From: Dictyostelium discoideum
Taxonomy: Eukaryota
Direction: 5' to 3'
DNA: 64,000 nt
NCBI GenBank assembly: GCA_000004695.1
Contig: CM000151.3
Coordinates: 7,680,001-7,744,000 of the forward strand
Positions within the stretch are counted from its first letter, which is position 1. Each line of letters starts with the position of its first letter. Below are positions 1-64,000 of this stretch, piece after piece. The translations under genes and the position numbers were made by a program. The notes under the pieces were generated by a model. It was not told the DNA's origin. It made no database searches and saw only the letters and a list, made by a program, of their open reading frames with translations.

Positions 1-322
1 AAAAAAAAAAATTATGGTTATCTTTCTTTTTCAAAACATAAAAAGTAGAATTACAAATCAAAAAAACAATAATAAATAAAATAAAAAAATAATAAAAAAT
101 AAAAACAAAATAAAAAAATAAAAAAATAAAAAAATAGAAAAAAAAAAAATCAAAAAAAAAAAATCAAAAAAATTAAAATTTTTTTTTTTATAAAAAAAAA
201 AATACCTATTTTTCGAGGTTACCTCAACAACTCCTATTTTTTTTTTTTTTTTCTCACACAAATCAATTAAACTTAATAATATAATATATATATATATATA
301 TATATATAAATATAGATAAAGA

Positions 323-545
323 ATGCCTATTATCTATTCACTTGTAGCAAGAGGATCATCTGTTTTAGCAGAGTTCACAAGTACTAATGGTAATTTTGTT
401 ACAATTACAAGAAGAATTTTAGATTTAATCCCACCAAATGATACAAAAATGTCCTATGTTTATGAAAAGTATTTACTATTTACCAATTACTATTTTTATT
501 TTATAAACATAACTATCAAATCCATATAACACATTAATACTAATA

Positions 546-576
<31 letters not shown>

Positions 577-1122
577 AATAATAATAATGAATAATAATTA
601 TTTAATATTTTTAGGTATATTTTTCATTATTTAGTTAGTGATACATTAACATATCTTTGTATGGCAGATGAAGAATTTGGTAGAAGAATACCATTTACAT
701 TTTTAGATGATGTAAAGAATAGATTTAAATCAATGTATGGTGATAAAGGTAAAACAGCAATTGCATATGGTATGAATTCAGATTTCTCAAGAACATTGGA
801 GAATTTAATGGATCATTATTCAAATACAACACGTGTAGATACAATGAGTCGTACAATGGCTGAAATTGATGAAGTTAAAAATATATTAGTTAGTGATATA
901 GCTCCACAATTATTAAAACGTGGTGAGAAAATTGAAATGTTGGTTGAACGTACTGATACACTCAATCAACAATCTTTTAAATTTAAAAAACAAAGTAAAC
1001 AATTAAAATGTGCAATGTGGTGGAAAAATGTTAAATTAATGTTAGTTTTAGGTGCTATTGTACTTGTAAGTAGTAAAATTAGTAATTTTTTTTATAAAAA
1101 CTCATTTTTTAATAAAATATAA
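323..1122 (+). CDS. vamp7A: VAMP7 (longin-domain R-SNARE, synaptobrevin-like). Two exons about 323..468 and 615..1122, 217 aa.
   Basis: Exon 1 (MPIIYSLVARGSSVLAEF...MSYVYEK) aligns to the longin domain of VAMP7. Exon 2 continues YIFHYLVSDTLTYLCMADEEFGRRIPFTFLDDVKNRF...SNARE motif...C-terminal TM (LMLVLGAIVLV). The intron has a GTATTT donor at 469 and a TTTTTAG acceptor at 614, and the phases match (2+1). Paralogue assignment is tentative. Confidence 0.85.
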
Positions 1123-1413
1123 ATATTAACATTAATTTTATAATAATAAAATAATAATAATAATAAAATAATAAATTATAAATTATAAATTATAAACAAT
1201 ACAATAAATTTTTTCACAAATTAGATTATTATTTTCATTATTGTTATGTCATATTGTGATGGTTTCCGTTCAGGTTCAAAATGTCGTTCATCACCATCAT
1301 CAAATTCAACACCAACCCCAACTCCAACCGAAACCCCAACTCCAACTCCAACTCCAACTTCAACTCCAACTCCATCACAATTATTAGAAACTCTATTAAA
1401 CCAATTTTAGATA

Positions 1414-1449
<36 letters not shown>

Positions 1450-2672
1450 AATTGAAAAAAAAGTCCTCTTAATTTAAATTAAAAACAGAATAAAAAAAAA
1501 AAACTATTTCATTTTGAAATAGAATGTATACACCCCAATCAATCATTATAAGTTAGAAAACGCATATATAATAGTAATTTTTTCTTTTTTTTGAGAAAAA
1601 AAATTTTAAAATAAAAATGTTTTATTAAATTTCCAAGTTATTTAGACACAAAATATATATATAGATGATACACATTCATTCTAAATAAAAAAAATTTAGT
1701 AAACAAAAAAAATAATAATTTAGACATTTGTTTTTTTATTGTTATTAAAAAAGAATATTTCATTTTATTAAATAATTTTTTATTTTAATTTTTTTTTTAG
1801 CTAAAAGATCAAGAAAATAATTTGGAAGGGATGAATCAAGATAGAAACCTAAAATTTACAAATAAAAGATTATTATTAATATTTGAATAAATTTTATACA
1901 ATTTCTAATGTGGAGGTTGGGGGTCAAATTGTATTATATTATTTTAAATCTGTCAGGTTAAAGACCTTACCACAGGCCAACAATTTTCTCAGCAAGACAG
2001 AAATACTAAGACAGGGATAAATTATTTCATCATTAAGATTAAAAATAATAATAATACTACTATTTACTTGACCACCACCCCACTTAACATTTTTTTTTTT
2101 TTTATTTTTTTTTTATACATACAATTTTTGTTTGTTGCTTGTTGAAAAAAAGAGTCAATAAAATTAGTTTTTATATCCAAAAACTCGACCGAAAACGAAA
2201 AAAAAAAAAAATAAAAAAAAAAAAATTGAAAATAATTTTTTTTTTCATTTTTTTTTTTACATTGCACTTACATAGAATTTACATAAAAAATCATATGCGA
2301 ACAAATTTTTGGTTATTAAATTTTTTCTAAAACTATTTTATTTTTTGATATGTGATTCTTTTTTTCACTTTTTTTTTATTTTTAATTTTTCAACATTCCA
2401 ATCAAAAAAAAAAAACAGAACAAAATCAAATTTCAAGATACTCTATTAACAAAAATAGTATTTTTTTATTACCAAACAATAATTAAAAAATAAAAAAAAA
2501 ATAAAAAAATTAATTTAATAATGGTGATTAAATATGGAAATTAAATTAAATTAAATTAAATAAAATAAAAAAATAATAAATGTATTATAATACTCTATTA
2601 TTATTATTGGTATTTTAAACTATTTTAAAAGTTTTTTTTTTTTTTTTTTTTTTTATTATTTTTATTTTATAT

Positions 2673-5543
2673 TTATTTATTTAAATTTAATTGTGATCCT
2701 CCAGATGAATTTTCAGGACCAGGTCTTTTTCTTAAACCAGTTTGACCTAATTTAATTGCGTTTGCAAGAGCAGCTAATGGATCAGCACCACCAGCAATCT
2801 TTTTATTTTGAACAGCACCATTATCACCAGAAGCTTTGGCGAGTGCTTCTCTTTCTTTTTCAATTTTTTGACATTGTTTTGAAAATAATAATGAGAATGA
2901 GTAGATTGAATTAAAGAATTGTTGACAAGAGGCAGTTGTAGCATAAGATTTTGGATAACCAAAAAATTCAACTAATTGAATGAAAGAATCTACAATATTT
3001 TTTTGATTTTCTTTAAGGTTTTTAATATCGATTTCAGTTTTCTCCAAGAATGAACCAATGGTTGATTGGAATTTTGAAGAGGAGGGTATATTTGCTTCTA
3101 AAACTTTTTTACAATTATTTTTGGATATATTAAATTGTTTCTCTAAATCATTGATATCGGTTGACATATCAGAGATTGAAAGTTGAACCAATTTCAAAGA
3201 GTCTAGTTCTTGAGCGACATTCATAGTTTTTGGATACTTTTCCATGGAGATCTTTGATACATAATCCAAAAGTGAGGTTTTATTCTCCACATCTTTACTG
3301 GTTGCCAAGGAATCTAAAATTTCAAGAGTGAAACCATCGGCTTGACCTCTACCACTACCACCATTCATATAATTACCAAGTACCAATACGATACCCAATA
3401 TCTTTTTAAGTGAATCTGATGATTTTGTGTCTTTGATTGCATTTTGAAGTTTTTCCAAAATTTGAATGATATTATTATACATTTCTTGATATTCCAATTG
3501 GAATAACCAAGCTACTAAACGTTCTTTCATCATTGGGAAACCATAGATTTCAAGAATCCATCTTTCTGGTTTATCCAATTTGGATTCATGAATTTCTGAT
3601 CCTTTAATTAATTGATAATCTTGTTCAGTTGGTACATTTGTAATCAATGTTTTAATGATCTCTTTACCTAGAATTGAATTATCGACTGTATCGATTGCTT
3701 TCTTTAAACCTTCGGCAGTTGGTATTTTTGCCAACATAAATGCAATTGAATTTGATTTCTTTATATCTACTAATGAAACTAATTTAACTTTTTCACCTTC
3801 TTTACCTGTTGTTGAGGAGGGGTTTGTTGATAAAGATGAATCTACCGCTTTTTTCTTTGCACAAAATAAATTTTCAAAATCTTTTGAATCAAATGTTGGT
3901 TCTAAAACTTGATCCCAAATTGATTCATTTCTATTTGATGGTGGTAAAATAATTCTCTTCCAATATAATGGTTTCATTTTACTTGATGGATTAATAACTG
4001 GTTTATTTGGTTGAATTGCTGCAGGTCCTGTAGGTGGAGCACCTGGTGCTCCTGCTTTTTTACCACCAGAAGGTGGTGGTGGAGGTGGTGGTGGTGGTGC
4101 TCCTCCTCCAGAGGGTGGTGGTGGTGGTGGAGGAGGTGGAGGTGGTGCTCCTCCTCCAGAAATGGGTGGTGGTGGTGAAGGTGAAGGTGGTGGTGCACCA
4201 CCACCAGAAATTGGTTGACCATCATTACTAATATCAGGACTGGTTGGTGTAAATGCTGCTGTTGTTATTAATGATTGTGAAAAAATTTGTTGAGCTTCAT
4301 TTGGTGGCATCTTTTCTTCAATTGCTAATTTTAATCTTTCAATTTCTAATGTTGCTTCTTTTAATGAACTTTGAATTGATTGAATATCACTATCATTTAA
4401 AGTTGAAGTATTTGAAGAAGAGGAAGAAGCTTTTTGATTATTTGATGAATCTTGAGAAGGTGAAATTGATTGTTGTAATTTAAATTTAACTTCAACTTGA
4501 GTTAATCTTTGATTTTCTTCATTTAATTCAGCAATTGTCGAATCAAATTGTTTTTTATTTGCTAATACTTGATTTTTTAATTCCTCGGATAATTTTGTTT
4601 CTTGACGAAGTTGTTCATTGATTGCTAAAATTTTCTTTTCAAATTCATTAATTTTATCACGTTCAGCCGCTGTAGTTTTTAAGAAAGAAAGATCGGCTGG
4701 ATAAGATTGAATAGTTGGACCAAGATATCTTTGCATTGGATGAGAACTAAGGAAAACACGATCAGTTGAAGCTTCTTTAATTAATTGTTGTGCCAATTTC
4801 AATTCCTCTTTAAGAATTGCTATTAATGGTTGTTGTGCTTCATATTCTGTAAGTTTTGATTTTAATCTATTGCAAATTGCTTCCAATCTACTTGCTTTGG
4901 TTCTAAGATTTACACCTGAAGTTTCTTCATAAATTTCCAATTGTATTTGAAATTCTTGTTGTTGAATGGATGTTAGGGAACGTAATTTATCATCTAACCC
5001 TAATTCACCCCATTTCTTACAAAGTTTACCAACTTTTTCATCGGTTGGACAATTACTTAACAATACATTTAACAAAGTGAATGCATTGATTTTGGTTTCC
5101 AAATCACCTGAATCCAATAACTTTATAACATTTAAATATGGTTTTTTACCTTGAGCTACCGCTGTACCTTTAGCTGCTAAATGAACCGATTTAAAACCTT
5201 CCTCTTTTCTAAAATCACATAATACAAATAATAATTCCAATGCTCCTCTACAAACACCTACAACATTACTATCAACTAAACTAAACAATTGTTTAACTAA
5301 ATGTGGAGTTTTGGTAATAATTTCCATTGCACTAACATATTCAAGACATGCTCTTAACGATGCTAATGAATAAGTTTGTGCATTACCTTTACCATTTGTT
5401 ACCATTCTTAAAATACCTTCCATACCATTTTGTTCAATAAATGATTCTGCAAATTCATTTTCCTTTAAATAATTTTAAAATTTAAGAAAAAAAAAAAAAA
5501 ATTATTATTATTATTATTATTATTATTTATTTTTTGGAATTAT

Positions 5544-5582
<39 letters not shown>

Positions 5583-6024
5583 AACCTACTTGTAATTTAT
5601 ATTTTAAATGAAACATTATATCTTTTTCATTTGTTTCAGAATCATTTAAGGCTTTTACCCATTTTGAAGAACGATAAGTTGGATTTAATTGAAGGACTAA
5701 AGCAGTTTCACCAGATTCATAAAGTTGTTTAACAATGTGTTTAGTTTTTGATTCATCTGATTGAGGTGGCCAATTTAAATATTTTTTTGATGATTCTAAC
5801 TGTAAACAATAATCTTGAGCAGAGGATTCTTTAATACCAAATAATTGACAAATTGCTAGAAATACAGTTTTATATGAAGAATTTTGATCTAAATTATAGG
5901 TTTTAGAACCTTGTTGCATTTGTAATGCTGTTACATTTATTGATGATCTATTGTCAATTGAATTTGAAAGTGATGTTGAATTATTACTAATTGGATCTAA
6001 TTGAAATGTAATTGATAATATCAT
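2673..6024 (-). CDS. forG: Formin (Diaphanous-related: GBD/FH3, FH1 poly-proline, FH2, DAD-like C-terminus). Two exons about 5590..6024 and 2673..5462, 1074 aa.
   Basis: Exon 1 (MILSITFQLDPIS...KYKLQ) has a GTAGGT donor. Exon 2 begins ENEFAESFIEQNGMEGILRMVTNGKG (armadillo-like GBD/FH3). The FH1 region is GGGAPPPPPPPPPPPSGGGAPPPPPPPPPSGG. The FH2 begins KPLYWKRIILPP... and carries the GNYMNGGSGRGQADGF motif. The C-terminal DAD-like stretch is DPLAALANAIKLG. The total of 1074 aa matches my recollection of ForG's length, but the symbol is tentative. Confidence 0.8.
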
Positions 6025-6270
6025 TTTTTGATTTTATATTTCCAAAATGTTTTTTTTTTTTTTTTTCAAAAAAAAAAAAACCCACACATAAGTTTTAAAA
6101 ATATATAAAAACTATAATTTTTTTTTTGTTTGGAAAAAAAAAAAAAAAAAGGGGTGATGTGAATAAAAAAAAAAAAAAAGAAAAAAAAAAAAAAAAAAAA
6201 ATTGATTTCCTTAGATTTACAACCAAATCAAGTTTGTGGCTTGTTTTTTTTTTTTTATTAATAAATATTT

Positions 6271-6308
<38 letters not shown>

Positions 6309-6537
6309 AAATTTTTACAACGAGTTAAAAAAAAAAAAAAATAAAAAAAAAAAAAAAAAAAAAAAAAATAAAAATAAATTTATGGTTCGGTTGGAAATTT
6401 TCGAATAACTGTTTTATGGAGATTGTTTGTGGATTCTAAGGATATTTTTATAACCTTTTAATTTTTTATTTTTATTTTTAATAATAAAAATTATTATTTT
6501 ATTTTTATTTTTTTTTATTTTTTTTTTTTTTATTTTA

Positions 6538-8131
6538 TTATTTTTTATTTTTAAAACTTAAAATTATTAAATTTCTTGGTGAAATTAATTTATTAAAAAT
6601 TGGAATAATAAAAGATTGAGTAGTTGAAGAAAATTGATTTAGATAAAGAAAACGATCCAAAACTATTATAGATTCTAATACTGGTGCTAATAAACTACGA
6701 AGTAATAAAAAAGTGGTAATTTGTTTTTCTTGTTGTTTTTGATTTTGTTGTTCAAAATATGAAATTATTGGTTGACAAGTTTCTGGTAATTTAAAATCTA
6801 AATGAATTGATTGTTCATTTTGTTGCCTTTTCATTCTAATTAATGCAGCATTATAATAGGATTTATAATCTTTTGATTGATTTTTTGAAATATTTCTAAT
6901 TGTAAAATCATGAGATTTAATTAAATTATTATTAGATTTATTGATTTCATTTAAAATCCAATCTTCTAAAATTACTCTATAATAATGAATTCTACTGCTG
7001 TATTTAAAACTTTCTAAATCTTTTTGGCTTGAATCACTTGCTTCACAAGATAATTTTAAAGGTGCAGGACCAAGTTTTAAATTTTTTTTAATACAATGAT
7101 CAGACATAAATTCATGATTAGAATCTGTATCGATTTTATAATAACAACAACCAACATCAATAATTGAATCAATATTTGAACATTGTAAATAGTTTTTAAT
7201 CATTGTTGGTGGTAAAATACCACAAGTATGTAAACCAATTAACATTATTGATTCATAGTTTTTAGTTGAATCATTTCTATTTAATATATTTAAAAAGTCA
7301 TCATTTTTCATATCAGTTGAAATCGTTGTAACACACATATTTGTTGATTTTAAATTTAATTTATTCATAATTTCTTTTTTTTCAATTTCTTTAATTTTTT
7401 TAATTTCATTTAAATTGTTTTCAATATTATTTAATTTTAATTTATTATTTATAATTTCAGTTGTTGATGTTGTTTCTTTTTGTTGTTTTAATTCTTTTTT
7501 AATTCTTTGATTTTCAATTAATGATTGCCTTTTAATTGCACCTTCAATAAATGATTCAGAACAATCAATTGCAGTCATACTATGATTGAATTGATGATTT
7601 AGAATTTGAGTTAAATAAGCTTCACCAGCACCTATATCAACAATTTCATTTGGATTTAATTGTTTGGCAATCATATTTACAAATTCAGACATTCTAAGAA
7701 TTTCATGAATCTTTTTTTCAGACATACCCAAGAAAAGAGAATCTAAATTAAAATCTTTTTTAGTATCTTGTAATATCCATTGATCATCTGGTAAATAAAC
7801 ATTTTTTGGAATCCATAATTCAATAGCATCTGTTATAAATGATTTTAATGAAATTGGCCATTCACCTTTTATTACAGTTCCAGAATGAAATTCAACACAT
7901 TCATCATCTGTTAAATCTAATAATGGTTGTTTCCACTCTTCTGGTATTAATCTTGACCATATATTATCTCTAAAGAAATCCAATGACCTATTTTCATAAA
8001 GAAATGAATATTTATTAATAAATTCAATTAAATCATCAGCATATTTAATTGAATCTTTATATTTATTTGGTCTTATACAACCACTTTTAAAATTTTCTTC
8101 ACCAATATATTTTTTTAATAAAACTTCATTT

Positions 8132-8136
<5 letters not shown>
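6538..8136 (-). CDS. Class I SAM-dependent methyltransferase, METTL25-like, 532 aa.
   Basis: Single ORF. The VDIGAGEAYLTQIL motif (GxGxG SAM-binding) is followed by a long N/K-rich insert and a C-terminal conserved block (LIGLHTCGIL). Family assignment is by motif only. Confidence 0.55.
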
Positions 8137-8162
<26 letters not shown>

Positions 8163-8515
8163 ATCTTAGATATTTATTAAAATTACTATAAAAATCTAGA
8201 TATATATTATTACACGTTTCAAAAATTTGTTGTTTATAAATTTTTTTTTTTTTTGATTTTTTTTTTTTTTTTCACCGAATTTAAAATTTTTTTTTTATTT
8301 TTTAATTTTTATGAAAGTATTTGTACTATTGATCAAAAAAAAAAAAAAATAAAAAAAATAAAAAAAAATCATTTTTTTTTAAATTTTTAATTTTTTTTTT
8401 TTAATTTATTTTATATCTTTAAATCTTTTTTCACCATTATAATAATAAACTTATATTGCTATTATTATTTTTTATTTATTATAAATTTAATCAAAAAAAA
8501 AAATCAAAATAAAAA

Positions 8516-8577
<62 letters not shown>

Positions 8578-8578
<1 letters not shown>

Positions 8579-9636
8579 TGCAATATAATGGAAAATCACA
8601 ACAATCTATTAATAAAATTAATTGTATAATTGAAAAGAATCAATCAAATTCAATTATTAATAAATTTCAAGTTGCTAGTCCATATGATGATTATGATGAT
8701 AGATTGAATTTTTTAGAAACTATTGAAAAGAATAGTGGATTTTATAATGTTTTATGTGAATTATTCTTACCTAATGGATATCCAGATTCAGTTACAACCG
8801 ATTACTTTGGGTATCAATTTTGGGATTCAATTCAAGCACTTTGTAGTACAATCACAGGTACATTAGCAACTAGGGCAATTCTTAAAGGATATGGTGTTGG
8901 TGATTCATCGGCAACGGTTGCATCAGCGACTACTCAATGGTTAATTCGTGATGGTATGGGCATGATTGGGAGAATTGTATTTGCGTGGCGTAAAGGCACA
9001 GATTTAGATTGTAATTCAAAAAAGTGGCGTTACACAGCCGACATTCTAAATAACATTGGTATGGCATTCGAGATGATAAGTCCGCTATTCTCATCTCAAC
9101 TCTTTCTGCCACTATCATGTATCGGACTAATTGCCAAGAGCATTTGCGGTGTTGCCGGTGGCTGTACGAAAGCGTCACTAACTCAACATTTTGCTAAACG
9201 TGATAATTTAGCTGACGTCTCTGCAAAAGATGGCTCACAAGAAACTGCCGTCAATCTAGTTGGAATGCTCCTTAGTGTTATAGTCTCAAGTTTTATCAAT
9301 GACAATACCTCACTAATCGTCACTTGGTTAGTATTTCTATTTTTTACATCGTTACATTTGTTTTGCAATTATCGTGCAGTCTCTGCTGTCCAATTGAAAT
9401 CAATCAATCGTTATAGGGCATACTTAATTTATGATTACTTTATTCACAATCAAGGTTCAATACCCTCACCCTCAGAAATCTCAAAATTAGAGAACATCCT
9501 CTTTTCTATCAAAGAGCTTGATATTAGAGTTGGTGTCTCATTATGTAACATATATAAAGTACAACAAAAACAACAAAAATTAAATAATCAATTTTTACAA
9601 CAAAAATTAAATAATATAACCAAAACAAAAAATGTA

Positions 9637-9701
<65 letters not shown>

Positions 9702-9777
9702 TAATAATATAAATAATATAAATAATAATATAAATAACAATATAAATAATAATATAAATAACAATATAAATAATAAA

Positions 9778-9857
<80 letters not shown>

Positions 9858-10161
9858 TAGTTTAGAAATTATTAAAAAAATTAAAAAATCAAAATCATTT
9901 ATAATTTGGAAAAAACATAGTCAAAGAGGAAATAAAATTTTAGAAAAAGATTTCACATTATTAATTGCTTTATTGAATGGTTCAACTACAAGAGATATGA
10001 TTGAATCCTATTTTTACGCTGTTGAATACTTTCATTTGTCAAGTGTTCAAATTCCACCAACAATCAATATATCTGGTACTTTCTTTAAGAGGTTAGAAGA
10101 AAAAGGGTGGGATCTTGATAGAGCTTTATTAAATTCTGAAGGTTGGACATTTGGTATTTAA
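8578..10161 (+). CDS. RUS1/DUF647 family protein (root UV-B sensitive / RUSF1-like), 527 aa, with an internal ~70-residue poly-N tract.
   Basis: The conserved DUF647 core is LATRAILKGYGVGDSSATVASATTQWLIRDGMGMIGRIVFAWRKGTDLDCNSKKWRYTADILNNIGMAFEMISPLF. (AAT)n encodes the N-run at about 9640..9850. Confidence 0.7.
9640..9850 (+). repeat. (AAT)n microsatellite with periodic AATATA interruptions inside the DUF647 CDS (poly-Asn with NNNI periodicity).
   Basis: Direct reading: aataataat... interrupted by ataaataatata units. Confidence 0.9.
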
Positions 10162-10165
10162 ATAA

Positions 10166-10198
<33 letters not shown>

Positions 10199-10556
10199 AA
10201 ATGTTTTAAATATTAATTATATATCTTTTATTACTTTAAAATAAATATAATATTTTCATTACAAATTTATGTTGAATATTTCAATATAAAATGTGATTTA
10301 CTCTAAAAAAACCATTTTTTTATTTTTTTTTTTTTTATTTTTTTAATTTATCCAAAACAAATTTATATATATATATAAAATAATAATAATAATAATAAAT
10401 TAATTGTATTGTGACAAAATTTTATTTTTATTTTTTTATTTTTTTAATCCTAAATGATGTTAAATAGTTATTTTTTTTTTTGAAAACTATTTCTTACTAT
10501 TTTACTATTATACTACGTTTCTGTACTGCTACTTTTTTTATTATTTATTATTATTT

Positions 10557-11038
10557 TTATGTATCGAATTCAAGAGTGAAATCATATTCAATAGTTGGGA
10601 TAACAACTGAAATAAACTTTAAAAAGAGGAATAAATATTGGTCAACTCTTGGTTCTTTACCATTTTCGGATTGTCTATCAACCAATTTTTTCATGACGGC
10701 AGCATGTCTACATGGATGAATGTATGCAAATGAGATACCTAAATGTGGGTGGCTATCGATTGTGACAGTTTTATGTGCATGATCTTCTGAAATATCTTCA
10801 AAGATTTCTTCTGGTTTCAATGGTTTTCTATTTTCATCATATCCAAATAACCAAACTCTTGGTGTTTGATAATATTTATCATAAGTGATTGAAATATCAT
10901 ATGTACGAGTACGTAAAATATTATCATTATCTTCAACTTTATTTTCTGAATTATTATTATTATTGTTGTTAGCTGTTGTAGTAGTTGTTGTTTTATTATT
11001 TTTTGATAATACAGCCTATATAATAAAAATAAAAAAAA

Positions 11039-11121
<83 letters not shown>

Positions 11122-11968
11122 TTAATTATTGATACTTACTGGATCCTCTTCTTCAATTATATTATCATCTTGGAAATCATCTAAATCTGGAATATCACCA
11201 TCTTCATCTTCATCCTCATCATCATTATTATTATTATTATTATTTGTTGGTTTTGCTGTTGTAGTGGTTGTCGTATTTGGTTTTTTATCATCAATTTTTA
11301 ATGATGAAATATCAACTTTTTCATCTTCAATATCATCTTGATTTCCAACTGGTTGTGGTGCGACCCATGAATCTTCACCATCGTCTTCAATTTGGATTTC
11401 ATCTGCTTTTGATGCTTTTGATTCATTCTCTAAGGTTCTAACTCTATTATAACATGGTACTTTTATTATTTTAAAATAAAAATATAATAATAATATTAAT
11501 TATAGGGTTACACAACATAATTAAAAAAAAAAAGTTTTTTTTTTTTTTTTTTTTTAAAAAAAAAATTAAAACACATACCATTTCTAGTTAATAAAAATTG
11601 TTTTTCTTTTGGTAAATATGATACATTTCTTGATGGGTCACCTGATTCCCAAGTCCAAGTTTGGCATTTATCTGTTAATAAGTCACCAGCTTGGACAAAC
11701 TAAATAATAAAAATAAAAAAAAAAAAAGTTTATAATAAAATAAAGTTTTAATATTTTTAGTTTAGATAAAATTATAATAATAAAATAAAAAAAAAAAAAG
11801 TAAAAAAATAAAAAAAAAAAATAGATAAAAAATAACATTAAAGAAAACTACCTCCTCTGGTGTTAAAACACCTTCTTCTAAAAACTTTGAAGTTGATAAA
11901 GTTGGTGTTACTTTTTCAACAGTCTTAACATATGCTTTATGAACAGCTTGTTGAAATGATGTTAACAT
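10557..11968 (-). CDS. atg3: Autophagy E2-like enzyme Atg3. Four exons about 11852..11968, 11579..11699, 11140..11459 and 10557..11015, 338 aa.
   Basis: N-terminus [39 protein letters not shown]|[21 protein letters not shown]...FLLTRN|[11 protein letters not shown]...acidic flexible region ([16 protein letters not shown])...|...[78 protein letters not shown]...IEYDFT aligns end-to-end with human ATG3, including the catalytic HPC motif. Donors are GTAGTT, GTATGT and GTAAGT, and all phases are consistent. Confidence 0.9.
11041..11120. repeat. (TAA)n/(ATT)n microsatellite within atg3 intron 3.
   Basis: Direct reading. Confidence 0.9.
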
Positions 11969-12137
11969 TTTTTTTTTTTTTTTTTTTTTTAATTTGAAAG
12001 ATACAATAATTTGCGTTTGCTGTATAATGTTTTTTTATCGTATATTAATATAATTATATATTCTAACGTATTGTGCGTGCGTGTAAAATGTGTGTGGTCT
12101 AAATAATTATCTAAAAATGTTTTTGTGTGTGTGATAA

Positions 12138-12229
<92 letters not shown>

Positions 12230-12472
12230 TTAATATTTTATTTTTTATTTTTTTTTTATTTTTATTTATTTTTTTTATTTTTTTTATTTTCTGAAATTAT
12301 GTGAGAAAAGAGTATTTCATAAATATCTTTCTAAAAATAACTTGATAATTCACCAATTAAGTCGTATTATTAAAATTATTTGGAAATTTTTTTTTTTTTT
12401 TTTTTTTTTTTTGAAAACAAGAAACTATTTTTGGTTTGGTTTGATTTGATTTGATTACTTTTTTTTTTTTAT

Positions 12473-12649
12473 TTAAGATAACATACTGTACATTGCTTCA
12501 CCAAGGAAAAATGAAACTATAATTGAAGCTATTCCTGTAATTGATGAGATAAGACCTTCGATCCACCAATCACCAGTATAATATTTGCTCTAAATATATA
12601 TATATATATATATTTTAAAAGAAATATTAATAAATTTGATCATTGTCGG

Positions 12650-12693
<44 letters not shown>

Positions 12694-13232
12694 CCTTAAA
12701 AGATCCAATTAAAAATAATAAAATTTCAACAATAAAAATTAAAATTGATAAAAGTAAATTTCTATTAATTGCAATTTGATAAATTTGATAATAATAATAT
12801 GTACAAAAATAGAAAGGCAATAAAGGGGCCATACCAAATGCAATGAATGAGAAGAAAGTTGAGATTGCAGTATGAATGGGTGAGAGTAGTAATTCAACTG
12901 GTAGTAAATTTAATTCTTCAGTCATCATGATATCAACGAATAGATCTTTATATTTGCTTAATAGTTCTACCACCTTTTTTGCATCATTCTCTTCCATACC
13001 TTTCAAAGAATAAAGTTCGACCATTTCTCTTTGTTCACCTTCTACATAGTTATCATATTCCCACACTTCCCTCTTCTTTTCACTTTCATAGAAATTATAT
13101 TCAATCTTTCTACTACTCGCTTCAATTAATGATAACCCTATTCCACATCCAATTATAATCACTGTTGTTATATACACTATTTTAAAGTTATTATCATTTT
13201 CTAAATTATTGTTATTATCTATATATATGTTT

Positions 13233-13285
<53 letters not shown>

Positions 13286-13587
13286 TAGTTGTTGTTGTTT
13301 ATGGAAAAATGTTTGTAATGCTATTAATGTTGATATTGAAAATATAAGAGCATAACCTCCTATTGAAATTGCCACTTTTAAATATTTTATTGAATTTCTT
13401 TTGAATGAATTACTTTTTAAAATAAAAAAAAAAAAAAAAAAAAAAAAAAGTATTAACATTAGTATATGAGTATGAATGTTTATGTAAAGTATATTTATTT
13501 ATATATAAATATACTAATATATATTTATATATATATATATTTTTGTATATATATATATATATATATAAATATATAAATATACTAATA

Positions 13588-13632
<45 letters not shown>

Positions 13633-13780
13633 TTGTATATATTTACCTTTTATGTGGCTCGTCATCTATTTTTCGAACTTCATGTGCCTCTTTTGAAGCA
13701 CTTTTATCATTTGATTTGAATGCACTTGAAGCAACACTAAGATTTCGTGTTCTTAACGTTATACTAGGTCTTCCAATCAT
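12473..13780 (-). CDS. VIT1/CCC1-family (vacuolar iron/manganese transporter-like) membrane protein. Three exons about 13647..13780, 12695..13412 and 12473..12589, about 322 aa.
   Basis: Exon 1 ([16 protein letters not shown]...EPHK) has a GTAAAT donor. Exon 2 ([25 protein letters not shown]...poly-N...[31 protein letters not shown]...[10 protein letters not shown]...LIGSFK) has a GTTTGT donor. Exon 3 is [38 protein letters not shown]. The topology and conserved acidic cytoplasmic loop are typical of the VIT family. The track ORF 12590..13459 is this gene with intron read-through at both ends. Confidence 0.65.
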
Positions 13781-14172
13781 TTAATAAAATTTTTTTTTTT
13801 TTTTTTCTCTTAATATATTCTACGTTATTATGCAAACCTTCTTAAATTTTTTTATTTTATTTCAAAAACTTTTTTTTTTTTTTTTGAATGAATGAATTAA
13901 TTCCAAAACGTTTTGAATGAAAAAAATAAAAAAAAATAAAAAAAATAAAAAATAAAAAAATTAAAAAAAAAATAAAATCCAAATTTTATTATTAATGATA
14001 TAGTAATTAGTTTTTTTTTTTTAAAAAAAAAAGATCCGAAAATGATGGTTTGTACAAAAATAATAATAATAAATATTATTATTTCAAAGATTTTTTTAAA
14101 TATATATTTGTATTAGAAACCATAGAAAAAAAATAATTCAAGAAACTTTTTTTTTTTTTATATGATTATATA

Positions 14173-14226
<54 letters not shown>

Positions 14227-14316
14227 CATTTTAAATAAGTGCACTTTTGATTAATATCTCAATCAGATTGAGATATTTTTTTATTTTTTATTTTATTTTT
14301 AATAATTTTTTATTTT

Positions 14317-14347
<31 letters not shown>

Positions 14348-14599
14348 TTTTATTTTTATAATATTAAAAAAAAAAAAAAAAGTGGTGAGCGGATAATTAA
14401 AGTAATAAACTTTTACCTATATGTCCTTCATATGTTTTAATTTATATTAAATTATTAGTTTATTAGGTAATAATCTAAAATAAAATTTAAAATTTTAAAA
14501 ATTAAAAAATTAAAAATTAAAAATAATAATAAAAATAAAAATTAATAATTATAATAATTACAATAATTATAATAATAAATAATAATTATAATAAATAAT

Positions 14600-16289
14600 A
14601 TGTCAGAAGAGAAACTACCACTTTTATCTCCATTAAATGAAAATGATATTGAAAATGACTATAAAGATGAAAATTTAAAAAGTGATTTAGATAAATTATC
14701 AAATGTAAAAAAACAATCAATAATTCAAAGATTTAAAGATTATTTGAAAAATTCAATTTCAAAACAAACTGCCACTGTTTTAGTTTATGTTGTTTTATAT
14801 ATTCTTTCAGGTGTTATCAATAGTTTATTACTAAAGAAGGTAATGAATGTATTTACAAACTATGGTTTCTTTTTAAAGTAATTATTATAATAAAATTAAA
14901 AATAAAAAAAAAAATAAAAAAAAAAGTGAATAGAAAAAAAAAAAAAAATTTATTTTTTACTAAAAAATTTCCCATTTTTTTTTTGTATTTTATTTTTATT
15001 TTTATTTATTTTTATTTCTCTCTCTAGTCAATTAACAAATTATGGATATGTTCCAATTTTTGGAGCTATAGTACTTTATAAAATATTATTTACAAATGAT
15101 ATACCAAAAGATACTAGATCATTCCCACAATGGAAATTTGTTATTATGGGAGCATTGGATGCAGTTACAGGTTATTTTGTAGTTATTGGCGGTATTAAAA
15201 CAACAGGACCTTTACAACAGTTATTAAATCAATCAGTTATTCCATTCACAATGTTATTATCTTTCATTTTCTTAAAAGAGAGATACTCATTAATTCAATT
15301 AGGTGGTGCATTAATTATTATAGGTGGTGTTGTAGTCTCATTAATTCCTTCATTAACTGGTGGTAACACTAGTGGTAATATGTTATTTTATAATTTCTTT
15401 TATTTAATTTCAATGATTCCATATGCATTTTCAAATGTTTATAAAGCAATTGGTATTTATTTTTTTAAAATTTAAAAAGTTTAAAGAAATAATAATTAAT
15501 AATAATTTTTTTTTTTTTTTTTTTTAATAATTATAAGGATTTTCAACTGTTGAAGATATGGATGTTTGGTATTTACAATATTTTGATGCATTATATCAAT
15601 CATTAGTTGGTACAGTATTATTTCCAATTAATAATTGGTTACCACCACCATCAGATATGAAATTCAATCAAGTTATACCACAATTAAAAGCAGGTGGAAA
15701 ATGTTTAGGTGGTATAAATACATTGATTGAACAATATAATTCTACAACTGGTGAATTGTTACCAACATCTTGTAATTATGGTGATAATTTAGGTTGTGAT
15801 AATTGTCATGGTGCATGGGTGGTTGTATTGATTTATATGGCTGTAAATGTATTATATAATGTATTCATTCTATTAGTATTAAAGCATGCTGGTGCAACAG
15901 TATTTTCAATTGCAAATACTCTACGTTTACCTTTAACTAATATTGCATTCTCTTTTAAATTCATTATGGGTTCTGATTCAAATCCTTTCTCTGGTTTATC
16001 AGTTGCAGGTTTATGCATAATTTTATTAGGTTTGGGTGGCTATAGAGTTGGTTCAATGATTAAACAAAAGAAAGAAGCAGCTGCTTCTGCCGATTCTTCA
16101 TCTAATACTGAAAATAAAGTTATTCCAAAAGTTTTCCCTACTCAATTTGGTGAAGTATCGATAATAATAAAGAAAAAAGTCCCTCCAAAATCTCAAACTC
16201 ATTTAAGAAATCAATTCTTTGGTAAATTAGGTATTACTGTACCTGAATCAAAATTAAGAAATCAAAATAGTATTTATGGTGATCAATAA
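14600..16289 (+). CDS. Chloroquine-resistance-transporter-like (CRT-like, DMT superfamily) membrane protein. Three exons about 14600..14877, 15028..15452 and 15538..16289, 484 aa.
   Basis: LLLKKVMNVFTNYGFFL|NQLTNYGYVPIFG...MGALDAVTGYFVVIGGIKTTGPLQQLLNQSVIPFTMLLSFIFLKERY...AFSNVYKAIG|FSTVEDMDVWYLQ...CDNCHGAW... aligns with PfCRT and the Dictyostelium crtp family. Donors are GTAATT and GTATTT, phases are consistent, and the total is 1455 nt. Confidence 0.75.
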
Positions 16290-16332
16290 TAAATAAAAAT
16301 AAATGGTTGTATTTTTTTGTTTTTTTTTTAAA

Positions 16333-17427
16333 TTAATTTAATATATTTATTATTTTTAAAAATTCACTATTATTATTATTATCATTATCTTCAATAATTG
16401 TTGAATAATTATTTATAAAAATACCTAAATATTTTAAATTTTTAGGTAATGATGAAATTGATAATTGTTGATTAAAATGTGTTGATCTAAATTCTAATCT
16501 TGTTATTGAATTTGAAAGTGAAGATGGTAAAATTGGTTGATTAAATGATGAATCAAATTTTAATTTTAATAAATTTGGTAATGATTCTGATGATAGTGAA
16601 GATGGTGGTGGGAAAATTGGTTGATTAAATGATGAACCAAATTTTAAAATCCTTAAATTTCTAGGTAATGAATTCGGCAATATAACTTGATTAAAAGATG
16701 ATCCAAATGTTATTTTTTCAATTGAATTTGGTAAAACATTACATTGAATTTCAGTATTAAATGAAACACCAAATTTTAAAACCCTTAATTTCGACAACCC
16801 ATCCAAATCACCAATCTTTAAATAACCATTAAATGTCCAACCAAATTCTAAAAATGTCAATGTCTTTGGTAATGTCCTATCATCCAATTCCTGACAAAAT
16901 GAATCTGACAACTTTATTGAAGTAATTGATTTTGAAAATATTGTCTCATCAATTAAACAATCATAATCTCTACCAAATGAAATATTTTCAACTTTATTTA
17001 ATGATAAATTATTATTATCATCATCATTATTATTATTTGATAATTTTGTAAAATTTTGATTGAAATCTCTATTTAAAATTAAAGTTTTTAAAGTTATTGG
17101 TATTTGAAATTGATTTTGATTAAAGTTTAATGAATATTTAAGATCAATTAATTCAACGCCAATTGGTAATGATTTGATGGGTTGATTAAAGTATTTACCA
17201 AATTTTAAATATTTAATTGTATTATCTGGTATTAAATTTATTGGTATCTCTATATTCATATCCCATTCCATTTTTACCAAATATTCTTTATCTTTAAATA
17301 ACTTATATTGTTCAACATTTTTAAAAACATTATACTTTTTACTATAATTTTTATATAATCTTAATATTTTAAAAATAATATTTTTTATATATAAATTTCT
17401 AAATACTTTATAAAATAAAATATCCAT
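16333..17427 (-). CDS. FNIP-repeat-containing protein (Dictyostelium-expanded FNIP/DUF repeat family), 364 aa.
   Basis: Tandem ~22-aa repeats with LP.sL..L.FG..FNQ.I periodicity, for example LPNSIEKITFGSSFNQVILPNSLPRNLRILKFGSSFNQPI. Confidence 0.8.
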   Translation of the reverse strand: MDILFYKVFRNLYIKNIIFKILRLYKNYSKKYNVFKNVEQYKLFKDKEYLVKMEWDMNIEIPINLIPDNTIKYLKFGKYFNQPIKSLPIGVELIDLKYSLNFNQNQFQIPITLKTLILNRDFNQNFTKLSNNNNDDDNNNLSLNKVENISFGRDYDCLIDETIFSKSITSIKLSDSFCQELDDRTLPKTLTFLEFGWTFNGYLKIGDLDGLSKLRVLKFGVSFNTEIQCNVLPNSIEKITFGSSFNQVILPNSLPRNLRILKFGSSFNQPIFPPPSSLSSESLPNLLKLKFDSSFNQPILPSSLSNSITRLEFRSTHFNQQLSISSLPKNLKYLGIFINNYSTIIEDNDNNNNSEFLKIINILN

Positions 17428-17696
17428 AATCTTTTATTTTAATAATGAAAAGAACAAATGAAAAATTATAAAAAAAAACACGAAAATGGAAAAAAAAAAA
17501 AAAAAAAAAAAACAATTTTTTTTCTTTTTTTTGTTTTTTAAAATAAAAAACTATATATATATAAAAAAATGATAGAATATTTAAAAAAAGTTATTTTTTG
17601 ATATATGATTTTGTTTTTTTGTATGGTGTTAAAAAACACCTTTTGTTATTCTTTTTAAAAAGAAGACCTAAGGTCTGAGTTGTATCAGGAGATTGT

Positions 17697-18023
17697 TTAT
17701 GAGTTGAAACCGTATAAAGTTCTACCTTGTCTCTTGAGAGCATAGACTACATCCATAGCAGTAACAGTACGACGACCTGCATGTTCAGTGTATGCGACGG
17801 AATCACGAATAACGTTGGTTAAGAAAGTACGTAATACATTTCTAGTTTCTTCGTAGATTGGGAAAGAGATACGTTTGACACCACCTCTACGGGCTAAACG
17901 ACGGATGGCTGGCTTAGTAATACCGTTGATGTGTTCCTTTTGGGTTTTCTTATGACGTTTGGCACCAACTTTACCACCGACTTTACCACCTGTCTTACCA
18001 CCTCTTGATTGTGCTGAACTCAT
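17697..18023 (-). CDS. H4a: Histone H4, 108 aa, single exon.
   Basis: [11 protein letters not shown]...[21 protein letters not shown]...[50 protein letters not shown] is nearly identical to canonical H4 apart from a divergent N-terminal tail. The paralogue symbol is tentative. Confidence 0.95.
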
Positions 18024-19059
18024 TGTTTATTAAAATTTATATATATATTTGAAAATTTAAAAATTTGAAAATAAATTAACTTTAAAATAAAATAAAAAGA
18101 ATTGTTAAAAATTTATTCTCTAAAATTTAAATTTTTTTCTTTTTTTTTTTTTTTTTTAAGTGATCAAGTTATAATTATATTGGAAATTTACCTTATGTTT
18201 ATTCTTTTTAAAAAAATTGTATAATTTAAAAAAAAAAAAAAAAGTTTTTAAATACCTTTCGCGTGTGCTGAAATTTTTTTTTTTTTTTGAGACTGTCAAC
18301 GGTAAAAATAAAAAAAAAACAAAAATCCAAAAATACAAAATTTTTATATGGGGTTTTTTTTAAAAAATGCGTGGATGAATGAAGATACCGCCATTTTTAA
18401 TTTTTTTTTTTAAATGTGAATGTTTTTTAAATTTAAAAGTGAATTTTTTAAAATTTAAAAAAACTGGTGAAAATAACGGTGAAAACTATTTTCATTTTTT
18501 TTTTTTATTTTTTTTTTTATGTTCTTACTTTGGATATTTGCATTAATGTGAAAAAAAAAAAAAAAAAAAATTTATATTTTATAATGATGTTAACTAATAA
18601 AATAAAATAAAATAAAAATAAAATAATGTAGGCACCTATATTAATTAATAGGGTATAATATAAATTAGATTATAAATATCAATAATAATTAATTAATATA
18701 ATAACAATTAATTAATATAATAACAATAATATTTTACATTGAAAAGCTATGCATTGAGGAAAAACTAACTTGTACACTTTTTTTTTTTTTTTATTTTTAT
18801 TTTTAATTTATTTTATTTTTATTTTATTTTATTTTTTTTGTTTTTTATAAAAATTTCTTAGTATTACGAGCACTAAAATTTTTTTTTTTTTCAAAATTTT
18901 TTTTTTTTTTTTTTTATTTCTCATTTGGACGTATCAAATATATTGCCAATTTAAAAAAATAATAAATATATAAATATATTATTTAAATTTAGTTTTTTTA
19001 TTTTTATATATAAAAAATAAACATAAACACGAAAACAAAAAAAAAAAAAAAATTCATAG

Positions 19060-22000
19060 ATGGCAAGATCTGGTGAAAAAAAGAGAAAGTCAACATCATC
19101 CTCTTCAACAACAAAATCAACTCCATCAATAGCAGAAACACCAACATCTACACCTCCAGTAACAACAACATCAACAAAAACTTTGGATGATTCATTACAA
19201 TCACCAAAAAAATTAAAATCAAATAATGGACAACTAACAACAAGTACAGGTTCACCACATCAAAGTAGATTATCATTGGGTGGATCTACTTTGGTTACAA
19301 AAGATATACCTGAAAGTAGTAAGTAGTATATATATATTTATATTTACATACACAAATATTATTAATCATTTTTTACTAATAATTTGAAAAAATAAATAAA
19401 TAGTTTTATTATCAAGAAAAGGTGAAAAAGAATTAATTGATACACCAAAAAATTTTATTCAATTAAAAATTACATGTAAAGAAATGTTTCAAAATAGTGA
19501 TAATCAAGACATAGATATTTTATTTTCAGATTTATCAAATTTTCCAATTAAAGATGAAATTACTTATCAAAAATTTCTTACTACATCAAATCGTAATGTT
19601 TTAATATGTTATTTTGAAGGTGAAAGAATTTTAGATAATGGTAGTGAAGAAATTTTAGTTGATGTAACACCTTCAAAAAATATTTTATTAAAAGCTGGTA
19701 CTTCAGAATATAAGTAAGTTTTTTTTTTTTAAAATTAAAAAAAAAAAAAAAATAGAAAAAAAAAAATATAAAATTAATAATAAATTTATTATTATTTTAG
19801 TTTTCCAAATGCAATTGCAGAATTTATTGATAATTCAATTCAAGCAGTAAGATTAAATCCACCAGGTAAAAGAGAGATCAAGGTTACAATCAATAGACCA
19901 AATTCAGATTTAAGGACGACATCAATTAGAATTTGGGATAATGGATGTGGTATGAATAAAGATGCTTTACAAAGATGGGCGACTATGGGTTTAAGTCAAG
20001 CAGATTTATTGGATATAAATGGAAATGATAGTGGTAATAATAGTAATGGTGGTGAAGGTGGATCAGCCACAGGGGCAGCTTCATCATCAAATAATAATAA
20101 TAATAATAATAAACAATTGGCACATTCAAGTGGTAGCGGATCAAGTGAAAAAGCTACAGGTTTAATATCTAGATTTGGTGTTGGTGGTAAGAAAGCAGCA
20201 TTTTATTTAGGTTCAGAGGTGGTTGTAAATACAAAGGTTTGTGGTAATGAATGGGTGAATCAAGCGAAAATTTCATTGGACATTTTAAATTCAACGGGTG
20301 ATCAAGAATGGAAAATACCAATTATCATTAGAGAACCATCAAATGTAGAGAAAAAACATGATCAATTCACAGAGGTTATAATTAACAATGTCAATATGTC
20401 ATCAGAGAATTTCCAATCAACAATGGATTCATTGGCTAGAGATTTAGCTCATATATATTATTATTATTTACACGATGTTGGCGAACAATCTCATTTCACA
20501 CTTGGTGATAATAATTCACCACTTAAAAAACAAAAAACTTTAACATCTTCATCACAAGCTAATGGTACAACTAAAAAATCATCATCACAACAACTAATTG
20601 ATGAAGCAAGTTTAGAAGAGGATGTAGATATAGAAGATGAAGATGAAGATGATGAGGATTATGAAGAGGATCAAGATGAGAATAATAATAATAGTAATTC
20701 ACAATCATCATCATCATCATCATCACGTTATAGAATTAATTATTCAAATGATAAAAAGAATTCATATAAATTAATGTTAAATGATAAGGATTTAAGTGAT
20801 GTAGATGATTGTATTGAATCACAATATATTAAACAAGGTAAAAGATTTAAAGTTTTCGATTTCTCAATACCAATTAAAGACGCATCAACTGGTTTAGCAA
20901 ATAATGCAAAGGTGGTGTGTCATTTACGTTATTTCCCATTTTTGAATGAACATGAATCAATGCCAATACCAAATAAAATCCTTCAAGATTCACCAGAGCT
21001 AAATTTGAAAACTTGTCCATTATCTTTAAGAAAGCCAGGTTTTGAAGTTTTTTGGAATGGTAGATTAATTTCAGAGGCACATATCGATCGTTTAGGTTTT
21101 ATGTCCACTGGTACATTGGAAGGTTCAAAAATTGAAGAGAGATGGGTACAAAGAGTAAAGGGTGCAATCTTTTTAACATCTCATTTCCCTGTAACTCATA
21201 ATAAAATGCATATAATCAAAGAGTCACCAGTTTTTGATCTATTGGATCAACCTGCTGCAGGTGGTAAAATTGCAAAACTTGAATGGAAACGTTGGTTACT
21301 TCAATGTCATAAACTCGATCAAGACATTCAGTTCAAAGGTGCCAAATACGATACGGTCTCAAATAGAACCACTTGTGAAACCATCACTATTCGTGGTTTA
21401 ACAGTTGCCATTGATGACGCAGTTCAAATCGCACGTCTTCATAAGGGTATTGTAAAATCAATCTATTTCATTGGTCGTCCAGATTATCGTGCTTCCGATT
21501 TCTATGTTGAAATCGATAAACTTCATTATAAACAAATACCAACTGAAAGTTTTCTTTGTTCAAAAATTTCTAAAAAATTCTCAAAAAATGAATATATCAC
21601 ATTGATTCAAGCTTGTAAGAAAAGGTTACCTTCAAAAATTAAATTCTTTGAAGGTGATAAAGCAAATTTACCAAAGGAGGTCTATTTAGCCGGTGAAAAA
21701 ATCAAATGGGTCTCTTGTACACTCATGGATAGTCAAAATCCTCCAAAAGAAGTTGAAAGAAAAATCATCGAGGAAGAATCCTACAAAATAATGTTTAGTG
21801 TAATCTATCAACCAACCGGTGAAAATGTACATAAAATGGAAACTAGTGTCTTCTATGACTCTTCACGTGTTTCTTTTGGTGATATAGATTGTTTCAAACG
21901 TACTGGTACTTATAGTTTAATTTTCGAATGTAATGATAAATCTGTTAAAAAAGCAACTCATTTCGTTTCAGTAGTTGCTGGTAAACCAACTTCAATTAAA

Positions 22001-25000
22001 GCAACATTGGAAGGTATTGAAGATATTAAATCTTTAAAAGTTCAAATTGGTCAACAATTACCACCTCTTTTAATCTCTTTAATTGATAATGATAGTAATT
22101 TAGTATCAATAAATCAAATACCAAAGAAATTACAATTTAAAGCATTTTCATTAGATGATGATGAAAATGAAGATAATGATTCTCAAACTTTATCATCATC
22201 TCCACCACAAGATAAAGATGATAAAATGGATACAGATGAAATAAATAATAATAGTAATAGTAATAGTAGTAATAATAATAATAATATTAATAGTAATGGT
22301 ATTGGTTTAATTGGTGGTAAGGAAATTACATTAAGTAAATCAAATATAACAAGTGAATTAGTTAATAATCAAATTATTGTAAAAGGTTTAGTATTACCAA
22401 AAGCAGAATTAAATGACGAATCAGAATTATTGGTAACTATTCAAATTGTTATGGATGAATTTAAATTAAGAATACAACCTTTTACATTGATTTCAGGTGA
22501 ACCAGTTACAATGACATTCACAGAGCAATTAACATTTATAGATTCACCAAAAGGTCAATTAAAACCAAATGTTGATGAATTGGATGGTTATATGAATCTA
22601 ACTTATTTACCTCATTTCTATGTTTTTGTAAATGATAAAGATGGTAACATTTGTAGATTACCATCAAAGAAACCAGTTTCAACCATAACAAATAGTACAC
22701 AAACTACAGGAAGAGGTAGAAAACCAAAACAACAAGTTCAACAAGCTTCAGCCATGGCAGAGAATCCACCATTTTATATTATGGTTAGATCGGATAGTTT
22801 TGATGAATCAATTTATTATGTTTGCGATGAAAAAGGTTGTTTCTCATTATGTACTTATACAATTAGTGGTATTACAAAAAATCCAAGAGTTACTCCACCA
22901 CCAACAGCAATTTTAATTCATGAAAAAGTTGAAAAAGATTTTGAACCTGATGAACCTACTACAACTATAACAACAACACAATCAAAAAATAAAAAGAAAC
23001 AACAACAACAACAACAAGAACAAAATTCTTATTCAATTGCAACAATTAGTTTTACATTATTTAAAGATATGAATGAGTTATTTACAGTATCACAAAAAAT
23101 TAAAATTTTACCATCATTTAAACCATCTTATATTACATTACATCCATTAACTGATATTATTGAGGTTGATAAAGATTCATTTACAACTCAAGCTTCAGCA
23201 GAAATTAAATTTGGTATAAAAATTTTAAGTGCTGGTGGTGGTAATAGAGGTCCTTTCTTATTGAATGGTTTAATTGGATCAGTTCAACCTGGTTGGTCAC
23301 CAAAAACATTGGATTTCCAAATGAATAGTACTGCAAGTGATTCAATTGCCACTGGTAGTATGGTGATTTTACCAACGATCGTTGCCGATAGAAATACACG
23401 TTTCAATAGATATAATGTTTCAGTCGATATTCCATTGGGTAAACAAACGGTGAAACAATTCTCTTTAATGGCAGAGAATAAAGATCATATTATCACATTG
23501 AAAAAGGATTTCACAATTCAAACCGTTGGAGGTGCACCATCTTATTTCGTTTGTAATTTGGGTCGTGGTGTTGGTGCCGCTAGATGTGATAGTGAAATCA
23601 CATTGGAGATTGGATTGAATGATCGTCGTCATAATCCTGTCGCACCAAGTAATTTAAAATCAACAAAACCAATTGAACCATTCTTTGAACTTTCTTATCA
23701 ACAAGGTTATAGCTCTCAAATTCCATGTTTCATAAAGAGTCAAAGTGTTGGTGAGTTTGATGTCGATAAAAATATTTATCCTTGTAAGGTAACCGTGGTT
23801 GGATTTGGTAAACTAAACATTAAAGTCATTGATAAAAGTCAACAAATTAGTGAATGTTCAATGAATTTCGATTGTATCGAAGGTAGAGCCGCTCAACTTT
23901 GTGTTAATGGTTCAAATAAAACTACAATTCAGTGTAGTGGTGGCCAATTATTAGATGAAATTACATTTTTGGTTTGTGATACTCAAGGTAACCCAACCCG
24001 TTCTATCACTGGTGTCGATACTGAGTTAGAATGGGTGGATTTTACTTCACCATCGTCTGTACCAATCGATATTAAAAGTAGAGTTAAAATATCAAAGGGT
24101 GAAGGTAAGCTAAGTAATTTAGAAGTTAAAGCAAATGCTGAGGAGGGTACTTTTGTATTACGTGTTAAACCAAAACAATTGGATATTCAAGAGGCATTGG
24201 TTTCATTTGTTGTACGTGGTAAATTTTCAATAGTTTTATTAGATTCTCAAAGTTTACGTATCACTCCAACCAATTCAATCACATCACTCTCTGTTATGTT
24301 ATTAAATCCTGATAAAGTTCCAATGGTCGTACCAAAAGAAACAATGAAACTTTTAACTGTAAATAAAACTTATCCATGCACTGAAATCACTTTCCCCAAT
24401 GATGACGAAACTAAACCAGTCTATTTATTCAATGGTGTTGCATTCCCAAAGAAAGCTGGTCCAACCACTGTAACCTTTACTCATAATGTACGTAGTTCAA
24501 AGAATACTAAAATTCAAATGGAACAAGTTTTAATCGTTCATCCAGATTATCCAACCAAACTTTCAATTTGTGGTCAAATTAAATTTTCACCAACAACTTC
24601 AATACTTGGTCAAAAAATTGGTATCATTGCAACTGATAACTTTGATAATACTGTAGTAGTTGATGGTTCAATTAGAGTTACCATTGAAATTTCACCAAAT
24701 CATCCAAATGCTGGTTCATCCAATAGTAATTATGTTTTACCTACATTTTCAACTACTACTGGCGGCGGTGGCTCAAATAATAGTACTTATTTAGAAGAAT
24801 CATTTAAATCAATGGATGGTGAAGCAACATTTGAAGAATTAAAACTTAGAGATTCAATTGGTACAAGTGGTCCATTCCAATTGGTTTTCACTCCACATAT
24901 ACCTTCAATTCCAACTATTGAACCATTAAGAATTGAATTCTTTTATCAAAATCAAAAAGAATCATTAGATAAAAAAGTTAAACTTCAACAACAACGTGTT

Positions 25001-26086
25001 ATACTAGGTAATGAAATTAGTGATATTGATAAAGAACTTGAGGAATTAAAACAACAACAATCGAAAATTTTAAATGAATACACCAATTCAAAACACCAAG
25101 CCGATGAAATATTTAATCATCTTTCATCATTAATACCAAATTTAAATCCTGAAGCAAAAACTAATCCCGAGACTATAAAGAAATTAATTTCACAAACAAC
25201 TCAAGAGATTGAAGAGTTAACCAATAGTAATCGTCGTCGTCCACCTTATCCAAATAATCCAACATCTCGTGAACTTTTCGAAATACAACGTTCCACCAAT
25301 GATTCTGGTATAGTTGGTGTAATTATGGATTTGTTTTTCGTTGATGATGAACGTTTAGGTCAATGTTTAGCCAACTTTTTAAAATCTAAAATGGAGGGAG
25401 TTGTATTCCAAAACAAACAAACCTTTAGTCATTATTATGATCGTTATAGTAGTAAATCGGTTCAACCGGTTTTCTTTGTTTCTTTGGATACTCTAATACC
25501 TTTTACACCAAAGAAAAGATATCAAAATGGAAGTCAACAATCTCAATACCCTCAACCAACTCCTCCAAATCAATTGGATATTCAAACCTATGATGGAGCA
25601 CCAACTGCTGGTTTCGTTGGTTTCGTTGTAAATAAAGTTCAATTAAGAGAAAAACATGAATTCCTTAGACCAACACTTTGCTTCACTCTATTCAAAGAGA
25701 TGATGATTTTCAATACCCTCAAACAAGCTATGGAATATAAGAATTTTGCCGCTCAAAGAAAATTCCTTTCACCACCAATCATTTGCCTAGAGAATGGTGA
25801 GTATTTGGATTCTTCTGGTTTCGTTGAAATTGGTAGAGTTCCAAACTCTAGAAATTGGCATCAAAATTTAGGTCAACTTCCTCCAAATGAAACACCAGAG
25901 TTTGCTCAATTAAAAGCTAAAAAGAATGTACTAGAGGAATATCGTATCATTAAACATAAAATGCATTCAAATAAAAAAGGTGCTGAAGTTCAAGATTATA
26001 TGAATAAAATAGATGGTTTAAAACAACAAAAGAAAGAAAAATCCGCACAATTATTACAAGTTACAAATGAAATTTCAAATATATAA
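19060..26086 (+). CDS. SMCHD1-like protein (N-terminal GHKL ATPase plus C-terminal SMC-hinge-like domain). Three exons about 19060..19318, 19404..19713 and 19801..26086, about 2284 aa.
   Basis: Exon 1 is S/T-rich (GTAAGT donor). Exon 2 is ...ILLSRKGEKELIDTPKNFIQLKITCKEMFQNSD... (GTAAGT donor). Exon 3 begins NFPNAIAEFIDNSIQAVRLNPPGKREIKVTINRP...IRIWDNGCGMNKDAL...GVGGKKAAFYLGSEVVV, which carries GHKL motifs I (E/IDNS), II (DNGCGM) and a G-rich box. The C-terminus ...IVGVIMDLFFVDDERLGQCLANFLKSKMEGVVFQNKQTFSHYYD...VFFVSLDTL resembles an SMC hinge. All junction phases are consistent, and the total is 6855 nt. Confidence 0.7.
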
Positions 26087-26301
26087 ATAAATATTTTAAA
26101 TAAAATTTTAAATAAAATAAAATAAAATAAATGATAAAGGATTAATAAAATAAAATAAAATAAATAAAATATTTGTTAATTATTAGTTTGATTATAATAA
26201 TATAAATATAATAATATAAAAAAACTAAAACAAATAATAAAACTAATAAAAAAAAAGGAAAAGGAAAAAAGTAAAAAAAGATACAGGTTTAAAATAAAAA
26301 A

Positions 26302-26346
<45 letters not shown>

Positions 26347-27056
26347 TAAAAATAAAATAAATATTTAAATAAATAAATAAATAAAAAAAAAAAAGTAAAA
26401 GATAATTGTTTAAAATTATTATTATAATAATTTTTAAATTTTATCAAAAGATTTACTTGTTATTATTACTTTTTTAATGTGTGCGTTTTTTTTTTTTTTT
26501 TTTATTTATTTATTTTTTTATTTATTTTATTTTTTTAATTTGGTAGCATTACTATTTTTCAAATTTTAATGTACATTAAAATCAACAGAATCACCCACTA
26601 CAAATTCAAAATTCATTGCCAATATTTTTTTATTTATTTTTATTTTTTTATTTTATTTTTTTTGTTTGTATTTATCTATTTTTAACTTATTACCAAAATT
26701 TTTTTCTAAAAAAAAAAAACTACTGCATAGAATTTATTAACACACTTCCTCAAACACTTTGTTTAGGTTATATATAACACAAAATAAATAAAAAATAAAT
26801 TAAATAAAAAATAAATTATTTGATATTTATTTTTTTATTTTTTATTTTTATTTATTTTTATTTTTATTTTTAATTTTTTTTATTTTTATTATCTAAATCA
26901 TAATTCATTATTAATTTTACTATTTATATGTTTAATATATATGGTATATTAATTACAGTTTACTATTACAATAATCAAAAAAAAAATTTTAATTTTAATT
27001 TTAATTTAATAATTAAATAATTAAATAATTAAATAATTAAATAATTAAATAAAAAA

Positions 27057-27129
<73 letters not shown>

Positions 27130-27214
27130 TCAAAATTTAAATTTAATTTTAAATTTAGATAGAATTTATTTAATCATTTTTTAATATATATAAATACATA
27201 TATTTTTTTTTAGG

Positions 27215-27246
<32 letters not shown>

Positions 27247-27251
<5 letters not shown>

Positions 27252-28479
27252 TAAAATTATTTTTTTAATTATAATTTTAATAAATGTAATAAATGGATAT
27301 GGTGAAATACCAAAATCATGGGATTCTAGAGAAGTATTAGTAATGATGAATTCTTTAAGAATGAATCCAAGTCAATATAAAGAGAATTTTATGAAACCAT
27401 ATGGATTTACAAATTTGGAAAATGTAATTACATCAAAATACTATGAACCTGTAACACCATTACAATTTAATGAAAGATTATACGATATGGCTCAAAGCCA
27501 TTCCATTGATATGTCTGCAAGTGATGATTGTTTTACATTTGAAAATTGTAATGGTACTTCATTTTATGATAGAATCGATGATTGGAAATGTGATGAAAAT
27601 ACTCAAGAGCATATTTATAAAACTTCCACTTCCAATAACGGATTAAAAGCAATCAATAGATTAGTATGTCGTAGTAGTAGTAAATGTTTAAATGATGATG
27701 CTCCTGATGTTGGTGATTTTCGTGATAGAATTATGGGAAAGGACATAAACTACTCTGGAACTGGTATTGTCTACAACCAAACTTTATCAACTTGGTTCTA
27801 CACTATGGATTTCACCCTAACTTCATGCACTCCACAAAATGACCTTGCATCTGGTGATAAATCAATAATCTCTGCCAGCCATACTTTTAAATATGGTGAT
27901 CTAAATTCCACATCAAGTTCCTCATCACCATTTTACCAACAACCACAACAACAGCAATTACCAATTACATTTATTGCAAATTATTTTAATTCAAGTAATT
28001 CACTTGATGGTTTATATTTATATGTAATTAGTAAAAATAGTAATTTAAAAGTTATGTTAAATAAATTATATTCAAGTGATAATGGTAAATCATCAAATGG
28101 AGTTTACTCAATAACTTTAAATGAAAATTCTTATCGTTCATGTGATTATTATTATTTTCAAGCAATTACTATATCAGGTAAAATTCAAAGATACCCAACA
28201 AAAGGATTTTTAAAGATTGTAGATTATAAACAATCTTGTGATGGTGCTTGGTCTGAAACTTCTACAACTTTTTCACCATCATTACCATCTTTACCTCAAT
28301 CTCATTTTTATAACTTTTTTCCAAACTTTATAAATAATCTTGAATCAAATAAGGAAGTTGAAATCAATAATGATAAAAGTATAAATCATAATTATTATAT
28401 TACCAGTAACACTACATTTTTAAATATTTCTACATTTTTAATAATTATTTTAATTAGTTTTATTTTATTATTGATTTAA
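27247..28479 (+). CDS. Secreted, probably GPI-anchored protein of 410 aa, with possible CAP/PR-1-like (SCP) fold.
   Basis: N-terminal signal peptide (MIKIIFLIIILINVINGYG), Cys-rich ectodomain, Q-rich linker and a C-terminal hydrophobic tail (FLNISTFLIIILISFILLLI). The CAP assignment rests only on weak motif resemblance (W.S.EVL..MN.LR..; ..AQSHS.DM.AS; GIVYNQTLSTWFY). Confidence 0.4.
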
Positions 28480-28597
28480 ATTTGTTCTTTTTTTTTTTTA
28501 AAAAAAAAAAAAAATTATTAAAAAAAAAATAAAATTATATTTATTATTCAAAAAAAAAAAAAAAGAAAAAGAAAAAAAAAAATAATTAAGTTAATTA

Positions 28598-29727
28598 TTA
28601 ATTATTTATTGATGTTTTAATTTGATTTTGTTCATTTTTATAATAATTCCAAATAATGATTGAAGCTATAAATGTTAAAAATATTATAATTGTATTTATA
28701 AAGTAAGGTGCTTGAGGAAAAAAGAAGGGTGATTTATTTGATATAAAATACATATATATATCACCTGTGGCTAATGCACCTGAAAATTGTGCCAAACTAC
28801 CAAGTGATTGTAATCCAGTTATAATTGTTCCCTGTAGCTCTGGTGGTGTTACAATTGAAATCAATGATTGAATGAGATTTGTATTATTTGGTACAAAAGT
28901 TCCAATACCACAACCAAAAATATAATAGTACTTACTATGATTTGAAAAAATCATTAAAATATGAGAACAAAAACTAATAAAAAATCCAATTGAAATTACT
29001 TTTCTTGTTGCTTAAAAAAAATATATATATAAAAATTAGTAATAGTTTTTTTTTTTTTTTTTTTTTTTTTCATTTTAAATTGCTTACAAAAAAAATTTAA
29101 TAAAATTGGAATTCCAACAGCTCCCCATAAAATTAAAATAAAACCTAACCCACCTATAAACAAACCAATTTCTTTTGGAGTCCATGAATACATTAAAGTT
29201 GTATAATAATAATAAGTATTTGAAAAATCTTGACTTGTATATGAAATTGAAATAAATAATAAAATGATCCAAAATAATGAACCTCTTGATGAGAATAAGT
29301 CATAAATATGTTTAAAAGGATTTAATGAATTTTTTTTTTCCTTATATGTGCTATTCTTTTTTGCAATTTCTAAACTTTCTAATAAAAATGGTAATCCAAA
29401 GAAACAAACAATTAACAATCCAGCTGCAACATATAAAGTTAAATCTTGGATAGGTGACCCTGAAGTGTAAACATAAATTAAAGGACCAAATATAATACCT
29501 GATCCAATTGCAACTCCAGCCAATGAATATAACAAGGATACATGGGATTCATAAAATGAAACATCTGAAATAAATGAAAAAACAGCTGCATTTGCTACAT
29601 TATTTAATCCTGCAATACTATGACCAACATAAAAATATATTAAATTGTTTGTTTTCATTGTTACCCAACATGATAATATATCAAAAAATGTCATTACAAA
29701 ACTTAATAATAATATTGGTTTTCTTCC

Positions 29728-29796
<69 letters not shown>

Positions 29797-30257
29797 TAGT
29801 AAAATAATTATAAATTAATTATAAATTAGTTTTAAAATTAAAATATTTACTTATCAGATAAAACACCAAATAAAGGACCAAATAAAAACATTGTAAAATA
29901 TGGTATGGAATCAGAAAATGATTTATAATAAGCTGACCTTGATTGTTGTTCAGTTGGTGGTAAATGTGGATAATTTTTTTTTACAAATTCACTAAAAACA
30001 CCAGGTAAAAACAATGAATATAGATAACATGACATAATTAACAATGCATAAATTATATAAAGAAAAATTACTTGTTTTAAATATTTATGCTCCCTAATAG
30101 ATGGTTTAGTTTCAACTTCTTTTTTTAAAAGTGGGTTTTTTTCATCATATTTTTTACTTTCTTCCTTGTCTTCAATTTCATTTCCAATGATTATTATTGA
30201 ATCACCATTTTTAATACCACTTGTTTTTTGATATATTTGTTTATTATTTGGTTCCAT
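28598..30257 (-). CDS. Major facilitator superfamily transporter (HIAT1/MFSD14-like). Three exons about 29851..30257, 29088..29722(?) and 28598..29010.
   Basis: Exon 1 ends ...SIPYFTMFLFGPLFGVLSDK with a GTAAAT donor. The next coding block reads YGRKPILLLSFVMTFFDILSCWV... (MFS motif A G-x-L-s-D-k-x-G-R-K). Exon 3 is ...S|TRKVISIGFFISFCSHILMIFS... The canonical GT-AG model gives an in-frame 484-aa product but removes the YGR residues (see finding). Its 5' boundary is uncertain. Confidence 0.7.
29731..29794. repeat. 64-nt homopolymer T run (poly-A on the coding strand) in the MFS gene intron, directly abutting coding sequence.
   Basis: Direct reading. Confidence 0.95.
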
Positions 30258-31175
30258 ATATTTGTTATACCTTTTATTTTTTTAATAATTTAATATTAAA
30301 AAAATAAAAAACAAAGTGTTTGATTAAGAAATTTGCCATCATATTAAAAAATCTATACTTTAAATAAAAAATTATTATTATTATTTTAACCACACCCAAG
30401 TGGTTTACCTATAAAAAAAATATATATTTTTTGAAAAAAATAAAGGGGGGAATTAATTGAAAATGGTCAAAGTTATAGATTAAAAAAATTAAAGTGTGAA
30501 AAAGTTTAAATTTCTATAATTAGAACCAAATTAAATTTATTTTTGACAAAATAAACTGTATAATATGAAATTATTTAAAGAATGATAAAAATTTTTGGGT
30601 CAAAAAAGATTTAAAAAATAAATAAAAAATAAAATAATATAAAATTAAAAAAAACTTTTTTTTTTATTTTTTATTTTTTTTTTTTTATTTTGATTATTTA
30701 AAGATTTAAAATAATTTCATAGATATATTTTTTCAAATTGAGAATTATTTAACTGTAGTTCAGCATGTGAAAATATTTTTTTTAATCAAAACATTTTATC
30801 AGTTTTGGAAACAAAAAAAAAAAATTTTCAAAATAACCACCATCTTTAAATTTTCACACCCACAAAAACATCAAGTTTACCTTATACCCCACCCCCATTC
30901 ACCTTTTCAAAATCAGTTAAAAAATTAAAATTAAAATTAAAAATAAAAATAAAAATAAAAAAATAATGACACATACATATTCAATTAAATATAATTAAAT
31001 TGCAAAAAAAAAAAAAAAAATATAATTAAAAAAAAAAAAAAAAAAAAACTTTTGTTGTTTTGAATAATACATTATTAACACATATTAAAGAAATATATGT
31101 AAAAAAGGGAAACTTTTATTTTAAAAATTTTAAAGAAAAAAAAAAAAAAAAAAAAAAAGATATATAAAAATTACG

Positions 31176-31825
31176 ATGAATATAAATATTTTTATAGTTT
31201 TATATATATTTATTATATTTAATTCATTTTCAAAAAATGTTAATTGCGATATAACAGATTTAGATGAAAGTATGACAAATTTTTTATAAAATGAAAAAAA
31301 AAAAAATTTTTTATTCACTTTTTTTCTTTTTTCTAGTTAATCCAATTAGTTTTTAAGGAAAAACATTTTATATAAACTGGAATTTAAGGAGTGGGAATAT
31401 ATGTTCAAATAAAGGAATATTTGTGATTCCACAATTTCACAACCAAAAAAGTGTAATTTTTTTTAAAAAAAAAAAAATTTAAAATTTAACCAAAAAAAAA
31501 AAAAAAAAAAAAAAAAAATAGTAATTTATTAAAAAAAATTCAAGAATAATAGATGAAACACTACCAAATGGAGAGGGTATACCACCAAATGTAACATTAC
31601 CAGAAGGAGACATTTTATCTCTATCATTTTTAAATATTTCATCAATGTAGGTATTTTTATTGGTTAAAAAAAAAAAAATGTATAGAACAATAAAACTTTT
31701 TCTAATTTATAAAAAAAAAAATAAAAAATATACAGAACAATAAAAAATAGGGAATCAATTACAGAAGCAAATGTTTTAAATTTTGTTTCAGCGTTAAAAA
31801 TACTTACTTATTTAGAGTATGTCTA

Positions 31826-31870
<45 letters not shown>

Positions 31871-33576
31871 AAAATTTTCCTTTTAAAAATAAAAAAAGAA
31901 TTGTGAATGTATCTAGTGTAAATACAATACCTGACTCTTTTTTGTATGATTGTCCTTTGATAAATACAGTGATTTTAGATGAAAGGGATCTTACTAGTTT
32001 AATCCCAACATCATTCTTTACAAATACAGGTAGTTCATTAAAAACTTTAACATTGTCACTATCACAACCAAGTTCCGGAGTTTGGACCCAAATAAATTCA
32101 ATTGAGAATTTAAATTTAATTTTTTATGGAACAACTGTAAATCCCAATAATATTTTAAATATTAATGGAGCTTATTATCAAAAATTATCCAAATTGTAAG
32201 TTTTTTTTTTTTATTTAAAAATTATTTAAAAATTAATTTTTTAAAAAAATTAAAATTTTATCTTTAAACAATAGAATTATATCTGGTTTAAAATCAAAGG
32301 TAACAATTTCAGAAATGAGTTACTTGGAAAATGTCTCTATTGAATGTATGGGAAAAGATGACAACTATAAAGATTTCATTTTTCAAAATATAACAAGTAT
32401 GGATAACTTAGTTTTTAATGGTTGCTCAATTAATAGTTTAAGTTTTCCAAATTCAAATTTAACTAATTTGTAGGTATTAGTAATATTGTATTTTTTAAAT
32501 TTTTTTTTTTTTTTTTTTTATAAAAAAAAACAATAATAATAATATTAATTATTTTAATATTAAAATTTTAAATAATTATTAAAAATAGGGAAATTAATGA
32601 TGGTGCATTAAGTACAACAAGTCCACCATCATTTCCAAAGAATGTTGAAATTTTAAAAGTTAATTCAACAGGATTTAAAAATTTTCCAAAAACAACTGAA
32701 ATCCCAAATATAAAACAATTAATAATAACCAATGGTATTTTCATTTCACCAATTCAATCACTTGCACCATCATTATCAATTGCCAATGTTATTAATAGTG
32801 GTTTAAATGGTGAATTACCACAATCATATTGCTCAGTGAATCAAATTAATTTATCATCAAATAATTTCACATCAATTCCTGATTGTTTCCTTTGTCATTG
32901 GTCATATACAAATCAATGGTTTTCAAATAATGTACCAGTTAATTTATCCCCAAATTCAAGTTTTATTTGCAATTTTGGAATTGTTGGAAATAATAGTGGT
33001 AGTATTATTAATATTTTTGATAATTCAACAAATAGTACAATCACAACGTTTAAAGTATTAACCTATGGTGAAACTATTAAATTCAATGGTATAAATTTGG
33101 GTTGGAATTTTCAAAATCAAACAACTGGTTTAAAAATGATAAAACCAAATACACAATTTTCCTATGAATTCCCACCGGAATCTTTTAATAAAACAAATGA
33201 AACTTTAATATTTTCAACTGGTAGATCAATTAAAATCCAATGGATTTATTATCAATATGGAATTGAAAATGTTGATTTCATTCAAAAAACTGATGGTGTT
33301 TTTGCGAATTTCACAGGTTTATTTGATAGTTCATCAATTATTTCAATTAATGGTATAGTTTATTCTCCATTGGTTTTATCAAGTAGGAATATTCAAATTC
33401 AATTTAATAATTCTTTCCCTGAAGGTCCAATTCAATTTGATTTACAAACATTTCAAACTTATAAATTTAAATATTTAAAAAGCTTTTCAAGGTCTTATCC
33501 ATTAATTACATCTGCCTCAATTATTTCTGTAAATGATAGTAAAGTTACAATTTTTGGTTCATTCTTTAATAATGAA

Positions 33577-33608
<32 letters not shown>

Positions 33609-34758
33609 AATTAAACCAATTGTATTAATTAATAATATAAATTGTGATATTGTTTCATCAGATAATTTAAGTATAGTTGCAAGTATACCAAAGTTTAGTC
33701 AAGGTGGTTTTACAAATTTAACAGTTATTGATAATGGATATTATTTTTCATCACCATTGATAATATTTTATGAAAAACCAAAACCAACGGAATGTAATCC
33801 ATCTTGTGAAAATGGTGGTAAATGTTCCCAAGGATCTTGTGAATGTGTTGGTGATTATTCTGGTGCAACATGTTCATTTATTAAACCTTCAAATTCAACC
33901 TATAGTTTAATAATTGATAAAACAAAACCAAATGCAAAATATGATATGGAAAAGGGTGCATTTGATTTCTCTTTAACAAGTGTTCAAGAATTGGATCTTA
34001 ATAAGAATGTAGTGAAACAAATTAACATAACCCAATGGGATTATTTACCAGATCAACCTGTTGAAGGTTTAGGTAATTGCTCATTGTATTTCACAAATGA
34101 ATCAAATGTACTCATACAAGTTTATCTTTTCATACCAACAGATTCTGTAAAATACAATTTCGCTGGTTATTCATTAAATATTGATTCAGGTCAAGTTAAA
34201 GTTTTGGTTAATATAAGTAATTGGCAATATGAAACATCATTAAATGTTTTACGTGCAGTTTTTAAATCTTCATCATTACCATCGAATAAAACCTCATCAA
34301 GCAATAGTTGTGGTGATTCTGACACTAGTACATTAGAAACTACAAATAATCAATATAATGCATTGTTATCATTTACATTCCAAAGAAATGGTGTAATTCT
34401 ATATGGAGTTTTCATTGATAAAATGCTATCAAATGGTAGAGTTGCAATATCAACCGTAGAGTCTTTACCTGATTATGGTGATTCCAATAATAATTATTTT
34501 GGAATAAATATGCCTCATTGTACCATATGTTTATTAGATCCAAATTTAGGACCTTTAGTTAATCCAGGTTTTGATTGCTCTGGAAGACCTTGGGTATTAC
34601 CTGTGTCATTAGTGGTTTCAATAGTTGGTGCTCTCATAATTTCAGTGAGTCTTTTTGTTACTTTTAAAAAATATTATATTATTGCTCGTGATGGTAAAAC
34701 AATTAAATTCTCTAGAAGAAGAAAATCTAAAAGTAGTTCAAAAATGTCCACTCAATAG
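31176..34758 (+). CDS. Type-I membrane glycoprotein with leucine-rich/IPT-like N-terminal repeats, an EGF-like module and a single C-terminal TM. Six exons about 31176..31269, 31553..31646, 31751..31816, 31899..32195, 32275..32469 and 32589..34758, about 971 aa.
   Basis: Signal-peptide exon MNINIFIVLYIFIIFNSFSKNVNCDITDLDE (GTATGA donor). Four short LRR-like exons follow (…LPEGDILSLSFLNISS|M ESITEANVLNFVSALKILTYL|E IVNVSSVNTIPDSFLYDCPLINTV...), two of them with identical GTAGGTATT donors. The large last exon carries N-glycosylation-rich repeats, the EGF-like CNPSCENGGKCSQGSCECVGDYSGATCSF, the TM segment VLPVSLVVSIVGALIISVSLFVTF and a basic tail. All six junction phases agree, and the total is 2916 nt. 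The track 'ORF' at 31903 starts on GTG and is an internal exon. Confidence 0.6.
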
Positions 34759-35082
34759 TTTTTATTTTAAAAAAGTAATAAAATAAAATTAATTAATTTT
34801 TTAAAATTGTTTTTATTTCCTTTTTTTCATAATGTTAATAAATTTTATAGATACATTAATCAACTTAGTTTTAATTTTTTTTTATATTATCAATAGTTAT
34901 AAAAGGTATTTTTTTTTGAGAAATTCAATCGAATAAAATTGTAATTGATTATTTTAATGCAGAGTATGTTTTGAAAATTCTGATCCTGGAATACAATTTT
35001 GCTAGTTTTTTTGTCTTATTAAAAAAAAAAATGAGTGTCCCAAGAAAACTAAAAACTTAGATATCCCTTAGATTTGATTGAA

Positions 35083-35092
35083 GGAATCGAAC
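35083..35092 (-). promoter_or_regulatory. External B-box (ex-B) about 28 bp downstream of tRNA-Asp.
   Basis: Minus-strand GTTCGATTCC is a copy of the Pol III B-box/T-loop consensus outside the tRNA body. This is the known arrangement at many Dictyostelium tRNA genes. Confidence 0.7.
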
Positions 35093-35119
35093 TAGCGATC
35101 TATTTTGATTTTTAAAAAG

Positions 35120-35191
35120 CTCCCTGTCCGGGAATTGAACCCGGGCCTTTCGCGTGACAGGCGAAAATCCTCACCACTAGACCAACAAGGA
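35120..35191 (-). tRNA. tRNA-Asp (anticodon GUC), 72 nt.
   Basis: The reverse complement reads TCCTTGTTGGTCTAGTGGTGAGGATTTTCGCCTGTCACGCGAAAGGCCCGGGTTCAATTCCCGGACAGGGAG. This is a cloverleaf with a GTC anticodon in CCTGTCACG and is near-identical to metazoan tRNA-Asp. Confidence 0.95.
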
Positions 35192-35598
35192 AAAGCTGAT
35201 ATTCTGTGAATAAAATATGTAAAATTTGTATAATTTATCTAATTGAGTGATGTTATTAAAAAAAAAAAAAAAAGTATAATTTATCGATTTATTGAAGAAA
35301 AAAAGGGTGGAAATTAAGAACTAAAAAAAAAAAGTAAATTTGAACCAAGATTGATGAAGAAATTTTTGGATAATGCAATTTTTTGTTACTTCTCTTTGAG
35401 ATACTTGCTCTCATTTTATTTAGAGTTTTTTTCAGTTTTTTTTTTTTTTTTTTTTTTTTTGTTTTAGGGACTAGTAAAGAAATAGAGTCAGCAGCAGACT
35501 GACAAATTTTTTTAACTTTAATTCTTTCGTTTTAAAACTTTGTTGAAATACCATGTTTTTTTTTTCTTTTTAAAATCCAATTTTTTATTTTCAGAGAA

Positions 35599-35630
<32 letters not shown>

Positions 35631-35797
35631 TAAAAAAATTAAATTTGAAAAAAAAATTGGAATTAAAATTTCATTTCAAAAAAAAAAAATAAATTAAATA
35701 AACACAAATAAATAAAAAAAAATGGTAGATATTTATTACTTTAAAAACAAATTTTATTGATATGAAAAAAAAAAAAAAAAGAAAAACTAATAATAAT

Positions 35798-35880
<83 letters not shown>
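35798..35880. repeat. (TAA)n microsatellite.
   Basis: Direct reading. It generates spurious poly-Y/poly-I ORFs on both strands. Confidence 0.9.
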
Positions 35881-35895
35881 GTCATTATACTTTAG

Positions 35896-36318
35896 AATTA
35901 AAAGAAATGAACAAACTATATTTTTATCAGCAGAACCAAATGATACAATTTTAAAATTAAAGAATGACGTTGCAAATATTAATAAGTTGACAGATGGTAA
36001 TATCTCTGAATACATTAGATTCTTTTTCGGTGGAAGCCCATTAGATGATAAAAAGACAATCTCTCAACTCCATGTCCCAAATGACTCTATAATTTTTATG
36101 GTATATAAAAATGGTAATATTTTTATTATTTTTATTATTATTATTATTACTATTATTAGGATTATTATTAGTATTTAACTATTTTTCTTACTTTATTCAA
36201 TAATAATACTAAATATACTAATTCACCCTATAAACTTTTAACTAAAAATAAAAATAATAATGATAATAATACAGGTGATTCATACGAAGAAATTGCCCCA
36301 TCACTCCTTAATCCATAA
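35896..36318 (+). CDS. Small ubiquitin-like-domain protein (elongin-B-like). Exons about 35896..36113 and 36275..36318, with the first (ATG) exon not located.
   Basis: The exon follows a TATACTTTAG acceptor and encodes IKRNEQTIFLSAEPNDTILKLKNDVANINKLTDGNISEYIRFFFGGSPLDDKKTISQLHVPNDSIIFMVYKNG (beta-grasp, with an elongin-B-like TIF...L.DDKTL pattern). A GTAATA donor leads to terminal exon DSYEEIAPSLLNP*. No in-frame ATG lies in the exon, so a tiny upstream exon is required. Confidence 0.5.
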
Positions 36319-36423
36319 ATAAATAAAAATAAAATAAAATAAAAAAATAAAAAATAAAAAACTTACAAAATAATAAGTTTCATCAATATTCTTATTTTTT
36401 TGAACTTCGATTATTCAAACAAA

Positions 36424-36478
<55 letters not shown>

Positions 36479-36537
36479 TTATACTTTGCAAGGGCTTTCT
36501 GCAAGCACAGCAAAAAAATTTTAATTTCATTTTTTTT

Positions 36538-36576
<39 letters not shown>

Positions 36577-36837
36577 TTTATTTTTTTAATTTTTTAATTT
36601 TTTTTTTTTTTTTTTTTTTTTTTTTCCATAATTAAATAATCATCACATATTATTTTATATATTTGATTTAAATCACACTTTGTAAAGCCAGTTGTGTTTT
36701 TTATAATATATTTATATTAATTGTTTATTCCAAACCAATTGTGTTGATATAAAACAAAAATTTAATTTATTACTCAACTTTTTTTTTTTTTTTTTTGTAA
36801 GTTCAATACATTCATAACACTAAATAATTTTCGTCTG

Positions 36838-36878
<41 letters not shown>

Positions 36879-37197
36879 CAAAAGAATCACAAAATAAAAC
36901 AAAAAAAAATATTACAATTTTTTATTATTATAAAATTATATATTTTTTTATTTTTTTTATTTTTTTTTTTTTTTTTTGTGTTGAAAATCATTTTGATTTT
37001 TTTTTTTTTTTAATTTTTTAATTTTTTAAAAATTCATTTCACTCGCAATAGCAATATTAACATCTCATATTTTTTATTTATTTATTTATTTATTTTTTTT
37101 ATTTTTTTATACTTTAATCTAAAAATTAATTTTTAATAATTAAAATCAACATTAGATACAAATAGGGATTTGTATATAAATATATATATATAAAGAA

Positions 37198-42630
<5,433 letters not shown>

Positions 42631-43048
42631 ATAAAAAAAAAATAAAATAAAATAAAAAAAAATAGTATAATAAAATAAAAAAAAAAATTAAAAAAAAAAA
42701 AATTTACCTTTGTCTAATCTTTGTTATTTTTTTTTTTTTTTCCATTGTAATTTTATTTATTTTTTATTTGTTTAAATTGGGGTGTTTATTTTTTTTTTAT
42801 TTTTTGTTTGAATTGGGGTGTTTAATTTATTTTATAAATAGGATTGATAAAAAAAAAAAACAAGGGTGTTGATTTTATTTTAAAAAAAGATTAAATTTTA
42901 ACAAATAAACAATTAAAATATTTTAATTAATAAATTATTATTATATTTTTTATATTTTTTTTTGGGTATAAAATGAAAAAAAAATTTATAATTTCATTTC
43001 AAAACAAATAAAAAAAAAACAAATAAAAAAAAAAAGTTTAATACATCT

Positions 43049-43540
43049 TTGAAAAAAATGAAATCAATAGTTTTAATATTACTTGGTTTGTTGTTAACAA
43101 TTGCTTTCGTTGCTGCTCAAGAAGAGGATAGAGGTAGACCACCATATCAATGTCCAAAGAATTGTGGTGGAGGCCATACCTGCCATATTAAAAATAATGA
43201 CTGCCATTGTAGAAAATTTGGTGATATCAATGATATTAAATTAGAATATTGTAGATTAAATTCATGGGTTGATGGAGCATGCGGTAAAACTTATACCCAA
43301 TGGGATATTAAAATTGTAAATTGTGGAGATTGTGATTTACATGAAATTTATATTGGTTATGATTACACATTAAGATTAAGAGATTCAAGTTCAATTTGGA
43401 ATATCGCTCGTTTACCATATGGTGTCTTAACTCTTCCATCATATCAAACCTCAATTAATGCTGGTGCCTCTTATACATTTGGTTTCATTATTGAAGGTAC
43501 TCAAAAACCAAATTTAGACATTTTATATGTCAGATTTTAA
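43049..43540 (+). CDS. Small secreted cysteine-rich protein with a C-terminal CBM49-like carbohydrate-binding module, 163 aa.
   Basis: Signal peptide MKKMKSIVLILLGLLLTIAFVAA, a Cys-knot-like block (CPKNCGGGHTCHIKNNDCHC) and a C-terminal module with W...LP...I.AGASYTFGFI resembling the CBM49 cellulose-binding domains of Dictyostelium. Confidence 0.5.
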   Translation: MKKMKSIVLILLGLLLTIAFVAAQEEDRGRPPYQCPKNCGGGHTCHIKNNDCHCRKFGDINDIKLEYCRLNSWVDGACGKTYTQWDIKIVNCGDCDLHEIYIGYDYTLRLRDSSSIWNIARLPYGVLTLPSYQTSINAGASYTFGFIIEGTQKPNLDILYVRF

Positions 43541-43792
43541 TCTTTAAAGATTTAAAAAAAAAAAAGAAAAGATATTAAGGTTTAGAAAATATTTCTTTTT
43601 TTTTTTTTTACCACATCATTAATTTAATAAAAATTAATCACTTTATTATTAAAAAGAATTAATATTTGTTTTTTTATTTTTTTTTTTAATTATTATTTTT
43701 TTATTTTTTTTTTTTTGTTTATTTTTTTTTTTATTTTTTGTTTTATATATAAATATATATTATTATTTATCTTTTTTTTTTTTTTTTTTAAA

Positions 43793-46700
43793 TTATTCTT
43801 CATCATCAAACTCGCTAACTTCTGTGGAATCAACAACATTATCATCTTCAAGGAAAACATCGTCAAGATTAACTGAATATGGACCAGAAGTAATTCTATC
43901 GAAACCATAGATTTCATTTATAGTATTTTTAACTTCTTCAATTGAAGGAGATGGTGGAGGAGATGGAATTTGATAAGTTCTTGAGATGATATCTTTAAAG
44001 AATTCAGAGTTTTCAGATAATACTACAAAAACAAATTTTAAGAAAAGGTTGATATCTGGATTGTTTTGGTTGAAAGAGATCTTTACATGTTTTGATTGTT
44101 GAACTGCATTGGTATCATTGGTTGGGTTACCATTTTCATCCAAGAACTCAATACCAAAGGAATCAGTGAAAACCAAATCAACATATGGACAAATATTTTT
44201 AAGGGTAATATTTTCATCAGGTGATATAGATTGACTTTGTAAAAATTTGGAAAAGTAATTAACAAAAGAATATTGTTCAGGTTTACCTGGAATAACAGTA
44301 TTATCGATTAAAATTGATTTAAATCTGTAGAGATGTTTCAAAGATTCAACAACTTTTTCAACGGCCAATAAAGATTTAAGATTATATTCTTCGGTGGCTT
44401 TATCTGAAGAACCACCATTAATCATATCGAATGAATCTTGAATTGAGTTCAAAAAGATGAATAATTCTTTGTCGATAAAGTTTGAAGGAATAAAACAGAA
44501 ACCAGATTTATTATCATGAGAGATAATGAATTGATAATGATCGGAAATGATTAAATTAATATTCTTCCATTTGAAATCAGATAAACGTTGACTGATAAAT
44601 TGAATGGATTCTTTCCATTCAACATTGGTTGAACTCTCTTCTGAAGAAGCACCTGACAATTGATCTTGAATTCTTTGGAAAATGGATACTTGTTTTTGTG
44701 GTTTTTGTTCGTCAAGATTTGAAAGTTTTGAGAAGAAGTCATCTAAATCTGATGAAATACCTGGTGAGTTTTTAGCATCTTTAAGAATGGATTTGATATT
44801 GAGTGAAGAGACTTGAGTAGTAGGGGTGGTATTTTGATCTTTTGCTAATGTATCATCGATATTTTTTGTTGACATAAAATCAATTGTAGATACAATATCT
44901 GGTTTAATAATATTAGTGGCTTCAATTGGAATAATATTATTTTGACCAAAGACAATATTGGCTTCCTTGGCATATTGTTTGGAATCACTATCGATAGTGT
45001 CTTCTTGAGATTTTTGAGTTTTAATAGTGGTGAATTTATCAAGTTCTTTCATTTCATTTTCAAAATCTTTATTTTTTGAAAATGAATTTCTTAAATCAAG
45101 TTTATCGGCAATGGTTGAATTACTTGGATCGGGGATTTCTGAATCGATGTGAATTGGTGTATCTTTATCAAGATTACTTTTTTTGAGGTTTGGAAGTCTT
45201 TCTTTTAATGAGACCAATGGATGAGGAATTGGTTTTTGAGAGAGAAGGAATGGTACATCAGTTGGTGTTTCAAAGAGTTTAGTTAAACGTTCAACGGATG
45301 ATAAAGACTTTGTGATGAATGGAGTTGTTTGAAGGGAATCAAATTGATTTCTATTGACAAGAGTCAATGGTTTTTCACGAAGATCTGAAGTAGTTGGTTG
45401 AGCTTCAGGATTGGTAAGCTTTTCCATGGTTTTATGAATACGTTCTATTTTTGTACTATTTGATTCTTGTAATGGAACACGAGCGTCTTTAACAAAATCT
45501 TCTTCACGAGAGGCGATATATTCAATCTTCTCTTGAGTGTTTGTGATGACATTATTGATTTTCCAACGTTGAAATTCGATATCTTTAAAGTTGGTCAATG
45601 GTAATTGTTTCCAAGCTTCTGCCTTGACAGAGTCTAACAATTGAACCATTGGAATTTTCAATTCACCAACCAAGGTCAAAGAACTATTAAAAGTATCACG
45701 TACTTTCTCCATAGTTTTTTGATTGATTGAGAAGAGATTCTCAACGACGACACTACTTGAACCTAGTAAATTCTCTAATTTAATGGTTTTCTCTTCCAAT
45801 GCTTTATGATTATTATCTACGATGGAGAAGATATTTTTAAAGTTATTGTTGGTCTTTGGAATTACAACATTCTTAATGTAGGTCAATGTCTTTACTGGAC
45901 TGAAATCTTTCTCCAATACAACGAAACCTTTTGCTGTTAATGTTGGTTCCATAATATTGTAGAATTCTGGATTGACAATAGCAATTGGTAATGAACTCCA
46001 TTCTTGGAATTCCAATGCTAATAAATTCTCTTTCAAATGAACGATTTGAAGCTCTGCTTCCTCTCTAAGATTGAGACTACGCATTATATCGATATCACCC
46101 TTTGCATTCTCTCCAAAGTAAAAGAAAACTCTATTCTCTTGGAATTGATCCATAAGTCTTTGATGTTCATATAAATGATGTGATGTTAATCTATCTTGGG
46201 TAACTGGGAATTGCTTAATGAATTCATCCAAATCTGTTGTTATTGATGCCTTTTTATCTGGATTCTCTGCATAATATTCTTCCCATGGATCATCATAAAT
46301 TTCTTTTGAAACTGGTTCTGGATTTTTTAATAATTCTTTTTCTGCTTTTGAAACACCAATACCTGATTTCTCTATTAATGAAAAAATTTGTCTATAAATC
46401 GAATATCTATAAAAATAATAAATAATAAAAAATAATACATATATATTATATATATATATATGTCAATATAAATTTATATAAAATTAAATTCATTATAATT
46501 CAATCAATTTGTTTTTTTAAATATTACCTTAATTCTGTAACATATTGAACTAATGAAGATTTTGAAGTTAAAATTGAATCAGGAGCATCAATAAAATTAA
46601 AATCTTGACTGATTTCAACTGTACCACCATCTTCTTCATATTCAACAATGAAATTTAATGTTGATTGAGTTGGAATTTTATCTAATTTAGTGATGACAGA

Positions 46701-47279
46701 ATCTTCATTTTCAGATACTTCAACGTATTCTTCCAATGTACGTAATAAATTGTTCAATTTGGTTAAAGATGCTTGATTGATAGCTCTAGAGGTTTCATCG
46801 TTGTGGAAAATATCTGGATGTACTTTGATAAAGAAACGATTTAAATAGGAACGTAATGATTTTTCAATTTTTTTTGATGTGTGATAGTATGGTGCTTGTT
46901 GATCATTTATTTCGATCTTTGGTGTTTCAATATGGATTTCTTCGTCAAAGATCTTTTCTTGATCTCTACCTGCTTGATTTGGTTCAAATGATTCGAATGA
47001 TTCGACTGGTTTAAATGTTTTTGATTTATTATAATATTTGAGTAATGCTTCCTCACCTTCTTGAACTGATTTAATATAACCAAGATTTATTGGTTGATCT
47101 GATTCGTTAACATTTGATGATGATGGTGTTGTTGAATATAATCTATTGGAATTAAATTTATTTAATGGTGAAAGAACATTATAATATTGAGTGTTGTTGT
47201 TGTTTGAAAATCTAACTAATAATGTCTTTTTTTCAACTTTACCAAATAGTCTACGAATTTGACTCATTTTCTTATTCAC
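43793..47279 (-). CDS. Large (about 1121 aa) predicted mitochondrial-targeted protein of unknown function. Two exons about 46528..47279 and 43793..46406.
   Basis: Exon 1 is MNKKMSQIRRLFGKVEKKTLLVRFSNNNNTQYY...RLYSTTPSSS (presequence-like) ...KVHPDIFHNDETSRAINQASL...SLVQYVTELR with a GTAATA donor. Exon 2 begins YSIYRQIFSLIEKSGIGVSKAEKELLKNPEPVSKEIYDDPWEEYY... and runs directly into the 812-aa track ORF. The track ORF starts on TTG and the real ORF continues upstream. The acidic C-terminus is ...SEFDDEE. Confidence 0.55.
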
Positions 47280-47344
47280 ACAAACATATATATATTCTCA
47301 AACAATATATATGACCTGTGAATTTGTAGAAAATAATATTAATA

Positions 47345-47385
<41 letters not shown>

Positions 47386-47569
47386 AAAAATTTTTCGTTT
47401 TTGTGGAAAAAAAAAAAAAAAAAAAAAATGAAAAATAAAAAATTAAATAAAAAAAAAAAAATAAAAAAACAATCAAAAAATAAATTCGAATTTCAGTTTT
47501 CACTGTTTCATTTTTATTTTTATTTTTATTTTTTTTATTTTTAGTTTTATTTTTTAGTTTTTATTAACT

Positions 47570-48144
47570 TTACATTAAATTACAAGATGATGATGATGAT
47601 GATGAAGTTGATGATAATTTCGAATTTATTGATTTTTCAATTAATTTAATTTGATTTTGTGGCATTTTTGAAGAGAATTCTAATGTTCCAGCCAATGAAT
47701 ATAATTGTTGAAGTGCAGAGGGCTGATAAGTTGCTTTATTATTTAAATCGGGTATTAAATCATTTTGAAGTAGTGCTATTGCAATTGGTTTCATTGGATC
47801 ACGTTTACGAATCTCTGTGAAATAATTTGTAAAGTTATTATATGAATTACTTGAACCTTGTAGAGTGAAACACACAATAAACAAATCTGTAGTATCAAAA
47901 TCCGATTGTGATAATGATGTTGATTTCTCTTTAAATCTAAGTTTACTATTATATGATTTACCTACATAGTTTAAATTATTTACAAATGTAGTTTTACCAA
48001 TTCCTGAATCACCAATTATATAAATTATTTTCTCTTTATTTGTCACTTTATTCTTTTTTATTGTTTCTAAATTTGTTTCATTAATGATTCTACTTTCAAA
48101 ATCAAATAATTTCATTGAATTCATTGATGAAGTTATTGTTAATG

Positions 48145-48176
<32 letters not shown>

Positions 48177-50093
48177 GTTGATTTACCATCAGTTATATTT
48201 GATTCTACAATTTCTGCTCTTCTTTGACCACCAACTCTAAAATTTTCAAAATAACCAGTATTTGAATTATAAACAAATTTTGGATCAACTTGAAGATTTG
48301 GATTAATTTTATACCATGGCTCATTTACTTTAATATATGATGGTACACCATATTGTTTAAAAATGACATTATTCTTTGGAGTGGTTGAAGTTGTAGTAGT
48401 GGTCGTAGTAGTGGTAGTAGTTGTTGTTGTAGTTGTTTTTGAAGAATCATTATCATTATCATTTTCATTTCCTTTAATTACAGTAAAATTATCTTTATTT
48501 AAATCATCTAAAATTTCATTCATTTCTTCACAAATATCACCTTGATCTTTAATTTCATTTTGATATTTATCAAATTGTTCTTTTGAACTTTCACGATAAC
48601 AAATTGCTAAAAACATTTGAGTGATTAATTCAAACTTTTTAAAATTAATACATACACCACCTGATCTTTCAGCCAAATCTGAATAGAATATACTTGTACC
48701 CAATGCTCTAACACCATAGATTTTAATACCTCTATCAAAGAGATCATCGCATTCTTTGAACCAATTTATATTTAAATTTGTGTAGGTTGGTTCATGTGGA
48801 TTTGAATCACCAATCATTACGAATGCTTTTGAAGTATGTTCAGACCAACTTAGCTCCTTTGCACGGTAAAGCGCATATTCATATGCTTCAGGTTCATCAC
48901 CACCAGATGTATTTGGCACCATATTGATGAATGATACGATCTCGTCAATGTTGGATGAAAGATCCAATACTTTTAAAACGTTTACACCATCACAATAATC
49001 ACCCATACCCATAATACCAATTTTAATATTTGGAATATCTTTCATTAATCTATTTACAGTTTGAACGATTTGAGTACGAACTGATTTAATAATGGTTGCC
49101 ATTGACCCGGTTGTATCAAAACAAAATACAATCTCAACATCTGCTGACATTGACGATTGAACGAAATTCTTTAATAAATAATCATCTTCCATCTTCTCTT
49201 GTTCTTTTTGAATTCTTTCTCTTTCATTTCTTTCTTCAATTTCTTTTTCAATTTCATATTGTGATGGTTTTGATGATCCTGATCCTGTTCCTGATCCTGA
49301 TGATTTACCATTATATCTATTTCTATATGATTCACTATCACTATCACTATCACTTGATGTATCACTTTCATAACCTTTAGTTTTACTATAATTATTATTA
49401 TTATTTTTATTATTATATTTATATTTTGATAGTGGTTCTTTTTTATTTAATGTTGATCCTGTTGTTGTTGTTGTTGTCGTTGTTGTAGGTAGTGGTGTTC
49501 CAATTTTCATATCAATAGTATCATAACAATTAATATTCTCTTGTAAACTCATACTCTCTGTATATTTAGTATCTGTACCAGTTTTATATAAACTAACAGA
49601 GTTTAAATATGAACGTAATAATGGTATTTGAGTTTGTAATGATGTTCTAATATGACTATTTAATTTTAATTTTAATTTTAATTTTAATTTTAATTTTAAT
49701 TTTTTTTTTAAAAATGTTAATATTAATGATAATTGATCTGATAAAATAACTATATATATATACATATATATTAAAAACTTACGATACTAAATGTGAAACT
49801 TTTAAACCTGCATTATTTGGAATTTCAACTGGATAATCTTTATCTAAATATTTAATAGTTAATTTAATCTCTTTAATTAAGATCATATGAATTGTTGACT
49901 CTTTTTTAATACCACATGCTCCAATTGCTTTTGATAAGATATTTGATAAAACATCACCAGCAAAGTGTAATTGAAATTGATAGCTTTTATTTTTTGTTCT
50001 CTCTGCAACCTTGTTATATAATACTGACAAGGTATCTGAAATTTCAATATCCAATGAAAATGTTATAGTTGGTGTTTTAATTAAAACTAACAT
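47570..50093 (-). CDS. Multidomain protein with an N-terminal ubiquitin-like domain, a vWA (MIDAS) domain and a C-terminal divergent Ras-like small GTPase ending in CaaX box CNLM. Two exons about 49783..50093 and 47570..49655, about 798 aa.
   Basis: Exon 1 is MLVLIKTPTITFSLDIEISDTLSVLYNKVAERTKNKSYQFQLHFAGDVL...ESTIHMILIKE... (beta-grasp) with a GTAAGT donor. Intron 1 (about 127 bp) contains (TTAAAA)n, and the acceptor AATAG gives S|HIRTSLQ... The vWA domain has VEIVFCFDTTGSMATIIKSVRTQIV...IGIMGMGDYCDG...GGDEPEAYEYAL (D-x-T-x-S MIDAS). The GTPase P-loop is IIYIIGDSGIGKTTFVNNL, with a QNDL (NKxD-like) motif and the C-terminal ...SSSSSSSCNLM*. The phases are consistent, and the total is 2397 nt. 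Confidence 0.65.
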
Positions 50094-50573
50094 TTTTTTT
50101 TCTTCTTCTTTTTTCCAATCAATTGATATTATTTAGAAAAAAAAAAAAAAAATGAAACAAAAAAAAAAAAAAAAAAATTGTGGTGAGAAAAAATTGAAAA
50201 AAGGGTTTCAGTTATTTTTAGGAATTTTGTAAAATAATTCTTTGAATTATTTTAAAATAAAAAAAATAAACTAATTTAATTAAAAAAAAAAAAAATTAAA
50301 AATTTAGAATATCTTATACTAAAAAAAAGGTTTAAATAAATCTAGTTAAAAAAAATAGATTATTAAATTTTTTGTTTTTTTTTAGTATTTGAGCATTTTT
50401 GTTTTGATTAACAGGTGGTCTTATGCAATGGATAAATAATTAAATTCTTAAAATTAACTTTTTGGTTAGAAAAAAAAAAAAAAAAATTAATGTTTTTTTT
50501 TAAAAAATAGATTTTTAAAAAAAATTAATAATCGAGTTTTTGTTTATTTTTTGTGCTTCGTAAATTATTTTAG

Positions 50574-51265
50574 AATATGGGAAATTGGTTAAAGGAGTAT
50601 TATAAAGATATACACCACTAACTGATTTTGGTATTTCACTTATTGCTTGATTAAATCCTTCTAATAAATATAAACATTCAACACTATTTGGTATTGAACC
50701 TTTTAATAAAGGTTTTTAATTGCACCAACAAATAGATGTAAAATTGATTGTGGTAGCATGCCTTCTGTTGGTTTAACATTGGATCCATCAAGTAATATCA
50801 CGAGATAGAGAATTATCAATTTCAAATATTTCTTTAATTAAATCTTTAACTTGTTCCTATTATTTACAATATTTACATTTTTATATTGATTCATCAATTC
50901 TTTGATTTTATTTTCATTTTGATTATCTTTTATTAATAGTCTTAATTGATAACAATGTTTAATATTTCATTATGTTGATCACTATTATTATTAATGATTT
51001 GGTCGATATCTATTTGATTTATTGTATGTTTATATTTATTTGAAATTAAATCAATATTATTTAAATTATCATGTATAATGGTTGAAATGTTTGTATTGAT
51101 ATCTTTATGTTCATCATAGAGTTTTACTAATTGTTTGATTTTATCAATTTCTATGATTGGTAATAATTTGATGAGTTCTTTAAATTCTTCTGTGAATGAA
51201 TTCACATTTTCAGTGTGTTTATCTTTTGTTGATTTAATAATTACCTCACATTTGGTACAAATCAT
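50574..51265 (-). pseudogene. Disrupted FNIP-repeat-family gene or fragment cluster.
   Basis: The track ORF 50942..51265 (MICTKCEVIIKS...) is followed downstream by three consecutive FNIP-like segments, each in a different frame and separated by stops: EQVKDLIKEIFEIDNSLSRDIT*, LDGSNVKPTEGMLPQSILHLFVGAIKNLY* and GSIPNSVECLYLLEGFNQAISEIPKSVSGVYLYNTPLTNFPYSKIIYEAQ...*. No consistent GT-AG model joins them. Confidence 0.35.
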
Positions 51266-51361
51266 TTTAATATCTTGCTCTTTATGTATCGAACATTGTT
51301 ATCATTTTTATTTATATTTTTTTTTATTTAGTTTTTTAGATTTTAATTATTACCAAAAGAG

Positions 51362-51404
<43 letters not shown>

Positions 51405-51825
51405 TGTGATTGTCAATAAAAATAAAAAAACCTAAAAAGAAAAAATAAATCTAATCTTAAATTTTATGTTTAAACAAATTAATTAAGCCAAAATAATTTT
51501 TTTTTTTTTTTTTTTTTTAAATTTATTTTAGCCTAATTAATTTCTGTAAATATAAAATTTAAGATTATAAAATTGTAATCAAATAATATTTTTTTTTATG
51601 TGGTGGTTGGAAAGAGGGGTGTTTGTTTCTAATAAAAAAAAATAAAATAAAATAAAAAATGGTGACGTGTTGCGAAAATGACATATAATGGAATTAATGA
51701 TGTTTTGTTAATATCAATTTTCCCTTTACCAAATTAATAAATAGATTTTTTTTTTAGTTTTTATTTTTTTCCTCTATCAGTAATTTTTATTTTTTTATTT
51801 TATTTTATTTTTTTTTTAATTTAAT

Positions 51826-52209
51826 TTATAAATCTGTGATATGTTTATATTTAATTTTATCATTTTCTTTTCTTTCAGCGATTTCTTTTGGTGTAACAAT
51901 ATATTGTGGGTTTTGTCTAAGGAATTCAGTGATTGGATTCTTTTTAACAATTTTTTCGACTACGTGTGCTTTTCTCTTTGAAACTGGTGCACATTCTCTA
52001 AAGTGAACTTGATCACCAACTGCACAAATATCATTTGGATCGTGAATCATATATTTGGTAGTTTTATAATTTAAAGCTGAATATTTTCCTTTATCAAAAT
52101 ATAATCTCTTTACTTGACACATTGCTGTTTTAGTATGTGTCTTTGAAATACAAACACCTGAAATAAACTTTTGATGTTTATGAACAATTTCAAAAATTTT
52201 TGAGATCAT
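51826..52209 (-). CDS. mrps17: Mitochondrial ribosomal protein S17 (uS17m), 127 aa.
   Basis: The uS17 signature is ...GVCISKTHTKTAMCQVKRLYFDKGKYSALNYKTTKYMIHDPNDICAVGDQVHFRECAPVSKRKAHVV. Confidence 0.75.
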   Translation of the reverse strand: MISKIFEIVHKHQKFISGVCISKTHTKTAMCQVKRLYFDKGKYSALNYKTTKYMIHDPNDICAVGDQVHFRECAPVSKRKAHVVEKIVKKNPITEFLRQNPQYIVTPKEIAERKENDKIKYKHITDL

Positions 52210-52528
52210 TTTTTTTATATATTTGATTTTTCTTTTATCTTCTTTTTTTTTTTTTTCTTTTCTTCTTTATTTAATATATTTTTTTGACAAATAATCTGAT
52301 TGAAAATTTTGTGTGTGAAAACGCTGTTAATGAAAAACAAAAAAAAAAATAAAAAATAAAAATAAAAAAAAAAGAAAAATAAAAAAAAAAATGGAAAAAA
52401 AAAAAAAAAAAAAAAAACGAATAAAAAAATGAAAAATAAAAAAAAAAAAATAAAAAATTTTCAATAATAGTTTGTTTTAAAAAATCCCCTTTTATAATTA
52501 ATTAATTCATTCATTCATTCTTATAAAA

Positions 52529-53206
52529 ATGGATAATAACAATATATTTCCAAATAAAGATAAATTTATAAATGAAAATGAAATTGAAAATCAAGAAAAT
52601 GAAAATGAAAATCTTGATAAATTTAATGAATTTAAAAATAAATTATTATTTTTTTCAAATTTAAAATCAAAAGAAAAAGAATATAATAAGATAAAGAGTA
52701 ATGTATTAACCAATTGGGAGAATATGAAAAGTGAAGATATCATATTAAATGATTTATATAATGAAAGGAATCAATTAATATTAGAATATAAAAGATATGA
52801 ATCAATTTTAAAGGATGTTCAAAATGATATATTTAGAATTGAATCGATAATAGTTGAATCTAAACAACAAAGAGAACAATTTAAAAAACAAGTTTCAATG
52901 CAAACTGATATTGAATTAGTCCCATTAAAAGATGAAATCGATTCAATGAGAATTCAAATTCAATTACCACAATTACCACCAATTGATTCAGAAAAAGATA
53001 AGTTAACTTCAAATTATTTAACAAATCGTTTAAATGAAGAAAGAATTAAACAACAACAACAACAACAAAATAAATTAAATCAATCTTCAAATAATAATAA
53101 TAATAATTTTATTGATAATAACAGTAATAATAGTGGTAGTGGGGGTATAGATTACCCTAATAGTGGTTCTAAAAGAGGAAGAAAAAAGAGAATAAGTTTA
53201 TCTTAA
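52529..53206 (+). CDS. Hypothetical N/Q-rich coiled-coil protein of 225 aa with a basic C-terminal NLS-like tail (KRGRKKR).
   Basis: Single ORF with AT-biased codon usage typical of the surrounding genes. No recognisable domain. Confidence 0.4.
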   Translation: MDNNNIFPNKDKFINENEIENQENENENLDKFNEFKNKLLFFSNLKSKEKEYNKIKSNVLTNWENMKSEDIILNDLYNERNQLILEYKRYESILKDVQNDIFRIESIIVESKQQREQFKKQVSMQTDIELVPLKDEIDSMRIQIQLPQLPPIDSEKDKLTSNYLTNRLNEERIKQQQQQQNKLNQSSNNNNNNFIDNNSNNSGSGGIDYPNSGSKRGRKKRISLS

Positions 53207-53299
53207 GATAATGTCAAACAAAATGTAAAAATAAAATAAAAAATTTCATTTTCATGGAAAATTGTGTAAATAGGAAAAATTCATGCCGTTTTCGCATTT

Positions 53300-53331
<32 letters not shown>

Positions 53332-53652
53332 CATTTTTTTACTTTTTTTTTTTTTTTTATTTTTCATTTTTTTTTATTTTTTGCGAGTTATCAAATTCAC
53401 ACTAATAAAGATAATTATTGTTTTGAAAAAAAAAAAAAAAAAAACTTTGTTACTTTATTTTTTATTAAAATCTAACATAATAGTCTTTGAAGGGTTCAAT
53501 AACTAAAATATTAGAATAATAATAAAAAAGTGTTTTTGATTTTCGATCATTCCCTCCAAAAATAACCCCCTAAAAAAAAACAAATAAAAAAAAAAAATAT
53601 AAAAAAAAAAAAATATAAAAAAAAAAAATAAATATATAAAAATTCATTGGAA

Positions 53653-53698
53653 ATGATAGAACTTTTAAAAGAAGATGACGCTCCAAAGAAAATGTAAG

Positions 53699-53734
<36 letters not shown>

Positions 53735-56700
53735 TAAATTTTTTTAAAATATTAACACTATTTATTTATATATACATATGAATTAAAGTGGTCATATTCA
53801 ATTTGGTTTATTATCAGAAGATGATATAGTTAGATTATCACATGTTCAAATTGTTAATAGAGAATTATTTGATTTAGTAAAGAGAAAACCAACACCATAT
53901 GGTGTATTAGATAATAAATTGGGTACAAGCGATAAACAAGCAATGTGTACAACATGTGGATTAAGTATTGTCGATTGTGTTGGTCATTTTGGATATATTA
54001 AATTACAATTACCAGTTTTTCATATTGGATATTTAAAGAATATTATGAACATTTTACAAATGATTTGCAAGAGTTGTTCAACCATTCTATTGAATGAAGA
54101 GAAGAAACAATATTATCTAAGAAAGATGAGAAATAAAAAGATGGATAATCTACAAAGGAAGTCATTATTGAAAAAGATATTTTTAGAGTGTAGAAAAACC
54201 AAAGAATGTTTGAAATGCGGTTCAACCAATGGTATGATTAAAAAGAGTGGTGCATTCAAGATCATTCATGAAAAGTATAAAGGAAAGACAGAGTCATTGC
54301 AAGACTATTACGCATTGTATGATGACGCCATTAAATACAATCCAGAGATGAAATCACATATAAAGAAAGCACAAGACGATTTGAACCCATTGGTGGCCTT
54401 GAACTTGTTTAAAAAGATCTCTTATCAAGATATTGAAATTATGAATATGGATCCAGTGATTGGTAGACCTGAAAGATTGATCCTAACCTATATGTTGGTG
54501 CCACCGGTATCAATTCGTCCATCGGTACCAATGGATGGTGGTAGTGGCACCAATGAGGATGATTTGACAATGAAACTATCAGAGATATTGCATATCAATG
54601 AACATATTAGATCCAATGTGGATAGAGCAGAGATGTCTGCAATTATGGAGGATTGGGATTATTTACAAGCATCATGTGCAATCTATATCAATTCAGATGT
54701 TCCAGGTTTACCATTACAAATGAAACCAACCAAAGCAGTACGTGGTTTATCACAACGTCTCAAGGGTAAGACAGGCAGATTTCGTGGTAATCTATCGGGT
54801 AAACGTGTTGATTTCTCTGGTCGTACTGTAATTTCACCCGATCCAAATTTAAATATCGATGAGGTTGCAGTACCACAATTGATTGCATTGACAATGACTT
54901 ATCCTGAACGTGTAACCGATTATAATATTGAACGTCTTCAAAAGTATGTTATCAATGGTCCAGATCGTCATCCAGGTGCAAACTATATCATCTATGCCGA
55001 TGGTGTAAAGAAATGGTTGAAATTTGGTAATCGTGAAAAGTTTGCAGCAGAATTGAAAATTGGTGATATCGTGGAACGTCATATTATCGATGGTGATATC
55101 ATGTTGTTCAATCGTCAACCTTCACTTCATAAACTTTCGATTATGTCTCACAAAGCAAGAGTTATGCCATGGAGAACACTTCGTTTCAATGAATGCGTTT
55201 GTACACCTTACAATGCAGATTTCGATGGTGATGAAATGAATATTCATTTACCACAAACAGAGGAAGCCAGAGCAGAGGCAACCATTCTCATGGGTGTCAC
55301 TAACAATTTGATCACTCCAAGAAATGGTGAACCATTGGTTGCAGCAACTCAAGATTTTCTTACTGCTTCCTATTTGATTTCACGTCGTGATGCTTTCTAT
55401 GAAAGATACCGTTTCGCTCTAATGTGTACTCACTTTGCAGATGCAAATGAACATATCGATTTACCACCACCTGCCATTTTGAAACCAGTTGAACTTTGGA
55501 CAGGTAAACAAATTTTCGAAGTACTCTTACGTCCATCGGTCAAATCACATGTTTTATGCAATTTTGAAACTCGTTCACGTACCTATTCAAAGAATCTCTA
55601 TATGTGTCCAAAGGATGGTTATGTTTATTTTAGAAATTCCGAATTAATGTGTGGTTCAATCGATAAATCAATCATTGGTGGTGGTAATAAGAATTCATTG
55701 TTTCATATTCTCATGAGAGATTTCTCACCAACCATAGCTGCCAATTGTATGACACGTTTAGCAAAACTTTGTGCTCGTTTCCTTGGTGATCAAGGTTTTT
55801 CAATTGGTATACCCGATATTAAACCAGCCGAAGATTTAGATAGAAAGAAACGTGAAATCATTGAAACTGCCTACAAGAAATGTGCAGTATTCTTAAAGGA
55901 TTATGAAAGTGGTAGTTTACAATTAAGTAGTGGTTGCTCGATGGAACAAACATTTGAGGCGAAAATGAATCAAACTCTATCACAAATTCGTGATGATTGT
56001 GGTAAGCTTTGTGTTAATGATTTACCAAATTACAATTCACCATTGATTATGGGTCTATGTGGTTCAAAAGGTTCAAACATTAATATTGCTCAAATGATCT
56101 GTTGTGTAGGTCAACAGATTGTCAATGGTACTCGTATTCCAAATGGTTTCACCAATAGAACTACACCACATTTCAAACATTTTGCAAAGAATCCAAAATC
56201 AAAAGGTTTCGTTTCAAATAGTTTCTATACTGGTATGATTCCAACAGAATTCTTTTTTCACACTATGGGTGGTAGAGAGGGTTTGGTAGATACTGCTGTA
56301 AAAACTGCTGAAACTGGTTATATGCAACGTCGTCTAATGAAAGCTTTAGAGGATCTTTCAACTCATTATGATTATACTGTACGTGATTCAATTGGTGGTA
56401 TTGTTCAATTCATTTATGGTGATGATGGTTTAGATCCAGCAGGTATGGAAGCAAAAGATAGACCTGTAGATTTCCTCCGTGCAATGATGAGTGTTAAATC
56501 AACTCGTCAATGTAGAAATGAACCAGAAATGAAACCATTTGAAATTCGTAAACTCGTTGAATCCATTATTGACAGCTCTAAATTTGAAGCTTGTACAGAT
56601 TTATTCAAAAATGAAATTAGAGTTTTCTTTAATGGTAATGAAAAAACAAAAGGTTATATTCAAGAATTAATTAGTTTACGTAAACAATTTAAATTATCAT

Positions 56701-58100
56701 CTTTTGATTTAAATGATAATGAAGATGAAATTATTATTGAAGATAATTCTCCAATGGATATTAGTACTACTACTACTACTACCACCACCACCACTACAAA
56801 TAATGCAGTTAAAATAACTAATATCACCACAGATATTGAAATGAATGAAAGTAATAAAGAAGAAAATGATAAAATTGAAAAAGAAAGAATTGAAAAAGAA
56901 AAAGAATCAAAAAGATTAAAATTATTAGGTGAACGTTTTGCAAATGAACATGTTGTAAATCAAATTCATAGAATTACTAAAACTCAAATCGAATTATTTT
57001 TAGATATTTGTTTAGATAAGTACAGTAGAGCTAGAATTGAACCAGGTACAGCAGTTGGTGCAATTGGTGCTCAATCAATTGGTGAACCAGGTACTCAGAT
57101 GACTTTGAAAACTTTCCATTTTGCTGGTGTAGCTTCTATGAATGTAACATTGGGTGTACCTAGAATTAAAGAGATTATCAATGCCGCTAAAAACATTTCA
57201 ACTCCGATCATTACCGCAAGTTTAAATTGTGACTATGATATTAGATCTGCAAGAATTGTAGCTGGTCGTATTGAAAAGACTACATTGGGTCATGTTGCAA
57301 CACACATTAAAGAGGTGGTAAAAAGAGCAGGTTGTTATCTTTCAATTAAAATCGATAAAAACTTTGTAGATTCATTACAATTGGAAATCAATTCAAAAAC
57401 TATCAGTCAATCAATTGCCTCCACCAAAGGTTTGAAATTAAAACCCGAACAAATCACTACCAATGGTGATTACAAACTTAGAATCGTACCTCCAGCCAAT
57501 ATCAGAGAGGGTTCTTTATATTATTTACAATTCTTAAAGAATAATTTACCAGCAGTAATTGTTAAAGGTATTCCAACGGTCAATCGTGTTGTCATTTCAA
57601 AGGTTGATGAAAAACAAGAACGTTATCAACTTTTGGTCGAAGGTTATGATTTACGTGCTGTAATGGCTACACCTGGTATCAAAGGTACTCATACAACTAG
57701 TAATCATATTATGGAATGTGAAAATACTTTGGGTATTGAAACAGCTCGTAATACCATTATGTCTGAAATCGATATGATTATGACAAGTCATGGTATGTCC
57801 ATCGATATTCGTCATGTTATGTTATTGGCTGATCTCATGTCTTTCAAGGGTGAAATCTTGGGTATCACTCGTTTCGGTATCGCTAAAATGAAGGAATCCG
57901 TACTTATGTTGGCTAGTTTTGAAAAGACTACCGATCATCTTTTCGATGCTGCCGTACATCACCGTCAAGATGATATCGTTGGTGTTTCTGAATGTATCAT
58001 TATGGGTGTTGTTATTCCTTTGGGTACAGGTTTATTCAAATTACTCCGTAAATCAAATAAAAATAATTTACCAAAGAAATCTTTACTCTTACAAGATTAA
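53653..58100 (+). CDS. rpc1: DNA-directed RNA polymerase III largest subunit (RPC1/POLR3A). Two exons about 53653..53693 and 53789..58100, 1450 aa.
   Basis: MIELLKEDDAPKK|IGHIQFGLLSEDDIVRLSHVQIV...[45 protein letters not shown]...[23 protein letters not shown]...to...GVVIPLGTGLFKLL is collinear with human POLR3A. It has no heptad CTD, which argues against Pol II and for Pol III. The donor is GTAAGT. Confidence 0.95.
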
Positions 58101-58635
58101 ATAAAAGATTAAATAAAAGTAAATAAATATAAAAAAATAAAAAAATTAAAAAAAATAAAAATAACAAAATAAAATGTATTTGTTGAATAAAAAAATATAA
58201 TTCTATTTCATTAAGTTTAATGAATTGTCAATTATAAATAAATATAAAATTATTGTAAAAACTAATTATAGTTTTTGTGAAAATTATAAGTTACAAGATG
58301 TTTTAGAATATGTCCAAAAGATTTTATTTCACCTGAAATTAAACAGTTTTTTTTTTTGTTGCATTACATCTTTTGCTTCCTGAATTATTGTATATTTATT
58401 TTGGGTCGACTGGTTTGGTTGATTTGATTGACTTGATTGGTTCGGATTAGTTTGACAGGTTTGGATTAGTTTGGCTGGTTTCAACATGCAGTGCTCTCCT
58501 CGAAAATACACACAATCCCTACAATATTAACAGATTAATAAAAAAAGGTTGGAAATGTTTGATTACTTTTTGATACCAAAGTCTTGGATTTTATTGTTTT
58601 TGGCTTTTGCGTGTGTCTTCACAAATTCCAAAAGA

Positions 58636-58645
58636 GAATTGAACC
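58636..58645 (-). promoter_or_regulatory. External B-box about 31 bp downstream of tRNA-Leu.
   Basis: Minus-strand GGTTCAATTC copies the B-box consensus outside the tRNA body, the same arrangement as at tRNA-Asp. Confidence 0.6.
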
Positions 58646-58675
58646 TGTGGCTTAAGACACAGGTTCAAAAATTAT

Positions 58676-58757
58676 TGTAAGCTAAGGGATTCGAACCCTT
58701 GTATCAATGATATTGCAGCCTTAATGCAACCCCTTAGACCAGCTCGGGCAAGCTTAC
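58676..58757 (-). tRNA. tRNA-Leu (anticodon AAG), type II with a long variable arm, about 82 nt.
   Basis: The reverse complement reads GTAAGCTTGCCCGAGCTGGTCTAAGGGGTTGCATTAAGGCTGCAATATCATTGATACAAGGGTTCGAATCCCTTAGCTTACA. The acceptor stem is GTAAGCT/AGCTTAC, the anticodon loop TTAAGGC gives AAG, and the T-loop is GGTTCGAATCC. Confidence 0.9.
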
Positions 58758-58969
58758 TTTTTATGAAAATAATTTTTTTTGGTGCATACCGTTTTTTACT
58801 ATATATTTTTTTGTTTTCCAAATATTGCTATCACCAAGAATTTTTTTGTTTATTTAATAGGGTTTTTTATTTAAAAATCAATTGGGGTAATGAAGTTTGA
58901 TAAGAAAAATATTAAAAAAGAGAATAATTGTAATTTTAGAGAAAATTTAAAAAATATAAATTAAATTTA

Positions 58970-59764
58970 TTAAGCAACGCATTTAAAATCACTACAGTTG
59001 ATGAAAGTTTCACCGACTGGGTCAATTCTTTGCCAACGTACTAATAAAACTGAATTGGAGAAACGAGTTGGTAATGAGAGATTGAAAGCATAACCTTTAG
59101 TGGCAGTGCAAGCTGGATGTGAGAAAGGAATATTAGCGGTATTTGGGAAAGTTTGGAACTTTGTTAAGTCTGACCATTTTAATTCAGTGGTAGCTGGGTT
59201 AAAACCTGGGTTGCTTACATAGAATTCCCAATAGCTTGGCTCGTGGGTAGCAGTAGCACAAAAAGTATAAGTGAAATTAACGTGGGTGGCACCTAATGTG
59301 GTTGGAATGTTTGTAACAGTCCATGGGGCGGCAATAGACATACCACTTTTATCATTTGAGGAACTGGTGGCATATGCAGAACATAAAGCAGATGGAACGG
59401 AGGCTTGTAATGCACTATCACCTTGAGCATAGTTTGGGATATTGATTGAGAATTCATTTATTTGAACAAATTGGAATTGTGCGTTATTTCCCTTGTCATA
59501 TACATGTTTGAAAGCTGCTTTACAAGCATCATCAGTAATACCATCACCATTTGCTGGCCACCAAATATTACCTTTTGGACATCTAAAATATAATAAAAAT
59601 TACCAATTTTAATATTTCACTATCTAGTTTATTTATTTTTTTTTTTTATTTAATACATACAAAGTTTGACGGGCCATTGGATAAATTGAATATCCATGAC
59701 CACTAATCAAAGCAACTGAAATCATTGAAACCAATGATAATAATAAGAATTTTGAGATATACAT
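58970..59764 (-). CDS. Secreted AA10-type lytic polysaccharide monooxygenase-like protein (chitin-binding-domain-3 family). Two exons about 59661..59764 and 58970..59582, about 238 aa.
   Basis: Exon 1 is MYISKFLLLSLVSMISVALISG|HGYSIYPMARQT, a signal peptide followed directly by His1-Gly-Tyr, the LPMO N-terminal histidine-brace signature (compare CBP21 HGYVESPASR). The donor is GTATGT and the intron is about 78 bp. Exon 2 is LCPKGNIWWPANGDGITDDACKAAF...MSIAAPWTVTNIP...FSHPAC...VLLVRWQRIDPVGETFINCSDFKC, matching the AA10 C-terminal block (ILAVWdiaDtanAFYqaiDv). Confidence 0.6.
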
Positions 59765-60639
59765 TTTGTTTAAACAAGAATTTTTAATAAAGTATTAAAA
59801 TCAAATCAAATTAATTCCCTTTTATACTTTTTTTTTTCCCAACACGAAAAAAAAAAAAAAAAAAAAAAATTAAATAATAAAAAAAGAAATTTTAAATCAA
59901 AAAAAAAAAAAGGAAAATATCTTTTGTGGAGGAGTTTTGATTATTTGAAAAAAATCTTTAAAAAAAAAAATGACAATTAGTTCGGCTAATTCAAAAAACC
60001 ATGACACGAAAAAAAAAAAATCTAAATTCCAAAATTAATTGGCCATTTTTTTTAATCATAAAATATTAATTAAAAAAAAAAAAAAAATAAAAAAAAAAAA
60101 AGATATTAATGGGGTTTTTCATTTTGTTTGTCTTTTAAACAAAAATGAAAGGGCAAATGGTGACTTTTGGGTCAATAAAAAAAAAAAAATTGTTTAAAAA
60201 AAAAAATAAAAAAAAGTTTTTTTTTATACATCATCTAATTTAATTGAATTAACATTTAAAACTTTTTTTTTTTTTTTTTAAAAAACCATTTTTTATTTTA
60301 TAATTCAATGTTGTTATTTGATTAGCTAATTAAATCACAATCAATCACCAAGATTTTTTTTTTTTTTTTTTTTTCAATAACAGTTTTAAATAATAAACCA
60401 CAACTCAAAAAAAAAGATAAATCTAAAAATTATTTGAAATCATTGATATTAATTCTATTTAATTTTATTTTTTTAAAAATTTATTTTTTTTTTTGGATAA
60501 ATCTTTATTTATTTTTTGTTTTATTTTATTTAAATATTTATTTATTTAAGTATTTATTTATTTATTTAATTGTTTAATTGTTTATTATTAATTTTATTAA
60601 TTTATTTCTTTATTTATTATTTATTATTTGTTTTATTAT

Positions 60640-60675
60640 GTATTTATTCATTTATTCATTTATTTATTTATTAAT

Positions 60676-60715
<40 letters not shown>

Positions 60716-60716
60716 A
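60640..60716. repeat. (TTTA)n microsatellite within a larger degenerate T-rich repeat zone (about 60480..60720).
   Basis: Direct reading: tatttatttatttatt... Confidence 0.9.
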
Positions 60717-61462
60717 ACACAAAATTGAAATAAAAAAACCCAAACACAAGGATTATTTTCAACCCTATTTTTATAAAAAAAATTTTTGGCCCGCCACCGA
60801 ATTTCTTTGGAAAACCACCATAAATTTTCTTTTAAAAAAATAAAATTGCCTGATTAAAAATTAAAAAATTAAATTTTTTAAATTAAAAAAAAAACCAATC
60901 CCAATAGGTTAGATTTTTTAAATTTCCCTCCCAAAAAAATTTTGGTTGGAAATTTTTTTTTTTTTTTTTTTTTTTTTTATTTCACCCCCTAAAATTTTTT
61001 TTTTAAATGAAGGAATGGTTGCGTTTGAAAAAAAAAAATAAAAAATAAAAAATTAAAAAAAAAAAAAAAAAAAACTGAAAAGAATTTTTTTTTTTTTTTT
61101 TTTTACCCAATTATTATTACAAAGTTGTAATTGTTTATGTGTTTATTGCGTTGTATTGGTGTAATCCCGATTCTTTGCAAAGTTTTTAGGCTATAGGTTA
61201 AAATTTAAAAAATTAACATTTATTTAATTATCATTTTTATTATTTATTTCAAACCATTTTTTTTTTTTTTTTTTTCACTTTCAATATTTAATAACCATAT
61301 ACATTATAAAAAAAAAAAAAACTACAAAAACACACAAACACACACACACTAACTCACTCATATATATTTATATATAAACCTACACAAACACAAGCAGACA
61401 AACATAAAATTAATTTATAAAATACAATACATATTAAATTTTTAAAAGAAGGAAGGAACAAA

Positions 61463-61497
<35 letters not shown>

Positions 61498-61602
61498 TTT
61501 AATCACATTTAAATAAATAAAAAAAATAAAAAAACTTATTTTTTATAATTATTTATTATTTATTTATTATTATTACTTTTTCTATATGGTAATAAATAAA
61601 AA

Positions 61603-63942
61603 ATGAATCAATTAAATATATCGCATAATTGGAAAATAAAATCATTTACATCAATTGTAAATATAAAAGAAATTTAAATTAAATATTTTATTTTTTTAAA
61701 AAAACTTTCTAACACACTCAATAAAATTCAAATATAATTTTAGACATTTTGTGATCACTGTGGTAGTATGTTATGGGGTATTTGCACACAAGGATTTCAA
61801 TGCTCCGATTGCAACTTTAGCGCACATTCCCATTGTACAAATTTAGTCACATTACACTGTAATAATAATAAAAATAATAGTAAACCAAATGAAAAACCAG
61901 CAACAATAACAGCAGCAGCAGCATCATCATCAACTACAACTACAACCACTACAGAAACATCAACAAATACAGCAGCATCAACAACAACAACAACAAATAA
62001 TATAGATATTAAAAATAAAGATAAAACACCAACAACATCACCATTTTCATCACCAATTTTATCATCATATAATAATAATAGTGGTAATGAATTTTGTAGT
62101 AATAGACAACATAAATTTCATAAAACATCAAAATCAATTACAAAATTTTGTAATTATTGTAGGGAGACAACATTTACAATCTCTGGTGAACCAGTGATGT
62201 GTAGTGAATGTAGATATATTGCACATGGACATTGTCAAACAAAGGTACCATTAAATTGTATTATACCCTATTCATCACCAATCAATACGATCAATGATGG
62301 TGGTAATGTTAGACATCATTGGGTTGAAGGTAATTTAAAAAAGAGTAAAAAGTGTATACATTGTATGGAACCATGTGAAAAATCATTCTCTTTAGCTCAT
62401 TATAAATGTTTATGGTGTCATAAATATTTACATAGTTCATGTTTTGATAAACATAATCCAATTTGTGATTTTGGTTCATTATCTGATATGATTTTACCAC
62501 CTTCTTCAATTAGATTATTATCAACAACAGCAACTACTACAAATAAAATTGAAAAGTTAATAATTGAAGAACAACAACCACAATTATCATCATCACCATC
62601 TTCACCAAGATTAAATATTAATAATAATAATAATAATAATGAAATTATTGAATGGGAATTAATTGAAAATTCAAATATGCCAGAAAAAGTTTTATTTGTA
62701 TTTGTAAATTCAAAGAGTGGTGGTCAATTTGGTAGTACATTAATTAGAAAGTTATCATCATTATTGAATCCTTTACAAATTATAGATTTAATTAAATGTG
62801 GTGGACCAGATTCAACCTTACAAATGATTAATAGATATTTAGCAAAACATCCAGAACAAACCAATAGATTTAGAATTTTAGTTTGTGGTGGTGATGGTAC
62901 AGTTGGTTGGTTATTTAAACAAATGACAAAACATTTGGTTCCATCAACTATACCCATTGGTATTATACCATTGGGTACTGGTAATGATTTGGCACGTTCG
63001 TTAGGTTGGGGTATTGGATATGATGGTGAAAAGCTAATTGAAATCTTAAAGAGTATAAATGAAGCTAAAACAATTCAAATGGATACTTGGAGTATTGAAA
63101 TGTGGGATGACGATAAACCCGAAGATCGTAGAGTCATCGAAATGAATAACTACTTTAGCATTGGGTTGGATGCAATGGTGGCATTGGGTTTTCATTTAGC
63201 AAGGAATGCAAATCCTCAACTTTTCACAGGTCGTACAGTTAATAAACTTTGGTATACAAAGATTGGTCTTGAGGAATTTGTTACAAAGAATTTCGTTAGT
63301 CTAGCTAGAATCGTTAAAATTAATGTGGGAACTCGGGAAATTAGAGTCGATAGATCCATTGAGGGTATTATCATCCTCAATTTAGGTAGTTATGCTGGTG
63401 GTGTGGACTTATGGGGTGCCAATAGAAAAGATAACCAAACTCATAGTGATGGCACTGGTAATCAGTTTATCGATGATCAAACTTTGGAGATTGTTGGTGT
63501 CACTAGTTTACCCCATTTAGGTAGTTGTTTAAGTTCAATTAGTTCTCCAATTAAAATGGGTCAAGCTGATGAAATTCGTATTCAAGTATCAATGCCTTCA
63601 ATCATTTTAAAGGATAAAAGTAATGAAATTGAAACTGCTTTTCAAGTCGATGGTGAACCTGAACCAATTGAAGTTAGAAATTGTACTTTTAAAATATCTT
63701 TCTTTAAAAAGGTTTCAATGTTATCAAATCGTTCTTTTAAACCTAGAATTGAAAATCATGATTCTGATTTATCAACTTTTCAAATATCTCAATCACCAAA
63801 TCTTTATTCTCCACCTTCTTTTAAAAATCCACCACCAAATTTAAATCAATATCAACAACCACATCAACCACCTCAATCACAACCTCAACCTCAACCTCAA
63901 CCTCAACAATCACTTCAATCACCCCAATCACCAGAACCGATA

Positions 63943-63974
<32 letters not shown>

Positions 63975-64000
63975 CAATAATAATAATAATAATAATAATA
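61603..64000 (+). CDS. dgkA: Diacylglycerol kinase (three C1 zinc fingers plus DAGKc/DAGKa), 5' part only. Exon 1 is about 61603..61656 and exon 2 about 61744..>64000, open at the window end.
   Basis: The first C1 domain is split by a GTAAAT...TTTTAG intron. [18 protein letters not shown]|[35 protein letters not shown] has the exact C1 spacing H-x(10)-C-x2-C-x(12)-C-x2-C-x4-H-x2-C. Two more C1 domains follow ([19 protein letters not shown]...; [19 protein letters not shown]...). Then comes the catalytic domain [21 protein letters not shown]...[14 protein letters not shown]...[19 protein letters not shown]... and the accessory domain. Translation has no stop to position 64000, and the ORF track omits it only because no stop falls in the window. 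Confidence 0.9.

Follow-up and report, generated by a model that had tools for sequence, protein, structure and literature searches.

The AX4 chromosome 2 reference of Dictyostelium discoideum most probably carries a base-call or consensus error that conceals the 3′ splice site of an MFS transporter gene: the G of the AG acceptor of intron 1, at position 29732, is recorded as A. The cause would accordingly be technical, not mutational. The window analyzed here is a stretch of 64,000 nucleotides of that chromosome (contig CM000151.3, positions 7,680,001 to 7,744,000), and all positions are counted from its first base. Sequences of the gene are given on its coding (minus) strand unless the plus strand is named, and a slash marks a splice junction.

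The MFS transporter gene lies in a very AT-rich region (GC content of about 20%) and comprises three exons on the minus strand, with the ATG at 30257. Exon 1 (29851–30257) ends in ...GGT GTT TTA TCT GAT AA, encoding GVLSD followed by the first two bases of a lysine codon, and is followed by a GTAAAT donor (29845–29850). An earlier, sequence-only reading had placed the exon 1 end at ...GVLSDK directly before this donor; the donor and its position hold, but the lysine codon is split AA/A by the intron, which is in phase 2. The exon 1 open reading frame is also present on two independent Logan contigs. The Logan contigs that contain exon 1 approach from the exon-1 side and end about 22 nt into the homopolymer described below, and exact look-ups of the exon-2 and exon-3 open reading frames returned no match. 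Protein searches with exon 2 alone missed even the known exact-match cluster of this gene, so they carry no weight for or against. Intron 1 measures 119 nt in the window and 75–108 nt in the relatives. Its donor occupies the same place in the orthologous loci where it was located, as GTAAAT or GTAAGT. A branch-site-like motif, TACTAAT (29795–29801), stands directly upstream of the A run; its putative branch function is read from its resemblance to TACTAAC, the yeast-like consensus. Every D. discoideum-clade locus examined retains TACTAA(T/A/C).

Before the homopolymer, the intron reads ...TTTTACTAAT, and 64 consecutive A residues follow (29731–29794; T64 on the plus strand), forming the longest homopolymer of the 64-kb window. 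From the donor to the end of this tract, the sole G is that of the donor GT. By homology, the A64 run consists of an intronic A62 tract (29733–29794), the acceptor position 29732, and the first base of exon 2 at 29731. Exon 2 thus opens at 29716–29731 with the A that completes the lysine codon, followed by TAT GGA AGA AAA CCA (29716–29730), which encodes YGRKP in frame directly after the tract. The first AG downstream of the donor is found at 29723–29724, inside the arginine codon AGA and 9 nt downstream of the AG position of the relatives. Both observations of the sequence-only reading, namely a 64-nt A run that passes without an AG into in-frame YGRKP codons and a first AG that lies within the arginine codon, are therefore confirmed. 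The recorded intron combines the GTAAGT-like donor of a U2-type GT-AG intron (GTAAAT, 29850–29845) with AA at 29733–29732, where AG is expected, and this departure is confined to one recorded sequence and one base. If GAT AA is joined to the final A of the tract, a 487-aa product results, ...LSDKYGRKPILL, whereas splicing at the first AG yields an in-frame 484-aa product, ...LSDKKPILL, without Tyr137, Gly138, and Arg139. The remainder of the gene is unexceptional: exon 2 spans 29088–29731, intron 2 (29011–29087; GTAAGC...TTTTTAAG) is a normal GT-AG intron that contains an A25 run, and exon 3 (28598–29010) ends with the stop codon TAA at 28600–28598.

The codons directly after the tract complete MFS motif A, as the sequence-only reading had stated. 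When the protein is aligned with twelve Dictyostelium orthologues and paralogues, none departs from G138, R139, or K140, which stand in the context ...G-x-(L/I)-S-D-K-(Y/F)-G-R-K, and tblastn alignments of six paralogues pick up again at 29730, where the run has just ended. The 487-aa model has the motif, GVLSDKYGRKP, in the predicted TM2–TM3 loop, whereas the 484-aa model lacks it. The Pfam MFS_1 profile scores 93.3 bits against the 487-aa model and 76.1 bits against the 484-aa model without YGR, with a gathering cut-off of 33.4. The exon-2 YGRKP segment aligns to PLTGATSDCLGRRP of human MFSD10 (PDB 6S4M). Judged from these alignments, YGRKP in frame after the tract is coding sequence and not a product of chance. 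The transporter resembles the Tet/TCR (DHA1) branch and the eukaryotic MFSD10/TETRAN proteins in its MFS_1 match and its motif A, GxLSDxxGRKP. However, its identity to the bacterial Tet-like proteins is only about 26%, and unlike the Tet/TCR (DHA1) proteins it belongs to a Dictyostelium-specific paralogue group. Its best NCBIfam resemblance is to NF012174, which describes Tet(A)/Tet(B)/Tet(C), and scores 97.9 bits against an equivalog cut-off of 475, so the protein resembles this branch without being a member of it. Dictyostelium paralogues are about 50% identical to the gene, for example DDB_G0277167, which was sought in the window and lies outside it.

The 487-aa model is exactly KAM9946408.1 (ACTFIT_004715, assembly GCA_054883475.1), whose cluster has five members, all of them from new assemblies and none from AX4. 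An exact look-up of the 484-aa sequence in the protein collection gave no match. The AX4 proteins of the neighboring genes are present in the collection searched, but an AX4 protein for the MFS locus is not, as would be expected if the annotators had run into this splice defect.

The orthologous locus was taken from eight assemblies, comprising the near-identical laboratory strain, four discoideum-clade isolates, D. citrinum, D. dimigraforme, and D. firmibasis. One of these, the second D. cf. discoideum strain, was left out of the intron comparison, as its donor pattern was unmatched; its annotated product, of 486 aa, nevertheless clusters with the 487-aa proteins at 90% identity. In the comparison loci, this strain uncounted, the intron ends in AG, and the exon continues with one base (A or G) that completes the lysine codon and then with TATGG, at the same position and in phase 2. 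The junction in the relatives is located after GA(T/C) AA. Among the D. discoideum loci, ACTFIT reads TACTAAT-A28-G/A TATGGA, ACTFIR reads TACTA-A40-G/A TATGGA, and ACTFIW reads A26-G/A, while D. cf. discoideum reads ...AATAAAAAG/G TATGGA. The A tract is 28 nt long in the near-identical strain and 21–40 nt long in the other discoideum-clade genomes. It is absent in D. dimigraforme, D. citrinum, and D. firmibasis, each of which has an ordinary acceptor, ...ATAG/G.

Pairwise alignment with the ACTFIT locus revealed only three differences within the gene. The intron 1 tract is 34 nt longer in the window, a homopolymer in intron 2 differs in length by 3 nt, and position 29732 is A in the window and G in ACTFIT. 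The comparison shows that, as recorded, the window differs from the near-identical strain by one base at this position. Among the genomes aligned, the A is private to the reference, and the AG acceptor, universal among the relatives, is shown to be the ancestral state. The orthologue comparison proposed in the sequence-only reading, which looked for an AG just before the YGRKP codons, therefore found it in the near-identical laboratory strain and in the other comparison genomes. That reading had also suspected a mis-sequenced homopolymer that had lost its acceptor, and this suspicion is essentially supported, except that the missing element is one base (G; C on the plus strand) and not a CT dinucleotide. 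Loss of the full CT/AG dinucleotide was rejected, since the run supplies the A of the AG, and the A that follows the G is intact, so that a change of one base suffices.

Window open reading frames correspond exactly to the AX4 proteins DDB_G0277177, DDB_G0277323, and XP_642718; on these matches, and on the truncated DDB_G0277187 model described below, rests the assignment of the window to AX4. The same sequences occur in GCA_054883475.1 (ACTFIT_). Holland et al. sequenced ten isolates with Nanopore and Illumina, of which AX2-214 is the sole laboratory strain, and the remaining isolates labelled D. discoideum are tropical (PMC12745789). ACTFIR and ACTFIW are about 89% identical to the window at the MFS locus, corresponding to a divergence of about 11%. 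Since AX2-214 is the only laboratory strain of the set and these two assemblies are divergent, we infer that GCA_054883475.1 (ACTFIT) is AX2-214. Ax2 and AX4 carry an identical axeB lesion (PMC4374526), which indicates a common axenic ancestor, and base substitutions arise at 2.47e-11 per site per generation (PMC7466956). With a common ancestor and such a low rate, approximately zero real substitutions are expected in 25.5 kb, and nearly all differences between the two sequences must then be technical.

A 25.4-kb stretch of an ACTFIT contig was aligned to window positions 27128–52666 (25.5 kb). The alignment contains 33 differences, with 17 point differences and 3 small indels. Fourteen differences concern homopolymer length, and the window is longer in every one of them, by 2–34 nt; this uniform direction suggests a systematic bias of one technology. 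The intron 1 tract is recorded as 62 nt in the Sanger reference and as 28 nt in the Nanopore/Illumina assembly. Fifteen point or small-indel differences are clustered at 31128–31491, and the others are located at 27247, 29732, 35548, 36160, and 36476. From 36838 to 52666, the two sequences differ in homopolymer lengths only, and they are therefore of one strain lineage. The isolated one-base differences from the sister-strain assembly at 35548, 36160, and 36476 include one, at 36476, that lies 3 nt from the end of an A49 run. The window also holds genes for the clathrin heavy chain (chcA), a CBM49 cellulose-binding protein, a ubiquitin-like protein, and ribosomal protein S17 (37834–42627 and surroundings).

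Position 29732 is not the only place near the MFS gene where the reference departs from all other genomes. Wherever informative outgroups exist, ACTFIT matches them and the window allele is unique; the aligned genomes show that reference-private defects exist in this neighborhood. Three of the five point differences outside the 31128–31491 patch lie at most 3 nt from the edge of a homopolymer of at least 32 nt. One of them affects a start codon. At 27247, on the plus strand, the window reads TTG immediately after an A32 run (27215–27246); the near-identical strain and four further genomes of the discoideum clade have ATG there (A run, then ATG ATT AAA). The CAP/SCP-domain gene DDB_G0277187 starts at this ATG, and its AX4 protein is annotated with 372 aa, compared with 409–410 aa elsewhere, and has lost its signal peptide. 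The truncated model fits the TTG recorded at the start codon, and the TTG is probably another error of the reference beside a homopolymer.

The 31128–31491 patch (about 360 bp) contains 15 reference-private differences across exon 1, intron 1, and exon 2 of a ComC_SSD-like gene, whose protein has 1013 aa in the sister assembly. The conserved second exon (31418–31460) was translated directly in six genomes. In five of them, it reads ...TFYINWDLRSGNICSNKGI(I/N/V)CDSTNSTTKK and then AT/GTAAAT; in the window, two 1-nt deletions break the frame, and a degraded donor, GTGTAATT, takes the place of GTAAAT. Low-quality reference sequence would look like this patch.

The position of these point differences beside long homopolymers is the pattern that slippage-blurred Sanger reads through such tracts would leave behind, and an error at 29732 may have this origin. 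Native intron 1 would then be a canonical phase-2 U2-type intron, GAT AA/GTAAAT...TACTAAT-A(n)-AG/A TAT GGA AGA. An error at the far edge of a homopolymer of about 60 nt in a Sanger-era reference would have turned the G of its AG at 29732 into a recorded A, so that the tract appears continuous with the codons that follow. The real gene would splice normally, with the cDNA junction GATAA/ATATGGAAG, and would encode a 487-aa Tet-like transporter in which motif A, GVLSDKYGRKP, is intact. Position 29732 resembles the homopolymer-edge errors of Sanger-era references in that it is the last non-homopolymer base beside a tract of about 60 nt, with similar discrepancies within 25 kb. It differs from the known cases in that its status as an error is deduced from assemblies rather than from raw AX4 reads.

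Two considerations weigh against an error. The recorded A would arise by a G:C to A:T transition, which lengthens the homopolymer. In addition, a Sanger read that enters from the exon-2 side should call the C of the plus strand without difficulty; an error would therefore presuppose poor coverage in that direction. A search of the literature for documented error rates of the AX4 reference found no direct statement.

The main alternative to a reference error, which we regard as unlikely, is a real G-to-A change, or a loss of the G, confined to the AX3/AX4 lineage and abolishing the intron 1 acceptor. The plus strand of AX4 would then read CCATATTTTT, with no C, within 29700–29760. Splicing would move to the next AG at 29724–29723, 9 nt downstream, and would produce a 484-aa protein without Tyr137-Gly138-Arg139, with a cDNA junction of ...TCTGATAA/AAAACCA; alternatively, the intron would be retained, and translation would stop at a TAA after 136 aa. 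A transporter without these residues, or one truncated by intron retention, would probably be inactive, as the Gly and Arg of motif A are lost in either case. Such a lesion would resemble known mutations of 3′ splice-site AGs, with the next AG 9 nt downstream and an in-frame deletion of three residues, but unlike them it is a candidate read from one reference sequence. A single transition at the boundary of a homopolymer is a plausible site of misalignment mutagenesis, given the enrichment of mutations at simple repeats, and the cryptic AG is in frame. The lack of an annotated AX4 protein at the locus would also follow, as the annotators would have met the same defect. Nevertheless, the number of real substitutions expected between two laboratory strains is far below one in 25 kb, and many other reference-private defects of technical appearance occur in the same short region. 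The change from ATG to TTG in the adjacent gene is likewise located at a homopolymer edge and likewise destroys function, and two real events of this type are much less likely than a shared technical cause.

The possibility that the recorded intron is used as it stands, as a functional GT-AA intron, had been raised in the sequence-only reading and is highly improbable. Its 3′ end would be set by the boundary of the 62-nt A run, and the full 487-aa product would result. The preservation of the frame and of the YGRKP codons after the run would be explained, but the other explanations account for it equally. The relatives have an AG at exactly the homologous position, no lineage conserves AA, and the GTAAAT donor and the TACTAAT motif are those of an ordinary U2-type intron. 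The second step of splicing strongly requires an AG, normally the first one past the branch point, and in the window, the first AG after the branch point is the one at 29724–29723. A U12-type intron was also considered and rejected: the donor (A/G)TATCCTT and the branch site TCCTTAAC are absent, and the intron has no TCCTT and just two C residues.

Scarcely credible is the last suggestion, that the transporter natively lacks Gly-Arg and that the 484-aa product is its functional form: the model is in frame, with nothing else in its favor, whereas the three motif residues are invariant in all 12 Dictyostelium relatives, the exact sequence is missing from the protein collection, the Pfam score is 17 bits lower without YGR, and orthologues in the comparison genomes retain both an intact AG and the YGRKP codons. 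A protein without Gly-Arg would exist only if the G-to-A change were a real AX4-private mutation, and it would then reflect a recent lesion and not the transporter's usual condition.

Intron 1 resembles other Dictyostelium U2-type GT-AG introns in being short and AT-rich, with a GTAAAT/GTAAGT donor and an ACTAA-like branch motif. In the discoideum clade, however, the usual T-rich spacer is replaced from the branch motif to the acceptor by a pure A homopolymer (21–62 nt). In many eukaryotes, a pyrimidine tract occupies this position. Within the D. discoideum lineage, the spacer between the branch-like motif and the AG has turned into a long run of A. Evidently, 26 nt or more of pure poly(A), without a pyrimidine tract, are tolerated between these two elements in D. 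discoideum. This tolerance holds whether the A at 29732 is an error or a mutation.

The finding is a one-base reference defect, or at most a routine splice-site lesion in one laboratory strain. If the change were real, AX4 would carry a natural loss-of-function allele of the transporter that AX2 does not, a minor strain difference. The main value of the finding is as a warning about the quality of the AX4 chromosome 2 reference. A conserved MFS transporter appears to be missing from the AX4 protein set on account of one miscalled base beside a homopolymer, a second homopolymer-edge base has shortened the CAP/SCP protein DDB_G0277187 by 38 residues, including its signal peptide, and a garbled patch frameshifts an exon of the ComC-like gene. 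AX4 gene models beside long homopolymers, at least three adjacent genes here, can thus be corrupted, and they are correctable against the assemblies of AX2-214 and the wild isolates.

Follow-up and report, generated by a model that had tools for sequence, protein, structure and literature searches.

Does a single gene of Dictyostelium discoideum join ubiquitin-like (UBL), von Willebrand A (vWA) and prenylatable Ras-like GTPase modules in one polypeptide, and if so, what might such a GTPase do at the end of the chain? The question is raised by a minus-strand locus at positions 47570 to 50093 of the window, i.e. the whole 64,000-nucleotide stretch of contig CM000151.3 that was analysed. The genes on either side of the locus place the window on chromosome 2 of strain AX4. 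An earlier interpretation made from the letters alone (here called the sequence-only reading) had reconstructed a two-exon gene with this combination of domains.

A two-exon gene in a small conserved family

The locus is one real two-exon gene of D. discoideum (Table 1). Coordinates and frame of the proposed product proved correct when the minus-strand join was rechecked: the joined coding sequence of 2397 nt is in frame and encodes 798 aa ending in SSSCNLM*, and every motif quoted earlier was recovered: FCFDTTGSM spans residues 281-289, GDSGIGKT 652-659, LQND(L) 733-737 and CNLM 795-798. The start codon lies in an AAAATG context with upstream DNA of 13% GC, the exons have a GC content of 25-28% versus 7.9% in the intron, and the open frame of 731 codons has a chance probability of ~1e-29 at the local base composition. 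Of the two acceptors that had been considered, 49655 is to be preferred over 49592, as proposed. The latter is also in frame, but its use removes a stretch of 21 residues for which all orthologues have conserved counterparts and which forms the main helix of the second UBL in the orthologue model; that a second beta-grasp domain spans the intron further supports the acceptor at 49655.

Pfam, profile and fold comparisons agree that this one chain combines a UBL, a vWA domain with a metal ion-dependent adhesion site (MIDAS), a P-loop GTPase-like domain and a CaaX box. In the HMM check, the ubiquitin and vWA modules exceeded the Pfam cut-offs, while Ras stayed below its own. A homology search with the protein returned nothing above 56% identity in the protein collections searched. 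Structural statements refer to AlphaFold2 (AF2) models of the exon-2 product (694 aa) and of the full-length orthologue P0003, both built on shallow alignments of 16-21 sequences.

Table 1. Features of the gene and of the encoded protein; coordinates are positions in the window.
Feature	Coordinates	Strand	Residues	Remarks
Exon 1	50093..49783	minus		311 nt; ATG 50093..50091; encodes UBL1, the first two strands of UBL2 and the start of its helix
Intron	49782..49656	minus		127 nt; GTAAGT...ATAG; (TTAAAA)x6 ahead of the acceptor
Exon 2	49655..47570	minus		2086 nt including the TAA stop 47570..47572
UBL1	49872..50093	minus	1-74	ubiquitin-family beta-grasp without C-terminal Gly-Gly
UBL2 (predicted)	49496..49871	minus	75-157	second beta-grasp domain; span includes the intron
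Low-complexity linker	49262..49495	minus	158-235	poly-Thr, Asn-rich and Ser/Asp-rich
Long charged helix	49151..49261	minus	236-272	leads into the vWA domain
vWA domain	48500..49147	minus	274-489	invariant last core helix F445..E459 'ITQMFLAICYRE' plus two extra helices
MIDAS loop 1	49103..49117	minus	284-288	D284-T-T286-G-S288 (DxTxS)
Other putative MIDAS ligands	48896..48904; 48806..48808	minus	D357; D387	D357 in GGD; D387 in IGD
Small beta motif	48236..48367	minus	534-577	W551...P-x-F-x-Y-N...G571-Y-F, WW-like spacing
Rac-derived domain, putative pseudoGTPase	47603..48046	minus	641-788	
P-loop (G1)	47990..48013	minus	652-659	GDSGIGKT
G4 remnant ([NT]KxD)	47759..47770	minus	733-736	L733-Q-N-D736; D736 invariant
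CaaX box	47573..47584	minus	795-798	C795-N-L-M798, after a poly-Ser tail

The architecture is not unique to the D. discoideum gene, which belongs to a small family conserved across Dictyostelia. Full-length orthologues of the same length and domain order are present in Polysphondylium, Tieghemostelium, Cavenderia and Acytostelium. The search for orthologues in other Amoebozoa, which the sequence-only reading had recommended, was successful: the architecture is shared with Stereomyxa, Mastigella and Protostelium, and also with a sponge and transcript-length contigs, and several of these relatives, including Stereomyxa, possess an intact Rac domain. Our family alignment comprised 16 sequences (nine from dictyostelids and seven from non-dictyostelid relatives). 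No characterised protein of the same architecture was found in the literature searched, in line with what had been supposed, and nothing relevant was retrieved there on the UBL-vWA-Rac architecture, the paralogue DDB_G0280503 or PF25106.

Tandem ubiquitin-like domains and a MIDAS-type vWA domain

Where a single ubiquitin-like N-terminus had been described, we find two UBLs in tandem, as indicated by the P0003 model and by Pfam matches in relatives. The first is readily recognised: Pfam ubiquitin (PF00240) matches residues 4-72 with 28.4 bits, above the gathering score of 25.4, and UBL1 aligns with single ubiquitin chains in the PDB at E 0.005-0.02; values down to 4.5e-13 stem from the repeats of polyubiquitin chains. 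In the P0003 model, this domain (residues 1-69) folds as beta-beta-alpha-beta-beta-beta at pLDDT 87-93. UBL2 is not significant by sequence, with an hhalign probability of 0.3% against ubiquitin and a best PDB match of its profile at E 0.078 (an 'IQ and ubiquitin-like domain' protein). Its prediction as a second beta-grasp domain in tandem with UBL1 is made because of the AF2 topology and the Pfam ubiquitin-family matches upstream of the vWA domain in relatives. Residues 72-153 of P0003 are modelled as E-E-H-E-h-E (pLDDT 80-92), and the exon-2 half of UBL2 in the D. discoideum exon-2 model has a pLDDT of 70-83. In the sponge relative, Pfam places Rad60-SLD at residues 20-89 and the best ubiquitin stretch at 99-170; the UBL2 profile aligns weakly to residues 95-169 of this protein, and its UBL2 region reached E 0.0076 by sequence. 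In the Mastigella relative, residues 91-156 match Pfam ubiquitin, and their distance to the vWA domain further downstream is comparable. A Gly-Gly for conjugation is absent and UBL1 passes directly into UBL2 (IHMILIKEIKLTI); the two are built-in UBL domains rather than modifiers.

The vWA domain is supported by two Pfam families, VWA_4 (residues 279-389, 35 bits versus a cut-off of 27) and VWA_2 (27.9 bits versus a cut-off of 27), and by a Rossmann-like vWA fold in the AF2 model (pLDDT ~90). By sequence, it carries a complete MIDAS-type putative metal site: the five MIDAS positions D284, T286, S288, D357 and D387 are invariant in all 16 aligned family members, with D357 of the GGD motif standing in place of the usual Thr.

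Upstream of the vWA domain, the low-complexity linker is modelled with pLDDT <50 and orthologues are not alignable there. The charged helix, which corresponds to AF2 helix 132-168 in exon-2 numbering, keeps an LLxSFVESS motif among orthologues. A WW-like beta motif, missed in the first reading, sits between the vWA and GTPase modules; AF2 models it as three short strands (pLDDT ~75-80), and W551 and G571 are at least 90% conserved in the family alignment. Its assignment as a WW domain was rejected, as six family segments gave no Pfam WW match at E up to 10; the second WW signature Trp is Phe in dictyostelids, and the resemblance to WW is limited to the spacing and a few residues.

Rac ancestry of the C-terminal domain

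The C-terminal GTPase module is specifically Rac/Rho-derived. Pfam Ras matched residues 680-743, covering profile positions 59-118 only, with 18.9 bits versus a cut-off of 21.6 (orthologue P0001 scores 24.2), so that the GTPase call needed profile and fold comparisons. A search with the last 249 residues, from which low-complexity runs had been removed, gave no match at E<=0.01; the single sequence is too divergent and a profile of dictyostelid C-termini was needed, which worked. With this dictyostelid-only profile, the top PDB matches were Rac2, Rac1, RhoU and Cdc42 (E 3e-9 to 2e-7), and hhalign against Rac1 gave 97.5% at E 6.7e-12, with gaps of 12 and 14 residues at the switch regions. Foldseek on the AF2 model likewise retrieved ROP9 (2j0v), RhoA (5jcp) and Rac1 (3th5) at E 2e-6 to 4e-6. 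The model itself (pLDDT 80-88) shows a G-domain fold with one strand fewer than canonical, in the order beta1-alpha1-one strand-short helix-beta4-alpha3-beta5-alpha4-beta6-alpha5.

The intact relatives (P0027-30, 32, 33, 56 and 68) have full-length Ras-family Pfam matches of 110-198 bits, and P0030 aligns with human Rac1 over 175 aa without a gap (E 2e-81). The Rho insert helix between beta5 and alpha4 is gapped in the D. discoideum protein and all dictyostelid orthologues, and only P0029, P0030 and P0032 possess the insert.

Loss of the switch regions and retention of nucleotide-binding motifs and CaaX box

The distance from the P-loop to beta4 is 36 aa in the D. discoideum protein and 31-37 aa across all nine dictyostelid sequences, versus 60 aa in Rac1; the intact relatives mostly have 60 aa as well, with 59 in one. 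The ~25 residues missing from each of the nine correspond to switch I/beta2 and beta3/switch II, and none of them has a DxxG between the P-loop and beta4, which bears out the lack of a switch-II DxxG noted before. Because both segments are gone, the C-terminal domain is, by sequence, predicted to be a Rac-derived pseudoGTPase. The previous description of a 'degenerate or regulatory' module is thus apt in its first half, but a merely regulatory GTPase does not describe a domain that has lost ~25 residues.

Other GTPase motifs have been retained to varying extents. G652, G657 and K658 of the P-loop are invariant in 16/16 aligned sequences, and C699 is invariant beside GxxxxGK[ST] and D736. The G4 Lys has become Gln in D. 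discoideum and Tieghemostelium and is K/R in the other seven of nine dictyostelid sequences, and FSSKM, which aligns with CSAKA/CSSLT, is a possible G5 remnant. Given the conserved P-loop and guanine-specifying Asp, nucleotide binding may persist, and by analogy the P-loop invariance could reflect a real nucleotide-dependent function, e.g. ATP binding as in RhoBTB3.

The chain ends in C-x-[ILV]-M in eight of the nine dictyostelid sequences and in three of the seven non-dictyostelid relatives of the alignment, and the C-terminus of the Protostelium relative is CNIM. Methionine at the X position predicts farnesylation. The Stereomyxa, sponge and P0028/29/32 relatives have no CaaX box, hence anchoring would not be universal in the family, and with Asn at a1 and no polybasic or palmitoylation second signal, stable membrane binding of the D. 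discoideum protein is uncertain.

Proposed role of the protein and alternative explanations

The explanation that we consider probable is a two-exon gene for a UBL-UBL-MIDAS vWA protein, whose switch-less Rac-derived CaaX domain would act as membrane anchor or scaffold. The product would be a modular cytosolic protein consisting of UBL1, UBL2, a disordered linker, a helix, the vWA domain with its MIDAS site, the WW-like motif, a second disordered linker, the Rac-derived P-loop domain and the CaaX box, in this order. The family might have originated from the fusion of a UBL-UBL-vWA protein to a genuine Rac-type GTPase, a form that seems to persist with intact Rac in Stereomyxa and several transcript-length contigs. 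In the dictyostelid lineage, the GTPase would then have shed switch I/beta2 and beta3/switch II, i.e. ~25 residues including DxxGQ, and retained its fold together with the P-loop, guanine-specifying Asp and CaaX at the C-terminus. GTP/GDP conformational switching would have been lost in the process, and since GAPs, GEFs, GDI and CRIB effectors all read the switch regions, they could not handle such a domain. It might rather serve as a constitutive, farnesylated membrane-attachment and scaffold module, possibly still binding nucleotide, which would keep the vWA/MIDAS domain and the two non-conjugatable UBLs at the membrane surface. There, the MIDAS site might bind a partner protein at an acidic residue of the latter, and the UBLs might dock either ubiquitin-receptor-type partners, with a potential link to the ubiquitin pathway, or the MIDAS site itself. 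As a farnesylated module, the Rac-derived pseudoGTPase thus most likely anchors a MIDAS/UBL adaptor.

Many UBL-vWA paralogues have no GTPase, DDB_G0280503 among them, and one might argue that also here function resides in the UBL-vWA part alone, with the C-terminal domain a neutrally decaying relic. Identity among dictyostelids is 25-44% in this domain, far below the conservation of the vWA domain, and GTPase motifs degenerated independently in P0031, Mastigella P0075 and sponge P0065. Yet the nine dictyostelid sequences, which represent several genera, all keep the open frame and the invariant GxxxxGK[ST], the predicted G-domain fold is confident (pLDDT 80-91), and the terminal motif is preserved in all of them except one. 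Such retention of frame, fold, P-loop and CaaX is contrary to neutral decay, and we regard a relic as unlikely.

A more far-reaching interpretation, to which we likewise assign a low probability, would see the family as an ancient, hitherto unrecognised class of atypical Rac proteins that combines a membrane-anchored G-domain and an intracellular 'integrin-like' MIDAS with tandem UBLs, which the MIDAS would bind in cis or trans, similar to Rea1. This would imply head-to-tail assembly or autoinhibition at membranes, GTP-gated in the ancestral and constitutive in the dictyostelid form, and a 21st, cryptic Rho-family protein of D. discoideum that is absent from published inventories. Because the architecture occurs in Amoebozoa and a sponge, such a class is possibly older than the split between Amoebozoa and animals.

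Could the pseudoGTPase that we favour still be a working switch, i.e. an unusual Ras/Rho protein that recruits its vWA/UBL part to membranes in a GTP-dependent manner, as the title of the sequence-only reading implies? The intact and invariant P-loop, the invariant Asp of NKxD, the possible G5 remnant 'SSK' and the existence of relatives with intact Rac domains would be compatible with this role. However, such a switch would have to operate with 31-37 instead of 60 residues from P-loop to beta4, thus devoid of switch I/beta2 and beta3/switch II, without DxxG, the catalytic Gln and the switch I segment (which holds the Mg-binding Thr in Rac), and with Gln for the Lys of NKxD; the sub-threshold Pfam Ras score points in the same direction. 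We therefore consider GTP-dependent switching quite improbable.

A split into two genes, or an otherwise wrong join of the UBL exon to the vWA-GTPase ORF, is very improbable. Exon 1 alone is a closed ORF of 104 aa, as translation without splicing meets a stop two codons past the donor, and exon 2 lies inside a 731-aa ORF with its own ATG; exact look-ups of the joined 798-aa sequence gave no match in the protein collections searched, but the 731-aa ORF is equally absent from them, and its first ~35 residues derive from translation of the intron, where the TTAAAA repeats read as poly-LK. Consensus splice sites and a preserved phase speak for the join, which falls inside one predicted beta-grasp domain; the orthologues, without exception, have this N-terminus on one continuous chain, and a close Polysphondylium-like orthologue is encoded by one uninterrupted ORF on three gene-length contigs.

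Finally, bacterial vWA-MoxR(-ubiquitin-like) ternary signalling or conflict systems, to which a kinship had been suggested, share little with this gene beyond a vWA fold with MIDAS and weak vWA-only matches (best E ~1e-4, possibly prokaryotic, one source-named 'uncharacterized protein YegL'), and a eukaryotic offshoot of them is highly improbable, given that no PADLOC vWA/MoxR model and no NCBIfam family matched apart from weak P-loop and low-complexity noise, that Pfam finds no AAA+ module in the protein and none of the upstream ORFs examined (without a Pfam scan of these) was assigned AAA+, that the UBL belongs to the ubiquitin family proper and the GTPase to Rac, both eukaryotic inventions, and that the closest vWA structures are eukaryotic intracellular or integrin domains. 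The upstream ORFs examined include an RNA polymerase III subunit-like ORF.

Comparison with known systems

Newly described here are UBL2, the dictyostelid orthologues, the relatives with intact Rac and the loss of the switch regions in dictyostelids. If confirmed, the protein would add a cryptic Rho-derived member to the D. discoideum Rho inventory and provide a natural series from intact Rac to switch-less pseudoGTPase inside one orthologous family, useful for asking what role a G-domain plays once its switch is lost, as well as a genetically tractable case of an intracellular vWA domain with complete MIDAS beside UBL domains. All parts are known domain types and the family is small; we regard it as a lead for specialists rather than a field-wide surprise.

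Copines (C2-C2-vWA), a family that Dictyostelium possesses as well, likewise link a vWA domain inside the cell to a module for membrane targeting. Copines, however, are targeted by Ca2+-dependent C2 domains instead of a prenylated G-domain, lack UBLs and belong to another vWA subfamily.

The pG1 and pG2 domains of p190RhoGAP reportedly do not bind nucleotide. MANT-GTPγS binding and thermal-shift assays on these pseudoGTPase domains have been published, and the two resemble the dictyostelid domain in keeping a G-domain fold within a larger protein, with catalytic and switch motifs lost, as a structural or regulatory module (PMC5593906). They differ in that P-loop and guanine-specifying Asp are conserved in the D. 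discoideum protein, and the origins are independent.

To our knowledge, Rea1 with Rsa4/Ytm1 is the sole precedent for an intracellular MIDAS ligand, which is a UBL. Much as in integrins, the complete MIDAS of Rea1/Mdn1 recognises an acidic residue when it binds the UBL domains of Rsa4/Ytm1 (PMC6624252). The D. discoideum protein also possesses a MIDAS-type vWA domain and UBLs, whereas MIDAS and UBL reside on separate proteins in the AAA+ motor-driven Rea1 system, and no sequence relationship to Midasin was found.

Rac-type Rho GTPases such as Rac1 are the best profile and fold match and share the P-loop GDxxxGKT and the terminal CaaX. Unlike Rac, the D. discoideum protein has no switch I/beta2, beta3/switch II (DxxGQ), Rho insert or NKxD Lys, carries an N-terminal extension of 640 residues, and with X = Met is predicted to be farnesylated, in contrast to the geranylgeranyl typical of Rac. 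The D. discoideum list contains 20 rac genes and one pseudogene, and the UBL-vWA gene is not among them (PMC8305917).

RhoBTB3, which lacks most of the GTPase domain, has kept a CAAX motif that helps its localisation to Golgi membranes, and it resembles the D. discoideum protein as a multidomain protein with a degenerate Rho-family domain, a C-terminal CAAX and coupled modules of the ubiquitin system (PMC8305917, PMC4931677). There is no homology between the two outside the G-domain, and D. discoideum already has a RhoBTB orthologue in RacA. While the Rho domain of RhoBTB3 is N-terminal and followed by BTB/BACK, which recruit cullin-3, the Rho-derived domain of the D. discoideum protein is C-terminal and has two UBLs and a vWA/MIDAS domain as its partners.

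Gene structure and neighbourhood

There is little doubt about the gene structure, the domain identities, the Rac ancestry of the C-terminal domain or the loss of its switch regions in the protein encoded here, which runs from two ubiquitin-like domains (UBL1 and UBL2) through a vWA domain with a MIDAS motif and a WW-like motif to a Rac-derived domain and a CaaX box. The region has a GC content of 25%; homopolymer runs are long and introns short (GTAAGT…AG), and its 731-codon open frame has a chance probability of ~1e-29 at this DNA composition. Joining the two exons yields a CDS of 2397 nt and a product of 798 aa with C-terminal CNLM. The coordinates, motifs and length of the sequence-only reading were all correct. 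A retained intron leads to an immediate stop and leaves a 104-aa ORF. Read in the exon-2 frame, the tandem TTAAAA units before the acceptor translate to "LKLKLKLK", an artefact at the N-terminus of the 731-aa ORF. A single gene is supported by the in-phase join with consensus splice sites, the location of the exon junction inside a single predicted domain, co-linear orthologues from several genera, and a Polysphondylium-like orthologue that forms one unbroken ORF from UBL to CaaX on three independent gene-length contigs (2.4-2.5 kb, perhaps transcripts).

Features of the studied gene and its neighbours in the window
Feature	Position	Strand	Remarks
Exon 1	ATG at 50093, 311 nt	-	AAAATG start context
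Intron	donor GTAAGT at 49782, ends ATAG at 49656, 127 nt	-	7.9% GC vs 25-28% in exons
Exon 2	49655..47570	-	in phase with exon 1, ends in TAA
TTAAAA x6 in tandem	49656-49700		directly before ATAG acceptor
Poly-Thr tracts of 16-17 and 9 residues	48389-48445 and 49451-49480		ACN-repeat encoded
WW-like motif	48236-48367		residues 534-577
Clathrin heavy chain	37834-42630	+	exact match to exon-length ORF
FNIP-repeat protein DDB_G0277323	16333-17427	-	exact protein look-up
ORF	53919-58100	+	possibly RNA polymerase III largest subunit (resemblance by eye)
Small ORF	51826-52209	-	possibly ribosomal protein S17 (resemblance by eye)

Neither the 798-aa protein nor the 731-aa exon-2 ORF, nor any sequence >56% identical, occurs in the protein collections (5.8 billion clusters, ~15 billion sequences), which do hold the proteins of flanking AX4 genes as well as paralogues from D. 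discoideum, D. citrinum, D. firmibasis and D. purpureum. Possibly this gene, like the orthologues of its group 4, lacks annotation or is missing from public proteomes. Neighbouring ORFs gave exact protein matches to DDB_G0277177, to the FNIP-repeat protein and to a clathrin heavy chain exon, which place the stretch on chromosome 2 of D. discoideum AX4; no obvious functional link to the gene was found among the clathrin heavy chain, RNA polymerase III-like, FNIP-repeat and S17-like neighbours.

N-terminal and central domains

The sequence-only reading had combined a UBL, a vWA domain and a Ras-like GTPase, and the first two are recovered by Pfam above their own thresholds (ubiquitin at residues 4-72, VWA_4 and VWA_2 at residues 279-389), whereas the Ras model stays below its cut-off (18.9 bits; 21.6 needed) and matches no more than the second half of the G-domain. 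UBL1 stands, and a second beta-grasp domain had been missed: structure models place UBL2 at residues 75-157, spanning the intron. In the AF2 model of the full-length orthologue P0003, residues 1-69 and 72-153 each form a beta-beta-alpha-beta-(h)-beta arrangement (pLDDT 80-93), and the exon-2 half of UBL2 agrees with a beta-grasp domain in the AF2 model of the gene's own exon-2 product. The sponge relative carries two ubiquitin-family stretches (20-89 and 99-170, Pfam), with the UBL2 profile aligned to 95-169, and in the Mastigella relative Pfam places such a stretch (ubiquitin) at 91-156, at a comparable distance upstream of the vWA. The UBL2 call rests on structure prediction and position because the sequence profile by itself was not significant. 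UBL2 also settles the acceptor question in favour of 49655: splicing to the alternative acceptor at 49592 would cost the protein 21 residues that make up the helix of UBL2 and line up with conserved positions of the orthologues.

The vWA domain is predicted with confidence (pLDDT ~90, AF2 of the exon-2 product). Both its MIDAS positions D284, T286, S288, D357 and D387 and the last core helix stretch F445…MF..ICYRE459 are invariant in 16/16 aligned family members. The suggested kinship with bacterial vWA-MoxR ternary systems finds no support: there was no PADLOC or NCBIfam vWA/MoxR match. In structure the vWA comes closest to p44/Ssl1, integrin beta, Rpn10 and domains of that kind, and the remaining modules are eukaryotic.

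Between vWA and G-domain lies a conserved motif, W-x-D…P-x-[FY]-x-[FY]-N…G-x-[WF], which has WW-like spacing, occurs in all family members including the sponge protein, and appears as a small beta motif in the AF2 model of the exon-2 product (pLDDT ~78). The Pfam WW model does not detect a WW domain at these residues. The poly-Thr tracts form disordered linkers, and poly-Ser stands before the CaaX box; low-complexity inserts of this sort are typical of Dictyostelium, and the orthologues do not share them.

The Rac-derived C-terminal domain

AF2 predicts a confident C-terminal alpha/beta domain (pLDDT 80-88, exon-2 product) in the order beta1-alpha1-(one strand)-(short helix)-beta4-alpha3-beta5-alpha4-beta6-alpha5, that is, as modelled, a G-domain without one strand of the beta2/beta3 hairpin. 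The distance from P-loop to strand beta4 is 31-37 residues in 9/9 dictyostelid sequences, compared with 60 in Rac1 and most intact relatives (59 in one). The sequence-only reading had already noted that a clear DxxG switch-II is lacking, and this holds for the group, as none of the nine has the motif and all share the deletion. A3, a profile of dictyostelid C-termini only, has Rac2, Rac1, RhoU and Cdc42 as best PDB matches (E 3e-9 to 2e-7) and aligns to Rac1 with an hhalign probability of 97.5% and two gaps (12 and 14 residues), which fall at switch I/beta2 and beta3/switch II. Since this profile matches Rac proteins first, the Rac relationship is independent of the intact relatives.

Other hallmarks are retained: GxxxxGK[ST] is invariant in dictyostelids, as is the Asp of NKxD (D736), with Lys changed to Gln in D. 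discoideum; the Cys in beta4 is kept, and 8/9 dictyostelid sequences end in C-x-[ILV]-M. The Rho insert is absent from the dictyostelid domain. In the ninth sequence, Cavenderia fasciculata P0004 (DFA_12145), CSII stands at the CaaX position and is followed by an odd 49-residue extension, probably a gene-model error (missed stop or spurious extra exon).

Family and relatives

Homology searches identified full-length orthologues (~44-54% identity) in Polysphondylium violaceum, Tieghemostelium lacteum, Cavenderia fasciculata, Acytostelium subglobosum and one more dictyostelid, and more distant proteins with the same module order in Stereomyxa (MMETSP transcriptome), EukProt transcriptomes and JGI/Logan contigs. 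When 1.84 billion representatives were searched exhaustively with a profile, followed by name look-ups and Pfam scans, Mastigella eilhardi, Protostelium nocturnum and, surprisingly, the calcareous sponge Sycon ciliatum joined the list, all with UBL(s), vWA and a Ras-family domain. Stereomyxa, Mastigella and Protostelium extend the architecture to other Amoebozoa. About a dozen 50%-identity representatives extend over vWA and GTPase parts alike. For the vWA core by itself, relatives are very numerous (1020 representatives at E<1e-30 in total, with a profile also containing ubiquitin and Ras-like regions).

Judged by sequence, the C-terminal domain of several non-dictyostelid members is unmistakably Rac: P0030 aligns with human Rac1 over 175 gapless residues (E 2e-81), Rho insert included, and scores 146 bits with Pfam Ras. 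Motif comparison indicates that GTPase motifs were also lost independently outside dictyostelids, with LHDS in family member P0031, VDMPSS in Mastigella, and GKR and NKET without DxxG in the sponge relative. As this decay occurred in several members, switch function seems repeatedly dispensable in the UBL-vWA-Rac family.

The sponge protein P0065 (XP_065194252.1), encoded on a 30-Mb scaffold, reads UBL-UBL-VWA_4-degenerate Ras-like without a CaaX box. The architecture is thus not confined to Amoebozoa, through either common ancestry or gene transfer. UBL-UBL-vWA proteins also occur in bivalve molluscs. Paralogues with the same vWA comprise UBL-vWA alone (DDB_G0280503), UBL-vWA-Rad60-SLD, UBL-vWA-EF-hand-WWE and histone H1-vWA. 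The paralogues P0016 (Heterostelium PPL_03939), P0025, P0026 and P0037 combine the same vWA subtype with EF-hands/C-terminal WWE or with linker-histone H1. The WWE pairing hints at a link of this vWA clade to ubiquitin or poly-ADP-ribose signalling.

Possible function and comparison with known systems

Rho switch regions sense the gamma-phosphate and are read by GEFs, GAPs, GDI and CRIB effectors. With these regions deleted, the C-terminal domain can hardly work as a classical switch. Because fold, P-loop and CaaX are conserved across 9/9 dictyostelid sequences despite this loss, we read it as a pseudoGTPase, either one that binds nucleotide or one that is purely structural, and its remaining role would be membrane attachment and scaffolding. 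The Met at position X predicts farnesylation. The tail before it is poly-Ser and offers neither a polybasic nor a Cys second signal, which could make attachment weak or direct it to endomembranes. The tethered cargo would be a vWA with full MIDAS and two non-conjugatable UBLs on long disordered linkers. In the most economical model the protein would act as an adaptor: its MIDAS would engage an acidic residue on a partner protein, and ubiquitin-receptor-type proteins would dock on its UBLs. We give this constitutive farnesylated anchor with a MIDAS/UBL adaptor an even chance of being right.

In a more adventurous model the MIDAS would take the UBLs themselves as ligands, either in cis (autoinhibition) or in trans (assembly), and in relatives with intact Rac this recognition would have been GTP-controlled. 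It builds by analogy on Rea1/Mdn1, whose MIDAS domain recognises the Rsa4 and Ytm1 UBL domains in integrin-like fashion (PMC6624252), and such self-recognition appears improbable here.

Overall, the earlier observation is confirmed and its interpretation partly supported. Its view that no characterised protein has such an architecture agrees with our full-text searches, which found nothing on the architecture, the paralogue DDB_G0280503 or the Pfam accession PF25106, and with the labels of all database relatives ("hypothetical" or "uncharacterized"). The 2021 review of Dictyostelium Rho signalling lists 20 rac genes plus a pseudogene, and no member with a vWA domain or UBL is mentioned there (PMC8305917). 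As a lead the family can be tested in a tractable organism, and it forms a natural series from intact to pseudo GTPase; it has no bearing on a long-standing open question. The protein is an atypical multidomain Rac-derived pseudoGTPase and not categorically new, since its modules all belong to known domain types and established examples exist of atypical multidomain Rho proteins. A general precedent for pseudoGTPase domains is p190RhoGAP (PMC5593906), and in RhoBTB3 a Rho-derived domain that has lost GTPase features is likewise combined with a retained CAAX box and acts together with ubiquitin-system modules (PMC8305917, PMC4931677).
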